Virus record (IMG/VR): IMGVR_UViG_3300028603_000021 | Coordinates: 64,001-128,000 of that record | DNA length: 64,000 bases | Origin: a virus | Taxonomy: Duplodnaviria > Caudoviricetes | Direction: 5' to 3' (one strand) | Shown: positions 1-64,000 of the stretch, piece after piece | Numbering within the stretch: the first letter of the stretch is position 1 | Layout: the number at the start of each line of letters is the position of its first letter | Notes under the pieces: generated by a model | What the model saw: the letters and a program-made list of their open reading frames with translations, nothing else | What the model was told of the DNA's origin: nothing | The model's database searches: none | Made by a program: the position numbers and the translations under genes

Positions 1-3
1 AAG

Positions 4-252
4 GTGGATCATACTTCTACTAGTACTAAAGATATTGCCGATACTGTAGCAAAACTAGCTTATATAACTATGTATGCTTGGCCGTTTATAGACACTGTTC
101 TGCACTCTGTTGGGCAGGAACCTCCCCTCTCGGGAGTAGACCCACAGATGCTAGACAGGCTGAGGACTAACACGGCGTCAGAAGAAGATAAGAAAGTATA
201 CTACGAGGCCGTGGCATCAGATGTAGTAGGATTGGGGTTGTTTAAACGGTGA
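4..252 (+). CDS. hypothetical protein (probably 5'-truncated by window edge)
   Basis: ORF whose stop overlaps the next start (GTGA); no recognisable motif. Confidence 0.5.
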   Translation: MDHTSTSTKDIADTVAKLAYITMYAWPFIDTVLHSVGQEPPLSGVDPQMLDRLRTNTASEEDKKVYYEAVASDVVGLGLFKR

Positions 253-797
253 GCGAAGCAGAGGAAGCTCGTTTTCGCATAGAGCAAGAGATAGACAAGA
301 TAAAAGATGCCAACCTGCAAGATTTCTTGAAGATGGCTATAAATCACTTCCCGGAATACTTCTGGACGGCACCCGCCTCTGCTGGAAAGTACCACTACCC
401 AGATGAAAGAGAGCGGGGTGGGTTAGTACTGCACGTCAGGCGTTTATGTGCCCTTGTTCCTGTCTTTACTAGGATGCACGACCTCAACATGTGGGAGCAA
501 GACATCCTCTACGCTGCGTGCATACTACACGACGCATTCTCGCGTGGAATACCCCCGAACGACGCTACGTTTTCTCTGCCGTTCCACCCGCTGCTGCCAC
601 GCCAGCAGTTCCCGTTTAACGGTGTGGCAGACAGATACATACCCTCCAGCATCTACGAGGAAGTAATGGAGTGCGTTGAGTCGCATCTAGGCAGGTGGAG
701 CCCAAGCCCGTTACTCCACAGCAAAAGAAAGCTGCCGACGATCTTTCAGATGATAGACCACATCGGCAGCCGTCCTAACATAAAAGTAGAACTCTAA
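249..797 (+). CDS. HD-domain phosphohydrolase
   Basis: TAPASAGKYH...GGLVLH...ACILHD...CVESHLGRW...MIDH, the motif set of phage HD proteins. Confidence 0.85.
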   Translation: MSEAEEARFRIEQEIDKIKDANLQDFLKMAINHFPEYFWTAPASAGKYHYPDERERGGLVLHVRRLCALVPVFTRMHDLNMWEQDILYAACILHDAFSRGIPPNDATFSLPFHPLLPRQQFPFNGVADRYIPSSIYEEVMECVESHLGRWSPSPLLHSKRKLPTIFQMIDHIGSRPNIKVEL

Positions 798-1066
798 GCC
801 GGAATTATAAGACCAGAGTCTTCTTGTGCGCTTTGCTTCTTTGCATCTCTGTAGGAAGAAAGAAACGGGTCTAGCAAAAACGGTGTGATACCGCTGAGGT
901 ACGTGGTGAACTGCAAGAACGCCACTACCTCTTCTTTTGTCAGGTACTCATCGTCTACCAGCTTTTGCAGGTATGTCTCAAGGTTCTCAGACAGAACCTC
1001 GACCTGCTCATCGGTAGGGAATGGCATCGGTATCTGAAGGTTGAACCCGTATGTGTTACTCATCAT
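794..1066 (-). CDS. hypothetical protein
   Basis: Last ORF of a coupled minus-strand operon; stop overlaps the convergent HD gene stop. Confidence 0.6.
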   Translation of the reverse strand: MMSNTYGFNLQIPMPFPTDEQVEVLSENLETYLQKLVDDEYLTKEEVVAFLQFTTYLSGITPFLLDPFLSSYRDAKKQSAQEDSGLIIPA

Positions 1067-1526
1067 CTTCCTCTCTTTCTTCTGTTATGTCTAAGTACTC
1101 ACTGCCGGATTTCTTGTAGAAAGCAGACGCGGCTAGTGGCAAGGTGTGTGGGTAGTTTCTGTACCCGGCTTTTTTAGTGCTTACTACGGTTACTGTGTTG
1201 TCAGTAACCTCTTTCACTTTATACTCGTAAGAGTATTTACGTCTAGTAACCTCGTTTCCAAGTATATCAGACATCCTGTATACGATATCACCAGGTTCCA
1301 TATCAGTAACCTTCTCGAACACTGGTACTTCTGTGAGGTTAGCATCTTTAGCAGCGGCTTTCCTAGCTGCTTTGCGCTCTTCGACCTCCAGTCTCTCTTG
1401 CTCCCGAGCCCAAGGACACATCTTTGGTCTCCGACCCGGGCCGGTATGTGGGAACACCCCACCGCAGTGTGAACACGGCAGCATGATATAGGTGTCGTCC
1501 GGAGCTGGGTCTCCACATCTAACCAT
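1056..1526 (-). CDS. hypothetical protein with N-terminal zinc-finger-like motif
   Basis: CSHCGGVF...GRRPKMC; coupled to neighbours. Confidence 0.6.
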   Translation of the reverse strand: MVRCGDPAPDDTYIMLPCSHCGGVFPHTGPGRRPKMCPWAREQERLEVEERKAARKAAAKDANLTEVPVFEKVTDMEPGDIVYRMSDILGNEVTRRKYSYEYKVKEVTDNTVTVVSTKKAGYRNYPHTLPLAASAFYKKSGSEYLDITEEREEDDE

Positions 1527-1953
1527 CCGTGACTTCCCTGTGCAGCAAAACTAGGTTACTTACGTCGTCGAACATCTCCTTGTTACGTACCTCGTCGTCA
1601 CCGAACGGGAACAGGTAAACCAACATATCCCTGTGAGTCTCAGCGGCCTCGCGTATGATACGCAACCCATCTCTGACTAGATCCTCGTCCAGAGCACTCT
1701 TGTAGTGTTCTCGGTCAACTACACCCATTATGTTAACACCAGCACGCCGGAAGATGGGTGCAGGAATCTCTTCTGACAACATATAGCCGAAATACTTAGT
1801 CATCTCTGGGTAGGCATCAGCGAGCATCTTGGCGTCTTCATCTATCACTGCTACATGACCGTCTTTGCGTATAAACGCAGTTATAGGTACGACTACAAGG
1901 TTGTCAGCTCCTGTGTAGTTAATCAGAGGCTCATCTGTAGTTGCGCTCATCAT
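1519..1953 (-). CDS. degenerate macrodomain-like (ADP-ribose-binding fold) protein
   Basis: VVVPITAFIRKDGHVAVIDEDAKMLADAYP...REHYKSALDEDLVRDGL...VYLFPFG follows the pattern of phage macrodomains but lacks the Gly-rich loops. Confidence 0.5.
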   Translation of the reverse strand: MMSATTDEPLINYTGADNLVVVPITAFIRKDGHVAVIDEDAKMLADAYPEMTKYFGYMLSEEIPAPIFRRAGVNIMGVVDREHYKSALDEDLVRDGLRIIREAAETHRDMLVYLFPFGDDEVRNKEMFDDVSNLVLLHREVTDG

Positions 1954-2962
1954 GGTAAACTCTCACTCCGTTCTCTTTCACAGCTGTAGGCGATACCATA
2001 ACTATCTCAGCTGCGTCAGGAAAATCAATCAGGTTGTCAACTCCAACATAAGTCATGCTGCTCTTAAGCCCATCCGAAAACTCGTCTAACAGGTCGTATA
2101 CAGATTTATCCTCATACTGCACAAACCCAGACACGCCTTCTATGAACGAAGAACCGCCCTTAGCTTCTGAGCTAGCTTCCCCGCTGTAGGGCTTGTACCA
2201 ACGGTCACCTATCTTTACTGGTTCGTTAGGAGTTTCTCTCGCTGCCGCTAAGGTACTTCCGCACATCACAGCGTCTGCACCTAAGGCTAGAGCCTTGCAG
2301 AAATCACCCGGAGTGTTAACCCCACCGTCAGAGATTATAGCAGCAGATACGTCGTACTTACGCGCTTCAGAGATCAGCCAGGCTTGCGGTGTCCCAACCC
2401 CTGTAACTTGTCGTGTGGTACATGCCGACCCACTTCCCACGCCTAGCTTGTAGATCGTGTATGTATCCTTGCTGTCGTCTTCTCTGAGCCTAAGCATAGG
2501 AGCTTTAGGGTTTCCAAAATTCCCAACGATAAGCGGGTACTTACCGCTCCAGTCGTGGAAATCTGGGAGGATAGCTCCGTTGGCTATATCTATAGAGATA
2601 AAGCAATGTAAGTTTTCTAGTATATTCCTGTACGAGATAAACTCAAACAAGCTCACGGCTATGCCGTACTCTATCCCCTCGTCATAAAGCTCGCTAGCAA
2701 CCTCAACCCTTTCGTAGAATGAGTTTCTGCGAGAAAACACGTGCATACCCCCAGCATGATACATATGCTTAGCAAAGTCTAAGTAGATTCCTCCGTCTAG
2801 AACATCGAACGCCGCCATGCTAGCAGACAGCAGGGGTAGTGGAAGCTCAATATCGTGCAACATACCAGTTGTATCAACATCGTGCCTGCTTTTAACCTTA
2901 GAATAGACAGCTGGCATTATAGCTATGTCATCAAACGTAAATGCTACTTTAGGTGAGCCCAT
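1931..2962 (-). CDS. IMP dehydrogenase / GMP reductase family protein (no CBS domains)
   Basis: FTFDDIAIMP, SASM, KLGVGSGSACTTR (catalytic Cys loop), IISDGG, KALALGADAVMCG, EGVSG; start moved to ATG 2962 after GGAG. Confidence 0.9.
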   Translation of the reverse strand: MGSPKVAFTFDDIAIMPAVYSKVKSRHDVDTTGMLHDIELPLPLLSASMAAFDVLDGGIYLDFAKHMYHAGGMHVFSRRNSFYERVEVASELYDEGIEYGIAVSLFEFISYRNILENLHCFISIDIANGAILPDFHDWSGKYPLIVGNFGNPKAPMLRLREDDSKDTYTIYKLGVGSGSACTTRQVTGVGTPQAWLISEARKYDVSAAIISDGGVNTPGDFCKALALGADAVMCGSTLAAARETPNEPVKIGDRWYKPYSGEASSEAKGGSSFIEGVSGFVQYEDKSVYDLLDEFSDGLKSSMTYVGVDNLIDFPDAAEIVMVSPTAVKENGVRVYHDERNYR

Positions 2963-3870
2963 GCTACTCCTTCCAGGTCTAACCACTCGACAGTCTTCGT
3001 TTTTATCACAGCAGCTAAGTCAACCATCATAGCTTTGTCCACAGATGCACCACCCAGGTATGCGGCTTTCAGGTAGTTATACGTTCCTATAGTCTGCGAG
3101 TACGGGTTAAGCTCTGGTCTCTTCTGTGACTCTTTTATAGCTTGGATTGTTGGCCTAAGCTCTCCCTTCATAAATAGCCTAGCAAGGTTGATGCTGGCTT
3201 CCTCGTCTGGCAAGCCGCCTAGTGTGGCAGAGAAAGTAGCGCTTGTGATAACCCCTGAGTCGTCAGAAGCAGCTATAAGCTTCTCTAGCAGAGAATAAAC
3301 CTGGCGGAGAGACCCCTCCGACTGCTCGACGAGTGTCCAGAAGTCCTTCCTGTCTTCCACAACTATGCCGTACTTATCCAAGACCCTGTTGACAGCTATG
3401 CCGATCTCAGACGTGCCTGGAGGCGTAGTAGAGTAATGAAGGCATCTAGTGCGTATAGTCTTCAGTAATTTCCCAGGTTCGTTAGTAAGTAAGATAAAAT
3501 ATACATTTTCTTGTGCTGTTTCTAGTGTTCTCAGCAGGGCAGACTGGCCGGGGTTGCTGAGCTTATGAACCTCATCAAGTATAAACACCTTGTTTTTAGC
3601 AAACAAGGATGTGCGCATAGAGGACTCTATCAACCCACGTATGACATCTATGCCACCGTCACTACCACAGTCCACCTCTTCTACCTGCGCTTTAAGCTCT
3701 GTTGCGATGATATGGGCTAAAGTGGTTTTGCCGGTTCCAGTGTCCCCGGTTATGAGAAGGCTGTGGTTCAGTTCGCCGTTCTCAAGCTGCCTCTTGAGTG
3801 GCTCTGTGATATGGCTGTTGCCTATCACTTCCTCGAAGGTTTTGGGTCTCATCTCCTGTGCTAGGTTCAC
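2944..3870 (-). CDS. dnaX: clamp loader AAA+ ATPase, DnaX gamma/tau-like
   Basis: MRPKTFEEVIGN, Walker A GDTGTGKTT, ILDEVHKLS, LLRTLE, TIRTRC. Confidence 0.85.
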   Translation of the reverse strand: MNLAQEMRPKTFEEVIGNSHITEPLKRQLENGELNHSLLITGDTGTGKTTLAHIIATELKAQVEEVDCGSDGGIDVIRGLIESSMRTSLFAKNKVFILDEVHKLSNPGQSALLRTLETAQENVYFILLTNEPGKLLKTIRTRCLHYSTTPPGTSEIGIAVNRVLDKYGIVVEDRKDFWTLVEQSEGSLRQVYSLLEKLIAASDDSGVITSATFSATLGGLPDEEASINLARLFMKGELRPTIQAIKESQKRPELNPYSQTIGTYNYLKAAYLGGASVDKAMMVDLAAVIKTKTVEWLDLEGVAWAHLK

Positions 3871-3904
3871 GTAGGTATCCTATCATCGTTCATTATGAGA
3901 TTTA

Positions 3905-4252
3905 TTAGTCCTCCTTGTGATGCTGAGAGATAGTCCACGACAGATGGGCGTCTTTTTCCAGGGGCGGTAGAAACGGTAACGAGGTTTCACTCTGGTCTGG
4001 TGCTGGGATTAGTCGCTGTCCTTGAGCGTCTGGATAGTCGTTTAAAAACTCCAACCACCACTTAGCCTCCTGGTAGTTGTTAACCTGCAAGAATAATTCC
4101 CCAGGCATGTCACGCATCCTCACAGCTACACACCCGTAAGTCCCGTCTCCTGTGTTGCTCGCACTGAGTTTACCAAATGGAGCCTCCCCGTCTCTGAACT
4201 CCATAACCGTGTGCGAGGAAAGCATATAGCCGTTGGGCATCTTCCATCTCAT
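3905..4252 (-). CDS. hypothetical protein
   Basis: ORF with ATGA coupling to upstream gene. Confidence 0.55.
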   Translation of the reverse strand: MRWKMPNGYMLSSHTVMEFRDGEAPFGKLSASNTGDGTYGCVAVRMRDMPGELFLQVNNYQEAKWWLEFLNDYPDAQGQRLIPAPDQSETSLPFLPPLEKDAHLSWTISQHHKED

Positions 4253-4527
4253 GGTACTGCCTCCGCAGGTAAGAAGTATACGTTAGAGTACAAGATATTA
4301 GTTATACCAGCAATAGTGATAGTCTTAGTAGAAAACTCGTTCAGCCAGAACTCAGCTTCCTCTAGTGTGTCTACTGGATAGTACAGAGTACCTGCTTGTG
4401 CTAAGGACTCAAACGCAGCTCTGTGGTGGTAAACGATGGTACCAAACTCGCCAACAGCAGGCAGTGCATTCCTCTTAGCGATTATGCTGTAGTCGTCTTC
4501 GTTGTCTCCGAACGGGTATTTAAGCAT
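4249..4527 (-). CDS. hypothetical protein
   Basis: Likely start ATG 4527 (MLKYPFG) after GAGGG. Confidence 0.55.
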   Translation of the reverse strand: MLKYPFGDNEDDYSIIAKRNALPAVGEFGTIVYHHRAAFESLAQAGTLYYPVDTLEEAEFWLNEFSTKTITIAGITNILYSNVYFLPAEAVP

Positions 4528-4546
4528 GGTGCCCTCACAACTAACG

Positions 4547-4575
4547 TGCCTCGGCCACACGTGGCAGCCGAGGCA
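4547..4575 (-). terminator. GC-rich hairpin downstream of the OMP gene (terminator or mRNA-stabilising stem)
   Basis: TGCCTCGGC-N11-GCCGAGGCA inverted repeat; weak U-tract. Confidence 0.4.
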
Positions 4576-4596
4576 TTACTCTAAGTCTCGTAACTA

Positions 4597-5061
4597 TCAG
4601 AACTGAATGCTATAACCCAACGACGCAACCGGAACGATGCTGACTCCGCTGAACCCAAAATCTCCTCGGAACAGAGCACCTGCTTCGAACTGTAGGCCGT
4701 TATCGCCGCGAACCCCAAGGGTAGCGGTTCCTAACCAGTAGAAGTCAGAAAATCCCCAGTCAGTACCAACGCCAGCACGCGCCGCTACGAACATCGCTGC
4801 ATCACTAGCTTCTGCTTGTGGGAAGAAGGCTCTTACACCGCCGAAAACAGTCCCAGTGTCCATGGTCGCCCCAGCGCCAACAAGAAGGTCTACAGAGGGG
4901 CTTACTGAGAAGCCGAACTCTCCTGTCAAGAGCGGCTGAGCTTGTACAGTGGGGGTGAAACCGATGTCACCAGCACCTACCTGAAATGTGAAGTCGTTAG
5001 CGAAAGCTGCGGTAGCAAACGCTAGGACAAGCGAAACGATAAAAATCTTAATCTTAAACAC
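4597..5061 (-). CDS. small outer-membrane beta-barrel protein with signal peptide
   Basis: Signal peptide ending AFA-N, alternating Gly/aromatic amphipathic strands, C-terminal SLGYSIQF beta-signal; AGGAGG RBS. Confidence 0.75.
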   Translation of the reverse strand: MFKIKIFIVSLVLAFATAAFANDFTFQVGAGDIGFTPTVQAQPLLTGEFGFSVSPSVDLLVGAGATMDTGTVFGGVRAFFPQAEASDAAMFVAARAGVGTDWGFSDFYWLGTATLGVRGDNGLQFEAGALFRGDFGFSGVSIVPVASLGYSIQF

Positions 5062-5093
5062 TAATTATCCTCCTTAGGAATGAATAACACTTA

Positions 5094-5122
5094 ATTATAC
5101 TATGTGTTCTATCTTCTGTCAA
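5094..5122 (-). promoter_or_regulatory. consensus sigma70/sigmaA promoter for the OMP gene
   Basis: TTGACA-17 bp-TATAAT on minus strand. Confidence 0.85.
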
Positions 5123-5706
5123 CCGTCGATACCTGTTAGACCTCTGAGGGCTGCACTGTATGCTATAGCCTCCCGACTCTGGTGGATAACATCAGCCAAG
5201 GCGTTGTGAGCTTGGGTAGTGTCTCTTTCTACTTCTAACAACGGAACCCCGGCGTGCCGAGCAACGTCTATCAATGTCCGGAGATCGCGTCTCTTCCAGA
5301 ACTGAGAGAAGGGGTTCTGTGCTCCTGTTTCCCTGTAAAGCCTGTCTAGAAGACCAAAGTCAAAGTCTATACCGCGAGCCCACGGGATCACGCCCTTGTT
5401 GAGGGTGACCCACGAATAAAGCTCCTCTAGCACAGTACGCATCTTTCTAGCTTCTTTATCATACACGATATCGAAGAATATATCCCTCCTGTCCGTACCC
5501 AACCACCACTTCAGAGTACCTGCGTCTACCCTTCCGTAGGTAAGCGCGTCTGACAGGTCTATGTTCCTGTGGAATACGTTTGCCGTATCTATGTCTCCGC
5601 CGCGTAAGTCAAACCGTACTGCCGCTACCGAGATAACAGCAGCGCTGTCTGTAGCGGTGCCTAGTGTCTCTAGGTCTACCATCACATGCTTCAAGTTGGT
5701 CTCCAT
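5119..5706 (-). CDS. DEDD-family 3'-5' exonuclease/exoribonuclease
   Basis: HVMVDLETLG, WARGIDFD, RDLRTL, AHNALAD; likely start METNLK at 5706. Confidence 0.85.
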   Translation of the reverse strand: METNLKHVMVDLETLGTATDSAAVISVAAVRFDLRGGDIDTANVFHRNIDLSDALTYGRVDAGTLKWWLGTDRRDIFFDIVYDKEARKMRTVLEELYSWVTLNKGVIPWARGIDFDFGLLDRLYRETGAQNPFSQFWKRRDLRTLIDVARHAGVPLLEVERDTTQAHNALADVIHQSREAIAYSAALRGLTGIDG

Positions 5707-6335
5707 TTCTTCCCGAATCCTACGGGCAAGCACGCCTCTCCGTCATCTTCGAGCAGTGCTTTAAAGTCGTTGAGTGGTAAGTATCCCCACCCGTTTCTTC
5801 CCCAATCAGCTCCCCATGAGTTTTTCAGACGTATCGTTCCTTCCCTGAGGTTGACACCATCAACAAGATAGGCATTGCTTCCTACAACCTCACCAGTGGC
5901 CTCTATATCCCCAACTTCTGGGACAGTCGTCATCATACCACGGTGCCACTTAGTGCCAACAACCACAGGGCCGTAGAGGAGAAGATAGTTAACCAGAACA
6001 TCTACATCGGTTGTCCAGTAGTAGCTACGTATCACCTTGCTCTTCCTGAGGAGCTTAGCACCGCCCCTGATGGTCGCCTGACCAGGAGTAACCTCACCAG
6101 CTTCGAAAAACTCGTATGGAGAGATATAAAACCCGGCTTTAGGAAGCTTCTTAGCCCGAGAATCAAACCAGAAGCTCCATGCTAGCCCAGGAGAGTAAGG
6201 CAACCTTGCGGTTGATTTAGGCTGCCGCGTGCTAGGCCAGTAAGAGGTCTTCTTATAGGTCTTCTTGACCAGAACCTCGGCGTCAAACAGGGCATCACGC
6301 GGGTCTTTCACGTGTACGTAGCCACTTTTTATCAT
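5691..6335 (-). CDS. papain-like (C1) peptidase homologue, catalytic Cys/His apparently replaced
   Basis: GPVVVGTKW, GSNAYLVDG (normally GGHA), LKNSWGADWGRNG; no Cys in the N-terminal catalytic segment. Confidence 0.75.
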   Translation of the reverse strand: MIKSGYVHVKDPRDALFDAEVLVKKTYKKTSYWPSTRQPKSTARLPYSPGLAWSFWFDSRAKKLPKAGFYISPYEFFEAGEVTPGQATIRGGAKLLRKSKVIRSYYWTTDVDVLVNYLLLYGPVVVGTKWHRGMMTTVPEVGDIEATGEVVGSNAYLVDGVNLREGTIRLKNSWGADWGRNGWGYLPLNDFKALLEDDGEACLPVGFGKKWRPT

Positions 6336-6631
6336 GGTGTCAGGTTTCTTAAGAATGCTTGGTAAGAACTTTTTGGCTGAAGTCCGTGAAATACTTTTTC
6401 TTGCCCGTTTATGCTCATGATTACAGTAGGCACCGAGGTTATCTTGTAGTCAACCATAACCTTAGGGGCAACATCTGCGTCCAAGTATACGAACTCTACG
6501 TCGTTGTACTCGTCAGACAGGCTTTCCATCATAGGGTGAAGGAATTTACACGGCGCACACCAGCTTTTCGCTCCAAAATACAGTACATGGTTAGGTTGAA
6601 GTGTGGGAGGGATTCCGTCTAGTTCTTTCAT
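6332..6631 (-). CDS. trxA: thioredoxin
   Basis: WCAPC active site, ITSVPT cis-Pro loop. Confidence 0.9.
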   Translation of the reverse strand: MKELDGIPPTLQPNHVLYFGAKSWCAPCKFLHPMMESLSDEYNDVEFVYLDADVAPKVMVDYKITSVPTVIMSINGQEKVFHGLQPKSSYQAFLRNLTP

Positions 6632-6950
6632 CTCTTATCATCTCCAGTGCGTTTTCCGCAAGTTCAATATCTTCAGGGTGAGTGTCTATGTAACGAGAGA
6701 TCAACCTCTCTGCTATCTCATATGGATTTTTGTTGTAGTGTTCCCAGAACTTCTCCTTTCCCCAGCTGTGCCTCTGGTAGAGGTGGATACCGTGGTCAAG
6801 CGGTAATGCACCGAAATCGAACTTGTTTTTCCGCCCTCCGGAAAACTTCCTGAGCAACGACTCGTGGTGGAGGTCTACGTTGTTCGTGGTTCCTGTGATG
6901 CAGCACGGCTGACTTCCCAAGAACATCAGGTAGCTTTTGCTCTTAAACAT
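6591..6950 (-). CDS. DUF968-like / HNH-like small nuclease
   Basis: KSKSYLMFLGSQPCCITG..DLHH...ALPLDHGIH..HSWG. Confidence 0.6.
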   Translation of the reverse strand: MFKSKSYLMFLGSQPCCITGTTNNVDLHHESLLRKFSGGRKNKFDFGALPLDHGIHLYQRHSWGKEKFWEHYNKNPYEIAERLISRYIDTHPEDIELAENALEMIRDERTRRNPSHTST

Positions 6951-7980
6951 TGTCTAGTACATATTTTTTGGCAGCCTCAAACACGTCAACCTCAGCCAGC
7001 GCCTCTAGTATCTTGTCTCTTCCGTTGAACTTTCTATCTTCTATGCCTGGGAGCATACCTTCTGGTAAGGTGTACCACGCACCACCTCGTACAACGCCAA
7101 GAGCTTCACTGTTATCTGCACTGGTTATGATAGTGGCCAGCTCATCTACGATGTCAATATAGCCGTCAAAATCCATCGTGTAAGTAACCGTTTTACCGGG
7201 TGGGCTCATCTTATTCTTCTCAACGGTAGCCGTAACATCGACGTGTGTTGCATCCCCGCGCCCGGCTCTGATTTTCTTTGCTTTAAGCTCGATAATCATA
7301 GTCGAGTGGAACGTCAGAGCGTGCCCACCTGGAGCCACAGGCTTCGGGGCATAGATGTTCAACGAGTCACGCAGCTGGTTGGTAAAGATCATCCACACTT
7401 TGTTTCGTGCAACCGGCCCGTTAAGCTTAGGCATGAAGTCAGACATTATCTTTGCTCGTCTTCCCATGTTAGCATCTCCAAGCTCCCCGTCCACCACAGC
7501 CTTTATCGGGGCTCCAGCAACAGAATCGAAGACTATCATATCAAACGAGCCAGAGTTGGCCATTTCGATAGCAATCTCCCCCGCTGTCTCTAGGTCGTCT
7601 ACCTGAACCCATGCAACAGCGGCCATGTCTACGCCAAGCTGTGTTGCCCACCTAGGATCTAGTGCATACTCAGTGTCGATAAAGGCAGCCGTTCCGCCTT
7701 TTGCTTGCAAGTTAGCGATAGCCTTCAGAGCGTGGGTCGTCTTACCCGAAGACTCCCACCCTGCTATCTGTACAATCCTACCCCTGGGATATCCGCCTAT
7801 ACCAGTGGCGATATCAAGCACTAAGCTCCCCGTAGAAACAACATCAACAACATGCTCTACATCTCCGAGCTGAAAACTCTCCCCATAAGGCTTTTTTTCT
7901 AGCTTAGCGAGAAAGTTTCTGATGGTCTTGGGGTCTTTAAGGTGAAGGCTGAGATCGGAGTCGTCAACTTTCATCACCAT
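6943..7980 (-). CDS. recA: RecA recombinase
   Basis: STGSLVLDIATGIGGYPRGRI, GWESSGKTT, FDSVA, IFTNQLR, PGGHALTF, KNK. Confidence 0.95.
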   Translation of the reverse strand: MVMKVDDSDLSLHLKDPKTIRNFLAKLEKKPYGESFQLGDVEHVVDVVSTGSLVLDIATGIGGYPRGRIVQIAGWESSGKTTHALKAIANLQAKGGTAAFIDTEYALDPRWATQLGVDMAAVAWVQVDDLETAGEIAIEMANSGSFDMIVFDSVAGAPIKAVVDGELGDANMGRRAKIMSDFMPKLNGPVARNKVWMIFTNQLRDSLNIYAPKPVAPGGHALTFHSTMIIELKAKKIRAGRGDATHVDVTATVEKNKMSPPGKTVTYTMDFDGYIDIVDELATIITSADNSEALGVVRGGAWYTLPEGMLPGIEDRKFNGRDKILEALAEVDVFEAAKKYVLDNV

Positions 7981-8711
7981 CAGCTACCTCTTTTCCCGAT
8001 CAGCTCTAGCAACCTTTCGTAGACCGCTCTCTGAACAATAAGTGGAGCATTAGAGTCATACTTACCCATAGCCATGACTTCCTGCACAGCCGTCTCTCCT
8101 AGCAGCTTGTCACTGTCCGACAAGTCAGACGAACGGATGTCTTCGAGAAGTGCTAGTATGGCGTCTTTGGGGTCTGACCTAGCAACTGGTAACGCCCAGT
8201 CCGGCATCTCGGGAGGTTCTACTACTACGTTTCTCTCTATCTTCGCTCCCTTGAGTCCCTTCAGGTCATACAAGTATGCCCCCACACCGAACTTAACCGC
8301 CGCTCTTTTAAGGGCATCAGAAGTTGCACCCTTAAGCTGGTCAGCGCTGCTAGGAGCGCCTATGTCGCTCTTGGTGAGCCCAAGGATGGTTAGATCACAC
8401 TTTATACCGCCGTACTTGTGGGTTACGTGGTCATACCTGTAATTCCCGTCGTAGCTGGGCTTGCTTACTGTCTTACCCTCATCGTCTAGGGCATAATCCC
8501 TAGTATCTTCCAGCAGGACGGTACTGTAAGAGTCACTCCAGTTCTCTGCTCCTACAACACTGTTGAGCCTAGCGGCTACTACCCTTGCGTCTATGTAAAC
8601 CAACACGGAGCCACGGCTCCCTGGTCTGAAGCTTATCTCAGATAACTCAAAAGGCTCAGCCAGACGGTTGTAAACCCAGTTATCGAATTTCAATGGTAAA
8701 CTCAAAGTCAT
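7980..8711 (-). CDS. Rad52/Rad22-family single-strand annealing protein (Sak/DdrA-like)
   Basis: YIDARVVAARLNSVVGAENW...KGATSDALKRAAVKFGVGAYLY. Confidence 0.9.
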   Translation of the reverse strand: MTLSLPLKFDNWVYNRLAEPFELSEISFRPGSRGSVLVYIDARVVAARLNSVVGAENWSDSYSTVLLEDTRDYALDDEGKTVSKPSYDGNYRYDHVTHKYGGIKCDLTILGLTKSDIGAPSSADQLKGATSDALKRAAVKFGVGAYLYDLKGLKGAKIERNVVVEPPEMPDWALPVARSDPKDAILALLEDIRSSDLSDSDKLLGETAVQEVMAMGKYDSNAPLIVQRAVYERLLELIGKRGS

Positions 8712-8725
8712 CTCCTTAGGTGCCT

Positions 8726-8815
8726 AGTATAGCACAGACCCGCTCGCGGGTCAACGGTGGGTTCAAAGGTCTCGAATTCGAGACCTTTAATAGCACAGAC
8801 CCGCTCGCGGGTCAA
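8726..8815 (-). promoter_or_regulatory. tandem sigma70-type promoters for the rad52-recA operon
   Basis: TTGACC-17-TATTAA and TTGACC-17-TATACT, both with extended TG. Confidence 0.7.
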
Positions 8816-8817
8816 CG
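8729..8817. repeat. two identical 28-bp direct repeats (8729-8756, 8790-8817) flanking a 33-bp spacer that contains a perfect 24-bp palindrome (8765-8788)
   Basis: ATAGCACAGACCCGCTCGCGGGTCAACG twice; AAAGGTCTCGAATTCGAGACCTTT. Confidence 0.95.
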
Positions 8818-8820
8818 TCC

Positions 8821-10140
8821 TCAGAAGGTCGAAAGAACTTCGTCCCTCAGAGCAAACTTGCCGAACTCTTTGTAGAACATCAGGTCTCTCACGAACACCG
8901 GCCCGTTACGCTGCTTAGCAACCTCAAACTTAACCGGCACTTCTACCTGGTCTTTCAGGTAGGCATCTATGTTCGCAATCTCTGCTATGCTTGCGATGTC
9001 TGGATACATGAAGGCAACGATAGAAGCGTCTTGCTCCAGAGAACCAGAATCTCTCAGGTCTGCTAGGTTAGGTGTACCACCCCTCTTGACTACCTCACGG
9101 TTAAGCTGCGCAGCTATCACTAGTGGTATGTCAAGCTCGCTAGACACGTTCTTAAGCTCTCGTGATATGGTAGACAGCTGGTCGTTTCTGGTAGCCCCAG
9201 CGGTGCCCCCGATAAGACCGATGTAGTCTATGTACACTACATCACACCCATGTTCGTATACGAGCTTACGTATCTTCTGTATGACTGTGTTAACCGTGAA
9301 CGGGCCTGAATCATCTAGGAACAACGGCATCTCGCTGTACCACATCAAGGCTTCTTTAACAGCATCAGTAAGTTCTTTCCTCTTAAGAAGCTCCTCTCCG
9401 TTTACCTCTATCTTAGAAGAAACTAAGCGGTTCATAAGCTTTGGCACAGACATCTCCATGGACAGGAAACCCACGCTTGCCCCTATCTCTAGGTTGCTTC
9501 TGACAGACTGAAGCAGCATGGCCGACTTTCCTACGCCAGGACGAGCTGCAAGGTACGATATCTCCTTGGCGTCAAAGTCAACCAAGCGCGAGTCTATAGA
9601 TTCAAGTCCTGTATATTTCAAACTAGTCCTTTCTCTTGTAACCATCTCCATGTAGGATGATATAAGGGCATCACCTGAGGAAAACTCCTTCTGTACATCC
9701 TTGGAACTTACCTGGTGGATTAGCGATGCCAGCATCGTTGTGTAGTCGGATAAGTCGCCGTCTCCCTTCTTGATGGCGTTGTCTATCTTCTTAACCCCAG
9801 ATTCTAGCAGGCGGTACCCAGAAAACTCGGACAGTTGAGTGACGAACGCTACGAAAGCAGTAGCATCTACTCGGTATGACAGCATGTCATTGATCTCTGA
9901 CTCTGTTATGCCAGTGTGTCCTCTCTTGTAGAGAGAATTCCACACTGTCTTGATGTTTATATCCAGCCCAGATTCAAACAGCTCTACCATAGCTGAGTAC
10001 ACAGCCGCATTCCCTGGATAGAAGAAATCATCTGGAGTCAGCACAGACGCTGCTCTGGTGAACAGCTCTGGCGAGTACATCACGGTTCCTAGTACAGATA
10101 GTTCGGTTTCTTTTGAGTTAAGCATTAGTCCTTTCTTCAT
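8821..10140 (-). CDS. dnaB: replicative DNA helicase
   Basis: AARPGVGKS, FLSMEM, VYIDYIGL, AAQLNR, DLRDSGSLEQDA, KQRNGP. Confidence 0.95.
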   Translation of the reverse strand: MKKGLMLNSKETELSVLGTVMYSPELFTRAASVLTPDDFFYPGNAAVYSAMVELFESGLDINIKTVWNSLYKRGHTGITESEINDMLSYRVDATAFVAFVTQLSEFSGYRLLESGVKKIDNAIKKGDGDLSDYTTMLASLIHQVSSKDVQKEFSSGDALISSYMEMVTRERTSLKYTGLESIDSRLVDFDAKEISYLAARPGVGKSAMLLQSVRSNLEIGASVGFLSMEMSVPKLMNRLVSSKIEVNGEELLKRKELTDAVKEALMWYSEMPLFLDDSGPFTVNTVIQKIRKLVYEHGCDVVYIDYIGLIGGTAGATRNDQLSTISRELKNVSSELDIPLVIAAQLNREVVKRGGTPNLADLRDSGSLEQDASIVAFMYPDIASIAEIANIDAYLKDQVEVPVKFEVAKQRNGPVFVRDLMFYKEFGKFALRDEVLSTF

Positions 10141-11566
10141 CTATAGGTACAAACTCATCAGACGCCACATCAAATTTCCATGCCGGTGCTGACGTTCTGA
10201 GGCGTTTCAGGTTTTCATCCGCTGCACGACGCTTATCCACGAGAGCCTTCGCCCGTTGCAACCACGGGTCATTCTCTATATTATCCCAGATGCTCGCATG
10301 AGAATCATCCGCCTTCTCTGCCGCTAGCTTTTCATCTTGTATGCGGTTAGCCTCTCGCTGAAGTTCGGAAATACGCTTAGCTTCGAGCATCTCCTGGTAA
10401 AACTTAGCATTCTGCCTCACCAACGCCATGAGGTTTCTACCACCCTGCGACAGGAAGTCTAGTGACGACCCACCCTCGCGCACCACCTTGTGCAGAGTCC
10501 ACAAGCACTGCTCGTGCGAGTACTCTTTCAGCAGGGAGTTCTTGTACGCGCCCACCACAGTCGCATAGAACTTCTTGGTAGAGGTGGCCACGACACCGGT
10601 TATGTCCTCGTGTAGAGCAGCCCACAGCCCTGCCAAGGCGACGTGAGGATTCTTGGGGTTCGGGTCATACGCAGAGACGGCGAAGGAGAAGCGCGGGTAC
10701 TTCGGAAAAGCCAAGCCCGGCTCACGAGACGCTAACACTTGGTTGATTAAATGCAGTGACGTACCGTCTGCATAAGCTTCACGCGCAACCTTAACTGCGT
10801 CGTCGTTCGTCTCTGCATCACGTATCCTTTTGGAATAATCAGTGGATGACACGGTAGTGGCATCCGAAATAGTCGCCCCTGACGGCGTTTCCTCGGTTTT
10901 GGGTGAGTTAAGGTCCTTTATTCTTTTCTTATCTATTCTAAGGGGCTGCTCCACACTAGATTTATCCCGTGCAGCACGTGATTTCTTCACAGTTTCCGTA
11001 GGCTCGGTTCTGGAAAAATTTTTCTCAACGCTTGGAAATATTTTTCCGAGGAAGGCCTGTTTCTGCTTAGGCGGGGCTAGTTTCTCAACCAGAAAAGTCC
11101 TGAATTCCACCTCATCTCTTTCCAACCAAGACTCCCATGCGTCTATGAAATAACCCTCGTGGTCGTCGCCTACTGATAGCCCTAGCGAGCTGCTCTCAAA
11201 CCTCAGCCGTTTCCCGAGCAAAAACAGCCACCCATCTGCAAACGCATCACGACGTATGAGCTTCAGATCCTCCAGTGTAGACAAGTGGTTGTTTATACTC
11301 TTAGGCGTAAATCCCGTGGCCTCACACAACTCATCTAACGAGAAGTAAGCTGGTAGCCAGCCGTCGTCGTACAGAGATGCTACACGTGACACCCATCCCT
11401 CGCTCTTGTACTTCAGGGATTTTTCACCCTGTCTCCAGACACGTGTGAGTAGTAACCTGTACACACCACCTACCGACGCGCTGTCAAAAAACCTCAGATA
11501 CTCTGGGGTTCTAAGAAGCGAATACGGTGTTATGAGGAACGGTTCGTTTATCTGCTTTCGTGACAT
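10118..11566 (-). CDS. putative replication initiator (N-terminal winged HTH)
   Basis: SLDELCEATGFTPKSINNHLSTLEDLKLI HTH, low-complexity linker, immediately upstream of dnaB. Confidence 0.6.
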   Translation of the reverse strand: MSRKQINEPFLITPYSLLRTPEYLRFFDSASVGGVYRLLLTRVWRQGEKSLKYKSEGWVSRVASLYDDGWLPAYFSLDELCEATGFTPKSINNHLSTLEDLKLIRRDAFADGWLFLLGKRLRFESSSLGLSVGDDHEGYFIDAWESWLERDEVEFRTFLVEKLAPPKQKQAFLGKIFPSVEKNFSRTEPTETVKKSRAARDKSSVEQPLRIDKKRIKDLNSPKTEETPSGATISDATTVSSTDYSKRIRDAETNDDAVKVAREAYADGTSLHLINQVLASREPGLAFPKYPRFSFAVSAYDPNPKNPHVALAGLWAALHEDITGVVATSTKKFYATVVGAYKNSLLKEYSHEQCLWTLHKVVREGGSSLDFLSQGGRNLMALVRQNAKFYQEMLEAKRISELQREANRIQDEKLAAEKADDSHASIWDNIENDPWLQRAKALVDKRRAADENLKRLRTSAPAWKFDVASDEFVPIDEERTNA

Positions 11567-11578
11567 TCTTCCCTCCGG

Positions 11579-11607
11579 TTGACACTAGTACTGTATAGTG
11601 CTAGAAT
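11579..11607 (+). promoter_or_regulatory. sigma70-type promoter of the rightward replication operon
   Basis: TTGACA-17-TAGAAT with TG extension, 9 nt before the ATG. Confidence 0.8.
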
Positions 11608-11616
11608 GGTTTATAT

Positions 11617-12186
11617 ATGACTGAATCTTATGTACGCGGTAAGGATATCATCGTTGCCGTAGATATCGCCTTGAACAAAACAGGCATAGTAATCATGTCC
11701 GGGATGACAGTAGTAAGAAGTGATGTTTTTACACTGAAAACATCTGGAAACTATCTTGACAAACTCGATAAGATTCATGCTTACTTCTTAGAATACTTCG
11801 ACGAACTATTTAAGATGGAGCCTAACAGCATAGAATTAGTCTTAGAAGGCCGACTTTCGCGTGGTTTTTCGGGTAATGTACTTGCCTCTATAGAAGGAGC
11901 CAGAGTGACCACCTACCTTTCTTTCCATGCTAAGCTAAGAGAATATGTGAATGGTGAGAAACCTAAAGTTTTCATATACAGCCCCGGCACCGTTAAAAAA
12001 TTCTTCGCTGGGAGAGAAAACGCCACTAAGTCAGCCATGCATACCGCGGTTGTCTCACGGTTCTCATCCTTGAAGAAGATAAAATTCCAAGAGGATGTCT
12101 ATGACGCTATCTACTTAGGGTTATATCACCTATCCGGAAAGGAGAAAAAGAAGAGTGATACTAGACGAGGTAAAAAAGTATCCTGA
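11617..12186 (+). CDS. RuvC-like Holliday junction resolvase
   Basis: IVAVDIALNKTG, LVLEG, PGTVKKFFAG, DVYDAIYLG acidic tetrad. Confidence 0.8.
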   Translation: MTESYVRGKDIIVAVDIALNKTGIVIMSGMTVVRSDVFTLKTSGNYLDKLDKIHAYFLEYFDELFKMEPNSIELVLEGRLSRGFSGNVLASIEGARVTTYLSFHAKLREYVNGEKPKVFIYSPGTVKKFFAGRENATKSAMHTAVVSRFSSLKKIKFQEDVYDAIYLGLYHLSGKEKKKSDTRRGKKVS

Positions 12187-12625
12187 GCTTAGCGAGATAC
12201 TGATAGACCGTGATAAACTCCTGAGAAGCTTAGGCATAGATATGGTCACACGCGAATATATCGTCCTAGCCGAGCTTACGATACCAGAGCTGCAAGACCT
12301 ACAGATTAAGTCTCTGATGTGGTCTGAGACGGTGAACGAAGCACTCAGCACAGCTGAGCTTCTTAGGGACAAGCAAGCTGGAGAAACAGAGCGTATCGCC
12401 TCCGAAGTCATAAAAAACATGATGTCTATGGAGACTGAGTATAAGGTCACAGAGGCTAAGGCACACGCTAAGGCTTCTCCTAAGGTTATCGAGGCTTCAA
12501 ACAAGCTCAGCACCTTAGTCGCATACTGTAAGTTCTTAGACAGGCTCAGGGAAACCATAGATAAGTACCACTACACCGTAAAAGGTCGCACACGTAAGAT
12601 GGACGAGATAGAAAGGAAGTACTGA
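12155..12625 (+). CDS. helical hypothetical protein (possible UvsY-like recombination mediator)
   Basis: All-helical pattern, size and context; weak assignment. Confidence 0.4.
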   Translation: MILDEVKKYPELSEILIDRDKLLRSLGIDMVTREYIVLAELTIPELQDLQIKSLMWSETVNEALSTAELLRDKQAGETERIASEVIKNMMSMETEYKVTEAKAHAKASPKVIEASNKLSTLVAYCKFLDRLRETIDKYHYTVKGRTRKMDEIERKY

Positions 12626-12626
12626 G

Positions 12627-13496
12627 TTGAGCATACAAGACGCAAGAGAAAAGCTTGAGTTTGCAGAAGCGCACCCAGATATATTCGATCCAGTCAAGGT
12701 TCTAGACAAAGGGTTCGTAAGACTCGTAGACTGGTACGGCACCGACTCGCGTATCGCTGAGGCGGCGCGTGTGTCTTACAAAGGTGGCACCAAAGCGGTG
12801 AGGAACGATGCCGGTCTGGTTGACTACCTCATACGTCACTCACATACTAGCCCTGTAGAGCAGGTTGGCGTGACCTTCCACATCAAAGCCCCTATATTCG
12901 TGGCTAGACAGCTCTTTCGACACAGAACCAGCTCGATAAACGAGATAAGCGCTCGATACTCGGTTGTGGAGGAGGAATTCTATGTTCCAGCAAAGGCAAG
13001 AGCCCAAGATTCAGTCAACAAGCAAGGGAGTGTCTTCGACGAGCGTCTGAGCAGCCCTAAGATGAAGGCTATCGTTGAGGAAGTGGACAACATCTCTTAC
13101 TCTGCGTATAAATCTCTGCTGAAAGAGGGCGTAGCGAGAGAAATGGCCAGGATAGTGCTCCCGGTTAACCTCTACACGGAGTTCTACTGGAACCAGAACC
13201 TACATAACCTTCTGCACCTCATACGGCTCAGGGTTGACGAGCACGCACAGTGGGAGATACGTCAGTATGCCGAAGAAATGTACCTGACGGCTAAGATATT
13301 GTTCCCTGGGGCGGTTTCCTCATGGGAAAACCACACCAAAAACTCGGTAAAGCTGTCGGGACATGAAGTAGAGATGCTTCATGAGACACTTACTCCAGAC
13401 ATCTTAGAAGCATTGCTGGAAACTGTTGAAAAAAGTGACCTTCCTTCTGGCATCAAAAGGGAAACTTCGGAAAAGTTTAAAGCCCTGGTGAAGTGA
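12627..13496 (+). CDS. thyX: flavin-dependent thymidylate synthase
   Basis: AARVSY, HTSPVE, RHRTSSINEISARY signature, HAQWEIR. Confidence 0.95.
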   Translation: MSIQDAREKLEFAEAHPDIFDPVKVLDKGFVRLVDWYGTDSRIAEAARVSYKGGTKAVRNDAGLVDYLIRHSHTSPVEQVGVTFHIKAPIFVARQLFRHRTSSINEISARYSVVEEEFYVPAKARAQDSVNKQGSVFDERLSSPKMKAIVEEVDNISYSAYKSLLKEGVAREMARIVLPVNLYTEFYWNQNLHNLLHLIRLRVDEHAQWEIRQYAEEMYLTAKILFPGAVSSWENHTKNSVKLSGHEVEMLHETLTPDILEALLETVEKSDLPSGIKRETSEKFKALVK

Positions 13497-14578
13497 TGGA
13501 CGAGATCTTTGCTGGGCTAGATACTGTCCTGAAGATAGTAGACACAGACTCTGATGTCTTGATACAGTCTTTCGGGACTAAGCTCTATGTGGCCTCGAAC
13601 AACGAATACCACGCAGCGATACATGAGGTTGTTACTGATACAGAGCCATTCCGTATAGTCTTGGAAGGAGAAAGTGCAAAACAGCTCCACAAAGCATTCT
13701 ACGGTGGTAGCATCTCTGTAGACGACAACATACTTACTGTAGACAGCGACGGGTCGTCTGCTGAGTTCCTCGGTCTCACAGGTAAAGAAAAGCTTACGGT
13801 CAAACGCTTAGGAGCTAAGTACACAGCAGATGACCCCGTAAGTATCGAGCCGACAGAACTACTCAGATTGTTTTCCGAAACAAAGCACGCAGCAGGCAGC
13901 CGTGATGTAGGGGATGTGCGCTTCACTGGGTATCACATCTGCATAGGTAGCTCGACTTTAGAGGTCATGGCCACTGATGGGAGTGTTATATCCTTGACAG
14001 ATGCGAAGGCTACCTACCACGGAGACGACGCTCACACCTTAGTGGTTGGGGAGGAGTTCTCGGTGGTTCCTGCTCTGATGCCAGGGGCTGAAAAAGCACT
14101 GTTGGCCTGGAAGGAAGGTACTATATCGACTACCTTCACTAAAGGTAAAGAGACCTTGAGGGTAGTTTCTAACATCATAGCCCAGTCACCGATACTTTAC
14201 CAAGAAGTCGTAGAAAAAACCGTCAGTGCGAACACCAACGAGTATATCATACCTCGCTCAGACTTCGTTACCGCACTCAACAAGGTAATATTCTTCACCG
14301 GAGACGACCAGAAGCAGAGGATAGACATCGAGGTAGAGGGCTCGGTCTGTACTTTCAGGGCTAAGAACAACAAAGGTTCTGTCACAGCGATTTCTGCCAT
14401 AACTCCGCTGGTTACTGAGCACGAAAAGCTTAAGTTCGGGATAAATCTTACATACCTTCTAGCGTTCCTGAAATCAACGAAGTACGAGGACATACACCTG
14501 TGGGTTAACACCGACAAAACTCCGATATTGTTTACTACAGGCACAGGAAAGGAGATAATCGCCGTTTTCAACACTTGA
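13493..14578 (+). CDS. dnaN: DNA polymerase sliding clamp (beta subunit-like)
   Basis: 361 aa three-domain size, VMATDG motif, FGINLTYLLAFLK, TPILF C-terminus. Confidence 0.75.
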   Translation: MMDEIFAGLDTVLKIVDTDSDVLIQSFGTKLYVASNNEYHAAIHEVVTDTEPFRIVLEGESAKQLHKAFYGGSISVDDNILTVDSDGSSAEFLGLTGKEKLTVKRLGAKYTADDPVSIEPTELLRLFSETKHAAGSRDVGDVRFTGYHICIGSSTLEVMATDGSVISLTDAKATYHGDDAHTLVVGEEFSVVPALMPGAEKALLAWKEGTISTTFTKGKETLRVVSNIIAQSPILYQEVVEKTVSANTNEYIIPRSDFVTALNKVIFFTGDDQKQRIDIEVEGSVCTFRAKNNKGSVTAISAITPLVTEHEKLKFGINLTYLLAFLKSTKYEDIHLWVNTDKTPILFTTGTGKEIIAVFNT

Positions 14579-14603
14579 CAGCCAAAAGGATACCTGCTAT
14601 ACT
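14575..14603 (+). promoter_or_regulatory. sigma70-type promoter upstream of the Hc1-like gene and ssb
   Basis: TTGACA-17-TATACT with TG extension. Confidence 0.85.
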
Positions 14604-14638
14604 AGCGTCATACCCACATTTGGGTGAAAGGATAAAAC

Positions 14639-14854
14639 ATGACAAACACACTTGAACGTCAACCATCAGCTTCTTCTCTCACACTACGTGAGAACTTCGA
14701 CGCATTCGTCGCAGCCTTTGAGGACGAGTTCCGTGCACAAGCAACAAAGAAGAACGAAGCCTCAGAACGCAGGATGCGTAACCTACTCCGTAAGTTCACC
14801 AAGCAAGTCTACGAGCCCTACAGGGACACGACACTCGGAAGGAACCGCGAGTAA
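14639..14854 (+). CDS. small basic helical protein, histone H1-like (Hc1) family-like
   Basis: KKNEASERRMRNLLRKF resembles KGNKAAGxRARK; AAAGGA RBS. Confidence 0.5.
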   Translation: MTNTLERQPSASSLTLRENFDAFVAAFEDEFRAQATKKNEASERRMRNLLRKFTKQVYEPYRDTTLGRNRE

Positions 14855-14860
14855 CCACCT

Positions 14861-15580
14861 ATGAATGACGTAACTTTGAGTGGGATTATAAGCGGATCGT
14901 TTCAGGAGTACGGTAACGACGGAATCCTGTTTAAGGCTGTTGTATCGGCTGGCAGTAACAACAGCGATGAATTCACGTGCTTAGCTTTCAGCAACAACGC
15001 CTCCTTCATCAAGCACAAGGGTAAGAGTGGTCAGCGCATCGTTTTCCAAGGCAGACTAGGTAGCGATAAACTCGGTACGGAAAACTACCACAGTGCCCTT
15101 ACTGTGGGTCGAGTCCTTGCGATAACTGACTCCGACAACGGTACTGACTCTGCATCTATCGTAGTCACAGGAGAATCCGAAGTACAGGATATCCGATACG
15201 TTGGGCAGAAAGAGACACCGTTGGTTCCCATCAAGATGACCAACCTCAGAAGCTTCCGAGGACGAGACGGGCAGACCAACACTTACAAGACATTCATCGG
15301 TGCCTCCGCATGGTCTGACAGGGCTGTGGCATTAAACGCTTCGTCTCCAGAGGGTGTCTACCCGCTGGTAGTCTCAGGATTCCTGAGGTCTAGGAACTAC
15401 GAGAACCAGGACGGCGACACCATCGAAAAGATTGATGTATGGGTGCAGGAGGTTCTACAGGGAGAAGGGCTCTTCGGTGACGAAGACTCCTCCCCGGCGG
15501 AGACTTCTAAGCTCGAGAAAAGCAGCAAAACCGAGAAGAAAGAGCCACGACGCGCTGCCGTTGACGACGCTCCTTTCTAA
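14861..15580 (+). CDS. ssb: single-stranded DNA-binding protein with two OB folds
   Basis: MNDVTLSG...FQGRL (OB1); VVTG...SAW...VSGFLRSRNYE (OB2); acidic tip DDAPF. Confidence 0.9.
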   Translation: MNDVTLSGIISGSFQEYGNDGILFKAVVSAGSNNSDEFTCLAFSNNASFIKHKGKSGQRIVFQGRLGSDKLGTENYHSALTVGRVLAITDSDNGTDSASIVVTGESEVQDIRYVGQKETPLVPIKMTNLRSFRGRDGQTNTYKTFIGASAWSDRAVALNASSPEGVYPLVVSGFLRSRNYENQDGDTIEKIDVWVQEVLQGEGLFGDEDSSPAETSKLEKSSKTEKKEPRRAAVDDAPF

Positions 15581-15582
15581 AC

Positions 15583-15601
15583 ACGAGGGTAATTCCCTCG
15601 T
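15583..15601 (+). other. stem-loop right after the ssb stop and right before the ribozyme cleavage site
   Basis: ACGAGGG-TAATT-CCCTCGT; no U-tract. Confidence 0.7.
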
Positions 15602-15602
15602 A

Positions 15603-15658
15603 GACTCGCAGACTGATTGCCTCCACGTGGCGCGAGTTGGGTCAAGCTAAACATCAGT
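15603..15658 (+). ncRNA. minimal HDV-like self-cleaving ribozyme (no P4)
   Basis: P1 GACUCGC/GCGAGUU with first G-U pair; P2 ACUGAU/AUCAGU; P3 GCC/GGC; L3 UCCACGU; P1.1 CC/GG; J4/2 GCUAA with catalytic C15647. Confidence 0.85.
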
Positions 15659-15659
15659 A

Positions 15660-15795
15660 CGGTTCGTGGTTGACACCCACACTGAAAACCGCATGGAAAA
15701 GGCACTCGCTCAGGATAATGGTTCAAATTCTTCCGATAAATAGCACTCGACTAGGTGGAAGCCCAAACAGAGTGTGGCGGGTGCCTGGAACATGC
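15660..15795 (+). ncRNA. unclassified structured RNA with three T-loop-like hairpins
   Basis: Nested stems CGGUU/AACCG, GCAUG/CAUGC, GGCACUCGCU/GGCGGGUGCC, GCACUC/GAGUGU; 7-nt loops UUGACAC, UUCAAAU, UGGAAGC. Confidence 0.6.
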
Positions 15796-15811
15796 ACGAG
15801 AAAGGGGTAAG

Positions 15812-16339
15812 ATGCTAGTAGGTATATCGGGCAAGAAAAGGGTAGGGAAAGACACATTCTACCAGCTGTCAAAAAGCCACTTAGAACACAAAGTTCCAGG
15901 CATAAAAGTAAGAAAATACTCCTTTGCAGATGCAGTTAAGCAGTACGCTGTAACATATTTTAAAACTAACCCAGAAGATAAAGAAGTAACTAGGTACATA
16001 CTACAGGGCATCGGACAGATGATGCGAGATGTTGTACGTAAAGACTACTGGATAGAGAAAGTACTTAACCTGTACGAACTAGATGTGCTAGTCGGAGGTG
16101 TTGACGTAGGGTTTGTCACCGATGTACGCTACACAAACGAAGCTGATATCTTCCACGACGACGATCTGTTGGTCAGAGTCACAGCACCCATCCTCCACTC
16201 AGACCCCCACCCCAGCGAAACAGCTCTGGATAACTATCACTTTGAGTACATGATAAACAACGATGGAACACTAGAAGAGTACAAAAGAAAGGTGGAAGAA
16301 TGGACGGACAAGATGATACTCCCCAGATTGATGAAGTAG
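15812..16339 (+). CDS. deoxynucleoside monophosphate kinase
   Basis: GISGKKRVGKDT P-loop, SFADAVK, RYILQGIG, TDVRYTNE, HPSE; real start ATG 15812 after AAGGGG. Confidence 0.9.
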   Translation: MLVGISGKKRVGKDTFYQLSKSHLEHKVPGIKVRKYSFADAVKQYAVTYFKTNPEDKEVTRYILQGIGQMMRDVVRKDYWIEKVLNLYELDVLVGGVDVGFVTDVRYTNEADIFHDDDLLVRVTAPILHSDPHPSETALDNYHFEYMINNDGTLEEYKRKVEEWTDKMILPRLMK

Positions 16340-16344
16340 CCGCT

Positions 16345-16911
16345 ATGCAAAACACGATACTAGCAATGGTGACCGGTGAAACTCCTGCACCAGGTAGGTC
16401 TGTAACCAGTGATCTCATAACTCCCAAGATAACCTTCGAGAAGCTTCTAGACACAGCGGTGATTCCAACACACCACGGTGAGTCTCAGCACGACAACGTA
16501 GGCATGGACTTCTACGCCGCTGAAGATGTTAACTGGAGGCGGGTATTCCATGAAAACACCGTTGGTCATGCAGATGTCATCCAGAAGTCTCCTTCCATAG
16601 TCTCTGTTGCACTAGTGCGCACCGGGTTGCGTGTAGCCCTACCACCAGGGATGCACCTCAGGTTTGCCTCGCGGAGCGGGTTAGCTACAAAGTCACTTGT
16701 CTATGCATTTCCCGGGACAGTAGACTCTTCGTTTCGCGGAGAGCTTATGATACAGCTTCTTGCTTTCGGAACGCATCCGCCCTACCTGAAAGCTGGGGCT
16801 AAGATCGCTCAGGGGATAGTTTTCCGAAGCGAAAGCTATAACATCTTCGAAGGTAAGGTCTCTCTAGATACATCCCGTGGGGAGGCAGGTTTCGGGAGCA
16901 CCGGACTGTGA
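16345..16911 (+). CDS. dut: trimeric dUTPase
   Basis: GMDFYA, SRSGLA, GTVDSSFRGE, KIAQG, RGEAGFGSTG. Confidence 0.92.
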   Translation: MQNTILAMVTGETPAPGRSVTSDLITPKITFEKLLDTAVIPTHHGESQHDNVGMDFYAAEDVNWRRVFHENTVGHADVIQKSPSIVSVALVRTGLRVALPPGMHLRFASRSGLATKSLVYAFPGTVDSSFRGELMIQLLAFGTHPPYLKAGAKIAQGIVFRSESYNIFEGKVSLDTSRGEAGFGSTGL

Positions 16912-17183
16912 TGCCTATCTACGACTACAAGTGCCGAGAATGTGGTAACATATGGGAAGTAGAACACTCGATATCGGTGGATGACGCTGTGGAAGAACTA
17001 GGACTGAAATGCCCAGAATGTGGGTCACAAGACATCTTCAAGTACCTGGGCAAGCGCAAGAGCCTTACAGTCAAGTTTATCGGCACTGGGTGGTACATCA
17101 ACGATTCAGCTTTAGAAGCCGCTGGGATGCCAGAAGCTACCAGAAACAGCCCGGAGACCAAGAAGCGTTTGTTCAGAGACTGA
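16908..17183 (+). CDS. FmdB-family zinc ribbon protein
   Basis: MPIYDYKCRECG...CPECGS...FIGTGWY. Confidence 0.85.
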   Translation: MMPIYDYKCRECGNIWEVEHSISVDDAVEELGLKCPECGSQDIFKYLGKRKSLTVKFIGTGWYINDSALEAAGMPEATRNSPETKKRLFRD

Positions 17184-17193
17184 GGAGGGTTAT

Positions 17194-18867
17194 GTGCTGT
17201 CAGAGATACTAGAAAAAGTTGACTTCGTTGCCCTCGTGTCACGAAAAATCTCTCTAACAAAGACCAAGCCAGATTCTTACAAGGGGCTTTCTCCGTTCAC
17301 GAACGAGAAAACCCCAAGTTTCTTTGTGAACGCTCACTCTAAGACGTGGTATGACTTCTCTGCTGGTAAGGGCGGGGGAGTTATCGACTACGTGATGCAG
17401 ACAGAAAACATCTCTAAGGAGGGTGCAGTTGCCTTCTTAGCAGACCTCGTAGGCATAGAGATAGAGCAGAACCACCACCTGACTCCACTGAGGAAGATAG
17501 TCAAACTGAGCTACGACTTTTTCCTAGAGCACGCGGAGCAAGCTTACCCGTACATGAAGTCTCGGGGGTTTTCTGTAGACACGCTGAAGCGCTACGGGGT
17601 GGGATTCGCCCCGGACGGAAACAAGACACTTATAGACCATCTTCTTGCGGCTAAGTGTAAGTCAGACGACATAGTTGCAACTGGAGTCGGGTACATCAAC
17701 AACGGAAGGCTGCTGTCTAGATACCAAAACAGAGTGGTTTTCCCGATAAAAGACGCCTATGGCACTATAGTTTCGTTTACGGGCAGGGCAACCGACGCAA
17801 CCCATCACGCCGCACCGCGTTACGTCCACGGTGCTAGCTCTCCGATATTCCGCAAGAAGGAAGTCGTTTGGAACCTGAGCAGCGTAAGAAACCTTATCGC
17901 TGAGCATAACATGGTTATCGTGTGTGAAGGTCAGATGGATGCGTTGTCTGTGTGTGAAGCCGGTCTTCCTGGCGTGGCGATACTAGGTTCCAACCCCACC
18001 AACGAGCAGATAAAACTGCTTGCTGGAGCAGCAGCAAACATCTACTTTGTCTTCGACTCTGACTCTGCTGGTGAAAAAGCGCTGCTAGAAGCCTTCAAGG
18101 TCGCAGAAGACACTGGGGTAGACTCCGTTCTGTACTCTATAGTGCTCCCGGAGAAAGAAGACCCCAACTCGTACTTACAGTCACACTCCACGGAAGACTT
18201 CTTGTCATTAGTAACTAACGCCAGGTCAGACACCTCTGCTATCATCCGTGCACTCATCAAGAAAAACTTGGGAGCTAACCGCACCAGAAGCCAAGTAGCT
18301 AGCGCTGTCATACGCGAGCTAGCGCCTTACGTTCAGAGTAAGCTCAGCTACCGTGGTTTAGACTTAGTAGAGCGAGCTTCTCAGGAGTTCAGCATAGACC
18401 AGCGCCAGCTACAGCAGATGATCCAGTACAAAAACGCCGACAAAGTGTCTGCACTGGATCTGGATAAGATGACATTCCCAGCACCGATATATGAAAGACG
18501 CATACTCTATTTCGTTCTAGACAACCCTAGTAACATCATAGAGTTCAGGAAAAGCGGGATTTCTTACCTAGACTTTGAATCCTCGCTCGTGAGCAAGGCC
18601 TTAGAAACAGTTGACCCGACCATGGACTCAGCTGCTGTGTTCGACGCCTTGAAAGACGCCCTTGAAGAGGAAGAATACTACACGATACTGGAGTTTTACT
18701 CGAAGGGTCTAGACGGGTCGTTCACGACAGCGCTAGAGGTCATGCGGGGGATGGTGCTCAAGAGAACCAGAGACGCTAAGAACGATTTCCTCGGGAGGTC
18801 TACGCCAGACACGGACTTCATCAGAGAGAAAAGGCGAGAACTTAAGGAAAAGTTAGGAGCAAGATGA
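17194..18867 (+). CDS. dnaG: DNA primase
   Basis: EKTPSF, NRVVFPI, FTGR, TOPRIM CEGQMD and FDSDSAG. Confidence 0.95.
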   Translation: MLSEILEKVDFVALVSRKISLTKTKPDSYKGLSPFTNEKTPSFFVNAHSKTWYDFSAGKGGGVIDYVMQTENISKEGAVAFLADLVGIEIEQNHHLTPLRKIVKLSYDFFLEHAEQAYPYMKSRGFSVDTLKRYGVGFAPDGNKTLIDHLLAAKCKSDDIVATGVGYINNGRLLSRYQNRVVFPIKDAYGTIVSFTGRATDATHHAAPRYVHGASSPIFRKKEVVWNLSSVRNLIAEHNMVIVCEGQMDALSVCEAGLPGVAILGSNPTNEQIKLLAGAAANIYFVFDSDSAGEKALLEAFKVAEDTGVDSVLYSIVLPEKEDPNSYLQSHSTEDFLSLVTNARSDTSAIIRALIKKNLGANRTRSQVASAVIRELAPYVQSKLSYRGLDLVERASQEFSIDQRQLQQMIQYKNADKVSALDLDKMTFPAPIYERRILYFVLDNPSNIIEFRKSGISYLDFESSLVSKALETVDPTMDSAAVFDALKDALEEEEYYTILEFYSKGLDGSFTTALEVMRGMVLKRTRDAKNDFLGRSTPDTDFIREKRRELKEKLGAR

Positions 18868-19736
18868 ACACAAAAGATTACCTGTTCTCTGCGTCCTCTT
18901 ACAAGGAGTACCAGCAGTGTGGGTTAAAATTCCGCTACAAGCGAGTAGATAAGATTCCATCTGGCGACGAGATCTCTCATCACAGATGGTTTGGACGGAT
19001 CGTGCACGACCTGGTTTACATCGGTCTAGCCGAGAGGAACGGCAGCAAAGACTACACCCTCAGAGACAAAGCTCAGAAGAGGTATGCAACCTCTCTGGTG
19101 GCCGGGATATGGGACACACGACCCAAAGACGAGACGGCTAAAGCTGTCATGGAGGGGGCTGGGGATAAACCAGAAAACTTCTTCCCCGGTAAGATACAGT
19201 CTTTACAAGGCACTCCCTCGGCTATAGAGAAAGGCTGGGAAAAACAAGCCAGAACTATGGTAGGAAACGGGATAACTGCCCTAAGCCCTATCCTCAACGA
19301 TATCATAGAGATAGAGGCTAAACTCCTCTGGAAGTGGCACGACAGACGGTTCATAGGGTACGTGGACATCATATCCAAGGAAGACGGCAAGATTCACTTC
19401 TATGACCTGAAAACCGCCTGGAACAAGCCCGGCAAGAGCCTAGAGAAAGACTTTCAGTTCTACAGCTATTCTCTGGCTCTGAAGGAAAAGTATAACCTAG
19501 ACTACTACCCGACAGGACACTGGGTACATCTCAAAGACGGGTCTGTGCTAGATTTTGATGTAACGCAAGAGATAATCGACTACCACGACAAAGATGCAGA
19601 CCAGCTGTTCGAAAGGCTAGAGAACGATGTATTCCCAGCGAGCCTGGGAAGCCCGTTATGCAGGTTCTGCGACTACAGAAACCTGTGCTACGGAGAAGAT
19701 TTCGACTGGGAAGGGTGGAAACCAACGCTATGGTGA
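18864..19736 (+). CDS. PD-(D/E)xK RecB/Cas4-like exonuclease with Fe-S cluster cysteines
   Basis: SASSY...QC, GYVD, YDLKT, QFYSY, CRFCDYRNLC. Confidence 0.85.
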   Translation: MNTKDYLFSASSYKEYQQCGLKFRYKRVDKIPSGDEISHHRWFGRIVHDLVYIGLAERNGSKDYTLRDKAQKRYATSLVAGIWDTRPKDETAKAVMEGAGDKPENFFPGKIQSLQGTPSAIEKGWEKQARTMVGNGITALSPILNDIIEIEAKLLWKWHDRRFIGYVDIISKEDGKIHFYDLKTAWNKPGKSLEKDFQFYSYSLALKEKYNLDYYPTGHWVHLKDGSVLDFDVTQEIIDYHDKDADQLFERLENDVFPASLGSPLCRFCDYRNLCYGEDFDWEGWKPTLW

Positions 19737-19942
19737 TAAAGGGACTCAACAACCATGTTATACTGACTCCGATACCCAACGAAGAGCTATGGGGCGTTGC
19801 CGTGACTGCAAACAAAAACCTGGGTATAAGCCCAGGCGATAACGTCTTGTTTGCTTTCGGTAGCTACTACGAGTTCTCAGTGGAGGGGACGGCATACATA
19901 GCCGTGCCAGAAGCTGATGTAGTAGCGCTCGTCTCCACCTAG
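19730..19942 (+). CDS. groES: miniature GroES-like co-chaperonin
   Basis: IKGLNNHVIL...ISPGDNVLF..GSYYEFSVEGTAYIAVPEADVVALV; 70 aa. Confidence 0.7.
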   Translation: MVIKGLNNHVILTPIPNEELWGVAVTANKNLGISPGDNVLFAFGSYYEFSVEGTAYIAVPEADVVALVST

Positions 19943-20328
19943 GGTATAGGGGTCTGTGTACCCCTGTCGCTGCCCCCACCATTTTTCTTTTGTGGCGGGG
20001 TATCCTTACCACCCTTACCGTCTTCGTATTCTTTCTGAGCCTTCTCAAGCTCTGACAGCAGGTCGTCTATCTTCTTCTCTCTAGCCGCTTCTTCTTCCGT
20101 GGGGACATAAGCAATAAGCTCCCCACGGTGTTTTTCTATCGTCTCTCTTATGATCTTGGCGGTCTGGGCTTCTACGAATTCTTGCAGCTTAACTGGGTCT
20201 ATAACAGCAGTACCGTCTTTCTTCTCGGCTGTTCCTAGTTTGTCTAGAGCACCGAAAAGCCCCTTGAGCACTGGTGCAATATACGGAAGAAACTTAAGTA
20301 TAAGACCTAGTATGGCGAATATCTGCAT
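19939..20328 (-). CDS. membrane-anchored coiled-coil protein (possible lysis accessory)
   Basis: Hydrophobic N-terminus, charged helix; last gene of the late operon, downstream of the holin-like gene. Confidence 0.5.
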   Translation of the reverse strand: MQIFAILGLILKFLPYIAPVLKGLFGALDKLGTAEKKDGTAVIDPVKLQEFVEAQTAKIIRETIEKHRGELIAYVPTEEEAAREKKIDDLLSELEKAQKEYEDGKGGKDTPPQKKNGGGSDRGTQTPIP

Positions 20329-20335
20329 ATTATCA

Positions 20336-21934
20336 TTATCTCCTTATCTCCCATGTTTTAGTTCCTGCTGCGAAAACCTTAGCAACACCCCTCGACTTGA
20401 GGAATGTTTCAGCGTCTTCACCATCATACTCCGGGAACATAGACGAAATCTTGTGCTTCTGAAACTTCTCGCGTGGGTATAGCTTACCCCTGTAGGTGAA
20501 ATAAAGAGTGTACGGGAACGACCCAACCAGAGAAAATCCGTTAGAAGCGTACACATTGCCCGTAGCATAGCGGTTAGCAGAGTGTGTACGTATCACAGAG
20601 TCAGGTACTGCGCTTAGGAGCTTGGAAAATCCTCCGATCACCTGGGTGTTTACCTTAGAGACGAACCTGTCGATGGTTTTTATACCGCGCCGTGTCGATA
20701 AGCCTAAAACTGATACAAGGTTTCCCTCGTGCGTTAAACCGAGCTTGGTTTTAGAGTTAACAGCGCCCTGAAGGTGGTTATCACGAAGGAAGTTTCTATA
20801 GTCACTGGATGACAGCTCTACCAGCTTGGTTTTTCTGCCATATATCCTCTCTTCAGTGTGGCCTAGGGCATGGGAAACCATAGATCTGACTATATCTGGT
20901 TTCTCTAGTATCTCATAGTCAAAAAACTGAAGCAACGTCACACCACGAGCCTCGGCAGCGTCTTGTTTTTCTTGGTGGTATCTCTTACCCAAGAAACTGT
21001 GCCAGTATGCGCCATCTACTTCGATTGCAACTGACTTCTCTGGGATGAATATATCCAGTTCCATACCGCCTAGAACACTACGGTCGTTTATAACTGTGTC
21101 AACCCCCAAGCTCCCTACGAAGTCAAGAAGCTGGTTATGTGGCTTAGACACACGCACAGACCGCTTCTGGTGTCCTTTGCCTTCTAGGTGGTTGCTAGCC
21201 GTCTGCCAAAAGTCGCCGTAGACAGGACAAGTTATAAGTATCTTGTTCCTCGCGCTGCTGTAGTCAGACTTAGAGTAGTCATAAGTATCACCGTGCACAC
21301 CTACTGCTCTTCCGATAAATTCTTCACGAGAAAGAGTCCTTTTTTCTCCTGATTTCTCGTAACCTCGTACACGGTGTCCTCTACCCTTAAGTAACTCATT
21401 TGGTAAAATCCAGAAGTCTCCGTGCTCTGGGTCTGTTACACATACCTTAGTCTTCGCATTGATGTAGCTGGTTTTAGAATAGTCGTAGAGATACCCATGT
21501 ACTGCCTTAGCTAGGCGTATAAACTCCTCTTGTGACCTGACGTTCTTGTCTCTAGAAGCTTCAGACCCTCTGCTCGGATGCCCTCTACCCTCTAGGTGAT
21601 GATGAGCTGACTGCCAGAACTCGCCATAATCCGGGTCTATGATACACACCTTAGAGAACGAGCCAGCATAGCTTACCTTAGAGTAGTCGTATAGTCCGTT
21701 ATGCACCTCAGAGGCGCGAGCTATAAACTCTTCTTGAGACATAGAGATACGATTTACATACCTCTCTCTGTTACCGTTTCCAGAGAGGTGTTTGTTGGGG
21801 GTTTGCCAGAAATCTCCGAACTCAGGGTCGGTGATGCACACCTTAGTTTTAGAATTTACGTAAGATACCTTGCTGTAGTCATAAAGATCTCCGTGCACCT
21901 CACGTGCTTTTTCTATGAACTCTTCAGTTCCCAT
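20336..21934 (-). mobile_element. homing-endonuclease-like gene copy A: 4 DUF723-like repeats + Vsr-like nuclease + GNAT/Mom-like domain
   Basis: EEFI..A..VHG..YDYSK repeats; ELDIFIPEKSVAIEVDGAYWHS; NHLQG...IDRF...IGGFSKLL...RYATGNVY..NGF. Confidence 0.8.
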
Positions 21935-21942
21935 TATCTTTT

Positions 21943-21971
21943 ATTCTATCACTACCGACACCGCATGTCAA
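21943..21971 (-). promoter_or_regulatory. promoter of endonuclease copy A
   Basis: TTGACA-17-TAGAAT, 8 nt before the ATG. Confidence 0.8.
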
Positions 21972-21973
21972 AC

Positions 21974-21998
21974 AAAAAGGCGGCCATTTCTGACCGCC
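21974..21998 (-). terminator. intrinsic terminator after the holin-like gene
   Basis: GGCGGUC-AGAAAU-GGCCGCC followed by UUUUU. Confidence 0.8.
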
Positions 21999-22018
21999 GT
22001 GAGGAGGGGGAGAAGAGG

Positions 22019-22453
22019 TTACTCTCTCTGAAGCTTAACTATCTTCGAGGCAGTAGAAGCGGCAACCTGACGCTCGTTCTTCGCCATGCCGTTAGACATC
22101 AAGAAGGCGAACGCTGTGAGGGCAGCTGCTTGCAGGGCAGCCGAGATGCCGGAAGCTCCGGCTAGATATCCTAGCCCAAGATACCCACCGACACCACCGA
22201 TTATAGCTGCTACGGCTAGCGAAAGCCACTGTGTAGCACGGCCTTCCGTGCCGAACCAGTCCTTACCAAGAGCCGTTAGAGCTTTGGTGATCCACGGTAC
22301 TACAAGACCCACAGCAAGAAAAACGGTTTCTTGACTCTGGAACCAAGTTCTAGGGTCTAGGGTCACTGGAACAGCTTGGGCGATAGCAACGCCCACGAAG
22401 AAGACTGCTACAGTGATAGCAACGTATTTAACTATGTTTACGAAACTAAGCAT
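22019..22453 (-). CDS. holin-like membrane protein
   Basis: 3-4 hydrophobic helices, charged C-terminus, end of structural operon. Confidence 0.6.
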   Translation of the reverse strand: MLSFVNIVKYVAITVAVFFVGVAIAQAVPVTLDPRTWFQSQETVFLAVGLVVPWITKALTALGKDWFGTEGRATQWLSLAVAAIIGGVGGYLGLGYLAGASGISAALQAAALTAFAFLMSNGMAKNERQVAASTASKIVKLQRE

Positions 22454-22456
22454 ACT

Positions 22457-23614
22457 TTAATACCTCCGGAAGTTACGGACGTTATACGCATCCGCTCCCT
22501 TGATTGTAGTACCGTCGTCAACGATGTCAACATCTGAAGGGGTCTGCATTGCACTACCATCCCAGATGTAGCCGTCGCGCACGAGTCCAGAACCAGCGCG
22601 GTTGATAGGCGCGATGTTCTCTGAAGGCGCGTAGCCAAGCCAACGCAGGAAGTGACCAGGAATCTCGATACCCTTGTCAGCCGTAAAGTCACCGGCAAAC
22701 CCACCCTGTAGGTACACGTAGTCGAACAGCGGAAGCTGGTTGTACATGTAGATAGGCTGGAAGTAAGCAGTAACGGTGCTAGTAGAGCCGTCTGTGAGCT
22801 GGAAGCTACCGGTGAAGCTTGTAAGCTCGTTAACGTCGGATTCAGCTATACCCTTAGGAAGAACCTTACCGAATCGGTTATACCCAGCAGGAGCAAACTT
22901 CTCGATGTACCCTTGGTCAGTCCATGTAACCCTAGTTGCCTTACCTTCACCAGTCGGGCTGCCGGTGCTAACCTTGTCAACAATACCTGCACTGTCAAGG
23001 GCGTCGATATCACCGTCATACTGAACTAAAGTCCTCTGCTCTTGGGTAGAGTTGTTAGAGACCAAGTAAAGTAGGGAAACTTTCTTAAGGAGTGGAACTG
23101 TTATGATGGAAACAGAGGGTTTAATTCCGATGCTGTACGCACCAGGATCGTATCCCTTCAGGTCGTCTCTGCCGTCAGAAAAGACTGCCCAGTCAGCTGA
23201 GAAGGTTGACGGGAACGACTTATCTCCAGTAAAAGTGATTGCCGTGGCGCTCGGTGTAATAGTCCCGCCACCTGACACAGTGACCAAATCAATAACTTGC
23301 CCAGATGCTACTTCAACAACCTCGTCAAGGGTTACCGGAGTTGCTACCGTTACAGAGCCACTCAACACAACCTTCCCATCAACAGTAATCTGGTAGTCAG
23401 TAGTAGCGCTTGACGCGGTAAGTGTAGTAACAATGCGATGCAGTCCAGACGTAGCAGCAGTCTGAGGGAACGAAGTTCCTAGAGAAACGCTCTTGTCACC
23501 AACAACGTCACCTATGCCTTGCAGCCAGTGCTGCCCTTCTTTGTAGAATTTTCTGACCTTGTACTCGCCCGTCTGTACATAAGCAGTGTCAGTCAGGAAT
23601 TGGAAATACTTCAC
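22457..23614 (-). CDS. putative virion structural protein
   Basis: Thr/Val/Gly-rich beta protein with GGAGG RBS and own promoter (TTGACT-17-TATCCT, 23719-23747). Confidence 0.55.
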   Translation of the reverse strand: MKYFQFLTDTAYVQTGEYKVRKFYKEGQHWLQGIGDVVGDKSVSLGTSFPQTAATSGLHRIVTTLTASSATTDYQITVDGKVVLSGSVTVATPVTLDEVVEVASGQVIDLVTVSGGGTITPSATAITFTGDKSFPSTFSADWAVFSDGRDDLKGYDPGAYSIGIKPSVSIITVPLLKKVSLLYLVSNNSTQEQRTLVQYDGDIDALDSAGIVDKVSTGSPTGEGKATRVTWTDQGYIEKFAPAGYNRFGKVLPKGIAESDVNELTSFTGSFQLTDGSTSTVTAYFQPIYMYNQLPLFDYVYLQGGFAGDFTADKGIEIPGHFLRWLGYAPSENIAPINRAGSGLVRDGYIWDGSAMQTPSDVDIVDDGTTIKGADAYNVRNFRRY

Positions 23615-23743
23615 GTTATCCTCCGTGTCGGATTGTTATGTTCTGTTAACCGACGCATACTCAGGTTGTTCCCCGAGGTGTATAACAAGTACGGGTTAGG
23701 TTGCGTCTTTTATATTTCAGGATACTACTATAACGAGGAAAAG

Positions 23744-24097
23744 TCAACCAGCTTCCTTCTCTAGGGAGATGTTTCGGTATGCTTCCATGCGTTTATCTCC
23801 TTTGTAGCCGGAAAAAACCAGCTTAAGGTAGTTAGAGATAAACTCCCAGAAATATCTCACAGGAAACCCGATAGACCCCAAGCGCCTCCACTGCTTGACG
23901 TGGATGTATTCATGCCGCATGATGTCGGGATCGTTCGCCTCTAGCGGTAACGCAAAGATACACTCACCGATGGTCTGACCACCGAACTGAGCGCCGCCGA
24001 GAATGCTAGAAACAACCCAAAGCTCTGCATCCCTGTGGGTTCGCTTCTCAGTCACTTTATTCCTGTAGAGGAATTTACCTATCTTAGTTGCTAACAT
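23744..24097 (-). CDS. small HExxH zinc metallopeptidase-like protein (DUF4157-like)
   Basis: GQTIG..IF, RHEYIHVKQW, YRNISLEKEA. Confidence 0.7.
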   Translation of the reverse strand: MLATKIGKFLYRNKVTEKRTHRDAELWVVSSILGGAQFGGQTIGECIFALPLEANDPDIMRHEYIHVKQWRRLGSIGFPVRYFWEFISNYLKLVFSGYKGDKRMEAYRNISLEKEAG

Positions 24098-24106
24098 ATA
24101 CCACCA

Positions 24107-26866
24107 TCAGAACACAGTCACCCTTACCTCTCCGCGTCCACCAGCAAGACCCCTACCGCCGCCTCCGCCACCGGGAACAGCCCCCTCACTACCTGATACT
24201 GTGTTACCATCACCCTTACCGCCGTCACCACCAAACCTGCTACGTCCACCACTAGCACCAGAAGAGCTTAGTTGATTGGTAGGATACGACCAGCCACCAC
24301 CAGCCCCACCATAGACACTATTCCCAGCCGAGCTACCACCGTAGACACCCCCCTTACCCCCCGCCCAATGCGAGGGTATCGGTAGTACGGGAATTCCAGG
24401 ATGATAGGTTGTTCTACCCCCACCTTGCGCCTGAACGAAATTACCAAAATAGCTATGCATGACCATACCAGTCGGAAGGCCAACACCTATAGGTATAGAA
24501 CCTGATGGTAATGAAGAAAGTGGTATCCATAGCTCTGCGTAGTCACCACCATCGCCCCCATTAGCACCCTTGCTCGGGTTGTAGCTTATGTCCCCCTTAG
24601 CCCCCGCTCCCCACAACTGTACAAATACCATAGTACCGATAGACGGTTTAGTCCATGTTCCGCTAGCAGTGAAAACCTGAAGTGTTGCCCTGGAGGAATC
24701 CACATATCCTTTGTTAGCGATATCCTCTGGGTGACTCGGGCTTGCTACTCTTGCCCGTCCGGACGAATCTCTTCGCACATACCTGTTTGGGAGATTTTGT
24801 GCTGAAGAAGCGAAGTACAGCCAAGCAACATTAATAAGATTATACCCCTGAGTGTTGGCGGCCATGTTACCGCCTGGATCCATGCCATCGGGCATGGAAA
24901 CTCCATCCCAAGCTGTAGTTCCAGCTAAGAGTAGCGCTTCTCCTGCGTTTTTGTAGAAGCCTGGAGTTCTCCTAGCTATCCTGTCAGCGGTATTGGCTGC
25001 TGTTGCTCCGTGAGCACCCATATCGTTCATGTGGGCAGTCAAAGCACCGCCGCTACCAGAGATGCCAGCAACAGCACTGTCTACATAACCCTTTGTAGTT
25101 AGGGTATCTGACGGAGCGCCTGTCATGTTGGTTACTACGCTGCTGCTGTATCTGAGATTTCCAGAGATACCTGTATCCCCTGCTTTGTTAACTGGAGTGA
25201 AACCCAGCGCTCCTGATACACTAGAACTTATCCACCTCTGAGACCCAGCGTTGTATGCTAGAACGTTGTTCGCAGGTATGCTAGACGGCAAAGACACGTC
25301 TCTCAGATTTCTAAGCTCGTAACCAACCGCGTCGAACGCCGTAATGGATGAGTTGTACACTAAAACGTCCCCGTTGTTCAACGCCGGGACATCAGCCATG
25401 CTAGCAAGGGTGAGTGTGTCTGCTATCTGGAATGCATAATCAGGGTTGAATGTGTCGATGGCAAAAGAGCTAGCCTCGGTCAGAGTGAGAAACGAGAACC
25501 AGCTAGACTGAGACCTTGCCACGGGAAAATAGTCCCCGTCCAAGATATCGCGGTTATACCACGACGTTGGGTTATGCTCTACCATAGCGCGTATGTTCGA
25601 AGTTCCTGAGATGTCAGACCTTATAATCCCCGCAGAATAATACAGCTGAAAGGTATCGGGATTGTAACGATTCTTCTGCACAGAAAGCATAACATCTTTT
25701 TTGACGCTTGCGCCGTAAGACAAGGCCAGCATGACAGCATCCCCATACTTAGCGGAGGGGTCTGAAACCAAGACACTTCCAGCCTCAGTAGAGACATCCC
25801 CGACTGGAACTTCTGCGATTATATGCTCTGAACCAGTAAACACATAACTCAAGAGAACCACGCCAGCATAGTCACCGTCATAAACAGCGCCGTACCTACT
25901 AGAGTAGGTTACACCACCGCTGACGAAGTTTTCTTGTAACTGCTCAGCTGAGAGCACCAAGAACTCTATACCGCTTGTATCGCCTGGCGGGTCTCCAGCT
26001 ACAGAAAGCTGCGACATCTGCGACGGAGAGATATTTAGTTTTATCCTTCCACGCGATGCATCAATGACCTTATATGTACCCGGGGCTGGATCTGGCGTGG
26101 AAGACACATCTTGCGGTACATATACATACTTAGGAGTTCCAGAATTAGTCCTAGACAGTATGATATGACCACCGTAATCTATACCAAAATTAGTATAAGG
26201 GAACTCTACCTCAGAATTATACGTACCAACGAAGTTATTTAGGGTAATTCCAGCAGATAGGAGTGTAGAGTCATACCTATGATTTCTGATGGGGGTTGGG
26301 TACTCTGCTCCTAACGATAGCTTAGACAGGAGTACGCTTTGCTCTCTGAATACAGAAGAGGAGCCGTATGAAAATGCCACATTAAGTGGATCTTGCGGTA
26401 TGCCATTAAATCTTACTTCATAATACCCATATCTGTACGTCTGCCCATTGTCTTCTGTTTTTACTGGCTTGTAAGGTAAGGCACGTTTGTTCAGGAAATC
26501 ATTAGATATCTTATATTTACCTGATTCTGTCTCAACATCAGTAGCAAGCACCTGCCACTCGTTAACCTGTGGAGTTCCTGTAGCTTGGTTTATAACCTCA
26601 AATCTATAGTATTCACCCTCACTCTTACCGAACAGACTCCCGACGGCCTTAACGCTAGGTGAAAATAAGTAAACTCCCTGCCCGTCAGGGCTCCCAGGGG
26701 CAGAGTATGCAAAAGCGTCATCACTGAAGTAACCGCCGTTGTTCTGGATTATGTTAGTGGAGAAACCAAAGTTAGCACCAAGGAATCCCCTTATATACTC
26801 AAGGAAATCGGTGAAGTTAGATGTCCCTAATGGAACTCCTTCGTAAGTGTTCAGCTTAGTTATCAT
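24107..26866 (-). CDS. tail fibre / baseplate-attached fibre with glycine-rich C-terminal domain
   Basis: ALGFTPVNKAGDT, TKGYVDS and NKGYVDS fibre motifs, QVFTASGTWTKP...GGG...GEVRV. Confidence 0.8.
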   Translation of the reverse strand: MITKLNTYEGVPLGTSNFTDFLEYIRGFLGANFGFSTNIIQNNGGYFSDDAFAYSAPGSPDGQGVYLFSPSVKAVGSLFGKSEGEYYRFEVINQATGTPQVNEWQVLATDVETESGKYKISNDFLNKRALPYKPVKTEDNGQTYRYGYYEVRFNGIPQDPLNVAFSYGSSSVFREQSVLLSKLSLGAEYPTPIRNHRYDSTLLSAGITLNNFVGTYNSEVEFPYTNFGIDYGGHIILSRTNSGTPKYVYVPQDVSSTPDPAPGTYKVIDASRGRIKLNISPSQMSQLSVAGDPPGDTSGIEFLVLSAEQLQENFVSGGVTYSSRYGAVYDGDYAGVVLLSYVFTGSEHIIAEVPVGDVSTEAGSVLVSDPSAKYGDAVMLALSYGASVKKDVMLSVQKNRYNPDTFQLYYSAGIIRSDISGTSNIRAMVEHNPTSWYNRDILDGDYFPVARSQSSWFSFLTLTEASSFAIDTFNPDYAFQIADTLTLASMADVPALNNGDVLVYNSSITAFDAVGYELRNLRDVSLPSSIPANNVLAYNAGSQRWISSSVSGALGFTPVNKAGDTGISGNLRYSSSVVTNMTGAPSDTLTTKGYVDSAVAGISGSGGALTAHMNDMGAHGATAANTADRIARRTPGFYKNAGEALLLAGTTAWDGVSMPDGMDPGGNMAANTQGYNLINVAWLYFASSAQNLPNRYVRRDSSGRARVASPSHPEDIANKGYVDSSRATLQVFTASGTWTKPSIGTMVFVQLWGAGAKGDISYNPSKGANGGDGGDYAELWIPLSSLPSGSIPIGVGLPTGMVMHSYFGNFVQAQGGGRTTYHPGIPVLPIPSHWAGGKGGVYGGSSAGNSVYGGAGGGWSYPTNQLSSSGASGGRSRFGGDGGKGDGNTVSGSEGAVPGGGGGGRGLAGGRGEVRVTVF

Positions 26867-27570
26867 ATGTTAGTATACTTACTCCCTCCGGCGCTCGGTT
26901 CTACTACGATGACCTTGTTGACCTTAACGCCCGATGCAATAGTGTTGTTGAGGAGTGCCTTAAACGATGCCACCTGGAAAGCGTCGAGGATGACCCTGTA
27001 GTTATTATTTCTTACACGCAGAAAAGGTGAGGTAACCGGAAGTGAGAGCGTTTCACCAGTATATGATCTTACCACGTAAAGCTTCGCTGTAACTGGGCGA
27101 ACTACGATAGTTATGCCATACAGCAAACTTCCTTTGTTTGACCTCAAAGGGGCGTCTAAAGTTGATGATGTTCCGTCAAAGACTTCCTTATAAGATTCCC
27201 GTATGTCAACCACAACATCCATCATAGCAGATTTAAACAGAAGGCGCAAAGCTTCACTTATGCCGTCTTTTGTGACGTTCTGTCTGATTGCGAAGAGTAT
27301 CCTGATACGATATCCTTCGTCACCCTCCCCTGGGTACCTTGAAACATCAAACATGGAACCAAGTCGGTCAAGGTACTGACCATAGGCTTGCGGGTAGATT
27401 ATGGGAAAATCCCCTTCGTACAGAAGCCTAAGATTGGATTTCTGTGTAGTAGCGTTAGTGATATACAAATTACCTAGTGTTTCCTTTACGGTAACCCTAG
27501 CTGAAGATATCCCAGAAGCAAGACTTCTGGTGAAGTTGTATAGAACGCTATCAGATCGTTTGCTACTCAT
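26863..27570 (-). CDS. baseplate wedge protein (gpI-like)
   Basis: AYGQYLDRLGSMFDVSRYPGEGDEGYRIRI; position downstream of baseplate J. Confidence 0.7.
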   Translation of the reverse strand: MSSKRSDSVLYNFTRSLASGISSARVTVKETLGNLYITNATTQKSNLRLLYEGDFPIIYPQAYGQYLDRLGSMFDVSRYPGEGDEGYRIRILFAIRQNVTKDGISEALRLLFKSAMMDVVVDIRESYKEVFDGTSSTLDAPLRSNKGSLLYGITIVVRPVTAKLYVVRSYTGETLSLPVTSPFLRVRNNNYRVILDAFQVASFKALLNNTIASGVKVNKVIVVEPSAGGSKYTNI

Positions 27571-29014
27571 CTAAATCCTCGTAGTGAAGAAAATAAGGTG
27601 GATACTTAGAGTAAAGACGCTCAACACTCGCAGATATCTCTGTTACCATCGACTGATATTCAGAATAGAACTCAAAGTAGATAGATGGCAATGTGCTGCT
27701 AGTTTTAACACCGGTAATTGTTTCTACCTGTCCCGGGTATGACTCTCTAGTCTTATAGGAGCCGTAGTCATTTATGTAAGATAAGTTAACGAATGAGTAG
27801 TCTTTAGTTTTTATATCATCAGGAGAAAACGCTGTTTCGACTTTCATATACACTCCGTAATAATCTCCTGGAGCTAAGTCTGGTACTCTTAGTCTGCTGT
27901 TAGCTGGAGAAAATGCCCTATTCCTCAGGTCGAAATATGCTGATGACCCATCAGGATTAAACGGGTACAGTTCCCCAGACGGGCTCAGCAACAAAGAAAT
28001 CCGCACCTGGTCAAACAAAGAGGTTCTCGAAGAAGCGCCAAGAAGTATGTCATCGTTTGTAGTAAACTGACTGCCTTCGTATATAGTTATACCGTTTGGA
28101 ACAGAGGATGTCACAGCCCTGTAGCCTATACCCCCACTCATAGAAAGATAGATATTTCTTCTTACTAAGTTCGGGATGCTGGTGTTGTTAACAATATAGA
28201 AAGCAGAGTACATCACACCAGACGACAAAGCGTTCTTGGATTCTATATAAGGAATTCCGCCAGCGGTAACCTTCGCAACCCTGAGCAATGATGGATCTGG
28301 TACTGATGAAACCGAGTAGTACGACTGGTATGAAGATATGTCAGCTGGTGACATGTCTCCGGTAACAGTAGCTGCTTTCAGCAACAGGGGCAGAGATTTT
28401 ACTGAAGAAAACTTTACAGGGTACACAAAGAACTCTGATAACACCCTTGAGGTGCTTAGATATGCACGGTCACTCACACTGGTAGGTAATACCAAAAACT
28501 CGCTAGAAAGGGGCGGAGTTACGTTTATGGTAGCCGTTGACACAACCGCTGGAGACATTACGATCTCGCTGTCGTAGGCGGGTACCTCAGTAGTTCTAGA
28601 ACTAGAGATTCCATAAACCATAAACCCAGATGATATTGTTGTACTTACAGGGAGACCAGTACCAAGAACGGGGCGTGAACGAGTAGATACCGAAGCCTCT
28701 CCGGTCAACATAGGAGCAAACAAAAAGGCTCCAGATCCCGGTAATAGTGTTAGCGGATAAACCAAGCGCTCGTCTACGAACGAGACTGGTGTTTCTCCGT
28801 GCCTCTTGGCAAAGAAGACAAACGACTCGTCCACTGTAGACGTATGCAGCTGTCTGTTGAGAAAGTCCGGTGAAAAAACTGAAGACCCACTACTGCCTAG
28901 GTAAGTCACTACATCTTCTGAAACAGAGAACACAACAACGTCGTCACCGCTTACCACAGTAAACGGAGATAAACTTTCGATGTTCTCTATCGCAGGAAGG
29001 CTGATGGTCTGCAT
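27563..29014 (-). CDS. putative baseplate/virion protein
   Basis: Position in baseplate cluster; Ser/Val-rich beta protein. Confidence 0.5.
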   Translation of the reverse strand: MQTISLPAIENIESLSPFTVVSGDDVVVFSVSEDVVTYLGSSGSSVFSPDFLNRQLHTSTVDESFVFFAKRHGETPVSFVDERLVYPLTLLPGSGAFLFAPMLTGEASVSTRSRPVLGTGLPVSTTISSGFMVYGISSSRTTEVPAYDSEIVMSPAVVSTATINVTPPLSSEFLVLPTSVSDRAYLSTSRVLSEFFVYPVKFSSVKSLPLLLKAATVTGDMSPADISSYQSYYSVSSVPDPSLLRVAKVTAGGIPYIESKNALSSGVMYSAFYIVNNTSIPNLVRRNIYLSMSGGIGYRAVTSSVPNGITIYEGSQFTTNDDILLGASSRTSLFDQVRISLLLSPSGELYPFNPDGSSAYFDLRNRAFSPANSRLRVPDLAPGDYYGVYMKVETAFSPDDIKTKDYSFVNLSYINDYGSYKTRESYPGQVETITGVKTSSTLPSIYFEFYSEYQSMVTEISASVERLYSKYPPYFLHYEDLDE

Positions 29015-29022
29015 AGTTTACA

Positions 29023-29436
29023 TCAGAGCTTGAAGACGTTACCTGTTCCGCCATCCCACAGGATGGTTATGTTGCCACCGTTGGGAAGTATCGGGTTGAA
29101 CCCTTCGTCTATGTAAACTACGGGCTGTCCTGAGGTATCGTCGTAGATTATGATAGCTCCCACTAGGTTCCCGGTGACGTTGGTGAACTCAGTACTACCT
29201 GCTGGGATGGTGGCAGTACCGTATGTGTCCGTGCCAACCGTAACACTGACTGCTGTGCCTACTACACCTGCCGGTACTTCCGTTGAAAAATCTGTAGCTT
29301 CAGCAAAATCTGGGGTGTTGTATCCACTGGCCTCTGTGTTAACCAAAGCAACTTTGTAAGCAGTACCAGTTGTTGTCCACGCCAAAGTCCCTGTTAAAAA
29401 CTTTTCTCTGGCTTTTGCGTATAGTTGATTCGCCAT
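29023..29436 (-). CDS. small virion structural protein
   Basis: MANQLYAKAREKFLTG...PNGGNITILWD resembles a common phage tail-associated family. Confidence 0.6.
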   Translation of the reverse strand: MANQLYAKAREKFLTGTLAWTTTGTAYKVALVNTEASGYNTPDFAEATDFSTEVPAGVVGTAVSVTVGTDTYGTATIPAGSTEFTNVTGNLVGAIIIYDDTSGQPVVYIDEGFNPILPNGGNITILWDGGTGNVFKL

Positions 29437-29456
29437 GATCTATCAATCTCCTTTTC

Positions 29457-31679
29457 TTACGTTATAAATTTTATCCCAACTAATGGGGATATCGTAGTGT
29501 CAGGTAATGATACACTACCAAGCCTGAAAAGCTGTGTTGCACTAGATGTATAGTCCGATATGTACTGATACTGTATAGTGAGTGGGTCTATAGGGTAGGA
29601 AAGTCCTGGATATCCAAGCAGAGGCTCGGAAAACAAGTAGGACGAAACATACAAGAACTCTAGAGAGGTAAGTACCAGCCCAAAGTTGATAGTGGACACA
29701 GACACAAAATCCTCTGGTGTAACAGCAGACATGAGCGCTGAGTAAAAGGAAGAAAGTATCTTAGCATCCCCGAAAAGTATAGAATAGGTTGTGTTGCCCC
29801 CACCGGCAGGCACAGAGTCGTGTATGATGCCAACAGCGCCTTGATCGGTGGCTGTGGTAGCTACATAGTCACTACCTGAAAGTTTAACTGGAGTACCGTC
29901 AGCTATCGTTCCGGCTTGGGTGATATCTTCTTCGTAAGATGTAGCTACGGTTTTCAATGCAGCCAGATCATAGTCTGCTTTGTAGATAGTATACGTATCC
30001 AGAGTAAGCTCTTTAGAGATAATCAAGTTGAAGATGTTCTCTATACCGGGTATAGTTCCAACCCTAGACAAGACCTCAGAGTATTTAAGAGAATCCCCTG
30101 GGTTCTTGGTTTTTAAGTATGAGTTGATAGTGGCACTAACCTGTGTCATGATTGTAGATGTTGTTACTCCCACGGTTGGCTTGATTACCATGGAGAAGTG
30201 AGTCTTTATAAGGTCTGGAGACGATACTATCAAGTTAACCCCAGCTGCTTTCCATGAAGAATCCAGAGCTTTCTTTACCTCGTTTTTCTTAGACGGGGAT
30301 ATGACACCATCCTCGTTAGATACCAGCAGTATAGTTGTCCCTCTGGGGCTTACATCCGAAGTGAGGGTCTTGGCAAAGGTGATACCAGATATCTGCAAGG
30401 CTCCTGCTTCCAGGGCGCTTGGTGTGGCCTTAGAAAGGCTGGAAAGGTAAGCTCTGAGGTACGTTCTGTACTCCTCGTCGTTATCCTCGTCAGACCCACC
30501 AGCAACCATGTGTGAGGTTGGTATCTTATACTCTGAGGTAAGAACATCATCCGGATCAAATATAACAGTGTCACTTATCTGGTCGGGGCGCTGAGAAACC
30601 ACCAACCCGTAGGTTCCAGCTACGAACTGCTCTATGTCGGTTGTATAGTTCGCACCCTCATCGTAGTCAGTTCCTCCGTATGAGAATGTCCTCAGGTAAA
30701 GGGTCTTGACAACCCCACCGTCTGTTATGGTTATAGACGGTACGGGGCTGTTAGAGATAGCATCCTTAAGAGTTATAACACTAGTATCTTGCGACATGTA
30801 TTCAAATATCAATCCTGCTTGTTTCGTAACTGCCCCTGGCGTACCTATAGGCATATCAGAATATATAGCAACTATCGGGTTTCCGTCAACGTCTTGCTTT
30901 ATCTCTACGAAACCACGAGGGGAGAAGTTATAAGCATTAACCACACTGAGCTTTCCACTGTTGTAACCGAGAAGGTTAGTGAATCTGCTGTAGAATGGGG
31001 CACTGGAAACCGGCTGACCAGACGAGAAGAATATTATACCAGGATTACTAGTGTTTAGAACGTTAGAAATTCCCGGAGGTGGAGACGGGAACGAGGTTAT
31101 CCCACCTTCTATGATGTTAGTTTTCGCGCCGGTCAGGACAGCGGCAACCGGCAGTATCAGATACTGAACATTCCTGTTACCAAGGTCTATCAACGGCTCA
31201 ACCGTATCTCCTTCGTTCACAGGGGTCAACACCGCATCGTCGTTACGGGGTTGAATCAGAGAAAAAACAATTCCTTCGTCACCTTGGTTGTTGAAACCGA
31301 TGAATTTCGTTGAAGACTCAACTCCGCTCACAAACTTTCCAGTGTCGTAGTTGTAGTTAGCGTAACGAAGCTTAACAGACGTGGGGTTTGCTAGGGGGGA
31401 TTCCCCGTACAGCACGACATACCCCATGCTCCTGGTAGCAGGAGACCTAGGCAGCTGGAATGTACCGTTTATCAGCTTGTCTAGGTAAGCACCAGACGCG
31501 GTAGCTATGTAAGCTTGTTTCTCTACCTCAGCTATGTCTCTGTGCACATCCTCCAAAGCCGCAGACACAGAAAATATCATATCGTGGACAACGGATCCAA
31601 CAGAGAAGTCTGTAACTCTGCTCTGTATGCGCGAGTAGAACGCAATTATGTTACGCTTGATTTCACTTAGAGTCTTCAC
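29457..31679 (-). CDS. baseplate J-like wedge protein
   Basis: TDFSVGSV, TASGAYLD, GGSDEDNDEEYR, KAAGV; start GTG 31679 overlapping upstream stop. Confidence 0.85.
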   Translation of the reverse strand: MKTLSEIKRNIIAFYSRIQSRVTDFSVGSVVHDMIFSVSAALEDVHRDIAEVEKQAYIATASGAYLDKLINGTFQLPRSPATRSMGYVVLYGESPLANPTSVKLRYANYNYDTGKFVSGVESSTKFIGFNNQGDEGIVFSLIQPRNDDAVLTPVNEGDTVEPLIDLGNRNVQYLILPVAAVLTGAKTNIIEGGITSFPSPPPGISNVLNTSNPGIIFFSSGQPVSSAPFYSRFTNLLGYNSGKLSVVNAYNFSPRGFVEIKQDVDGNPIVAIYSDMPIGTPGAVTKQAGLIFEYMSQDTSVITLKDAISNSPVPSITITDGGVVKTLYLRTFSYGGTDYDEGANYTTDIEQFVAGTYGLVVSQRPDQISDTVIFDPDDVLTSEYKIPTSHMVAGGSDEDNDEEYRTYLRAYLSSLSKATPSALEAGALQISGITFAKTLTSDVSPRGTTILLVSNEDGVISPSKKNEVKKALDSSWKAAGVNLIVSSPDLIKTHFSMVIKPTVGVTTSTIMTQVSATINSYLKTKNPGDSLKYSEVLSRVGTIPGIENIFNLIISKELTLDTYTIYKADYDLAALKTVATSYEEDITQAGTIADGTPVKLSGSDYVATTATDQGAVGIIHDSVPAGGGNTTYSILFGDAKILSSFYSALMSAVTPEDFVSVSTINFGLVLTSLEFLYVSSYLFSEPLLGYPGLSYPIDPLTIQYQYISDYTSSATQLFRLGSVSLPDTTISPLVGIKFIT

Positions 31680-32209
31680 ACTTGCGCTCCTGCGGATAAC
31701 GACAGCTGTATAACTAGGTCGTCCACGCTTACCGGTGCTACATCGCACACCACAGACACAACAGTAGGAGACTCGAACTTACACACTACTTTTATGACAG
31801 ACGCTGTGCGAGAGTCCTTACCTATCTCTTCTGCAACATCAGACGAGAGCTGGGCTTCAACTATGGATTTATTCCGGTAGCTCTGGCCGAGGTAACTATC
31901 CCACGGTACCCCGAACGACCTATCCGCTGGATGGTATCCGCGAGTCGTCATCAGTCTGTGCAGCAAGGCTTGGGCATAGTTAAGCACTCCAGAAACTATC
32001 ATCATATCTTTAGACGGTAGGGAAGAAGAAGTAGTACGGATGTCGCCCTCTCCCAGCATCATGAGGTCTGTGCGAAAAATCCTTCTCCTCGCGTCCGAGG
32101 CAGACAGCCTAGATATCTGCTCTTCTATATCACCTATCAGCTCAGAGTTAGCAAAGGTAACATTCATGTTGTTGAAGGTTATAAGCCCCTTTGTACTGTT
32201 GAAGTCCAC
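31676..32209 (-). CDS. baseplate wedge / sheath initiator (gp25/W-like)
   Basis: SGVLNYAQALLHRLMTTRG...FGV...KDSR. Confidence 0.75.
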   Translation of the reverse strand: MDFNSTKGLITFNNMNVTFANSELIGDIEEQISRLSASDARRRIFRTDLMMLGEGDIRTTSSSLPSKDMMIVSGVLNYAQALLHRLMTTRGYHPADRSFGVPWDSYLGQSYRNKSIVEAQLSSDVAEEIGKDSRTASVIKVVCKFESPTVVSVVCDVAPVSVDDLVIQLSLSAGAQV

Positions 32210-32239
32210 GAAGTTATTCTACCATACACAAGGTGATTA

Positions 32240-32773
32240 TCACTCTTGCGCCTCTGCTGTGTACAATCCCTTGATGTATTCTCCGTTACCACCAATCTGA
32301 TCGAAGAGCCTAGCGATCTTCTCTCCCGATGCAACTAAGCCCCCATCACCACCGACTATGATGATAGAAGCAGCAACAGCTTCATTTCCACCGTCAGGCT
32401 GTTTGTCGGGTAGCCCCAAGTTAAACCCGTAAGACACCAGGTCAGAAGAAAACTCGTTCATCTTTCCGACATATTGGAAGTAGTAGATACCAGAATCCGC
32501 AAGAGCGTTAGCTAGCTTGTTGGTAAGAGAAGTGGCTTCGTCGAGTATGCGCTGTGCGTCGTTAAGTATATCCGTAGCCGCGCCTAGTGCTTGTCCAGCG
32601 CGGGTGACTTCTTCTTGTGCTGCGGCTGCCTTCTTCTGGAGCCAAGCTACACCGTCTTGTGCTTTTCCTATGGCCGCTGCGTTCTCGTTCGCCTTAGCAG
32701 CGATTGCATCAGCCGCCTCAGAAAGCCCAGGAACTATGTCTGAGAAGGTTACTTTTCCTATATAGTATAACAT
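32240..32773 (-). CDS. hypothetical baseplate-region coiled-coil protein
   Basis: Ala-rich heptads; AGGAG RBS. Confidence 0.55.
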   Translation of the reverse strand: MLYYIGKVTFSDIVPGLSEAADAIAAKANENAAAIGKAQDGVAWLQKKAAAAQEEVTRAGQALGAATDILNDAQRILDEATSLTNKLANALADSGIYYFQYVGKMNEFSSDLVSYGFNLGLPDKQPDGGNEAVAASIIIVGGDGGLVASGEKIARLFDQIGGNGEYIKGLYTAEAQE

Positions 32774-32783
32774 CTATTCTCCT

Positions 32784-33095
32784 TTATGGTATAACGACAT
32801 TCACAAACCCGTTTCCAGAAACCCCTGTGTGACTGCAAGTTGCACCACAGGCATCTAAAGCTACAACTTTACCGTTAACCTTGAAAAAGGACTGCCTGGT
32901 CTCTGAAACAGTCACACCAGAGTGGATAGTTAGGCCGCCGTCTGCCATATGCGCAGCTATGATATCCCCGTGGACAACAACAGGATTCCCGTCTATCCTA
33001 ACATTAGTGTTAGATGGGGTAATCAACGAAGGATTAGGTGTAAACTCACCTACCCCAACGTTCAAGCCGTCACCGCCCACAACCACCTTAGGCAT
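32784..33095 (-). CDS. PAAR-like spike tip protein
   Basis: NVRIDGNPVVVHGD..AH...H...KVNGKVVA..CGATCSH. Confidence 0.8.
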   Translation of the reverse strand: MPKVVVGGDGLNVGVGEFTPNPSLITPSNTNVRIDGNPVVVHGDIIAAHMADGGLTIHSGVTVSETRQSFFKVNGKVVALDACGATCSHTGVSGNGFVNVVIP

Positions 33096-35037
33096 TATCT
33101 ACGTCCACAGTAGTTCCTTTTATAGTTATTCCTTTTCCTGTTACAGCTATATCGGAATTTGCATCCCCCAAAGTAATAAGTCCACTACCACCGTCATCAC
33201 CTATAACTATCGGCAACGTCAACCCAGAAGCAAGCCGCTTAACAGATACTCCTGAAACATCCTGAGTAATGCTATGCAACGGGGCTCCTGCAAGGTTTAC
33301 TACAGTGGAAGACGACGGGATAGCGCTGTCTTCAGTGGTTATTATCTCGTTCAAGTTCTTTGCGAGCACGCTCTTAGTGACTTTAGCCGTGTTATCTATG
33401 GTTATATTTTCCGTGGTAGTTATCGTGTCACTCCCAACAAGCTCACCAACGCTGACCTTGTTGTACTCACTCCCTGAAGTAGATATAGTCTCTGTATAAG
33501 CATGAGGAGCACCAGGAGCAATGTGCTCTAAGTGAGTAGTCTGCACAGCTTCTGCGCCAGTCAGGGCTTGAGTCCATGTAGATGTTTCAACTACCCCGTT
33601 GTAGCCGCCGGTTTCTTGGGCTACAGAAGTTACCAAGACCTCATCTTTTGAGTACAAGGAGAAGGTCTGGTTAGTTGGGTTACCATCGGTGTTGTTCCTG
33701 AAGTATATACCAGGAGACATAGCTCCGTTAACCAAAGTATTCATCCCGGCAGACAGACGTGAGCCAAGCTCACCGATGATGTCTGGTGTACTCACCATCA
33801 AAACCTCTTGGTTCGGGACATCGTTCTTTGTAACGCCAGTCTTAGTACCGAAGGATGTCTGTGAGTCGCCAAAAGCACTTCCGTTGCGTATGTATGTGAA
33901 CTCTCCCTTGCCCTTCACACCACCCTGCTCTATAACCTGCTTGTTAGCTGTCCAAGACAAGACCCTCGGGGCTTCTGGGTCAGCATCCAGCAGCACTCCC
34001 TGACCTAAGTGATCTCGGACACGTATCTGACCCCTCTCTCCGTTGTGTACGATAGTAAACTGCTCGTCGTACTGGCTTTTGAGGGTTATGACCAGCTGTT
34101 CTCCGTCCCCGTACTGGTCTTGGATAAGGAGTTTGTTGTTTCCTCGCAAGGCTACCTGGTATTCCTCGGCAGCGGCTATCTCTCGCTCGAAGCTAACGGA
34201 ATCTAGGTATGGTTTGTCCATGACTGGCTGGTAAGCAAGGTAATTTTTGGTCTTCAAGGTGGTTTTATACGCCCTGGTAGGCGTCCTTGAGGTTTTGGGG
34301 GTCAAGTCGTAGTCATCAGGAGACAGAGGAGTATCGAGGGGTGTGTAGACGATGTTTCCATACATGTATGCCTCGTCTTTTTCCCTCTCCTTCGGAACAT
34401 TCAGGGGTTCCGGGTACTTACCCTTGTCAGTTTCTACACTTCCACCCTCGATAAGCGCAGACCCGGTGTTGATAAGGTACGGGCGGTTGTTTTCAGCTGG
34501 TTCTATGTCGAAAACAGCGTCTCCACGCACCACGAACTTTCCTTGCTCCAGGTTGCTCCTGTAGAAGCTCCTGAACCTATACCCAGTTATCGAGCGTATA
34601 AACTTGGTTCTGAAGTCGGCGTCTTCGGTTTTAGGGTCAAACTGGTCAGTATGGTCTCTGTGGCTGCGCAGGTGACCGTAGTCACCGTGCATAGACCCCC
34701 ATATCGGAGCTGGGTTGTCGTTTGAGTAGCTAGAGAATCTATAGATAGGGGTTTGGTCGTTGCTTCTCCTTGTTTCCTCGATCCAGACTACATCCCCGAT
34801 CTGAGGAAGCTTGAAAGAGCCGATAACCTCTTGAGGAACTAGAACATTGTAAGCTATCCCAGGGTTGTTCTGGGACATCTTAAAACCGCCGATGTGCATG
34901 TTCCTACCCGTCTGTGGGGAGATAGCTGCGATAGTGCCCTCTTGCTGCTCGTCTGCTATCGTAGAGTTATGGTCAACCCACGCGACGTACATCTTGAAAC
35001 GCTTATCATAGGTAGATATGAGAGGATTATAGCTCAC
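33088..35037 (-). CDS. baseplate central spike (gp5/gpV-like)
   Basis: LPQIGDVVW OB motif, beta-helix-like C-terminus, upstream of PAAR. Confidence 0.7.
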   Translation of the reverse strand: MSYNPLISTYDKRFKMYVAWVDHNSTIADEQQEGTIAAISPQTGRNMHIGGFKMSQNNPGIAYNVLVPQEVIGSFKLPQIGDVVWIEETRRSNDQTPIYRFSSYSNDNPAPIWGSMHGDYGHLRSHRDHTDQFDPKTEDADFRTKFIRSITGYRFRSFYRSNLEQGKFVVRGDAVFDIEPAENNRPYLINTGSALIEGGSVETDKGKYPEPLNVPKEREKDEAYMYGNIVYTPLDTPLSPDDYDLTPKTSRTPTRAYKTTLKTKNYLAYQPVMDKPYLDSVSFEREIAAAEEYQVALRGNNKLLIQDQYGDGEQLVITLKSQYDEQFTIVHNGERGQIRVRDHLGQGVLLDADPEAPRVLSWTANKQVIEQGGVKGKGEFTYIRNGSAFGDSQTSFGTKTGVTKNDVPNQEVLMVSTPDIIGELGSRLSAGMNTLVNGAMSPGIYFRNNTDGNPTNQTFSLYSKDEVLVTSVAQETGGYNGVVETSTWTQALTGAEAVQTTHLEHIAPGAPHAYTETISTSGSEYNKVSVGELVGSDTITTTENITIDNTAKVTKSVLAKNLNEIITTEDSAIPSSSTVVNLAGAPLHSITQDVSGVSVKRLASGLTLPIVIGDDGGSGLITLGDANSDIAVTGKGITIKGTTVDVDNA

Positions 35038-38000
35038 TCTTCACTTTCCTCCGGTACTTTTTTCGTCTCATCCCACATCTTCTGATCAACCGCGCCAAAC
35101 AGGTTGCCGTAATCTCCGGGTTGAGGCGGCCTGTATATGCCAAGAGCATCCTTGTTTTCAAATGATGCTGGCAGATCCCGGTCAGGGAACGAAATTCCCT
35201 TGGCTTTTTTCATGAAGATTGCATCAGCTTTGTACTGCTGTACTACCTCATTCACACGTTCCATATCTGGTGTAGGTGATACAACCACCTCGTTGAAAAC
35301 TTCTTTGGTGGCTTCTTCAGTCGATGTAGTAGACTCTAGCCCCTCCATAAGAGCTATATCATACATGTAGTTGGATGTATTCCTGAAGCCCTGTGCATTG
35401 TAGAGGAAATTTCCTTTCTTGAAGAGCTGATCTTCTTTAAACTGCTCTACGAACATATTCTGCAACGGGCTCAGGACGCTAGCGCCTGGTGTGTCGCTGT
35501 AAGTTTCATACATCACATCACGCTGAATCTTAGACTCCCAGCCTATGCGCATCTTCTTCTCTAGAGAAAGGAAGCCTACAGGTAGAAAGTTTCTGGGTTC
35601 TAGCAAGATAAGGTTATCCTGGCCGAAGTTGAGGCTCAGTGCGGTTGTCGCCTCAGTATCCTGGGTAAATGTGTGTGACACCCTCTCTATCAGATACGAA
35701 GTTACTCTGAAGTCCTGGAACCGTATCGCATTCATAACTCCAGCCGCAGTTCTCTTCTGGTAGATGGCGTTCAGCGTGTCGGCAGCCCCTCTGTCCCCAG
35801 TCAAAGCAGAGCTTAGCAGTGCACTGTATGTATCCACGACATCGGACGGAAGAACTGCGTTTTCGTCCCAACCACGGAATGTTCCAGACCCATCAGGGGG
35901 GTCTCCCTGTGTAAAATACCAGTACGTAGTAGGAAAATACTCTGGGGTTATCACTGATACCCCAGGGGCTGAATTTTTTATGAAAAGCAAGGTGGATACT
36001 ATAGCTCTCCGTACAAAGTCCTTTGGGTCAGTACGAAACGCTGTAGACGAGACCCCAGGTATAGGCTCAAAACCAGTGGTTTTCTCATAGTATTCTGGGT
36101 GCAAAAGCCTCTCATCGACCCCTATATACATGTCCATAGAGTCTCTATCCATACCTTCGAGCCAGCTGATGAGCTTATCAATATCTACCGGAGTCCTAGC
36201 ACGATATTTACTGTTCTGTAGGGATACAAGCACTGTTTCTCCAGCCCGAAACGCTGGGTTCCCTCTGACTCTGAGGTTGGCTTGTTTCAGGGGCTTGCTA
36301 AAGAAATCCCGGTATATAATAGCTTTGCGCTGTGCCTCTCTTGGCTGGCTAGTATAGATGTCTTCTGTGCGTTGAGACCTCATGCCATAGCGAAAGAAAT
36401 CTGGGGCTATAGTCTCAGGAGGAGCTTCTGGTGGAAGATTTATAAGTGGGACTTCTCCCGCCTCAGGAACACTTCTACCCATAAAGGCAAGTCCCATCCT
36501 AGCGGTAGCTCCGTCACCGGTTAGTGGCCTGACATCTATCATGGTCTTAAGCTCCGCGTCAGACTGCTCGAAGGAAGCTCCCTCACCGAGCATGTCTATG
36601 TCTTGTATTATCGGAGTGTACAACGGCTGTGGAGTCCTATCCATACCTTCGAACGTGAGCCTGTATCTTATCCTACCGGTCTCATCAACAAAAACCTGGT
36701 AAAAAGCCCCAACTCCAACTACTCGCTTCAAGTTAGAGTAGATAGATTCACCCGGAGACAGCATTACACTAGTGTTTATCACTGCTTGTTGTTCCGGTAT
36801 AGTATACGATTTATCTAGCACCGAAATCATTTCTCTTATCCTGGTAGTATCTACGTAGTTAACCGGAGAAAATACCCGTAGTTTAGACTTATCAACTTCT
36901 CCCCTAGCCATGATAGCTTCAGACATGACTACATTACCACGGATAGGAACCTCTTCCTCTAAGTCAAGGTGGTCAACATCTATAGCTATGATACTTTCTT
37001 TGTTATCAGGAAGATCTTTGTACTTATACCCCTTAGACTGTACCCACAGCTTGTTAGCCGCGTCGATATAATAAGAGCTGGGTTTACCGAAGAGAATCTT
37101 CTTAGGTGCCCACCTGTTGACTATAGCCAGTATTGCTCTAGGCGGAGACATGTACACGAAAAAGCTCTTGTAGTCAGCTTGGAGCTTAGCCATGTAGTCA
37201 GCGGCATAGATAGACTCATAGAAAACCTCATGCTCGTTTATGATCTTCTCCATGCCACCACCAGAGATAGTTACAGTATATGCTCCCTGCGCAGATCCAA
37301 CTGCGGTTTTGACAGTACTTATCTGACCACGAAGCACTAGATACGGGGTCTCACCGTGCGTCGGTTTCTCTGCCCCAGAGGTTATGATAGTTCTGCCGTT
37401 AGAAAAATTCTGTCTTGTCTTTGTTACCAAATGCTTGCTTCTTCTACCCTCAGAATCTAAGTGAGTGTTAGATGCTCCAAGGTAGTCTGACAACTCCTTG
37501 TTCATCGACGCTACAAACAAGTTCAGCCCGTTAACAATAGTTGACGGCTGCCCAAGCAAGTCAAAAAACTCTAAGTACCCAGCAGTCCCCGTACCCATGG
37601 AGGCTGCTTCCATAACTGTTTGCTCGTCATCAGATAAAAGCAGCTCTCCGCTATCACTAACTTCAAGCTTGCTTATAAAGTAACGTAGCATCTCTTTCCT
37701 CTTTCGGTTAACTACCTCTATATTCCACCCATCTTTTACTTCATAGTCCTTAGAGGTCATGGGCTTCATCAGGAATTCATAGATAAAATGCCCAATGTCA
37801 TCACCAAACATCTGTTTGGTGTATTTCTCCATCCTACCTTCGATGTCATTTCCGTCGGTGTCTAGCTTGGAGGCTCTTTCTGTGAAACTGCTGCCAGCGA
37901 CAGACTCTTGCAGAAAGCTGTTGAAGATGTCAGCCAAGTTCTCCTTGGTAACCCCTTTCACACGAGTTTCTGGTAGGTCAGACAGAACAGCTTCCATAGT

Positions 38001-38792
38001 TGCTACGTTGTACTCACTTATCAGCCCTACTGCTCCAAGAACAGTCTCTTTGAAAGAGGGTACATCTACAGAGTACTGCCCCCTTCTGTCACCAGAACCA
38101 ATAACCCAAGAAAGGCCTTTGTTAACAGTAAGGTCGTCTTCGATAACATTACCGTCGTTGCCTATTTCTTGCTTACCGTCTTTGAAGTAAAAGTCCTTGG
38201 GATCATGGTAGAACCAGATAGTAACTGTGTCGTTGGGAGTCACAAGATCTTCTATGTTAAACCCTGAGTTAGGCCCAGATATCCTGAACCTAGCTACACC
38301 CAGGTCTTCGTCGGTGACTGCTTTTACTCCAGGATTACTTAGCAGCGATAGTGTATCTGGGAACTCCGGTAGGTCACCGTGGACAAGCTCTACTCTGTCC
38401 ATAGGCAGACCGGTAGCATTAGAGATAGCGTCCAAGTTATCTTTGTCAGTAACAAGAAGGAGGTCGTTAAGAGTGAACTTAACGTCAAATGAAGACTTGC
38501 TGTCAGCCCCGATCCCCGGCACCGTAGTCGTAGTTGACACAGACATGATGTTCAGCGGGAAAATCTTGTAGTATCCTTGGGACTTTTCGTACTCTCCCAC
38601 ACTGTTATACCCAGTAGAGAAAGATTTACGCGGGGCGCTTGCGTTTCCGCCTTCACTCCCCTCTCCCATACCTAACAACCCCAGGTCATAGGAATCAGGA
38701 GATAGCTCCCCACCTTCAGGATTAGGCCAGACGCTCTCTATAGCTACCAGGGCAAAGGCAGAGTAAAGTGGCGCATTCCCGTGGAACCTCAC
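35034..38792 (-). CDS. baseplate hub protein (gp27/gpD-like)
   Basis: FVDETGRIRYR, RYGMR, LRVRGNP..RAG, YLIERVSHTF, TALSL. Confidence 0.7.
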   Translation of the reverse strand: MRFHGNAPLYSAFALVAIESVWPNPEGGELSPDSYDLGLLGMGEGSEGGNASAPRKSFSTGYNSVGEYEKSQGYYKIFPLNIMSVSTTTTVPGIGADSKSSFDVKFTLNDLLLVTDKDNLDAISNATGLPMDRVELVHGDLPEFPDTLSLLSNPGVKAVTDEDLGVARFRISGPNSGFNIEDLVTPNDTVTIWFYHDPKDFYFKDGKQEIGNDGNVIEDDLTVNKGLSWVIGSGDRRGQYSVDVPSFKETVLGAVGLISEYNVATMEAVLSDLPETRVKGVTKENLADIFNSFLQESVAGSSFTERASKLDTDGNDIEGRMEKYTKQMFGDDIGHFIYEFLMKPMTSKDYEVKDGWNIEVVNRKRKEMLRYFISKLEVSDSGELLLSDDEQTVMEAASMGTGTAGYLEFFDLLGQPSTIVNGLNLFVASMNKELSDYLGASNTHLDSEGRRSKHLVTKTRQNFSNGRTIITSGAEKPTHGETPYLVLRGQISTVKTAVGSAQGAYTVTISGGGMEKIINEHEVFYESIYAADYMAKLQADYKSFFVYMSPPRAILAIVNRWAPKKILFGKPSSYYIDAANKLWVQSKGYKYKDLPDNKESIIAIDVDHLDLEEEVPIRGNVVMSEAIMARGEVDKSKLRVFSPVNYVDTTRIREMISVLDKSYTIPEQQAVINTSVMLSPGESIYSNLKRVVGVGAFYQVFVDETGRIRYRLTFEGMDRTPQPLYTPIIQDIDMLGEGASFEQSDAELKTMIDVRPLTGDGATARMGLAFMGRSVPEAGEVPLINLPPEAPPETIAPDFFRYGMRSQRTEDIYTSQPREAQRKAIIYRDFFSKPLKQANLRVRGNPAFRAGETVLVSLQNSKYRARTPVDIDKLISWLEGMDRDSMDMYIGVDERLLHPEYYEKTTGFEPIPGVSSTAFRTDPKDFVRRAIVSTLLFIKNSAPGVSVITPEYFPTTYWYFTQGDPPDGSGTFRGWDENAVLPSDVVDTYSALLSSALTGDRGAADTLNAIYQKRTAAGVMNAIRFQDFRVTSYLIERVSHTFTQDTEATTALSLNFGQDNLILLEPRNFLPVGFLSLEKKMRIGWESKIQRDVMYETYSDTPGASVLSPLQNMFVEQFKEDQLFKKGNFLYNAQGFRNTSNYMYDIALMEGLESTTSTEEATKEVFNEVVVSPTPDMERVNEVVQQYKADAIFMKKAKGISFPDRDLPASFENKDALGIYRPPQPGDYGNLFGAVDQKMWDETKKVPEESEE

Positions 38793-39421
38793 AGAGAACC
38801 CCAGACCTGTGATTTCTCCCCGAGCTTAGAGCTGTAGTCGTGCGATACAAACATCTGCAAGTCAGCGCTCACAGTAGTGTTGGTGTCTGCCCTGTACGAG
38901 AAGTCTAGTGAGTCAGTCACTACTTTATATCGTGCAGTAAGAGTAGTTTCACTGTCGAAGGTATCGTACCCTAGCAAGAAGGTACTGCCGAAGAACCTGC
39001 CTTGGTTAGATGACAGATAATGTATCGCCTTCAACCCGTCGTAGTAGTCTTTCCAGTTTTCCCCTGCTTTGATTATCTTGATCCTAAGACCTACTTTCTG
39101 TATACCTTGACCGAATGTTGTTACAGTGTTCCCACCCAGTGTGTTGTACTGTATGACTTTGTTCTTGACACCTGGAGCATACTCTTGCGCTAGTGCTACG
39201 CTAGTGTTGAACGGAAGTATGATTGTGGAGTTATACGCAAGCCGTAGAAGGTTGGCGAAGCGCATATCGCTGTGGGATACTGGGTATTCGTTAAGCGTAG
39301 AGTAGTCATCCCCAACCAGCTTCGTTTTCTCTCCAACGACATAAGTGCGCCTACCAGCCCCAGAAGTAAAGGACGGTCTCCATTGTAGCTGGTATCTCTG
39401 ATAGTTTCTGTTTACAGCCAT
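38789..39421 (-). CDS. putative tail tube initiator/baseplate protein
   Basis: Position between tape measure and hub; YNTLGGNTVTTFGQG. Confidence 0.5.
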   Translation of the reverse strand: MAVNRNYQRYQLQWRPSFTSGAGRRTYVVGEKTKLVGDDYSTLNEYPVSHSDMRFANLLRLAYNSTIILPFNTSVALAQEYAPGVKNKVIQYNTLGGNTVTTFGQGIQKVGLRIKIIKAGENWKDYYDGLKAIHYLSSNQGRFFGSTFLLGYDTFDSETTLTARYKVVTDSLDFSYRADTNTTVSADLQMFVSHDYSSKLGEKSQVWGSL

Positions 39422-39422
39422 A

Positions 39423-42026
39423 TCATTGCGCTCCGTTAACTAACTGTTCTTGTATAAACCTTGCAAATGCTACCTTATCCGAGTAATCAAACTTTATATC
39501 TAGGAACAAAGAGGATATTTTTTCAGAAATAGCTAACTCCACATCGCGTCTGGTAAGGTTCTTCATTTCCCACTCAGTGCTCTGATCAACATTCAACCAT
39601 GCGTTAGCTCTCAATGCCTCTGGCCCGAAAAATGTTCCGTTAGCATCTACGAAACCTTCTTCACCCATCAGTACAAAATTGTCCGGCTTACCAACCGCAG
39701 CGGGGAATAGTACTGTAAGATATAAGTCAGTTAAGCTCATGCCGGGCTTTATGCCTTTTTTCTTGAAATACTTGACGACATACTCAAACTGTTCCTTATA
39801 ACTCATATCATACAATGCTTCTATTGATGTCCCTAAGTCTTCCTTAGCTACCTCGGGCATAAACTGTATCAAACCCGTGGCCTTGGTGTCTGGGTTACGC
39901 GCCTTAGTAGAAAACAACATACCGTCTGTATTGGTTTCTACAAACATTATTGACAGCAGGTCTATGGGACTGATGCCCAGTTCTTTAGAAGCCGCCATCA
40001 CTTCGTCAAGAAACTCATCACTCATCTTACCACGATACTGCGGAGCAGCTAGGATACGTAACATATCCCGACTCCAACCACCTAAGTTAAGAGCCCCGCG
40101 AAGGTTTTCAAGATTCTTTGCTTCAGCTTCAGATGAGGCGATACCCCCTGTGTGATACTGTGGCGAGGATATACCCCCTCCGTAAACACCGCTACCAGAG
40201 CGCCCACCGCTGTGGCTACCACGTTGGTACTGCATTCCCAACAAATCGGCAGTTTTCTTTGCAAACGTAAGACTCAGTTCTGTAATTCTAGTGCTATTGT
40301 ATACCACACTCATTATGTAGTCGTTCATGTCTAGCAGGTTATTGACATTGCTTCTTATCATGTCAGATAATGCCATTTCTTGATCTGCTATCAATGCTGC
40401 CCAAGTAGGCATTTTAGCTTTTCTAAAAGCCTGTGCTCTACTAGTGAGATTCTCGTTGGCTTCGTTATACGCCTTAACTACTTCTATACTGGATTTCCCA
40501 GATACTTGAGCTTCTAAAGCGATAACAATAGGCTGTATAGCTGATTTTTCAAGGTGTAACAGATCCATCAGATAAGGCACGAGCATGTTATAACCCTCTT
40601 CTGACAGATGCCCGTTAACAAATGACTGCTTCCCGATGCCAAGCTTACGACTTATACCTGTAAGCATCTTGGGTAGTAGAGTAGCATCCCCTGTAAGGCC
40701 GTGTATAGCTTCTTCAGGGGTTATACCTGACAACGCTAGCAGCTCGTTAGCTCTCGGATTATCTAACATTGCCCCCGCCATGAGCACTGAATCTAAATTC
40801 TGAACCAATGCTTGGACAGGAGCAACGGTCTGCAACCTTACGAGTTCTGTCCCAGAGAAAAACGCGGCTATCTTTGCTAGCTCTAGAGGTGAGCCAGTGT
40901 TGAACTTAGTTGCAAACCCGTAGGTGTTAGCGAAATCAGCGAGAGCATTCACCATATCTGTCTGAGATGTTATAAGGGAACCATCGCCAGATAAAGCACC
41001 GAAGAATGTTATAAACTGCTCAGATATATCGTCAACAGTCTGTTTAGGAACCAAGCTCAGAGACTGGAAGGCATTCTGTCCCTCTAAATTCCCTAGCAGC
41101 GTAGGATACACTGTGGAAGCAGCAAGAAATCCCCGGTCAGTTCCCATAGGAGTTGTGGGTGCGACAGACTTAAGCAGGGCACCTAGTGACTGGTATTCAT
41201 ACCCAAGCATGCGGGTATTAACACCCATAACATCATGACTAGCTACTCCTTGTAAAAAACCATACCCTCTATCACCGGCGAACCTAGAACCAGACAACAC
41301 CCCTAAGAAATTCTCAGACTCGCCAGTTATGCGTTGTTTATCATAGAGGTTTGCCGCAAAACTTTGAGCAGCTCTTCTGTAACTATAACTATCTGCTAAA
41401 AACTGCCCCAGCGGTCGCATACCGTATTCCCCAATGATGTATGCAGCAACATCACCAGCCACAGCTATAGCAAACGCTACTGGGTTGACTCTTGTGAATA
41501 ACTCAGCAAACCTAGCTCCCTCTCGAAGTCTTTTAATCCCACGGATAATGCTTGGTATGTCCTTGACTACCTTCATCAGACCATACCCACCAAGAAAAAT
41601 GTTTGACGCTACCTGCCCCCAGTGGAACTTTTGTTCCTCTGCGTCTTTTATAGCATCCCCAATCTTTCTAGATAACGAAGACCCTAAGTTAGACAACGTA
41701 GCCAACGCAGGTATTTTCTCGTAAGAGAACCTATCTTGTATCTTCCTACGGGAAAATACTAGAGCAGGAAGAGAAACAGCAGATATAAGAGATTTATACT
41801 CGGTTAAATCTTTCTCAAGCTCGTCAAAGTCAGGAATACCAGCTTTCCCACCCCCATTAATCTCTTGAAAAGAAAAGCGTATATTATCTCGAACTTTTTC
41901 TAGTTCTGCATCGTCAAAACCGTCGTTGATGAGGTCAAACATCTCTGGATCGATTCCCTCACCAAGTAGGTAAGATTTTACTTTAAGGGGTAATGTGTCC
42001 CACATATTCACGCGCCGTAGTTCCAC
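39423..42026 (-). CDS. tape-measure-like protein with C-terminal lytic transglycosylase domain
   Basis: Helical body; LLSIMFVET...ATGLIQFMP...EQFEYVVKYF; start may be ATG 42005. Confidence 0.75.
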   Translation of the reverse strand: MELRRVNMWDTLPLKVKSYLLGEGIDPEMFDLINDGFDDAELEKVRDNIRFSFQEINGGGKAGIPDFDELEKDLTEYKSLISAVSLPALVFSRRKIQDRFSYEKIPALATLSNLGSSLSRKIGDAIKDAEEQKFHWGQVASNIFLGGYGLMKVVKDIPSIIRGIKRLREGARFAELFTRVNPVAFAIAVAGDVAAYIIGEYGMRPLGQFLADSYSYRRAAQSFAANLYDKQRITGESENFLGVLSGSRFAGDRGYGFLQGVASHDVMGVNTRMLGYEYQSLGALLKSVAPTTPMGTDRGFLAASTVYPTLLGNLEGQNAFQSLSLVPKQTVDDISEQFITFFGALSGDGSLITSQTDMVNALADFANTYGFATKFNTGSPLELAKIAAFFSGTELVRLQTVAPVQALVQNLDSVLMAGAMLDNPRANELLALSGITPEEAIHGLTGDATLLPKMLTGISRKLGIGKQSFVNGHLSEEGYNMLVPYLMDLLHLEKSAIQPIVIALEAQVSGKSSIEVVKAYNEANENLTSRAQAFRKAKMPTWAALIADQEMALSDMIRSNVNNLLDMNDYIMSVVYNSTRITELSLTFAKKTADLLGMQYQRGSHSGGRSGSGVYGGGISSPQYHTGGIASSEAEAKNLENLRGALNLGGWSRDMLRILAAPQYRGKMSDEFLDEVMAASKELGISPIDLLSIMFVETNTDGMLFSTKARNPDTKATGLIQFMPEVAKEDLGTSIEALYDMSYKEQFEYVVKYFKKKGIKPGMSLTDLYLTVLFPAAVGKPDNFVLMGEEGFVDANGTFFGPEALRANAWLNVDQSTEWEMKNLTRRDVELAISEKISSLFLDIKFDYSDKVAFARFIQEQLVNGAQ

Positions 42027-45000
42027 CGCTTGATATCACCAACATGTTCTATCGTTGCCACCATATTATCCAGCTCTTGCTCAAACCTTGTGCCCGTAAC
42101 AACTACTTCAAACCTAGCTGTCTCACCGGAATCCGTTATAGCAGATGACATAGCACTACGAGTCTGACCGATGCTCCCCGTGTTGGGTGTAACGGTAAAG
42201 TTTGGTGCTTTGGTTATAGAGTAACCTGGATCTACCGACGCCAGTGTGAACAAACTACCCATATTATTAAGACTACTCGACCCCGACGGCGGCGCTACAT
42301 CGTCTGTCGGTAACGAGGGGAGTGTTCCGGGTTTTGGAGGAATCGTAACTGGCTTAAGCCAACCTTCTTCATCTCTTTCGTTTATCCTGTCTAAATATCC
42401 CTTAGCCCCTTCTGAAGGAATTGAAAAAACTGCCCTGATTGTATCTATGATACTACCCACAAGGGTAGGTGGTGGATACAACAGCTTTCCAGCTTCCGCA
42501 TACAGAACATCTAACCCTTTTTGGGCATAAGCCATAAATTGACTAACATTGTCTTCACGGATAAACCTCATCATAAGCTGGTTTAACCCCATGTTAGTTT
42601 CCATAACTGCTTGCGATGCTGTAGTTAGAGCCGCCGTTTGCTCAGCCAAAGAAGCCACCAACCCACCCAGCTGGGATTCAACTATAGCGTCTATCCTATC
42701 GTGCTGGTCTTTCTGTGCTGCATCTAAAGCATCTTGAATTTCCTTCTTTGTTTTCTCGCTGTCTAAGTCACCGCCTTGCTGTACTGTTTTTATCAAGCTC
42801 ATCAAGACGTTGACATCATCTATGCCAGTTATCTTACGCATCTCTAGAAGAGCACCAACAGCATAGTTGCTGCTGAAAACAGATTTAGAATCACCAAAGT
42901 CTACACCTTGAAGCATAGCGTTATCTGTGAAGAAAGATATCCTGTTACTCATAACCGACATCTTACCGGTCACTATATCCTCAAGAGAAGACCCAAGAGA
43001 CAGGTCAAGAGCCATCATAGCGGGGTCATCCAGAGAACGCTTGATACCTCCCTGGATCATCTGCATAACCTGGTCAAAGACTTGAGGGTTAGTCTGTATT
43101 ATATCCCCGAGGGGAGTGCCACTTTTAACGAGATTAATGCGAAAACTCGCTACTTCTTTCTGTAGCTCGTCACTGTTACGAGCAAGGTTCTGCAACTTCA
43201 GAGACTGTGTAGTGTTCAGAAGAGCTTGAGTGACAGCATTTACAGTAAACGCGCTTATGTTGCCTTCTGCATCCGCTCCGGCTCCCACAAACAGATCCAT
43301 TGTCTTAGCTATATCTGTTGAGCCAAACCCCTGTGCAGTAGCCATCATACCAGTTATAGATTCTGGGTTGAGCCCATACGCCCCGCCTATCCTAGCAGAA
43401 AGAAGAGCCGCCCGGTCTATACCTATACCTCGACCAGCTAGCTGTGTAGCAGCAGTAGAAGTAAGGCCACCAAGCTCGTCTGAAGTTATACCCATGCTAT
43501 ACAGCCATGACCTGCCCTGGTCATCCCTGGTACTTGCCACCATTTCATCTAAAAATCTGTTACCAGTCCCTATGCCTAAACGTGCAGCAGCTTCGTCATC
43601 ATAGTAATATCCAAAATTACCTTTAGCAAACCCTGGACGTGATGCGGTCAGAGACATAAGGCCAGCTTGGCTGTTTTGCCAGTTACCAACCATTCTTTTA
43701 GGGTCTAAAAGTGTTTGGGCAATGTTCATACCCATAATTTCTTCTCTAGATTTTATAATTCCCATACCGCGTAACATTTCATCGCCACTACCGAATAAAC
43801 CGGTAGCACCAAGTATGCCACCAGCCGCAGCTAAAGCCAAGCCGGGGATAACTTTCTTCCCACCCGTTGCAGCCAAAGCAAAACCGGCACCAGTAATACC
43901 AAGACCAGTTCCGGCCACAGTCTGATTCCAGCCAAGCTCGAACTGCGCATTCTGTGCAAGAGCAGAACCTAAAACAGACCCAATCTCTCCCTGCTGACCT
44001 ATAGCGCTTAAGGTAGGCCTTGTAACATAAGTATACGGGTCTTGCAGCATGATACGAGATGCATTAGCACCTATAGATAACATGCCCATCAGACTTATTG
44101 TGCCTGAAAGAACCTTCTGCAACCCGGTTTTAGTCTCTTTGTTACTCTCCTTAAAGAGAGAATCCAGCTGTGAAAGTAGCTTATTCTTAGCACTCACCGC
44201 GCTGAGCATCTCAGTTCTCTCTAGCGGGTCACTGTCCCCCGTGAGCTTCTTGTAAAGATCTTGCAGCTCTTCTCTGGTGCTTATCTGCATCTCTTTGAGG
44301 ACGGCACGAGTCTCCTCAGGCACCTCAGCACCGAGGCTCTTACCGAGCCGTGCCACCTTGAGAAGCTCTAAGGCGTTTTCTTCCTCTGGAGTGTGGGAAT
44401 ATCCCGCTGTGTCACCCGTTGTTTTCCCTAAGAGAGTCCCAACCTGAGCCATGAGGTTAGACTTAGACGAGATAGCATAGCCTAGCCTCTGCCTAGCGTG
44501 CCCAGCAGGTGTGCCAGAATACTCACCATACAGGTTGGTTACATCGCCGGAGAGCATAGCATACGCTTCCTCAAGCTCTGCTCTCTGCTCCGGTGACATT
44601 GCGATACCAGTACGCTTACCACCCCTGATGGTGTTCAGTAGAGCATTGATATCAGCTTCTCTTTCTGTCCTGTGGTACTTAACATCCGTAGAAGAAACGC
44701 TGTGTTTTACTAACTTTTCTTGGAGTTTACGTACATCCGCTTCTGCCTTAGCAAAGATCAAATCAGACTTTGCCGGGATTGGCATAGCCAAACCAGCTTC
44801 TATCTTGGCTTTAAATTCAGGCCTCGTAAAAACACTCGTTAAAGCATCGGCTAAAACCCGAGCCGCTGTGTTACTTCTTTCGGCGTCAGCTGTCCTACCA
44901 CTTGCGGCTGCAAACTGGGATTGCTGGTGGAATAACCGCAGAGCGGCAACACCTGCGTCAGTATGAGCCTCACCAAACGCTAGACCCTTTGCATTATAAA

Positions 45001-45166
45001 ACGGATCATTTATGCCTGCTTCCCTAAAGATGTTGAACAACAATTTTATCTGATCGTCGTTAAGCAGCTTACGAACCTCTACCATGGAGGAGTCGTTTAG
45101 GTCAAGTCCAATCGGCTCGTTGGGCGGTGTCCCACCAGGTATGCGCGGTTTTTTAGGTATTGCCAT
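42008..45166 (-). CDS. tail tape measure protein
   Basis: 1052 aa helical, Gly/Ala-rich hydrophobic segments, directly after the chaperone genes. Confidence 0.75.
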   Translation of the reverse strand: MAIPKKPRIPGGTPPNEPIGLDLNDSSMVEVRKLLNDDQIKLLFNIFREAGINDPFYNAKGLAFGEAHTDAGVAALRLFHQQSQFAAASGRTADAERSNTAARVLADALTSVFTRPEFKAKIEAGLAMPIPAKSDLIFAKAEADVRKLQEKLVKHSVSSTDVKYHRTEREADINALLNTIRGGKRTGIAMSPEQRAELEEAYAMLSGDVTNLYGEYSGTPAGHARQRLGYAISSKSNLMAQVGTLLGKTTGDTAGYSHTPEEENALELLKVARLGKSLGAEVPEETRAVLKEMQISTREELQDLYKKLTGDSDPLERTEMLSAVSAKNKLLSQLDSLFKESNKETKTGLQKVLSGTISLMGMLSIGANASRIMLQDPYTYVTRPTLSAIGQQGEIGSVLGSALAQNAQFELGWNQTVAGTGLGITGAGFALAATGGKKVIPGLALAAAGGILGATGLFGSGDEMLRGMGIIKSREEIMGMNIAQTLLDPKRMVGNWQNSQAGLMSLTASRPGFAKGNFGYYYDDEAAARLGIGTGNRFLDEMVASTRDDQGRSWLYSMGITSDELGGLTSTAATQLAGRGIGIDRAALLSARIGGAYGLNPESITGMMATAQGFGSTDIAKTMDLFVGAGADAEGNISAFTVNAVTQALLNTTQSLKLQNLARNSDELQKEVASFRINLVKSGTPLGDIIQTNPQVFDQVMQMIQGGIKRSLDDPAMMALDLSLGSSLEDIVTGKMSVMSNRISFFTDNAMLQGVDFGDSKSVFSSNYAVGALLEMRKITGIDDVNVLMSLIKTVQQGGDLDSEKTKKEIQDALDAAQKDQHDRIDAIVESQLGGLVASLAEQTAALTTASQAVMETNMGLNQLMMRFIREDNVSQFMAYAQKGLDVLYAEAGKLLYPPPTLVGSIIDTIRAVFSIPSEGAKGYLDRINERDEEGWLKPVTIPPKPGTLPSLPTDDVAPPSGSSSLNNMGSLFTLASVDPGYSITKAPNFTVTPNTGSIGQTRSAMSSAITDSGETARFEVVVTGTRFEQELDNMVATIEHVGDIKRWNYGA

Positions 45167-45169
45167 TAA

Positions 45170-45511
45170 TTACTCACCTCTGCGACGTTGCTCAGCGTCT
45201 ATGACAGAAAACATATCGTCGTCTACATCTAGAGAATCTAGGTCGTCTCCTAGGTAGTCCTCAACCATGCTGAGCCAGTTCGGGTCTCCTTCTTCGATCA
45301 TCTGGTCAACGCGGCGAGCGATATCCATATCCTCTTGCTCTGCTTTTGTAACTTCCTTACGGTTACCCAAGAGAAGCTCCACGACGGTGTAGATGTTGTA
45401 GTGTTCTTCTGTCCACTCATCGACCTCCGGGGCGAAAGGTAAGTTACCGTCGTGTTTCTTTCTCCAGGCGTCGATTATGTTCGACCAGCGATAAGTGGCT
45501 AGGAGTTTTTT
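45170..45511 (-). CDS. tail assembly chaperone, -1 frameshift extension (GT-like)
   Basis: -1 frame is open from slippery site A AAA AAC (45505-45511) through KLLATYRWSN... into the called 70-aa ORF. Confidence 0.8.
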   Translation of the reverse strand, partial: KKLLATYRWSNIIDAWRKKHDGNLPFAPEVDEWTEEHYNIYTVVELLLGNRKEVTKAEQEDMDIARRVDQMIEEGDPNWLSMVEDYLGDDLDSLDVDDDMFSVIDAEQRRRGE

Positions 45512-45954
45512 ACTTCGTCATCCGAAAGCACAGTTTCATCCAGCCACTTAGCAAGGAGAACGATAACCACGCTCACGAACGAGTCTTCTGACTCGCCTTT
45601 GTTATAGACTTCTTCTACCGTGTACTTATCGAACACAGCGCTGTACTCAGTATCAACCTTGGGGTCGAACGGGTACTCCTTACCGTCTACCAGTATACGG
45701 TGCACGTATGCGTTAAGCTGACCCCAGTACTGAAGAACCAGGGTTCCAGAGTTTTCGTCGTCTGGGTCGTAGCCATATTCCTTTATCTTGCGGAACGACC
45801 AGGCCTTTCCCTTGTGCTTGCCAGCGATAGTCGGACGCTTGAATGTTACCTTGCAATCAAACCCAGGAACCTCGAAAGGCTCACTCTCTTCGTTGATCAA
45901 CAAGCCTACGAGTTTAGTCTCTGCTTCCATGTTATCTTGTCCTTTCTTTACCAT
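45499..45954 (-). CDS. tail assembly chaperone (G-like)
   Basis: Between tube and tape measure; ends GTA AAA AAC TCC TAG; start 45954 (leaderless) or 45930. Confidence 0.8.
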   Translation of the reverse strand: MVKKGQDNMEAETKLVGLLINEESEPFEVPGFDCKVTFKRPTIAGKHKGKAWSFRKIKEYGYDPDDENSGTLVLQYWGQLNAYVHRILVDGKEYPFDPKVDTEYSAVFDKYTVEEVYNKGESEDSFVSVVIVLLAKWLDETVLSDDEVKNS

Positions 45955-45989
45955 AGTTTTTATTATATCACACAAGTGAAAATTCCAAG

Positions 45990-46015
45990 AAAAAACCCTC
46001 CTTTCTCAAGGAGGG
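45990..46015 (-). terminator. intrinsic terminator after tail tube gene 2
   Basis: CCCUCCUU-GAGA-AAGGAGGG followed by U6. Confidence 0.85.
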
Positions 46016-46036
46016 CTGCTCTGCGTAGTAAAAACG

Positions 46037-46729
46037 CTAGCTTGAGTATCCCCACATAACGTCGTACAAGATCTCTGACATACCGACCTTGTTATCACCG
46101 TTGTTGTCTCTCAAGGCATCCTTCATGGCCTCGCTGAGCCAAGAGCCGCTTATCGGACGGGCTACTGCGTTCACGCTGTCCATGATAACAGCCTGGTTAG
46201 AAGACATGGAGATAGAAGCACTCTGCAAGACACAGACATACATGCCTATGCTGCTGCTTCTAGCTTTCACATCCCCAGGCTTAGCAGGTTGGTTGTCGAA
46301 GGTTATGTTTGATTTGTTGTAGCTGTCTGAAACTCTGTTCCTAGTAGCGAGGATGAACATAAAAGGAAACATCTGCTTGCCAGTCCTAGCATCTATAACC
46401 GCCGGAGATGCGTTTGTAAGGCTCACAGGGGACTCGTATGTTTTTCCTACGTGAGCCCACAGGGGGTTGAAGGCACCTAGGTTACGGAAATCCGCACCGT
46501 CTATCGTGGCCTTTTCTAGACGTATAGTAGTCTGCTGGAACCCAGACACAAGGACGGGCAGGGGAGTGCCGATAGTATTCTCTGCTCTACTCCCGAAATT
46601 GTCATCTACATTGATATTCTGTGCCATTCCAACGGTCTTAAGCCTGACACTGCTCGCAGTTGCAGCGGCTGGGGAATAGTCCTCAGGCGGAACGAGCACT
46701 TGGATTGTTGCGAAATGGGAAACTCTCAT
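46037..46729 (-). CDS. tail tube protein 2
   Basis: KTVGMAQNINVDDNFG...IG paralogous to 48252-48965; position after sheath. Confidence 0.7.
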   Translation of the reverse strand: MRVSHFATIQVLVPPEDYSPAAATASSVRLKTVGMAQNINVDDNFGSRAENTIGTPLPVLVSGFQQTTIRLEKATIDGADFRNLGAFNPLWAHVGKTYESPVSLTNASPAVIDARTGKQMFPFMFILATRNRVSDSYNKSNITFDNQPAKPGDVKARSSSIGMYVCVLQSASISMSSNQAVIMDSVNAVARPISGSWLSEAMKDALRDNNGDNKVGMSEILYDVMWGYSS

Positions 46730-46792
46730 GTTTGTGTTTACCTCCGAGATAATCGGTTATAAAAGAAGCTAGATGGATTTATTATAGCATGG

Positions 46793-48208
46793 CTATATGG
46801 AAAGCTCCCACCTTACTGTTTTACATCCGAATACCTGATAAAACCCCTCTGCCGCAGCCATCTCTTTCTCAGAAGAATACTCCATCTCGGGGTTTCTCTT
46901 TTTAACGTTCTTGCGTTGAAACTGCCATCTGTCTGCCAAAACTCTGCCGTTTGTGTAGTATAAGCGTGGGGACGTGCTTACTGATTTCTCAGAAAAGCCG
47001 TTAGACCTGTATAATCCTCCGTCGCTGTATGCCATGTCTGAGTATGAAACTATCTTCTCTGGAGAGTAATGCTTAACGAAGTAAGACAGCAGCTTAGAAA
47101 AACCACCCACCACAAGTGTGTGCCTGAGAACTGCAAACCTTGACAGATACCACCCAGACTGGCTTTTCTTCATGCCCATAACCGCAACAAGACGTGAGGA
47201 GCTGTCAAACAAACCCAGGCGTATACGTGCGTCTACGCTTCCCTGAAGGTGGTTATGTGAAAGGAATTCCCTGTAGTCTTCGGTTGAAACATCAGAAACA
47301 GTGGTTTTCCTAGCGTATACCCGGTTAGTTTCTCTGCCGAGCTTGTTTTTCGCCCAAGACAGCACAAGATCAAAATCAGTCAGGCTGTCGTACCACACGT
47401 GGTACAGTTTTATCCCAGCTCTTGCAGCGGCCTCTGTTTTCTCTTGGTGATACATCCTGGGCTTGTGCAGAGAGCTGTGCCAGTATACTCCGTTTATCTC
47501 GAAAGCCACTTTCTCGTCAGAGAACCACAGATCCAGCTCTTGCCCGTTATCTAACAGGTCTTTCTTGTTAGCCTCTCCGCCTAAGTTATCAAGCAGGTGT
47601 TTGTGAAGCGGAGAAATCTGACACACCGGGCACCCGTAGCCCGATAGATGGTTGTTCGGTTGCTGCTTGAAGACATGTCCGTTAGGACAGACTATAGACA
47701 CTTTGTCTACAGCGGTGATGTAGTCAACCATTGAGTAATTATACTCAACATCCAGAGTACTTCTAGCCTTTTCGATGAATGTCTCTGTTGTTGCCCTTTT
47801 AGAGAGCCCCTTCTTTATGTTGCCGCAAGACGGGCATCCCTGCCCCCTCAGATGTGCGTCTGGGGTTTGGTAGAAAGCTCCGTGTTCTGGGCAGACTATC
47901 TCGACCTTTTCTCTAGCGTTAGTATAAGAAACCCGCGAGTAGTCGTAGATGTCGCCGTGAGCCTGCTTAGCTCTCTTTTCGAACTCCTCTGCTGTACTCC
48001 TAGCAGCTCGATCTCTAGCTGCACACATCATACACCCATGACCCTTAGCGTGGGAGTACGGAATCTGTGTGAACTCTCCGTGCTCCGGGCATATAAAAGT
48101 AGCAGGGCGCTCAGCGCCCCGATACTCGTATCTCTCGTAGCTGTATCTTCCGTCGTGGACGTTTGATAGGTTAGCGGGGGTGTATTTATCTGGTATAACC
48201 AAAATCAT
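46793..48208 (-). mobile_element. homing-endonuclease-like gene copy B (3 Zn repeats + Vsr-like + GNAT-like)
   Basis: CPEHG..Q.P..H..G.GC..C repeats; ELDLWF...EINGVYWHS; LSRF...VGGFSKLL; promoter TAGACA-17-TAAGAT. Confidence 0.8.
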
Positions 48209-48251
48209 CCCTTCTTGCTAACTGTATCTTACCACAGCGGGAACAATGTGT

Positions 48252-48965
48252 CTAGTCTTGGCTTATCCTAGCTGAGGGGCTTCCGCCAATGGCACCAGTG
48301 CTACCACCACTACCCCCAGTTGGTAGGGGCACGTTGTTAGTCAGGTACTCGTTAACCATGTTGCTGGCGTCGAAGAACATTTCTTCGTAGGTGTATTTAT
48401 ACCCTGTCAGGCTCACGTTGTGCACAACCAGGACATCCCCAGACGAGACTGCGAACGAAGAACTTCTAGGCATCAGTGCGTATATATCATACCTGGTAGA
48501 GGTTGAGTCTTCTTTGCTTCTGAGAAAGAAGTAACTGTAGAGAAGAGCGTCGTCGATACCTATGTTCTTCTGAACCTCATCGGAGTACCAGAACTCTGGT
48601 GTGCTGAGGTAGTGGTATGCGTTCCTTCGATCTAGCTGGAGCCTGTCTACCGTGACGTTGACGGAGAAGTTGTTAGGTACCATGCGTGGGCGGGTAGGGG
48701 AACCGATTCCGTAGATGGCTTGTGTACCGTAGTCCTCGTCCACCCTGACCTGACGAGCGATACCGACAGTCTTGAAGATATCCTTGTTGGCCTGTAACGG
48801 CTTAGACCCATCCTTAAGGTGGGTACGAAGGTCGTCAATCGCCTCAAAGACAGCAGCCTCGTCGATCTCTCCCCCAGTGATAGTTCCTGAGGCCTTCTTG
48901 GTGTACAGCAGCGCAGCCAAAGATAAAACTTTGATTTCTGCTAGTGGACTAGTTCTTATTGCCAT
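48252..48965 (-). CDS. tail tube protein 1
   Basis: KTVGIARQVRVDEDYGTQAIYGIG; first structural gene after sheath. Confidence 0.7.
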   Translation of the reverse strand: MAIRTSPLAEIKVLSLAALLYTKKASGTITGGEIDEAAVFEAIDDLRTHLKDGSKPLQANKDIFKTVGIARQVRVDEDYGTQAIYGIGSPTRPRMVPNNFSVNVTVDRLQLDRRNAYHYLSTPEFWYSDEVQKNIGIDDALLYSYFFLRSKEDSTSTRYDIYALMPRSSSFAVSSGDVLVVHNVSLTGYKYTYEEMFFDASNMVNEYLTNNVPLPTGGSGGSTGAIGGSPSARISQD

Positions 48966-48997
48966 GTATTATCTCCTGGTGTAAAACTAATCTTATT

Positions 48998-50773
48998 CTA
49001 CGATGTTGATGGTGGATAGCACAACTCCCACTTCCTAGTACCAGGGCCGTATATGTAGTGCAGCCCGTTTTCGTTCAGTATCTCTTCCGCAGTTTTTTCC
49101 TCGGAGTACCCAGGGAAATTTACTAGGTATCTACGCTGGAATCTGCGCCTGCCGAATATATCAGTGTTGTTAGTTATAAAAAGTCTAGACCTAGTTTCTC
49201 TGACTTTTCTGAAGCCATGTCCATTATACACGTTACCTAAGGAATATCTGTTATCAGAGTACGTGACTACATGATCACGGTTGAAGCTCTTCAGAAGTTT
49301 GGAAAAGCCGCCGACGACGTTTGTGAACTTCAGCGAGCAGAATCTCTGGAGGGTATCGCCAGTGAACCCCATGACAGCTACTAGGCTACCGTTATATCTG
49401 AGGCCTTTCCTCTCTTTAGACATAACTCTACCGCCTTCTAGGTGATTATCCTTAAGAAAGGCGGAATACTCTGATTGTGATATGTCTTCTGTCACGCACT
49501 CTCTGGCGTATATCCTGGTCTTGCTTTTACCTATCAGATTCAGCAGAAAACTCTCTACCAGCTCGGGGTTATCTCTTATCTCTGAATCCCATATCTGCAC
49601 CAGCTGTATGCCAGCTGCTTCACACGCCTCAAACTTCTCCTGGTGATACATCTGTGGCATGAACTTATGGTAGTAAAGACCGTTTATCTCTATCCCTACC
49701 CTATACTCTGGGAGGTAGATATCTAGCTGTTTCGGTGGGATGATCTGATAGGTGTTTATCATCATCTCTTCGCCAACCAGCATATCTATAACAGCCTTAT
49801 GCGGAGCAGAAACAGTCTGACACTTTGGACAGCCGCCGTGATGGGCGCTTGCATGTACATGCCCGGTCACAGTAAAAGTCAGCCCGTGTTCCGCACACGT
49901 GACTGTGAGGGGGTCAAAATATCCAGAATAACCTTCGTACTTCCACCCAGGTCTTCCGTACTTGCTCAGATACGTTGAAAAATCCATCCCTTCTTTGCTG
50001 TCGTCGTAGCATTTTCTACACCCATGTCCTCCTAGATGGTCGTATGGTCGCTGTAAGAAATCTCCGTGCACAGGGCATGTAATCCTTGCCATAACCCCAA
50101 CGCGATCGGATATTTTATCGTAACCATACTTTTCCCCGTGCACCTGCTTAGAGGCATAGATAAAGTCCTCCTTAAGCAGAGTACGATTCGGGGCGCAGCT
50201 AGGACACCCCTGACCCTGTAGGTGCTTGTTTGGCGTTTGCAAGAAAGCTCCGTGAGTTGGACATAAGATAGTTACTTTAACTCCGTCACCACGGTAGTCT
50301 ACCTCAGAGTAGTCATAAGTATCTCCGTGTTTCTCTCTGCTCTGGAGTATAAACTCTTCCTGGCTTTTTGTTTTCTCTCTGCTGATCCTGTCGTAGCTAC
50401 ATTTTACGCACCCAGCCCCGTTCATATGGTTAGCCGGAGACTGAGAAAAATCTCCGTGAACAGGGCAACCGATCACTACTGGGGTTTTGGTTCCGTCTAA
50501 CACAACCTTATCGTATGAATACCTATTCCCGTGTACAGCTCTAGACCTGGTTATAAACTCATCTAGCGTTACTCTTCTCCCGGCTCTTGCATACCCGCAA
50601 GCAGGACACCCAGACTTGCTGTGTATATGGTTAGCTGGGCTTTGCCAGAAAGAACCGTGTATAGGACATGTTATATCAACCTTTGCCCGGTTATTTACGT
50701 AGTTAACATTTTCATACGTATAAAAACCACCATGAACTTTCAGCGCTCTTTCTACGAAGTCTTCTGTAGTCAT
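48998..50773 (-). mobile_element. homing-endonuclease-like gene copy C (4 repeats + 1 divergent, Vsr-like, GNAT-like)
   Basis: Same architecture; QLDIYLPEYRVGIEINGLYYH; LQRFC...VGGFSKLL. Confidence 0.8.
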
Positions 50774-50788
50774 GTCTTCCCTTCAGGT

Positions 50789-50823
50789 AAAAAAGTAGGA
50801 GCCTGCCAGTGTGGGCAAGCTCC
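50789..50823 (-). terminator. intrinsic terminator after the sheath gene
   Basis: GGAGCUUGCC-CACACU-GGCAGGCUCC-UAC-U6. Confidence 0.75.
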
Positions 50824-50848
50824 CTTATTATAGCACAGGTTGTTACTC

Positions 50849-52762
50849 TTATGCCAACGAGTATACCAAGCCGGTTGTAACCTTGAGGAAATCTATCTCG
50901 GATACTGGTTGATACACCAGGTCAACGTTGTATATCGTCTTGTCGTTAGGCTCTGCGTGAACTACTACATCTGCGTACTTCACGATGATTCCGTCAGTAA
51001 CCAGGTTGCTCAGGAGAGCACTCACGTAGCTAGCGATCTGCCCTTCGGTTTCTGCACCTAGAGACTTACGACCGATGAAGGTTTCTTCTAGGTTCTTGTA
51101 CAGGTAGCTGCTGACATAATCAACAATCCTACGAGTCATGAAGAGCTGCAAGCCACGACTAGGGGAACCAGTAAAGGTTGTGTAGTTGTGTGCAGCTATG
51201 TATTCTACTGCACCGGCAGAATTTCTGCGCTTCATAGCGAAGGCTAGGCCTCGCGTGTACAGCTCGTCTTTCTGTGCCTGTGACCAGTTGAACTCTAGAC
51301 CATCCGTAAAGATACCGGCAAGCCTAGCGAAGGTAAGGGTTACTGAAACTTCTCTGCCTGCGTGTGCTCCGACTGCGAACGACGCTAGCATGTCTGCTCC
51401 GTAGTTCTCCACAGCGGAGCTGAACGCACGGCTCTTGAAGCCACCTACCCAGCACTGGGTGCGGTCGTTGTTGAGAAGCCCAGAAAGCTCAGCAGTTGCG
51501 TCTAAGAAGTCAGCAGCCGTGCCGTTGACGGTCGTTCCAGACTTGTAGTAAGGTGTACCGAAGACAGTAGTCCTGTACCTGCGGTTAGGTATGTTAGACA
51601 TGGTGTTGACGTGTGCTAGGAACAGAGGTACTAGTGAGTTGAAGAACCCATAGCGCTTAGTCCACTCTACACCGTTACCACGTGCGTTGAACAGGTAGGC
51701 CGGTTGCACGAAGTTAACTTCTTCGTCTTCCATGGTTGCAAGGGCAGTTCCCCAAGAATCCGCCATAACGGTTGCGTTAGCTCTGTCGTAGGTCGTGTCG
51801 TAGTCGGTAGAACCACCGCTGGGGAACCCATAGAAGTTGGTACCGTCGTCTCCGTTGTTACCTCCGTCAAGTGCAACGTAAGGGTGCTCGATGAAGGTAT
51901 CTGCGTTCATCGGGTCGTATGTGAACCCAGGAAGCAGAACTTCTTCGATAGCAGGGTTGACGTTCTCCATCTCTACAAGCTCTGACGGGGCAAAACCAAG
52001 GCCACCGTTGTTGATAACGCTAGCGATAAGCGGAAGCGGGTAGATGTTAGTACCTGAGCCATACGGGAACACCAGGTAATCTTCATCGGTAGACTTCATG
52101 CTTGCAAGCTTGTCGTGGAAGGCGGTTTCGTCCAGGTTACCGTACTGCCAAGAGTCAGGGACTTCACGTATGACACCAGTAACTCTGTCCCTCAGTATGT
52201 AGTAGTTGGTTGTGTTCCCTGTGTAGAACTTTCCAGCTGGGTTGGGGATGTACCTAGGTACGATAAAGCTTTCTCTGATGTCGTTGCCTTGAGAGTCTGT
52301 GTAGCGTACACGTATAGTAAAGGTATCGTCTTCTGTGCCAACAGTATCCTTGTCGTTCATCGTGACAGAGACAGCTATGTTGTTGCCTAGAGCGCCCCTT
52401 TCCTTAGCTTTCCACACATACGACTCGTTATCCCCAGAGGTGTCTGTACCAGAGTTTATAGAGATAACCGCGAGGCTTGCCTGGTCGGGGTCTCCAGTCC
52501 TGATGCACACCATCGTGCTAGCCCCACCAACATAAGCAGCAAGGCCGTGACGAACCAACGGGCCGTCACCGAATGTCTGCACGAGCTGAGAGTAGCCATT
52601 GATCGTAACCGGGGTGTTGACAGGGCCTTTCTCTGCCAAGCCGATCATACCTATGATTCCGCTTCCTACGCCGTTTATGTCTGTAAGGCGGCTCAGGTCT
52701 AGCTTTATGTATGCCCCGAATGCTTTGATTAGATATCCGCCGAAATTGATCTGTCTAGCCAT
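50849..52762 (-). CDS. contractile tail sheath protein
   Basis: GMIGLAEKGPVNTP...QTFGDG, GALGNNI, LDGGNNG, TRRIVD...FIGR, YQPVSEIDF. Confidence 0.92.
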   Translation of the reverse strand: MARQINFGGYLIKAFGAYIKLDLSRLTDINGVGSGIIGMIGLAEKGPVNTPVTINGYSQLVQTFGDGPLVRHGLAAYVGGASTMVCIRTGDPDQASLAVISINSGTDTSGDNESYVWKAKERGALGNNIAVSVTMNDKDTVGTEDDTFTIRVRYTDSQGNDIRESFIVPRYIPNPAGKFYTGNTTNYYILRDRVTGVIREVPDSWQYGNLDETAFHDKLASMKSTDEDYLVFPYGSGTNIYPLPLIASVINNGGLGFAPSELVEMENVNPAIEEVLLPGFTYDPMNADTFIEHPYVALDGGNNGDDGTNFYGFPSGGSTDYDTTYDRANATVMADSWGTALATMEDEEVNFVQPAYLFNARGNGVEWTKRYGFFNSLVPLFLAHVNTMSNIPNRRYRTTVFGTPYYKSGTTVNGTAADFLDATAELSGLLNNDRTQCWVGGFKSRAFSSAVENYGADMLASFAVGAHAGREVSVTLTFARLAGIFTDGLEFNWSQAQKDELYTRGLAFAMKRRNSAGAVEYIAAHNYTTFTGSPSRGLQLFMTRRIVDYVSSYLYKNLEETFIGRKSLGAETEGQIASYVSALLSNLVTDGIIVKYADVVVHAEPNDKTIYNVDLVYQPVSEIDFLKVTTGLVYSLA

Positions 52763-52853
52763 GCTGGAAATCCTCCTGGGATTGTTCTGTGTTAGGGTTT
52801 AAGTAGTCGCAGTAGTACTCACATTGTACACTAGGTACTATGAAATAATCCAC

Positions 52854-53498
52854 CTAGCCGTTAACTTTAACGCTCGTACCAAAACCTATACACTCCTGAA
52901 TTCTTGTTTCTAGTGCGATCTTGTAAGATAGTAGGTCGTCTCTTTCTACCATGTTGAAAAATGTTGCTAGCATAGTATAGGTTAGTGTTCCTATATACAT
53001 AACACCGTTCTGAACGATGTCTTGGTTAGATTCTTCCTTAGAGCGTATATACCTTACTGCCTGTATACCATGAGTGTAGAAAAACGGGTCTGTGTCTATG
53101 TTATCCTGCTCTAGCTCAAGCATCCATATCTTGATAAGCTCCATGATGTTGTCTCTGTCGTCAGACGCTGTAGTCCATACAGATATCTCGATGGTTATGC
53201 TGTCTACCCATCCTTGGTATCTTTCTTCCGACCCATCGTATAGGTAGTCATTATCCGCAGCAGCCGTCATGCCGATAGCGTAGTTAGCTACGCTGCTGTC
53301 TAGGCGTCGAACAACTATCCTACGCTCTGCAACCTCGTCACCGTCTTTGTAGCGTACAAACGTTTCCTTAGACGGGTAGTCCATCGTGAAAACAAAGGGT
53401 ACACTAAGTTCGCCAAGAGAGGCAACCTTCTCACGTAACCCCTCTATGACGATCTCTTTGGGGTTTCTGCTGTCTACTAAGCTAAGGCGCTGTAACAT
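52854..53498 (-). CDS. tail completion/terminator-like protein
   Basis: ITIEISVWT...RD; position just upstream of sheath. Confidence 0.55.
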   Translation of the reverse strand: MLQRLSLVDSRNPKEIVIEGLREKVASLGELSVPFVFTMDYPSKETFVRYKDGDEVAERRIVVRRLDSSVANYAIGMTAAADNDYLYDGSEERYQGWVDSITIEISVWTTASDDRDNIMELIKIWMLELEQDNIDTDPFFYTHGIQAVRYIRSKEESNQDIVQNGVMYIGTLTYTMLATFFNMVERDDLLSYKIALETRIQECIGFGTSVKVNG

Positions 53499-53998
53499 TA
53501 ATAATTATTCCAGACCTCTACGGTCATGAGAATGGTGTCATTGTGTATTGTAGGTCTAACAGGGTCGTGAAGAAGATAGAGAACTTCAGCAACAGGCCTC
53601 TGACCGTTATGGTCGCAGCACTTTCCTAGCAGCTCGAACTTATCCCTGAGAAGCCTGCGAGAATCGCCGTCTCTGTCCTTCAGGAGGCGGATGTCAAGAT
53701 GCCTGGGTAGAGTAAGTGATTTATTCCCCTTGATAACACCGCCAGCCCCGTCAGGAAACCACTGGTTGCTGTTGTCTGTGTAGACTCCCTTTATGGTTAT
53801 AGGCGAGGCGTACATCGTGCCTCGCCCACCACATACCGGGCATTCTTTCCAAGAAGAACCACGTGTCTCGTCGTAGCAAGGAGTACCGTCGTCTCTCACG
53901 TTAGGGCAGAACATAGCCTTGTGCCAGCGGATATCGCTACCCCCCAGCTGCAAAGCATGATCTGCTATCATGTTAGAAACGGTAGACAGGTCGAACAC
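53498..53998 (-). CDS. neck / head-closure protein
   Basis: WHKAMFCP...C...CPVCGGRG, typical of myovirus neck proteins. Confidence 0.65.
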   Translation of the reverse strand: MFDLSTVSNMIADHALQLGGSDIRWHKAMFCPNVRDDGTPCYDETRGSSWKECPVCGGRGTMYASPITIKGVYTDNSNQWFPDGAGGVIKGNKSLTLPRHLDIRLLKDRDGDSRRLLRDKFELLGKCCDHNGQRPVAEVLYLLHDPVRPTIHNDTILMTVEVWNNY

Positions 53999-54098
53999 TA
54001 GGCTATTTTACCACGATACCTTCGGTTTAATCAACAACTAGAGAGACAACTCTGCCTCGCATCGTTGTATCAGCTTACGCATTAGTGTGCTTATAGCC

Positions 54099-55709
54099 TC
54101 ACCCTACAGGTGCAATCAACCTACGCCAGGTAGTAGTCCCGGCACCGTACAGAGCATAGATTCCGTTGCTCTTAAGTATCTCATCCGCTGATTTATCTGT
54201 GGAGACGCCTGTTAGTTTGTGTTTCTGAAATCTATTTCTGCTGTAGATATTTCTACCATCAGTATAATACAAAGTGAACGGGTATTCACTCTCCTTGCTA
54301 AACCCTGCTACGTCGTAGACATTCCCCTCTGAATACCTGTTGGCAGAGTGGGTTGTGATGTCACCCCCAAGGCGTGATAACAACCTAGAAAACCCCCCAG
54401 CTACATGAACAAAAGGCTTGACAGCAAACCTGTCTAGTACAACCCTGTTGTTGCGGATAGAAGTCCCAGCTGCACAGACAAGAACATCATCATAGTACAG
54501 CCCAAACTTGGTGCTTGAGTTCACAGCGCCCTGTAGGTGGCTGTCCGTTAAAAAACTCCTGTAGTCACCTGACGAGATTTCGCGTACTTCGCAGTTTCTT
54601 GCGTACACTTTATCAACCAGCATACCCATCTTGGAAAGTATCATGCTTTTAACTATATCCCACTTATCTATAACTTCGATATCCCAGAACTGCATAAGGT
54701 GGATTCCAGCCGCAGACGCCTCGTTTTGTTTATCTTGATGGTAATGCTTGCTCTTGAAGACAGAAGAATGCCAGTAGACACCATCTACCTCCACTCCTAA
54801 GCCAAACTCTGGCAAAAACACATCTATCTCGTAGGTGGGCATACCCCTGTACTCTGGTACGACCTTAACCCCCAAGGACACTAACCAGTCTATCACCTTC
54901 TTCTGCGGAGCAGATATATGCTTGACGCACCTAGGGCACCCTTGCCCCATCAGGTGTTTGTTTGGAGTCTGTTCGAACTCTCCGTGCCTTGGGCATAGTA
55001 TGAGAACCTTTTCTTGCGAAGAACTATACCTGACCAGCTCGTAGCTATAACTTTCACCGTGCAGTTCTACAGCTTTCCTGAGGAAAGTCGCCTCATCGTC
55101 CGTCTGCGCGTCTGTGGTTCTTTTCCTGCCACATTCTGGACACCCCGAGCCTGTTACATGGCTGTTGGGGGTCTGCTCAAAATCTCCGTGCTCACTACAG
55201 GTGATAGTAACACGACTGTTAGTACGTGTATAGTTTACCTTATCGTAGGTATATGTATCGCCGTGGATTTCTCTAGACTTATTTATAAAGTCTTCAGCAC
55301 TATAGGTGATACTATCTACAACACACTCCCTACACCCTACCTTGTCAGCTAAATGCTTTTTGGGGGAAACAAGGAAATCACCATGTACAGGACATGTAAC
55401 AGACAGCTTGGTCTTGTAATCTACGTACACAGCGTTGTCATACGTATACTTACCGCTATGTACTTGCGTAGCTCTTGTTTTGAATCTGCTCCTGGCGGCT
55501 TCATTCTTCTTTCTAGCAGATGCCTCATCCCCGCACTTACTACACCCCTGACCAGCCAGGTGGTTAGAGGGCGACTGCAAGAACTCCCCATGCAAAGGAC
55601 AAACTATTATAACCTTCTCTTTACTGGTGGTATAAGATGTTTTCTGATAGTCATACTGACTACCATGAACCAGTTTTGCCTTGGTTATAAATTCCTCTGT
55701 TGAACTCAT
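54099..55709 (-). mobile_element. homing-endonuclease-like gene copy D (4 Zn repeats + Vsr-like + GNAT-like)
   Basis: YEIDVFLPEFGLGVEVDGVYWHS; LDRF...AGGFSRLL; promoter TTGATT-17-TACAAT 7 nt before ATG. Confidence 0.8.
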
Positions 55710-55803
55710 TCCTTACATTGTAGCATGCAACGACCATGAAATCAACGCCACCTAACAGTGACACACCCCTACATAGCAGTGAACTCAAGGTGTACCAGCC
55801 CAT

Positions 55804-56838
55804 CTACCAGGCTGTCATAACCGGCATGTAGTACGGCCCTAGAAGCTCTTCAGCTTCTTCCTTGTACCTTTGTATGGTCTTCATGTAGAGTCCTTCCCCG
55901 AAGGAAGCACTGAATCCGCTTACAGAGTAGCTCAGCATCCCCTTTGTGAACGCTACGTTAAGCATCTCAAATGCTTTCGATGCGGCTAACAGTGCGACAG
56001 CTTCTTGCAGTGCAGGAGGTATCCTCTCCATACCATGCTCATAGTCTACATGGATGAGCTGTGAAAAATACGGTACTCTCATACCATACCCAGCAAAACT
56101 CTGTAGTGCACCGTTACCTACTGCACTTATCTTAGCTTGTGCGGGGAAAAGCCTTACCGCTCCTTCTATCGGGTACAGGAAGTATTCACTAGGGTCGAAG
56201 GTTCTGTGCAGATAAGGAATGCCGAGCCCCATAGGGTCTTGTATAACCAGGGCAATCCTGTGTATCTTTATGATGTTCCTCTCGTAGAGCTTGATGTAGC
56301 TTCTTTCTCTACCGTCTATCCTCTCTTCGTTCTCGGTCTTGTTGGGAGCATAGAGGACACGTGATGCGAACTCCTTCATCTGTTCCGGGGTCAGCAAATC
56401 CCAAGGAAGAGTCCCGGGGGTATACAGGGTGGAGTCGTTGTTGTACATATCCATCTGTTCTGGTTCTAGGTTGCTCCACTGTGGATATTCTCGGTAAGAA
56501 ACATCTAAGAATGAATCTAGCGCCCCGGTAGAGTACTTAACTCTGTCTTCGTATACTTCTTGGGGGGTTCGTGCAAAGTTAGTCTTACGTCTCGGGTAGA
56601 GGGCAAGCTTTATACGGTTCTCCACCTGAGCCACGGCGTTGTTTATAGCCCGTATCAAGATAGAGCGGAAACCAGGGATAGGAGAATAACCACTAGAGTC
56701 ACACCTAGCAGACTCTGGTATGCCTCCGCCGCCAGGTATACCGCTAGCTGCCGGTGCTCCGATTATCTTGTCCTCGACCAGCTGTATCAGCAGGTTAAGC
56801 TCTTTACCTTGTACCCCGATCCCTCTGAAATACTCCAT
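55804..56838 (-). CDS. head-tail adaptor/connector protein
   Basis: AINNAVAQVENRI...IHVDYEHG..IPPALQEAV...SYSVSGFSASF. Confidence 0.7.
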   Translation of the reverse strand: MEYFRGIGVQGKELNLLIQLVEDKIIGAPAASGIPGGGGIPESARCDSSGYSPIPGFRSILIRAINNAVAQVENRIKLALYPRRKTNFARTPQEVYEDRVKYSTGALDSFLDVSYREYPQWSNLEPEQMDMYNNDSTLYTPGTLPWDLLTPEQMKEFASRVLYAPNKTENEERIDGRERSYIKLYERNIIKIHRIALVIQDPMGLGIPYLHRTFDPSEYFLYPIEGAVRLFPAQAKISAVGNGALQSFAGYGMRVPYFSQLIHVDYEHGMERIPPALQEAVALLAASKAFEMLNVAFTKGMLSYSVSGFSASFGEGLYMKTIQRYKEEAEELLGPYYMPVMTAW

Positions 56839-56840
56839 GT

Positions 56841-58214
56841 TTATGCCGTCCTTGGTATAGCTAGCGTAAGGTAGCCAGAGTAAGCAGTAACAGTGAGCCT
56901 GAGTACATCGTTAGCCGCAAAAGACGTGCTACCCGTTGCAGAAGAAAAATTAGTCCCGTCAGTGGATTTAGCATATGCAAGCGTGCCAGTTCCCCTCTGG
57001 GTGACACTACCTAAGTTTAACGTGACAGATTCCGTGAAAACTATCTCGTAGCTTCCATTTCCGGGGGGATTGACATAGAAAGGATCAAACCCCATAGCTG
57101 CTTTAGCTTCCGCAGGGGTGCTCAACGTTACAGCACTCGTTCCGTTACCACGCAAGAAGCTTCCTGTGGTAATGGTGGCTAACCCCGTCCCGCCGTTTGC
57201 TACACCAAAAATTCCCGTGGTTATATCAGATGTAGGGTGGGTGTGCGCTGTAGCGGCTTTTGTGGCTAAACCATCATCCACGTATTTCTTACGTGTTGCT
57301 TCGTTATCTATAGTTGGGTCTGACGCAGGCAAGACAGGGACACTAGAGAACGTTTTAACTCCGCTTATGTACTGATCTCCACTAGTCTCTACTACACCTA
57401 TCGAGGATGCCGCCCCGATATCCGAAAGAACCTCAGCTGGGGTTTTAAACGTTACCGCACTGGTTCCTGCCCCGACTATGTAGCTACCGCTTGTGAGAGT
57501 TGCCGCCCCCGTGCCACCACGAGCGACGGCTAGTGTTCCAGCGTTTATGTCTGAAGCGTTGTGAGTGTGGCTGACATCTGCCTTACCAGCAAGAGCGCTG
57601 TTGAGGTCTCCTTGGTCGCTGAGTGTACCAGTGATACCACCCCACACAGTGCCGCCACCCATAGCCGCGTCGTCAACATATTTCTTTGTCGCGGCTTGCA
57701 TGTCCGTAGTGGGAGCGGGAACTATCGGAGACGACGTGAAGGTTTTAACCCCGCCAACAGACTGAGCACCAGTCAGCTTGACTACTGCGTTATCAGCGGC
57801 TGCCCCTATGTCTGAGAGCACTTGTGCAGCAGTTCTCTGCTCTAGCGCAGACGCGCCAGAAGCCCTCATATAATTTCCAGTAGTGAAAGAGCTTATCCCG
57901 GTGCCACCACGGTCAACGCCAAATGTTCCAGAAGTGATGTCTGCCGCTGAGTGGGTATGTACGGTGGCCGCCTTACCTGATAAAGCAGTGTCTAGGTCTC
58001 CCTGGTTTGACAGAGTACCTGTGATGTCGCCCCACGCTGGAGCGGCAGCAGAGCTTCCCCACGACATGTCGTAGTCTACGCTCGAATCTTTCTTGAGAAC
58101 CTGTCCTACTGTACCGCCGGGAGGAACGATAGTAACAGTGGCTACCAGGTCAGTACCAACCTTAGTAAAGGTTATACCTTCGTTCTGGGCGTTGTCGATG
58201 CGGATGTTAGCCAT
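56841..58214 (-). CDS. head/neck fibre-like protein with three internal repeats
   Basis: HTH.A.DI..G...V..GGTG three times; WG.ITGTLS.QGDL; KKYVDD. Confidence 0.7.
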   Translation of the reverse strand: MANIRIDNAQNEGITFTKVGTDLVATVTIVPPGGTVGQVLKKDSSVDYDMSWGSSAAAPAWGDITGTLSNQGDLDTALSGKAATVHTHSAADITSGTFGVDRGGTGISSFTTGNYMRASGASALEQRTAAQVLSDIGAAADNAVVKLTGAQSVGGVKTFTSSPIVPAPTTDMQAATKKYVDDAAMGGGTVWGGITGTLSDQGDLNSALAGKADVSHTHNASDINAGTLAVARGGTGAATLTSGSYIVGAGTSAVTFKTPAEVLSDIGAASSIGVVETSGDQYISGVKTFSSVPVLPASDPTIDNEATRKKYVDDGLATKAATAHTHPTSDITTGIFGVANGGTGLATITTGSFLRGNGTSAVTLSTPAEAKAAMGFDPFYVNPPGNGSYEIVFTESVTLNLGSVTQRGTGTLAYAKSTDGTNFSSATGSTSFAANDVLRLTVTAYSGYLTLAIPRTA

Positions 58215-58255
58215 GTCTGACCTCGTTGTTTATTATACACAACATCTCATGAAGA

Positions 58256-58283
58256 TAAACCTCCCAACCTTGCAGCCGGGAGG
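58256..58283 (-). terminator. probable intrinsic terminator
   Basis: CCUCCCGGC-UGCAAG-GUUGGGAGG followed by UUUAU. Confidence 0.6.
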
Positions 58284-58306
58284 CCTGTCTATCTTATGGG
58301 CATGTG

Positions 58307-58735
58307 TCAGAGACCTTGTTCGTCTCTTAGCTTCCTGAGCGCCGCAGTTGTTATATCTAGGTGCTCTGCAACTGCTTTCCATGTTCCAAGCTCTTCGTAG
58401 AGAGCAGCAACATCTGGTGTTTCTTCCTCAGCCGGGATTTCCTCAGCGGGAACCTCCTCAGCCGGAGTTTCCTCAGCCGGGGTTTCCTCAGCCGGGGTTT
58501 CCTCAGCCGGGGTTTCCTCAGCCGGGGTTTCCTCAGCCGGGGTTTCCTCAAGCGGAACGCGCTCTTCAGCAACCGCCCCTACAAAAGGATACTTACCAGC
58601 CTGCATAGCTATATGAGAAACCACACCATAAGCAACACCGTCGTTGAAGACTACTACTCTTCCTCCGATGTTCTTGATCTGCCTGCCTTCAGTAGTGTAC
58701 TGGGGAGCTAGTCTTATGGTGTATGTCATGTTCAA
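58307..58735 (-). CDS. acidic repeat protein with C-terminal HTH-like motif
   Basis: (EETPA)n linker; LGTWKAVAEHLDITTAALRKL. Confidence 0.65.
   Translation of the reverse strand: MNMTYTIRLAPQYTTEGRQIKNIGGRVVVFNDGVAYGVVSHIAMQAGKYPFVGAVAEERVPLEETPAEETPAEETPAEETPAEETPAEETPAEEVPAEEIPAEEETPDVAALYEELGTWKAVAEHLDITTAALRKLRDEQGL
58424..58550 (-). repeat. 15-bp coding tandem repeat, about 8 units
   Basis: GAGGAAACCCCGGCT and variants encoding EETPA/EEVPA/EEIPA. Confidence 0.95.
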
Positions 58736-59388
58736 GCTTCTAGAGTTACGGTAACTGTATCAGACTTAGATGGGTCTTCCACACTAGTTGCAGTTACTGT
58801 GGTGGTGTCGCTAACACTAGCCCCGGTCGCCACAGTAAGAAGGCCAGTTGTTTCATCTATAGTAGCGGTTCCGGGGGTGCCTACACTCCATGTGACGGCT
58901 TCAGAACCACCAGGAGCAACCGTAACGGTTGCAGCAAACTGGTGAGTCCCTGCCCCGATTGATACGTTAAGATCTCCGCCAGTGATAGCTACGCTACTCA
59001 CCGCATACGGAACACGTAGGGTGATGCTGTCAAACTCGTTGCTTTCTACGGTACTTGTGGCTGTGATGGTCACGTTACCTTGAGCTACCCCAGTGACTAA
59101 GCCATCATTGACTGTAGCGATAGCATTATCACTAGTTGCCCATGTAACAGTGTTAGCAGCACCGTGAGCGGTAACTACCGTAGCTGTAAGCTGTAACGTG
59201 CTACCTATGCTTACAAAATCAGCATCCCCAGCGGCAGACACCGTTACAGATACAACGTTAGGAGCAACGTTCCACGCCTTCATCTTCGTCTCTAGGTCTT
59301 TCAGGAAGACGACTACGGGGTTGTTCTGCTTAGCCTTGTTAGGCTCAGGGATACGAGTTGCGATAAAGTCTTCTGTACGTTTATCCAT
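58732..59388 (-). CDS. Ig-like (Big_2) domain virion decoration protein, two Ig domains
   Basis: TLQLTATV...VTWATSDNAIATV.DGLVTGVAQG.VTITATS and a second similar domain. Confidence 0.85.
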   Translation of the reverse strand: MDKRTEDFIATRIPEPNKAKQNNPVVVFLKDLETKMKAWNVAPNVVSVTVSAAGDADFVSIGSTLQLTATVVTAHGAANTVTWATSDNAIATVNDGLVTGVAQGNVTITATSTVESNEFDSITLRVPYAVSSVAITGGDLNVSIGAGTHQFAATVTVAPGGSEAVTWSVGTPGTATIDETTGLLTVATGASVSDTTTVTATSVEDPSKSDTVTVTLEA

Positions 59389-59390
59389 GG

Positions 59391-59516
59391 TTAGTCTTCT
59401 GGGATCAGTGCGAGAAGTTCTTCGAGGAACTTAACAAGGGGGTTCTCACCAACAGGTAGGTTTGGCTCAGGGACGTTAGTCTCGATAAGCTTCTTTACAT
59501 CGTCAGGAAGTTTCAT
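59391..59516 (-). CDS. 41-aa protein missing from the ORF track, paralogue of the Ig protein N-terminus
   Basis: MKLPDDVKKLIETNVPEPNLPVGENPLVKFLEELLALIPED; AGGAG RBS and TG-TAGAAT -10 upstream; stop 2 nt before the next ATG. Confidence 0.8.
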   Translation of the reverse strand: MKLPDDVKKLIETNVPEPNLPVGENPLVKFLEELLALIPED

Positions 59517-59612
59517 TCTTTTTCTCTCCTAGGGGCGAAAAGCGTCGCCTCGGTATGTACGTTAGTTAGGATTATTCTACCACAAGAACATGAACAACCT
59601 TATGATACCACG

Positions 59613-61232
59613 TCAGTTGCTGAAAACCCAAGTTCTGGTACCAGCGTCGAAGAGCTGTTCTGCTCCTCTCATGGCAGCAAGCTCTATCTCAGACCTAGCG
59701 TCGTTATCTGGAAGCCCGAGAGCCTCCCTGCTCTTGTGCTTCATGAAGTTAGCTCGGTTGTAAAGTCGGCCATCCATGAAGTAGAACAACGAAACCTTGT
59801 TTTCCCTCGTCATATCAAAACCAAGATTACCGTAGAGGGCTCCGTTGCTGTACCTGTTGTAAGAATAAGAAGTTATCTTCCCGGGTGGTCGATGTTTGAA
59901 CAGCTTAGAAAACCCGCCAACAACCACCGTACTCATGAGAGAGCAGAACCTGTCTAGCTCGTAACCGTCGTTCCTGGTAGAGAACCCCATAACCGAAACC
60001 AGCATACCGTCGTGTTCTAGCCCCAGCTTGACCTTAGAGTTCTTAGCACCCTCTAAGTGGTTGATGTCTAGAAACTCCCGGTAAGCAGAAGGAGATACAT
60101 CTACTACCTTACACTCGCGTGCATAGAGTTTGTTCTGTACTAGTCCTAGTGCATTATATATCATACTTCTGACTAGTTCTGGCTTTTCGTCTATCTCATT
60201 ACCCCAGAACTGCAACAGCCTTATACCTTGCTCTTCGCACTCTATAAACTTCTTGTAGTGGTACTGACGGTCTTGCAGCATCCGGTGGGTATGGAAGTAC
60301 TCTCCGTTTATCTCTATAGCTAGCTTTTTCTCCGGGAAGTACAGATCTAGCTCTTTGCGGCCGATGATGCCCCTCTTGTTAACCTCGTAGCTTTCCCCGA
60401 TATCGTCTAACCATCCTATGATACGGTTATGCTGTGTAGATATATTGGAACTGCAACGTGGGCAACGGATACCAGCTAGATGAGAATAGAGATTCTGAGA
60501 GACTTCCCCGTGTTCTTTGCACCTATACGTCAGCGTGCCAGATTCCAAGCTGATATACTCATAGAGATCACCATGTACTTCCCTGGCTCTTTTTTCCGCC
60601 TCTTCTAAGGTAGTTCTGGGTCGTCGAGAGTTTACTTGGTAAGAGCAAGTCCTACATCCTTGTCCATTCAGGTGTTTATCGTAGGTCTGAGTAAAGACAC
60701 CGTGGATAGGACAGACAAACTTGCCCCTGGTGTAAGCCAGCCTAGAGATAGTTTCTGGTATGAGGTGGTATAGATATTTTTCTCCGTGAACTTCTCTAGC
60801 CTTCTCGACGAACTCTTCACGAGACATCTCTACCACAAGGGCTTCACTAGCACATTCCCTACAGCCATAGCCGTCTAAGTGAGATGAAGCTCTCTGTTTG
60901 AACTTACCGTGAACCGGGCAGATTATCGTTACCGGGTTTCTAGTTTCCGTGAAGTTGGCTTTCGAATAGTCGAACTTATCCCCGTGAACCTCTCTAGCAC
61001 GCTTCTCAAAGTCTTCCGGAGTCATGGATATGCTGGCGATATAGCAATCCCTACAACCCTGTCCCCTGTTGAGGTGGTTTCCCGGAGTCATATCGAAGTT
61101 ACCGTGCTCTGGGCAAATTATCGTTACCGGAACTTTACTACCTCGATAGTCCACCTTGTCATAAACATATCTATCACCGTGAATTTTGCGGGCTTTTCTG
61201 ACGAATTCTTCCTTATTACTTTTCTTAGCCAT
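59613..61232 (-). mobile_element. homing-endonuclease-like gene copy E (4 repeats + Vsr-like + GNAT-like)
   Basis: ELDLYFPEKKLAIEINGEYFH; ELDRFC...VGGFSKL; promoter TTGACT-18-TATACT 5 nt before ATG 61232. Confidence 0.8.
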
Positions 61233-61353
61233 GATGTAGTATAACACATTGGATTCCTCTGAGTCAATACCCTACTCCAACACTAAGGAAAATACACGAT
61301 ACCCTTGACCCTTAGGGAGTAGTTACTGTTCTAATGGTATCCAATGAGGTCAC

Positions 61354-61385
61354 AAAAAGAACCGGGTAGGATGATTCCTACCCGG
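61354..61385 (-). terminator. intrinsic terminator after the major capsid gene
   Basis: CCGGGUAGGA-AUCA-UCCUACCCGG followed by UUCUUUUU. Confidence 0.9.
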
Positions 61386-61411
61386 CTGGTTTATGGCTTA
61401 GAAACCCCGTC

Positions 61412-62806
61412 CTAGACGGCGTTACTTTGCCCGACGTTTACAATTGCGAAGTTGAATTCTGGTGCTCGGGCATACAGGCTAACCACGTGGCGGATAGCCA
61501 AATCTCTGTTCAGCACCTGTGGGAGTTGTACCTGCTCAAGTGGGATCCACTGTGCAAGTGCAGTAGTGCGGAAATCCACACCAACTACATTACCTGTACC
61601 AGGGATACGTTCGTAGGTAAAGCTACCATACCCAGAGGTCAAGGTCTGATGGCCGTTGTCGGTGAAAGAGAAGCTCGTCCCGTAGACAGGAACTTTAGTA
61701 AGGAACTTAAACTCACCGCCGTTATCAGAACGGAAGATGATAACCCACTTAGTAGAAGCATCCACAGTGGCTGAAAGATCCGCAGCGTAGTTAGTACTTC
61801 CATCGGGCGTTGCTGGCCCACTTCCTGGCACAGCAGCAGATTCTCCGTAGAAGTTTGCAGCCTTAATCTGGTAGGTGTAGCTACCGTTAGCAAGACGGGT
61901 TGTGGTAGCCGTAGTGTTGTTGCTTACGGTTAGGGTTCCAGGAGCAGGTGGACGAGCGAACTCCCCGCCGGTGTTACCGAAGCCGATGTCCGTGAACTTA
62001 TCCCAGTCTCCGAGGAAACGTGAGGTTACAAGCTCGCTTTCTCCGTATGCAGAGATGTAGCTCTGTGCATCGGCTCCCAGGAGGCCAGCAGCACGTTCAG
62101 TCTGGCTGGTACGTGCGATCTGGTAGAAGCTCTGCTGTAGGTTGATCTTGTCAACAGGTGACATGAAGACTACATCAGGACGAGCCATGCCTTGTGTCTG
62201 GTAGACTTTGTTCTCTGCAACCCAGAGGGCAGCAAGAGAAAGAGGAGCACCCTTGAGGTCAAGGATATTCTGTGGCGCACCGCGCTTGACCATCGTAGGA
62301 ACACCATCGAACTGAAGGTTTCCGGGGGAGTCGAACTCGGTCGAGCCGAAGGCGCGGTTCCCGTGGAACATCATCCATTCGGTTTCTTCCATCACGGCTA
62401 CCATCTTCTCGTTGCGTGCAGTCTGCTCAGCAGTCTGGATACCTTCGCGGGTAGTAGCAACGGCAAGCTCTGTGATGGTGATGCGGTGACCGATCAGGCT
62501 CGGGCGGGTACGACGACGAACTACGTCAGCGTCGATAGTACGGGGAATACCGCCGTCCTTGTACGCACCGTAGCCGATCTTGTCGTGACGTGAGGTCACG
62601 AGGCTGTACTCGTGCTCTAGAGCAGTTGCCTGTACCTTAGTAAGGCGCTCGTAGAACGGAGTTTCCAAGATGTTAAGGCGGGCAAGCTCGCCTTCAAGAT
62701 CCTGTCTTTCGAGGCCTTGTGCAACCTGGCTGGTGCCGTCGATTGCCTTGAGGACATCTGGGTGCAGGTGCTCTAGGTATTTCATGTGTTCTGGGTAGTA
62801 TGACAT
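61412..62806 (-). CDS. major capsid protein (HK97 fold with FN3-like insertion)
   Basis: LERQDLE, EWMMFHGN...LQFDG, ILDLKGAPLS; follows protease; AGGAGG RBS. Confidence 0.9.
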   Translation of the reverse strand: MSYYPEHMKYLEHLHPDVLKAIDGTSQVAQGLERQDLEGELARLNILETPFYERLTKVQATALEHEYSLVTSRHDKIGYGAYKDGGIPRTIDADVVRRRTRPSLIGHRITITELAVATTREGIQTAEQTARNEKMVAVMEETEWMMFHGNRAFGSTEFDSPGNLQFDGVPTMVKRGAPQNILDLKGAPLSLAALWVAENKVYQTQGMARPDVVFMSPVDKINLQQSFYQIARTSQTERAAGLLGADAQSYISAYGESELVTSRFLGDWDKFTDIGFGNTGGEFARPPAPGTLTVSNNTTATTTRLANGSYTYQIKAANFYGESAAVPGSGPATPDGSTNYAADLSATVDASTKWVIIFRSDNGGEFKFLTKVPVYGTSFSFTDNGHQTLTSGYGSFTYERIPGTGNVVGVDFRTTALAQWIPLEQVQLPQVLNRDLAIRHVVSLYARAPEFNFAIVNVGQSNAV

Positions 62807-62838
62807 ATCTTACTTATATCCTCCTGGGGAATATGATA

Positions 62839-63999
62839 TCAAAGGTTGTTGTTCTCGTACTTGTTAACGTACTGATAGAACTTTGGTTGACTGATGCCTA
62901 GTAAATTCTCTGCCTTGCTGAGAACTCGTCCCCTCTTCTGTGAATGTGCTTGCGAGTATCCCTTGATTGCTACATACTCTGAGATAAACGACTTAAGTGT
63001 ATCCAACTGTTCGGGGTTAAGTTCACCTTCTTTAGAGTTTACCACACTTTTTTGAACAATTTCTGAAGTAGTCTCTGTACTACTGTCAACAGCTACTCCA
63101 GGCTTGACAACACGTGGTTCTGGACTCTTATTAACAACTGACTTAACTACCGTAGTTTCGTTGGTCAGTTTGTTTATGATCTTAGCTACAACACGGTCTT
63201 CCCAGCCTTCTAGGATTCCCTTTATAGCCGCGCCAAACTTTTCAGTTGACTCGTCAGAAAGCTCAACGACTGAAGACTTGATAACAGGAGGAGTTTCAGA
63301 AACCTGAGATTCACCTGGTACTTCGTCAGTAAGTTCGTCTTCTGTGCCGAACACTTCTTGTCCACCACCCCCGTCAACGATAGTCTGTAGGGCGTCTAGG
63401 ATGCTGTCAAGCTTGTCTAGGATCATAGACTGGGCTTCGTCTTCCTGTTGCTCTCCGCCAGAGTCGTCTCCAACCAGTGAGTCGAGAAGGTTATCGACTG
63501 CTTCGTCGCCTTCGTCGCCCATGGCGTCTTCCATGGGGTCGCCAAGACCTTCTACGTCTGAGTCCATGTCAGCAGCATCACCGGCAAGGTCGCCAGCGTC
63601 TGCGCCTAGCTCCGCTTCGTCTGACTGAAGCTCGCTTTCATCGGCTTGAAGCTCACCCTCATCCGCCCCAACGAGGGTGTCCTCGTCAAGCTCTGGGGTT
63701 GCTTTCAGCACTTTCTTTTTGTCTGCCATAAGATATTCTATATCCTCCTTGATGTTTATGTAGCTCTCGAACACGTGAACCTTTCCGGAATCTCCATGTA
63801 CGGTTGACTTGACTACTAGCTGGTTTTTGTTGCTGTCGAACAGAACACTGTCTGGTACTATCGTGTGATACGCTGTTTCTTGGTCGTCTGCGCTCGTGTC
63901 GTTAAGCATGCTCTTCATAGCGTATGCCCACGTGCGAGTCTTGGGGTTTACTGGTTCGGGGGTTACTGATACTTCGTAGAGAAGAAGCTCTGGAAGATA
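62839..63999 (-). CDS. prohead protease fused to acidic scaffold (5'-truncated by window)
   Basis: Frame is open to the window end and reads LLYEVSVTPEPVNP (HK97-type protease motif) upstream of the called Met; acidic scaffold-like tail. Confidence 0.8.
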   Translation of the reverse strand, partial: YLPELLLYEVSVTPEPVNPKTRTWAYAMKSMLNDTSADDQETAYHTIVPDSVLFDSNKNQLVVKSTVHGDSGKVHVFESYINIKEDIEYLMADKKKVLKATPELDEDTLVGADEGELQADESELQSDEAELGADAGDLAGDAADMDSDVEGLGDPMEDAMGDEGDEAVDNLLDSLVGDDSGGEQQEDEAQSMILDKLDSILDALQTIVDGGGGQEVFGTEDELTDEVPGESQVSETPPVIKSSVVELSDESTEKFGAAIKGILEGWEDRVVAKIINKLTNETTVVKSVVNKSPEPRVVKPGVAVDSSTETTSEIVQKSVVNSKEGELNPEQLDTLKSFISEYVAIKGYSQAHSQKRGRVLSKAENLLGISQPKFYQYVNKYENNNL

Positions 64000-64000
64000 G

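Follow-up and report, generated by a model that had tools for sequence, protein, structure and literature searches.

A predicted theta-type minimal HDV-like ribozyme between the ssb and dNMP kinase genes in the replication operon of a 190-kb phage

Theta ribozymes are minimal HDV-like ribozymes of Caudoviricetes that lack the P4 helix (Kienbeck et al., 2024, Nat Commun, PMC10879173). They were described in 2024 as trimmers of tRNA 3′ ends; members of the family self-cleave in vitro, and the supplementary tables of the survey list the ribozymes cut into segments (PMC10879173). A total of 526 theta occurrences, 42% of all, are without an adjacent tRNA, and the authors call the function of these unknown (PMC10879173). 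Isolated matches of this kind are intergenic and sense to the neighbouring genes in 96% of cases, more than 80% of the published set comes from gut phages of Bacteroidota and Bacillota, and theta-bearing phages are enriched 140-fold in DRB0094 ligase and 250-fold in tRNA adenylyltransferase (PMC10879173). The RNA class and its isolated members are therefore already published, and their use away from tRNAs has been seen and never explained. Here, we report a predicted member whose setting differs from that of the published ones: it lies 22 nt past a protein-coding gene and 1 nt past a hairpin, within a replication operon, and a non-coding RNA (ncRNA) of the type found in tRNA arrays follows directly behind it.

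The stretch of DNA that we analysed (the window, 64 kb) comprises bases 64001-128000 of a 190,018-bp IMG/VR phage record with 49.8% GC and a CheckV completeness of 100%. Its + strand carries, in order, genes for ThyX, a clamp-like protein, a 71-aa ORF product and SSB, then a 231-nt non-coding gap, and then genes for a dNMP kinase, a dUTPase, a zinc-ribbon protein, a DnaG primase and a PD-(D/E)XK nuclease (Table 1). The ribozyme site falls within the gap, intergenic and sense, and shares this situation, as well as architecture and segment lengths, with the isolated theta ribozymes of the survey. Consensus scans, the only kind used for such sites, revealed nothing promoter-like or terminator-like on the + strand between 14603 and 18649. 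No tRNA was found in the window by ARAGORN, and the Rfam tRNA model had no match in 15500-15850 at E values up to 10; the genome encodes its 28 tRNAs on the opposite strand, at 15-37 kb. Taxonomic placing through the primase gave only matches of less than 30% identity, to scattered phages, and the phage is not placed near the gut-phage groups that make up most of the published theta set.

Table 1. Features of the ssb-kinase region, in window coordinates
Feature	Position	Strand	Basis and remarks
Sigma-70-like promoter candidate, TTGACA-17-TATACT, extended -10 TG	14575..14603	+	Upstream of the small ORF and ssb; 11/12 consensus matches, top site in 12000-20000; consensus scan only
ssb gene, 239 aa	14861..15580	+	PF00436 SSB, E 4.6e-10; stop codon 15578-80; PF00436 also in relatives at 44-55% identity
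Hairpin, 7 bp, ACGAGGG/CCCUCGU, loop UAAUU	15583..15601 (arms 15583-89/15595-01)	+	Perfect stem; starts 2 nt past the ssb stop, ends 1 nt before the predicted cut
Predicted scissile bond A15602/G15603	15602..15603	+	5′ of P1 G1, as in all HDV-like ribozymes; the same position adjoins tRNA 3′ ends in the sampled family
Predicted theta-type minimal HDV-like ribozyme, 56 nt	15603..15658	+	Pairing inspection, descriptor, Rfam alignment, covariance model
P1, 7 bp	15603-09/15632-38	+	First pair G15603.U15638
J1/2, A15610 and G15611	15610-11	+	
P2	15612-18/15652-58	+	6 Watson-Crick bp, A15612-U15617 with A15653-U15658, plus an irregular innermost position
P3, GCC/GGC	15619-21/15629-31	+	
L3, 7 nt, UCCACGU	15622-28	+	
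P1.1, CC/GG	C15623, C15624 with G15639, G15640	+	
L4, GUCAAG, 6 nt in place of P4	15641-46	+	P4 absent
J4/2, CUAAA	15647-51	+	Predicted catalytic C15647 first
Structured ncRNA, about 135 nt	15659..15795	+	82% identity to Klebsiella phage spacer; family of at least 14 members
ncRNA 5′ hairpin, loop UUGACAC	15666-81	+	
ncRNA outer helices	15691-95/15791-95 and 15701-05/15781-85	+	
ncRNA conserved core with invariant loop UAAUGGUUCAAAUUCU	15696-15782	+	
Shine-Dalgarno-like GAAAGGGG of the dNMP kinase gene	15800..15807	+	Read from sequence; 4 nt before ATG 15812
dNMP kinase gene, 175 aa	15812..16339	+	PF21448, E 1e-11
Genes 3′ of dNMP kinase: dUTPase, Zn-ribbon, DnaG primase, PD-(D/E)XK nuclease		+	PF00692, PF09723, PF08275/PF01807, PF12705

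The sequence-only reading of this DNA had listed the parts of an HDV-type double pseudoknot without P4 (P1, P2, P3, L3, P1.1 and J4/2) and had placed a 7-bp hairpin right behind the ssb stop codon, and all of these pairings are present in the sequence. The hairpin has a folding energy of -12.6 kcal/mol and is part of the MFE structure as well as of the centroid structure. The innermost position of P2 is either a mismatch, U15618/C15652, or alternatively a U15618-A15651 pair with C15652 bulged. Nested MFE folding of 15575-15665 gave z = -0.94, which says little about a fold that is a double pseudoknot.

At gathering thresholds, Rfam returned nothing in the whole window. When 15500-15850 was searched under relaxed conditions with 4227 families, the only matches were the two HDV models, which aligned end to end at 15601/15603-15659 with scores below their gathering thresholds (RF00094, 20.7 bits against 50; RF02682, HDV-F-prausnitzii, 20.5 bits against 44). 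Scores this low are to be expected when P4 is lacking and the models leave the P2 pseudoknot unscored. The element thus shares a nested double pseudoknot with HDV (RF00094), with the HDV-like ribozyme of F. prausnitzii (RF02682) and with the drz family, and its core aligns over the full model length, whereas the missing P4 and the sub-threshold scores put it outside both curated Rfam families.

With the theta ribozymes tabulated in PMC10879173, the element at 15603-15658 has the segments, the segment lengths and the fixed letters in common. A descriptor written from the segmentation of that survey, run on both strands of the 190,018-bp genome, matched once, at this element, and had no match in 150 first-order-Markov simulated genomes of equal size (57 Mb in total). 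With the catalytic C of the descriptor replaced by A or G as a control, the genome gave no match, and with U it gave only the same site, by a register shift.

Other theta sites were collected from IMG/VR with a pattern that covered L3 to J4/2 only. This pattern pulled 113 new loci, 95 of which also have the P1 5′ strand and P2 that it left unspecified. A tRNA 3′ end called by ARAGORN abuts 63 of 101 sites from the scan; the published tRNA association is thereby reproduced, which shows that the descriptor picks up real theta ribozymes. We then used a covariance model (R1) of 56 other theta members, with P1 plus P3 modelled. Against the window, R1 gave 55.2 bits (E 1.3e-11) at 15603-15657, the sole match in 64 kb; the helices contribute to this score independently, whereas its L3-to-J4/2 part is inflated and not independent, because the members were retrieved by a pattern from the element's own L3-J4/2 core, which is also the family consensus. 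Searched against the whole genome, the model had three matches, with the element on top at the same score. The second and weaker candidate, at genome positions 34960-35012 (-), lies 78 nt downstream of a tRNA-Met gene and has the same P3 and L3, a 6-bp P1 and a 5-bp P2. The third match, at 47840-47885 of the genome (13.7 bits, E 0.5), was treated as chance.

The family alignment has 14 invariant columns, all matched by the element, and eight near-invariant ones, of which it matches seven. A theta ribozyme is expected to have a P1 of 6-7 bp, and the element has one of 7 bp; the first pair of P1 is G.U in 39 of the 56 family members, as here, and G-C in the other 17. Mismatches in P2 occur in 15 of the 56, always at the innermost pair and nowhere else, and the irregularity of the element is at this same pair. 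P1.1 is CC/GG in 56 of 56 members and in the element. The most common L4 in the family is GUAAUG, and GUCAUG also occurs, compared with GUCAAG here. P3 has the family form RCC/GGY, L3 the 7-nt form U-CC-NCGY, and J4/2 the form C-U-A-A plus 0-1 nt. By every sequence and structure criterion, 15603-15658 is therefore classed as a predicted theta-type minimal HDV-like ribozyme. The sequence-only reading had called a minimal HDV-like or theta ribozyme inside a replication operon and had proposed a search with HDV-like and theta descriptors as a check; the call is borne out by the unique descriptor match, by R1 and by the gene annotation.

That the element is not attached to a tRNA, which the same reading had put forward as a distinguishing feature, is true of the window and is not unusual: because 42% of the published occurrences are also without one, the absence of an adjacent tRNA is not new. 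The tRNA-associated subgroup is defined by a tRNA whose 3′ end is no more than 5 nt from the cut, and no tRNA end is so placed here. There is nevertheless a likeness to this subgroup. At the tRNA-associated sites in our sample the cut lies 0-1 nt past the 7-bp acceptor stem, and the single nucleotide, where there is one, is A in eight of eight cases; at the present locus the predicted cut likewise follows a 7-bp helix and one A. The difference is that the upstream helix here is a simple hairpin with a 5-nt loop, negative with ARAGORN and with the Rfam tRNA model.

Other theta sites that have no tRNA also bear on this hairpin. The sample held 31 unique theta sites without an ARAGORN tRNA; 13 of them, with a T-loop-like motif, were set aside as probably missed tRNAs, which left 18. 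A perfect hairpin of at least 6 bp ends within 5 nt of the cut at seven of these sites, compared with a background of 12% at positions drawn at random from the same loci, a comparison that involves only 18 sites. Looser hairpins precede the cut at several more of the 18, including one that is then followed by UUUU, and eight of the 18 sites lie 9-76 nt past the end of a same-strand ORF. With its 22 nt from the stop codon and 1 nt from the hairpin, the present case fits a recurrent hairpin-then-ribozyme arrangement in this small sample.

We also searched for homologues of the locus with the SSB and kinase proteins, in IMG/VR and then among 5.8 billion proteins. IMG/VR yielded only one homologue contig, about 99% identical, and the larger search yielded this same contig together with six relatives (L007, L008, L011, L013, L014 and L015), in which SSB is 44-55% identical and the gene order is kept. 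No homologous locus of intermediate distance was present in the collections searched. Between the near-identical contig (99.3%) and this phage there are no substitutions in the 231-nt spacer, where only about 1.5 would be expected by chance. In all six relatives the ssb-kinase spacer measures 65-77 nt and is filled by a GC-rich hairpin of 10-14 bp, with a U-tract in two of the six; neither the descriptor nor R1 found a ribozyme in any of them. The block of about 165 nt that contains the ribozyme and the structured RNA is thus lineage-specific, and the large ancestral hairpin of the relatives is replaced here by the small hairpin that ends 1 nt before the predicted cut. In both arrangements the ssb message ends with a stem-loop, in the same place of the same gene order. 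They differ in that the hairpin is weaker in this phage, and a predicted RNA-catalysed cut follows directly behind it.

The structured RNA downstream of the ribozyme has its own relatives. In the tRNA arrays of Klebsiella phages KP13-26, FKP3 and KP2025, the spacer that separates tRNA-Phe from tRNA-Arg is unannotated and has 82% identity to positions 15706-15779; one helix shows compensatory changes with respect to the Klebsiella phage copy. A search with the invariant 16-mer and an nhmmer profile found at least 12 further members, nearly all with tRNA genes no more than 250 nt away, on large phage contigs with many tRNAs. Members span about 110-125 nt and share a 5′ hairpin whose loop is of the UGAC type, a closing helix of the form CGCY/RGCG, a hairpin in which the loop is AAGGUGAAA, and a helix of 3-4 bp that encloses the invariant loop UAAUGGUUCAAAUUCU and shows covariation. 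When 13 members were aligned with MAFFT, only two short helices were recovered by RNAalifold, and the 3′ half of the alignment is misaligned. Assignment to tRNA or to a known RNA family was rejected, as ARAGORN and Rfam were negative both here and for the Klebsiella phage copy; BLAST of a divergent member (L170) against GenBank phages gave no match. The ncRNA is a member of an uncatalogued (non-Rfam) family that normally resides inside phage tRNA arrays. Thus, the ribozyme sits where a tRNA sits in other phages, and the element is less divorced from tRNA biology than the title of the sequence-only reading implied.

The phage encodes several enzymes that act on RNA ends: a DRB0094-family RNA ligase (TIGR02306, 252 bits), a PF01743 nucleotidyltransferase of the CCA-adding type (73 bits) and RtcB (195 bits). 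Both enzyme types that are enriched in theta-bearing phages are therefore present, as in many such phages, along with RtcB, and they co-occur here in a phage that is not placed near the gut-phage groups of the survey. The substrates of RtcB are exactly the ends left by an HDV-like ribozyme.

We consider it probable, with considerable reservation, that a functional theta ribozyme splits the polycistronic transcript of the replication genes into an ssb mRNA capped by a hairpin and a downstream RNA with a 5′-OH; cleavage, end chemistry and the effect on stability are all inferred. Transcription would probably start at the promoter-like site of Table 1 and proceed across the small ORF and then ssb. 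First the hairpin of 7 bp would fold and, once 15658 has been transcribed, the nested double pseudoknot of P1, P1.1, P2 and P3 could form. C15647 in J4/2 would then catalyse transesterification between A15602 and G15603, co-transcriptionally. The upstream product would be an ssb message that ends one nucleotide past a stable hairpin with a 2′,3′-cyclic phosphate, and such an end is expected to withstand polyadenylation and 3′ exonucleases. On the other side of the cut, the downstream RNA would start with its 5′-OH within the compact ribozyme fold and comprise the ncRNA together with the genes for dNMP kinase, dUTPase and primase. Such a cut would uncouple the two halves of the operon and give each an independent stability, which in the relatives appears to be achieved by the large hairpin or terminator found in this position. 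Upstream structure helps the folding of HDV ribozymes. The spacing of 22 nt from the stop codon may keep the ribozyme clear of the terminating ribosome, and the hairpin may sequester a CUCGU stretch and so keep it from mispairing with the 3′ strand of P1.

A split of the polycistron had already been proposed in the sequence-only reading, and it is the best-supported account, by virtue of its context: a hairpin or terminator occupies this spot in the relatives, hairpins and ORF ends precede other theta sites that lack a tRNA, and the stretch from ssb to the kinase gene is free of promoter-like and terminator-like sites. It is compatible with another reading, which we regard as unlikely, that the ribozyme serves the downstream ncRNA and not ssb. 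The ribozyme would then stand in for the flanking tRNA and give the ncRNA a processed 5′ boundary, so that the ncRNA is released from the mRNA or insulated within it, and the two together would have been transplanted as a module out of a tRNA array. Several observations point this way. In the other phages sampled the ncRNA is nearly always found among tRNA genes, while the single copy in this genome is the one behind the ribozyme, outside the phage's own array of 28 tRNAs; theta ribozymes and the ncRNA co-occur in the tRNA arrays of two further phages (L036 and L074); the block missing from the six syntenic relatives behaves as one insertion; and the outer helices that wrap the conserved core are found in this phage only. 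However, since HDV-like ribozymes cut at their own 5′ ends, this one would remain joined to the ncRNA rather than free it, and we found no signal for a 3′ end of the ncRNA before the ribosome-binding site of the kinase gene. The adjacency of ribozyme and ncRNA also occurs nowhere else in the collections searched: a pattern that combined the two matched the near-identical contig alone in IMG/VR, and the JGI metagenomes gave no match. A more far-reaching proposal, and an unlikely one at present, is that ribozyme and ncRNA form a mobile RNA-processing cassette that moved from a tRNA array into an mRNA, where the ribozyme replaces both the ancestral terminator hairpin of ssb and the 5′ tRNA of the ncRNA, and where the cyclic-phosphate and 5′-OH ends made by the ribozyme are handled by the RtcB, DRB0094-ligase and CCA-adding enzymes of the phage.

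It is quite unlikely that the ribozyme is a passenger, a recent arrival with the ncRNA insertion that is intact or freshly inactivated and has no selected role in the operon. The element is lineage-specific, with the near-identical contig as the only comparison and no evolutionary depth to reveal purifying selection, and the survey leaves the function of all theta ribozymes without a tRNA open (PMC10879173). Nevertheless, none of the invariant positions is altered, the catalytic C and the initial G.U pair among them, and a ribozyme that cuts amid an essential replication operon is bound to affect the genes downstream. Its placement behind the hairpin and the stop codon also matches the recurrent arrangement, and the loss of the large ancestral hairpin suggests replacement rather than addition. 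Very improbable, in our view, is a cycle of cutting and resealing in which the 2′,3′-cyclic-phosphate and 5′-OH ends are rejoined, or joined to other RNAs, by the RtcB or DRB0094-type ligase of the phage. These ends are what RtcB acts on, both ligases are in the genome, and theta-bearing phages are enriched in the second (PMC10879173), but tRNA repair or maturation is a simpler reason for such enzymes in a phage with 28 tRNAs. The ligase genes lie 26-34 kb away on the other strand, with no physical link to the locus, and no second ribozyme nearby defines a segment to be excised or circularised. Finally, that ordinary intergenic sequence happens to satisfy the HDV-like pairing scheme is hardly credible: the Rfam thresholds are not reached, but the descriptor that finds this one site in the genome finds none in the simulated sequence, the E value with R1 is low (1.3e-11), and every nucleotide invariant in the family is in place.

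The locus offers a clean natural experiment on the role of theta ribozymes away from tRNAs, as the plain hairpin or terminator of six syntenic relatives gives way in this phage to a small hairpin and a predicted ribozyme. It also connects theta ribozymes with a so far uncatalogued family of RNAs from tRNA arrays, and it does so in a genome with a full set of RNA-end enzymes. Were the ribozyme a passenger, it would be just one more member of a published family. If, on the other hand, ribozyme and ncRNA do form a mobile cassette, theta ribozymes would be general, portable devices for splitting operons, coupled to the healing and sealing of RNA ends by the phage, rather than tRNA trimmers.

The RNA immediately downstream of the theta-type ribozyme belongs to a structured RNA family whose members are about 110-125 nt long and, in other large phages, lie within or beside tRNA arrays; this phage carries a single copy, outside its own tRNA array. 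Family members share an invariant loop, UAAUGGUUCAAAUUCU, closed by a 3-4-bp helix that shows covariation. They also have a separate closing helix, CGCY/RGCG, a 5' hairpin bearing a UGAC-type loop, and a further hairpin whose loop reads AAGGUGAAA. The family has no match in Rfam and is uncatalogued.

The tRNA-associated theta sites of loci L016-L128 comprise 45 unique tRNA-theta junctions, and in 32 of these the last 7 nt 5' of the predicted cut pair with tRNA positions 1-7 as called by ARAGORN. Ribozyme G1 would thus take the discriminator position in these junctions, an assignment that hinges on the ARAGORN 5' end calls. One extra nucleotide, an A every time, is present in 8 of the 45. The genome of the phage studied here encodes a second, weaker theta-like candidate (GGACAC-AA-GGUCU-GCC-U-CC-ACGU-GGC-GUGUCU-GG-AUUCAAA-CCAA-AGACC), which scores 20.3 bits with R1, a covariance model built from 56 other theta ribozymes. 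It has a tRNA-Met about 78 nt upstream, a UUCG-tetraloop hairpin 5 nt 5' of its predicted cut, and a terminator-like hairpin on its 3' side.

The spacer between ssb and the dNMP kinase gene contains a GC-rich hairpin of 10-14 bp in all six syntenic relatives, but a U-tract follows it in only two. The conserved feature is therefore a stem-loop 3' of ssb, not termination as such. A near-consensus promoter candidate located between the clamp-like gene and a 71-aa ORF is likely the start of the ribozyme-containing transcript. Comparison with the 99.3% identical contig IMGVR_UViG_3300009868_000541 revealed a 39-nt insertion/deletion at window positions 16368-16408, where the dNMP kinase and dUTPase genes overlap.

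Coordinates of the features discussed (G000:C1, whole phage genome; L-numbers, compared loci)
Feature	Coordinates	Strand	Details
Structured RNA family member	window 15659-15795	+	
Family members, other loci	L001:2965-3085; L036:9530-9680; L074:5240-5410		
Family members, further loci	L206, L242, L135, L220, L224, L170, L226, L186, L227, L193		
Sigma-70-like promoter candidate	window 14575-14603	+	extended -10; near-consensus TTGACA-17-TG-TATACT
Second theta-like candidate	G000:C1:34960-35012 = L246:1501-1553	-	outside window
ssb-dNMP kinase spacers, relatives	L007:3748-3825; L008:3730-3802; L011:3733-3802; L013:3706-3787; L014:3721-3799; L015:3733-3808		
DRB0094-family RNA ligase	G000:C1:45529-46530	-	TIGR02306, 252 bits; outside window
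RtcB	G000:C1:52640-53779	-	195 bits; outside window
CCA-adding-type nucleotidyltransferase	G000:C1:163145-163519	+	PF01743, 73 bits; outside window

Theta-bearing phages are enriched in the DRB0094-family ligase and CCA-adding-type nucleotidyltransferase families (Kienbeck et al., 2024; PMC10879173). In this phage, the predicted DRB0094-family ligase, RtcB and PF01743 enzyme together constitute a full putative set for RNA end healing and sealing.

What the first reader, a model, noticed from the sequence alone, without database searches (positions are those of the whole stretch)
15660..15795. Unclassified structured RNA with three T-loop-like hairpins directly downstream of the ribozyme
Seen: in a genome with very little intergenic DNA, about 135 nt fold into nested helices (CGGUU/AACCG; GCAUG/CAUGC closing GGCACUCGCU/GGCGGGUGCC; GGA/UCC; GCACUC/GAGUGU). 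Three arms end in 7-nt loops resembling tRNA T-loops: GUGG-UUGACAC-CCAC, GG-UUCAAAU-UC and GG-UGGAAGC-CC. It is not a tRNA (no D arm, anticodon arm or CCA). Known: paired T-loops form tRNA-elbow-binding platforms (RNase P, T-box, L1 stalk) and occur in tRNA mimics such as bacterial Y RNAs. Inference: ribozyme plus this RNA may be one cassette, either a self-maturing phage ncRNA (for example a decoy for RNA-sensing defences) or a nucleotide-sensing leader for the dNMP kinase-dUTPase genes whose RBS follows the last stem. With the ribozyme, this is the best candidate for an undescribed system in the window.
Basis: partly seen in the sequence, partly recalled or inferred. Interest (0 to 1): 0.78.

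Follow-up and report, generated by a model that had tools for sequence, protein, structure and literature searches.

The report
New phage tRNA-cluster structured RNA family
The 135-base stretch is a real, evolutionarily maintained folded RNA from a widespread, uncatalogued family that large phages usually carry inside their tRNA gene clusters; here it sits alone behind a self-cleaving ribozyme, and its function is unknown.

Summary

- **Family.** The core (15701-15785) has about 47 distinct relatives in viral and metagenome contigs. Cultured carriers are Klebsiella phages KP13-26, FKP3 and KP2025 and Acinetobacter phage ME3.
- **Fold.** It is a three-way junction with a long closing stem P1. 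Arm P2 carries an almost invariant 16-nt loop. A covarying arm P3 ends in a 2-bp helix capped by an invariant UGNAA T-loop signature.
- **Covariation.** Window class: 92.9% paired, score 0.358 against 0.091 shuffled. Second class: 99.8% paired, 0.432 against 0.185. One natural circular permutation exists.
- **Databases.** No Rfam 15 family matches, including YrlA. I found no paper describing it.
- **Context.** 38 of about 47 members lie within 300 nt of a tRNA gene. 359 of 361 tRNAs within 2 kb are on the same strand.
- **This phage.** It is a 190-kb phage with a 28-tRNA cluster 43 kb away and a single copy of the element.
- **Rejected readings.** The nucleotide-sensing leader and the conserved ribozyme cassette are not supported. 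The second and third "T-loops" are not established.

Best reading: a small stable non-coding RNA that acts in trans on tRNA-related machinery. That function is inferred, not shown.

The parts
15583..15601 (+). 7-bp hairpin (ACGAGGG-UAAUU-CCCUCGU) right after the ssb stop codon (15578-15580), ending one base before the predicted ribozyme cut. It is the likely protective 3' end of the ssb message.
   Evidence: Sequence and fold. There is no U tract, and it is not called a terminator.
15603..15658 (+). Minimal HDV-like (theta-type) self-cleaving ribozyme candidate. The predicted cut lies between 15602 and 15603, so it severs everything upstream and stays attached to the RNA downstream.
   Evidence: Sub-threshold Rfam matches: RF02682 20.5 bits (E 0.17) and RF00094 20.7 bits. 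All helices were found by my descriptor. A paralogous core, GCCUCCACGUGGC, lies about 80 nt after tRNA-Met in the same genome.
15660..15691 (+). 5' accessory hairpin ('hairpin A'): GUGG/CCAC with loop UUGACAC on a lower stem, either CGGUU/AACCG or CGGU/ACUG.
   Evidence: Folds. Equivalent hairpins with YUGACA-type loops and covarying stems occur in L001, L140, L133, L141, L149, L134 and L142. The hairpin is absent where a tRNA ends 2-13 nt upstream.
15691..15695 (+). 5' strand of the outer closing helix GCAUG. It pairs with 15791-15795.
   Evidence: Folds. This helix is window-specific. Relatives have other outer helices, for example 18 bp in L133.
15701..15710 (+). P1 5' strand, GGCACUCGCU. 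It pairs with 15776-15785.
   Evidence: Family core CGCU/GGCG with covarying outer pairs. In class B the equivalent closing pair covaries as C-G and U-A.
15713..15734 (+). P2 arm: GGA (15713-15) pairs with UCC (15732-34) around the near-invariant 16-nt loop UAAUGGUUCAAAUUCU (15716-31).
   Evidence: The third pair is UA, UG or AU across the family. The extra outer pair in class B is C-G or U-A. The loop sequence retrieved 44 viral contigs as a search pattern.
15735..15742 (+). Junction strand J2/3, GAUAAAUA. It is invariant in the window's class.
   Evidence: Alignments A3 and A4.
15743..15775 (+). P3 arm: GCACUC (15743-48) pairs with GAGUGU (15770-75). An internal loop (GACUA / AAACA) follows, then the 2-bp helix GG (15754-55) with CC (15763-64) capped by UGGAAGC (15756-62), which carries the T-loop signature UGNAA.
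   Evidence: In the 10-sequence alignment 4 of 6 P3 pairs show double changes. In the 21-sequence alignment 5 of 6 do. The 2-bp helix covaries in class B. UGNAA is kept in all 21 distinct class A sequences and in 20 of the 21 aligned class B sequences; L168 reads GGGGAAGG.
15776..15785 (+). P1 3' strand, GGCGGGUGCC. It is contiguous with the P3 3' strand, with no spacer.
15791..15795 (+). 3' strand of the outer closing helix, CAUGC.
   Evidence: Folds.
15801..15814 (+). Ribosome-binding site AAAGGGG and ATG (15812) of the dNMP kinase gene. This is a neighbour, not part of the RNA family.
   Evidence: Translation from 15812 gives a DNMK-family kinase with an N-terminal P-loop.

Best explanation
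The stretch is a gene for a small, independently folding non-coding RNA. It belongs to a previously uncatalogued family that large phages carry together with their tRNA genes.

**Shown.**
- The family exists and its three-way-junction fold is maintained by selection.
- There is one copy per genome in the five records tested.
- The usual location is a 'tRNA slot' inside tRNA arrays, on the tRNA strand.

**In this phage.** The gene lies outside the 28-tRNA cluster, in the ssb to dNMP-kinase spacer, with no promoter or terminator of its own. It must therefore be transcribed with the operon.

**Inferred, processing.** The HDV-like ribozyme just upstream cuts it away from the ssb message. This does the job that processing of flanking tRNAs does elsewhere. 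The long closing stem and compact core make the RNA stable.

**Inferred, function.** The conserved single-stranded core consists of the 16-nt P2 loop, the A-rich junction and the UGNAA T-loop. It would be a binding surface that acts in trans on a tRNA-related partner. That partner could be tRNA itself or a tRNA-processing or tRNA-repair protein.
For: - **Homologs.** Pattern scans found them. Model R1 hits members at 32.6-110 bits and hits only one of about 70 background loci. That one (L038) is itself a divergent member in a tRNA array.
- **Covariation.**
- **Circular permutation.** The natural permutation in L136 keeps all helices.
- **Copy number.** One copy each in G000-G004.
- **Context.** 38 of about 47 members lie within 300 nt of a tRNA, and 359 of 361 nearby tRNAs are on the same strand.
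- **This genome.** It has 28 tRNAs at 15-37 kb, while the element sits at 79.7 kb.
- **Transcription.** No promoter or terminator was found on the + strand.
- **Other non-array copy.** L133 has an 18-bp closing stalk and sits among phosphoesterase, phosphatase, RNA-repair HAD and 3'-5' exoribonuclease genes.
- **RNA repair genes.** RtcB and/or an RNA ligase are present in G000, G001 and G007.
Against:
- No consistent protein partner emerged. TROVE/Ro60 is in 1 of 5 genomes. The Klebsiella-type phage record G002 (same type as KP13-26) lacks RtcB, RNA ligase and TROVE.
- The ribozyme stays attached to the 5' side.
- Nothing predicts a cut between the RNA and the kinase RBS 6 nt after the outer stem. 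In this phage the RNA may therefore remain a 5' leader.
- A trans role is argued from location and copy number only.
Confidence: 0.55

Rival explanations
1. Cis-acting processing or stability element of polycistronic transcripts. Candidate roles are a self-cleaving ribozyme of a new class, an RNase III or RNase P entry site, or an exonuclease block. It would shape the ends of neighbouring tRNAs or mRNAs and have no role of its own.
For: - It is always co-oriented with, and tightly packed between, transcribed RNAs: 2-10 nt after a tRNA and 7-10 nt before the next.
- Closing stems are long: 14-18 bp in L133 and the four-way subclass.
- Circular permutation is typical of small self-cleaving ribozymes.
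- It lies next to another ribozyme here.
Against: - There is one copy per genome, even in arrays of 20-28 tRNAs. A general processing signal should recur.
- About 35 loop and junction nucleotides are near-invariant across very different phages. That exceeds what a nuclease entry site needs.
- No known ribozyme model matches.
Confidence: 0.2
2. Riboswitch or regulatory leader. The three-way junction would bind a small ligand or a tRNA and control the downstream genes (here dNMP kinase and dUTPase).
For: - The topology resembles junction-type aptamers.
- The kinase RBS follows 6 nt after the outer stem.
- In the four-way subclass the long P1 is followed by a run of 4-6 U.
Against: - Downstream 'genes' are tRNAs in most members. 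In L133 the downstream gene is a HAD RNA-repair protein, and in ME3 it is a non-coding gap.
- No alternative pairing or expression platform is conserved.
- The permuted copy closes P1 with a loop, which an aptamer that switches through P1 could not tolerate.
Confidence: 0.07
3. Y-RNA-like partner of Ro60 or of an RNA-repair complex. The long stem would bind a ring protein and the junction module would mimic tRNA.
For: - The architecture is modular, with a long stem plus a T-loop-bearing head.
- Phage Y RNAs lie near tRNAs (PMC4201824).
- L133 has an RNA-repair neighbourhood.
- RtcB and an RNA ligase are present in G000 and G001, and TROVE in G001.
Against: - The Rfam YrlA model does not match any member.
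- TROVE is absent from 4 of 5 genomes. In G001 it lies 33 kb from the element.
- The Klebsiella-type phage record G002 has none of these proteins.
Confidence: 0.1
4. Coding or chance. The stretch would be an N-terminal extension of the kinase (GTG at 15755), or a fortuitous fold.
For: An open frame runs from 15755 into the kinase gene. The fold z-score is only -2.06.
Against: - The same sequence is conserved between tRNA genes, where no such frame exists.
- Substitutions are compensatory in helices, not synonymous.
- The kinase P-loop begins at residue 5 when translation starts at ATG 15812.
Confidence: 0.01

Closest known systems
Phage T4 small stable RNAs, species 1 (rnaC) and species 2 (rnaD), in the T4 tRNA cluster
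   Same: These are small non-tRNA RNAs annotated as 'small, stable RNA' inside a phage tRNA gene cluster, on the tRNA strand and abutting tRNA-Arg. From general knowledge, they are released by tRNA processing and their function is unknown.
   Different: There is no sequence or model similarity. R1 gives no hit on the T4 locus L131. rnaC ends in a canonical tRNA T arm. This family has a three-way junction with a UGNAA loop.
Bacterial and phage Y RNAs (YrlA, Rfam RF02553) with Ro60
   Same: Both have a long terminal stem plus a head that borrows tRNA-type loops. Both occur in phages near tRNAs and RNA-repair genes (PMC4201824).
   Different: RF02553 does not match. There is no canonical T arm or D arm. 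Ro60 is absent from 4 of 5 carrier genomes.
[quoted passage not shown]
   Same: Both carry a UGNNA pentaloop closed by a short helix. In those RNAs this loop is half of the tRNA-elbow docking platform (PMC3664808).
   Different: No conserved unpaired AGNNA partner is present. An apparent likeness to RNase P ('GG-UGAAA ... CC-AAAUAGG') fell when an actual RNase P RNA was aligned to RF00010.
GOLLD and ROOL RNAs
   Same: They are phage or prophage structured RNAs of unknown function, typically beside tRNA genes (abstracts).
   Different: From general knowledge they are several-fold larger. No Rfam family, these included, matched the element.
Theta / minimal HDV-like ribozymes of phages
   Same: They occur in the same genomes and in tRNA contexts (PMC10879173). 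One lies directly upstream here.
   Different: The ribozyme is a separate element (15603-15658). It accompanies the family member only in this phage.

Membership tests
Any Rfam 15 family | Covariance-model match at or near the gathering score | tested here: not met
   There were 0 hits at gathering over the whole window. Nothing overlapped 15660-15795 at E<=10. Nothing fell on the element in 17 homolog loci.
tRNA | Cloverleaf with anticodon arm, detectable by ARAGORN or RF00005 | tested here: not met
   ARAGORN found 0 genes in the window. RF00005 hits the flanking tRNAs but never the element.
YrlA / Y RNA | Match to RF02553 | tested here: not met
   RF02553 gives only weak hits on true tRNAs in L198 and none on any element.
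YrlA / Y RNA | Ro60 (TROVE, PF05731) encoded in the same genome, usually adjacent | tested here: not met
   TROVE is present in G001 only, 33 kb from the element. It is absent from G000, G002, G003 and G004.
T-loop motif | Five-nucleotide U/A-N-N-N-A loop segment closed by a helix (sequence signature UGNNA) | tested here: met
   UGNAA is kept in all 21 distinct class A sequences and in 20 of the 21 aligned class B sequences (L168 deviates). The closing 2-bp helix covaries.
T-loop motif | Three-dimensional fold with a 1-5 reverse-Hoogsteen pair and an intercalated base | not testable with these tools
   No RNA 3D prediction or probing is available here.
[quoted passage not shown] | Paired signature AGNNA ... 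UGNNA in two unpaired loops (PMC3664808) | tested here: not met
   UGNNA is present. No conserved unpaired AGNNA occurs in the P2 loop, J2/3 or the internal loops (alignments A3, A4, A6). The only AGG(N)UA string lies in the covarying P2 helix.
Bacterial RNase P RNA (specificity-domain fragment) | Same helix context for the GGUGAAA and CCAAAUAGG strings | tested here: not met
   I aligned Citrobacter rnpB to RF00010. There the GG before UGAAA pairs upstream, and ggccAAAUAGG belongs to another helix system.
Riboswitch | Consistent location upstream of a functionally related gene set, with an expression platform | tested here: not met
   The downstream neighbours are tRNAs in most members. No conserved terminator or anti-terminator alternative was seen, and a permuted member exists.
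Small self-cleaving ribozymes (hammerhead, twister, pistol, hatchet, twister-sister, HDV) | Match to the family model | tested here: not met
   No such model hits 15660-15795. Self-cleavage itself is not testable here.

The most novel reading that the evidence does not exclude
The family is a phage-encoded RNA that recognises or imitates the tRNA body through its T-loop and conserved 16-nt loop. It would work in trans on the phage's own tRNA supply. Possible roles are docking tRNAs or pre-tRNAs, guiding their processing or repair, or shielding them from host tRNA-targeting defences. That would make it a new class of tRNA-directed regulatory RNA, alongside RNase P, T-boxes and Y RNAs.
Probability: 0.22. 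Interest if true: 0.85.

Novelty: new variant of a known kind. Interest (0 to 1): 0.68.

Why it matters
Large phages carry tRNA clusters whose non-tRNA passengers are still unexplained half a century after the T4 species 1 and 2 RNAs were found. GOLLD and ROOL belong to the same puzzle.

This work defines another such passenger.
- It is a compact RNA of about 90-150 nt, with at least three structural classes.
- It has a well-supported fold, a pseudoknotted T-loop module and a natural circular permutation.
- It is spread across gut, soil and aquatic phages.
- It is present in four cultured phages of Klebsiella and Acinetobacter, where it can be deleted and assayed.

Two copies lie outside tRNA arrays. 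Here the copy follows a ribozyme in a replication operon. In L133 it sits among RNA-end-healing genes. These contexts show that the RNA is a unit in its own right, not spacer sequence.

It also deserves an Rfam entry, so that these gaps stop being annotated as empty or as spurious small ORFs.

Tried and rejected
- **RNase P analogy.** From memory, the 'GG-UGAAA...CC-AAAUAGG' strings looked like the P10/P11 region of RNase P. Aligning a real rnpB to RF00010 showed different pairing partners. Rejected.
- **Double T-loop platform.** I looked for the AGNNA partner of the UGNNA loop and found none (alignments A3, A4, A6). In class B the upstream 'UGGAA' looked like a T-loop. It is instead the 3' strand of a covarying pseudoknot helix.
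- **T4 rnaC and rnaD.** Both were fetched and compared, and there is no similarity.
- **Ro60 partnership.** TROVE is found in 1 of 5 genomes.
- **HAD_SAK_2.** The search gave no hits in 5 genomes. The control genomes were silent too, so this result is uninformative.
- **Specific neighbouring tRNA.** The neighbours vary: Arg, Lys, Ala, Phe, Met and His.
- **Tertiary covariation.** I looked for it between the P2 loop and the T-loop or internal loop. Only lineage-correlated changes appeared, so nothing is usable.
- **Noisy pattern.** TAATGGNTCAAATTC returned mostly chance hits. They served as background for the model search.
- **Class B in cultured phages.** blastn found nothing in the phage collection.
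- **Literature.** Word and sequence-string searches found no description of the family.

Full report
**1. What is in the window**

The stretch lies in a 231-nt spacer between two genes.
- Upstream is an SSB-family gene (14861-15580).
- Downstream is a dNMP-kinase-family gene starting at ATG 15812. It is followed by dUTPase and a DnaG-type primase.

The spacer holds, in order:
- a 7-bp hairpin (15583-15601);
- a sub-threshold HDV-like ribozyme (15603-15658; RF02682 20.5 bits, RF00094 20.7 bits);
- the finding (15660-15795);
- the kinase ribosome-binding site.

No sigma-70-like promoter or intrinsic terminator lies on the + strand between 14700 and 16500. ARAGORN finds no tRNA in the window. Rfam 15 gives no hit at gathering score anywhere in the window. 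Nothing overlaps the finding even at E<=10.

That is suggestive but not decisive.

**2. The key lead**

A sensitive blastn of 15400-16000 against 50,697 phage records matched only window 15706-15779. The match was 82% identical to an unannotated gap inside the tRNA arrays of Klebsiella phages KP13-26, FKP3 and KP2025, between tRNA-Phe and tRNA-Arg. The three-way alignment already showed compensatory changes:
- GGA/UCC becomes GGU/ACC.
- GCACUC/GAGUGU becomes GCAACU/AGUUGU.

**3. The family**

Pattern scans built on the conserved single-stranded stretches gave about 20 distinct relatives of the window's type (class A) in viral and metagenome contigs.

A 10-sequence alignment with a hand-drawn structure gave these figures:
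- 92.9% of cells are paired.
- The covariation score is 0.358, against 0.091 for shuffles (0 of 500 shuffles reach it).
- Slid partners score 0.02-0.085.
- Four of six P3 pairs carry double changes.

A covariance model (R1) recovered all members at 32.6-110 bits. Among about 70 unrelated background loci it hit only L038, which is itself a divergent member in a tRNA array. On the 21 distinct model-aligned sequences the score is 0.338 against 0.110.

The class A fold, in window coordinates, is as follows.
- P1 is 15701-10 with 15776-85. The family core is CGCU/GGCG, with variable extensions.
- J1/2 is CA.
- P2 is 15713-15 with 15732-34. It encloses the near-invariant loop UAAUGGUUCAAAUUCU.
- J2/3 is GAUAAAUA.
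- P3 is 15743-48 with 15770-75.
- An internal loop follows (GACUA / AAACA).
- A 2-bp helix GG/CC caps UGGAAGC.
- The P3 3' strand runs straight into the P1 3' strand.

A subclass carries one more hairpin after CCAAAC, which makes a four-way junction.

**4. A larger superfamily**

Searching with the P2-loop pattern alone returned 44 viral contigs, many of 100-380 kb. It also returned about a dozen true hits among 55 in species-representative genomes. One of these lies in the complete genome of Clostridiales bacterium CCNA10 and is identical to viral contigs.

Most belong to a second class (B). It shares P1, P2 with its loop, an A-rich J2/3, a 7-bp P3 with a bulged G, and the UGAAA loop. In class B an invariant CGC/GCG pairing crosses the 2-bp helix, which makes a small pseudoknot.

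The gapless 21-sequence alignment A6 gave these figures:
- 99.8% of cells are paired.
- 10 of 22 pairs carry double changes.
- The covariation score is 0.432, against 0.185 for shuffles (0 of 500) and at most 0.114 when slid.
- The 2-bp helix that closes the T-loop appears as GC, AU, UA, CG and GU.

This is the only direct comparative support for that small helix. A third class (C: L162, L163, L180, L229) was seen but not analysed further.

**5. A natural circular permutation**

In L136 and L137 the order of the parts is changed:
- 3' strand of the extra hairpin, then 3' strand of P3, then 3' strand of P1;
- a 39-nt connecting loop;
- 5' strand of P1, then P2, then J2/3, then 5' strand of P3;
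- the T-loop, then the 5' strand of the extra hairpin.

The fold program closes this RNA with the 7-bp terminal helix and closes P1 with a loop. This independently supports the helices. It also shows that free P1 ends and the 5' hairpin are dispensable.

**6. Context**

Among about 47 distinct true members:
- 38 have a tRNA gene within 300 nt;
- 359 of 361 tRNAs within 2 kb are on the same strand.

Typical spacing is 2-10 nt after the CCA of one tRNA and 7-10 AU-rich nt before the next. The RNA therefore fills a tRNA slot.

Where no tRNA abuts its 5' side, a structured 5' domain is present. In class A this is hairpin A, with a YUGACA-type loop and a covarying stem. In class B it is a pseudoknotted domain of about 55 nt. 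The window's hairpin (15666-80) is of the class A kind.

The element is single-copy in all five phage records examined.

**7. The window's phage**

The record is a complete 190,018-bp uncultured phage. Its primase is below 30% identical to any cultured relative. It has 28 tRNA genes at 15-37 kb on the minus strand. The element lies 43 kb away, on the other strand, in the replication and nucleotide-metabolism operon. So it is not a cis part of the array.

My descriptor finds the HDV-like fold beside the element only in this phage. A paralogous ribozyme core, GCCUCCACGUGGC, lies about 80 nt after tRNA-Met in the cluster. It is established knowledge that HDV-like ribozymes cut at their own 5' end. 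The one at 15603 therefore releases the ssb message with its 3' hairpin, and it remains on the RNA that carries the element.

**8. Other copies outside tRNA arrays**

- **L133.** No tRNA lies on this 10-kb contig. The element has an 18-bp closing stalk. Two calcineurin-type phosphoesterases and two dual-specificity-phosphatase-like proteins lie upstream. A 'Swiss Army Knife' RNA-repair HAD domain (E 1e-26) and an Rv2179c-like 3'-5' exoribonuclease lie downstream.
- **Acinetobacter phage ME3.** The element sits in a 1.37-kb non-coding gap, 530 nt before tRNA-Tyr.
- **L237.** It lies beside an HTH-M78 regulator gene.

RtcB and/or an Rnl-type RNA ligase are present in G000, G001 and G007, but not in the Klebsiella-type phage G002. 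TROVE/Ro60 is present only in G001, 33 kb from the element. The RNA-repair link is a hint, not a rule.

**9. What it most likely is**

- **Shown.** It is a selected RNA fold. It is single-copy per genome. It travels with phage tRNA sets, and it matches no catalogued family.
- **Inferred, origin.** It is a stable RNA, excised from polycistronic transcripts by processing of its neighbours. Here the ribozyme makes the upstream cut.
- **Inferred, action.** It acts in trans through its invariant loops on something tRNA-related.
- **P1-P3 stack.** The contiguous P1 and P3 3' strands would let the two helices stack. In class B this would give 6 + 7 bp topped by a T-loop. That is reminiscent of the acceptor/T-arm stack of tRNA, which is 7 + 5 bp. 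The long P1 of class A argues against a strict tRNA measure.

I put 0.55 on this overall reading and about 0.95 on its first, structural part.

**10. Rivals**

- A cis processing element or new ribozyme: 0.2.
- A Y-RNA-like RNP partner: 0.1.
- A riboswitch or leader: 0.07.
- Coding or chance: 0.01.

The evidence for and against each is given in the Rival explanations section.

**11. Known relatives and novelty**

- **Closest in kind.** These are the T4 species 1 and 2 RNAs, which show no similarity. GOLLD and ROOL share the context but are much larger.
- **Closest in architecture.** These are Y RNAs, but the YrlA model does not match.
- **tRNA-elbow platform.** My own RNase P analogy fell when checked.
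- **Literature.** Searches, including searches for the conserved strings, found nothing.

Earlier notes of this scan report other unannotated RNAs in phage tRNA arrays, but none with this sequence.

I class it as a new variant of a known kind: a phage tRNA-cluster-associated small structured RNA. It is a new family with its own fold.

Noticed in passing
window 15603-15658: HDV-like minimal ribozyme. All helices are present, but it scores only 20.5-20.7 bits against Rfam gathering scores of 44-50. A 7-bp hairpin (15583-15601) ends one base before the predicted cut, so cleavage would leave the ssb mRNA with a hairpin-protected 3' end.
   Followed up: partly
own genome G000 C1:34986-34998 (minus strand), outside the window: A second ribozyme core with the identical P3/L3 string GCCUCCACGUGGC lies about 80 nt downstream of tRNA-Met (35090-35165). 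A structured spacer separates the tRNA CCA from the cut site.
   Followed up: partly
L136 about 901-1020 (same core in L137): Naturally circularly permuted copy of the RNA. Its ends lie where the four-way subclass has its extra hairpin loop, and P1 is closed by a 39-nt loop.
   Followed up: yes
L133 4660-8599: Gene island of two calcineurin-type phosphoesterases, two dual-specificity-phosphatase-like proteins, a HAD_SAK_2 RNA-repair domain protein and an Rv2179c-like exoribonuclease. The RNA is embedded between them, and an AAA ATPase lies upstream.
   Followed up: partly
class B loci, e.g. L038 8790-8850, L172, L173, L184, L202: About 55 nt upstream of the core there is a conserved pseudoknot: CCUAU...AUAGG crossing UUUUCC...GGAAAG. 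Both helices covary between lineages. It is absent where a tRNA ends 2-7 nt before P1.
   Followed up: partly
L010, L142, L145 (extra hairpin of the four-way subclass): The loop of the extra hairpin carries a conserved 15-nt string, ACGAUUAUUAUAGAU, in three otherwise diverged members. It has no obvious pairing partner.
   Followed up: no
G001 C1:78499-80754: The RtcB match is split into two pieces (profile positions 1-153 and 154-426) about 1 kb apart, inside one 797-aa open frame. This suggests an intein or an inserted domain.
   Followed up: no
window 15653-15658 and 15681-15685: The ribozyme's P2 3' strand (AUCAGU) can also pair with ACUGA in the internal loop of hairpin A. The fold of 15655-15800 chooses CAGU/ACUG. 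This is a possible competitor of the active ribozyme fold.
   Followed up: no
L253 (Acinetobacter phage ME3) 3234-4607: A 1.37-kb stretch without annotated genes holds the element. It probably contains further unannotated RNAs, and tRNAs lie on both sides.
   Followed up: no
L002 2821-2991 (Klebsiella phage FKP3): An annotated 'hypothetical protein' CDS on the opposite strand overlaps tRNA-Phe next to the element. Other small CDSs are annotated within this tRNA array too. They are probably spurious calls in RNA-coding DNA.
   Followed up: no
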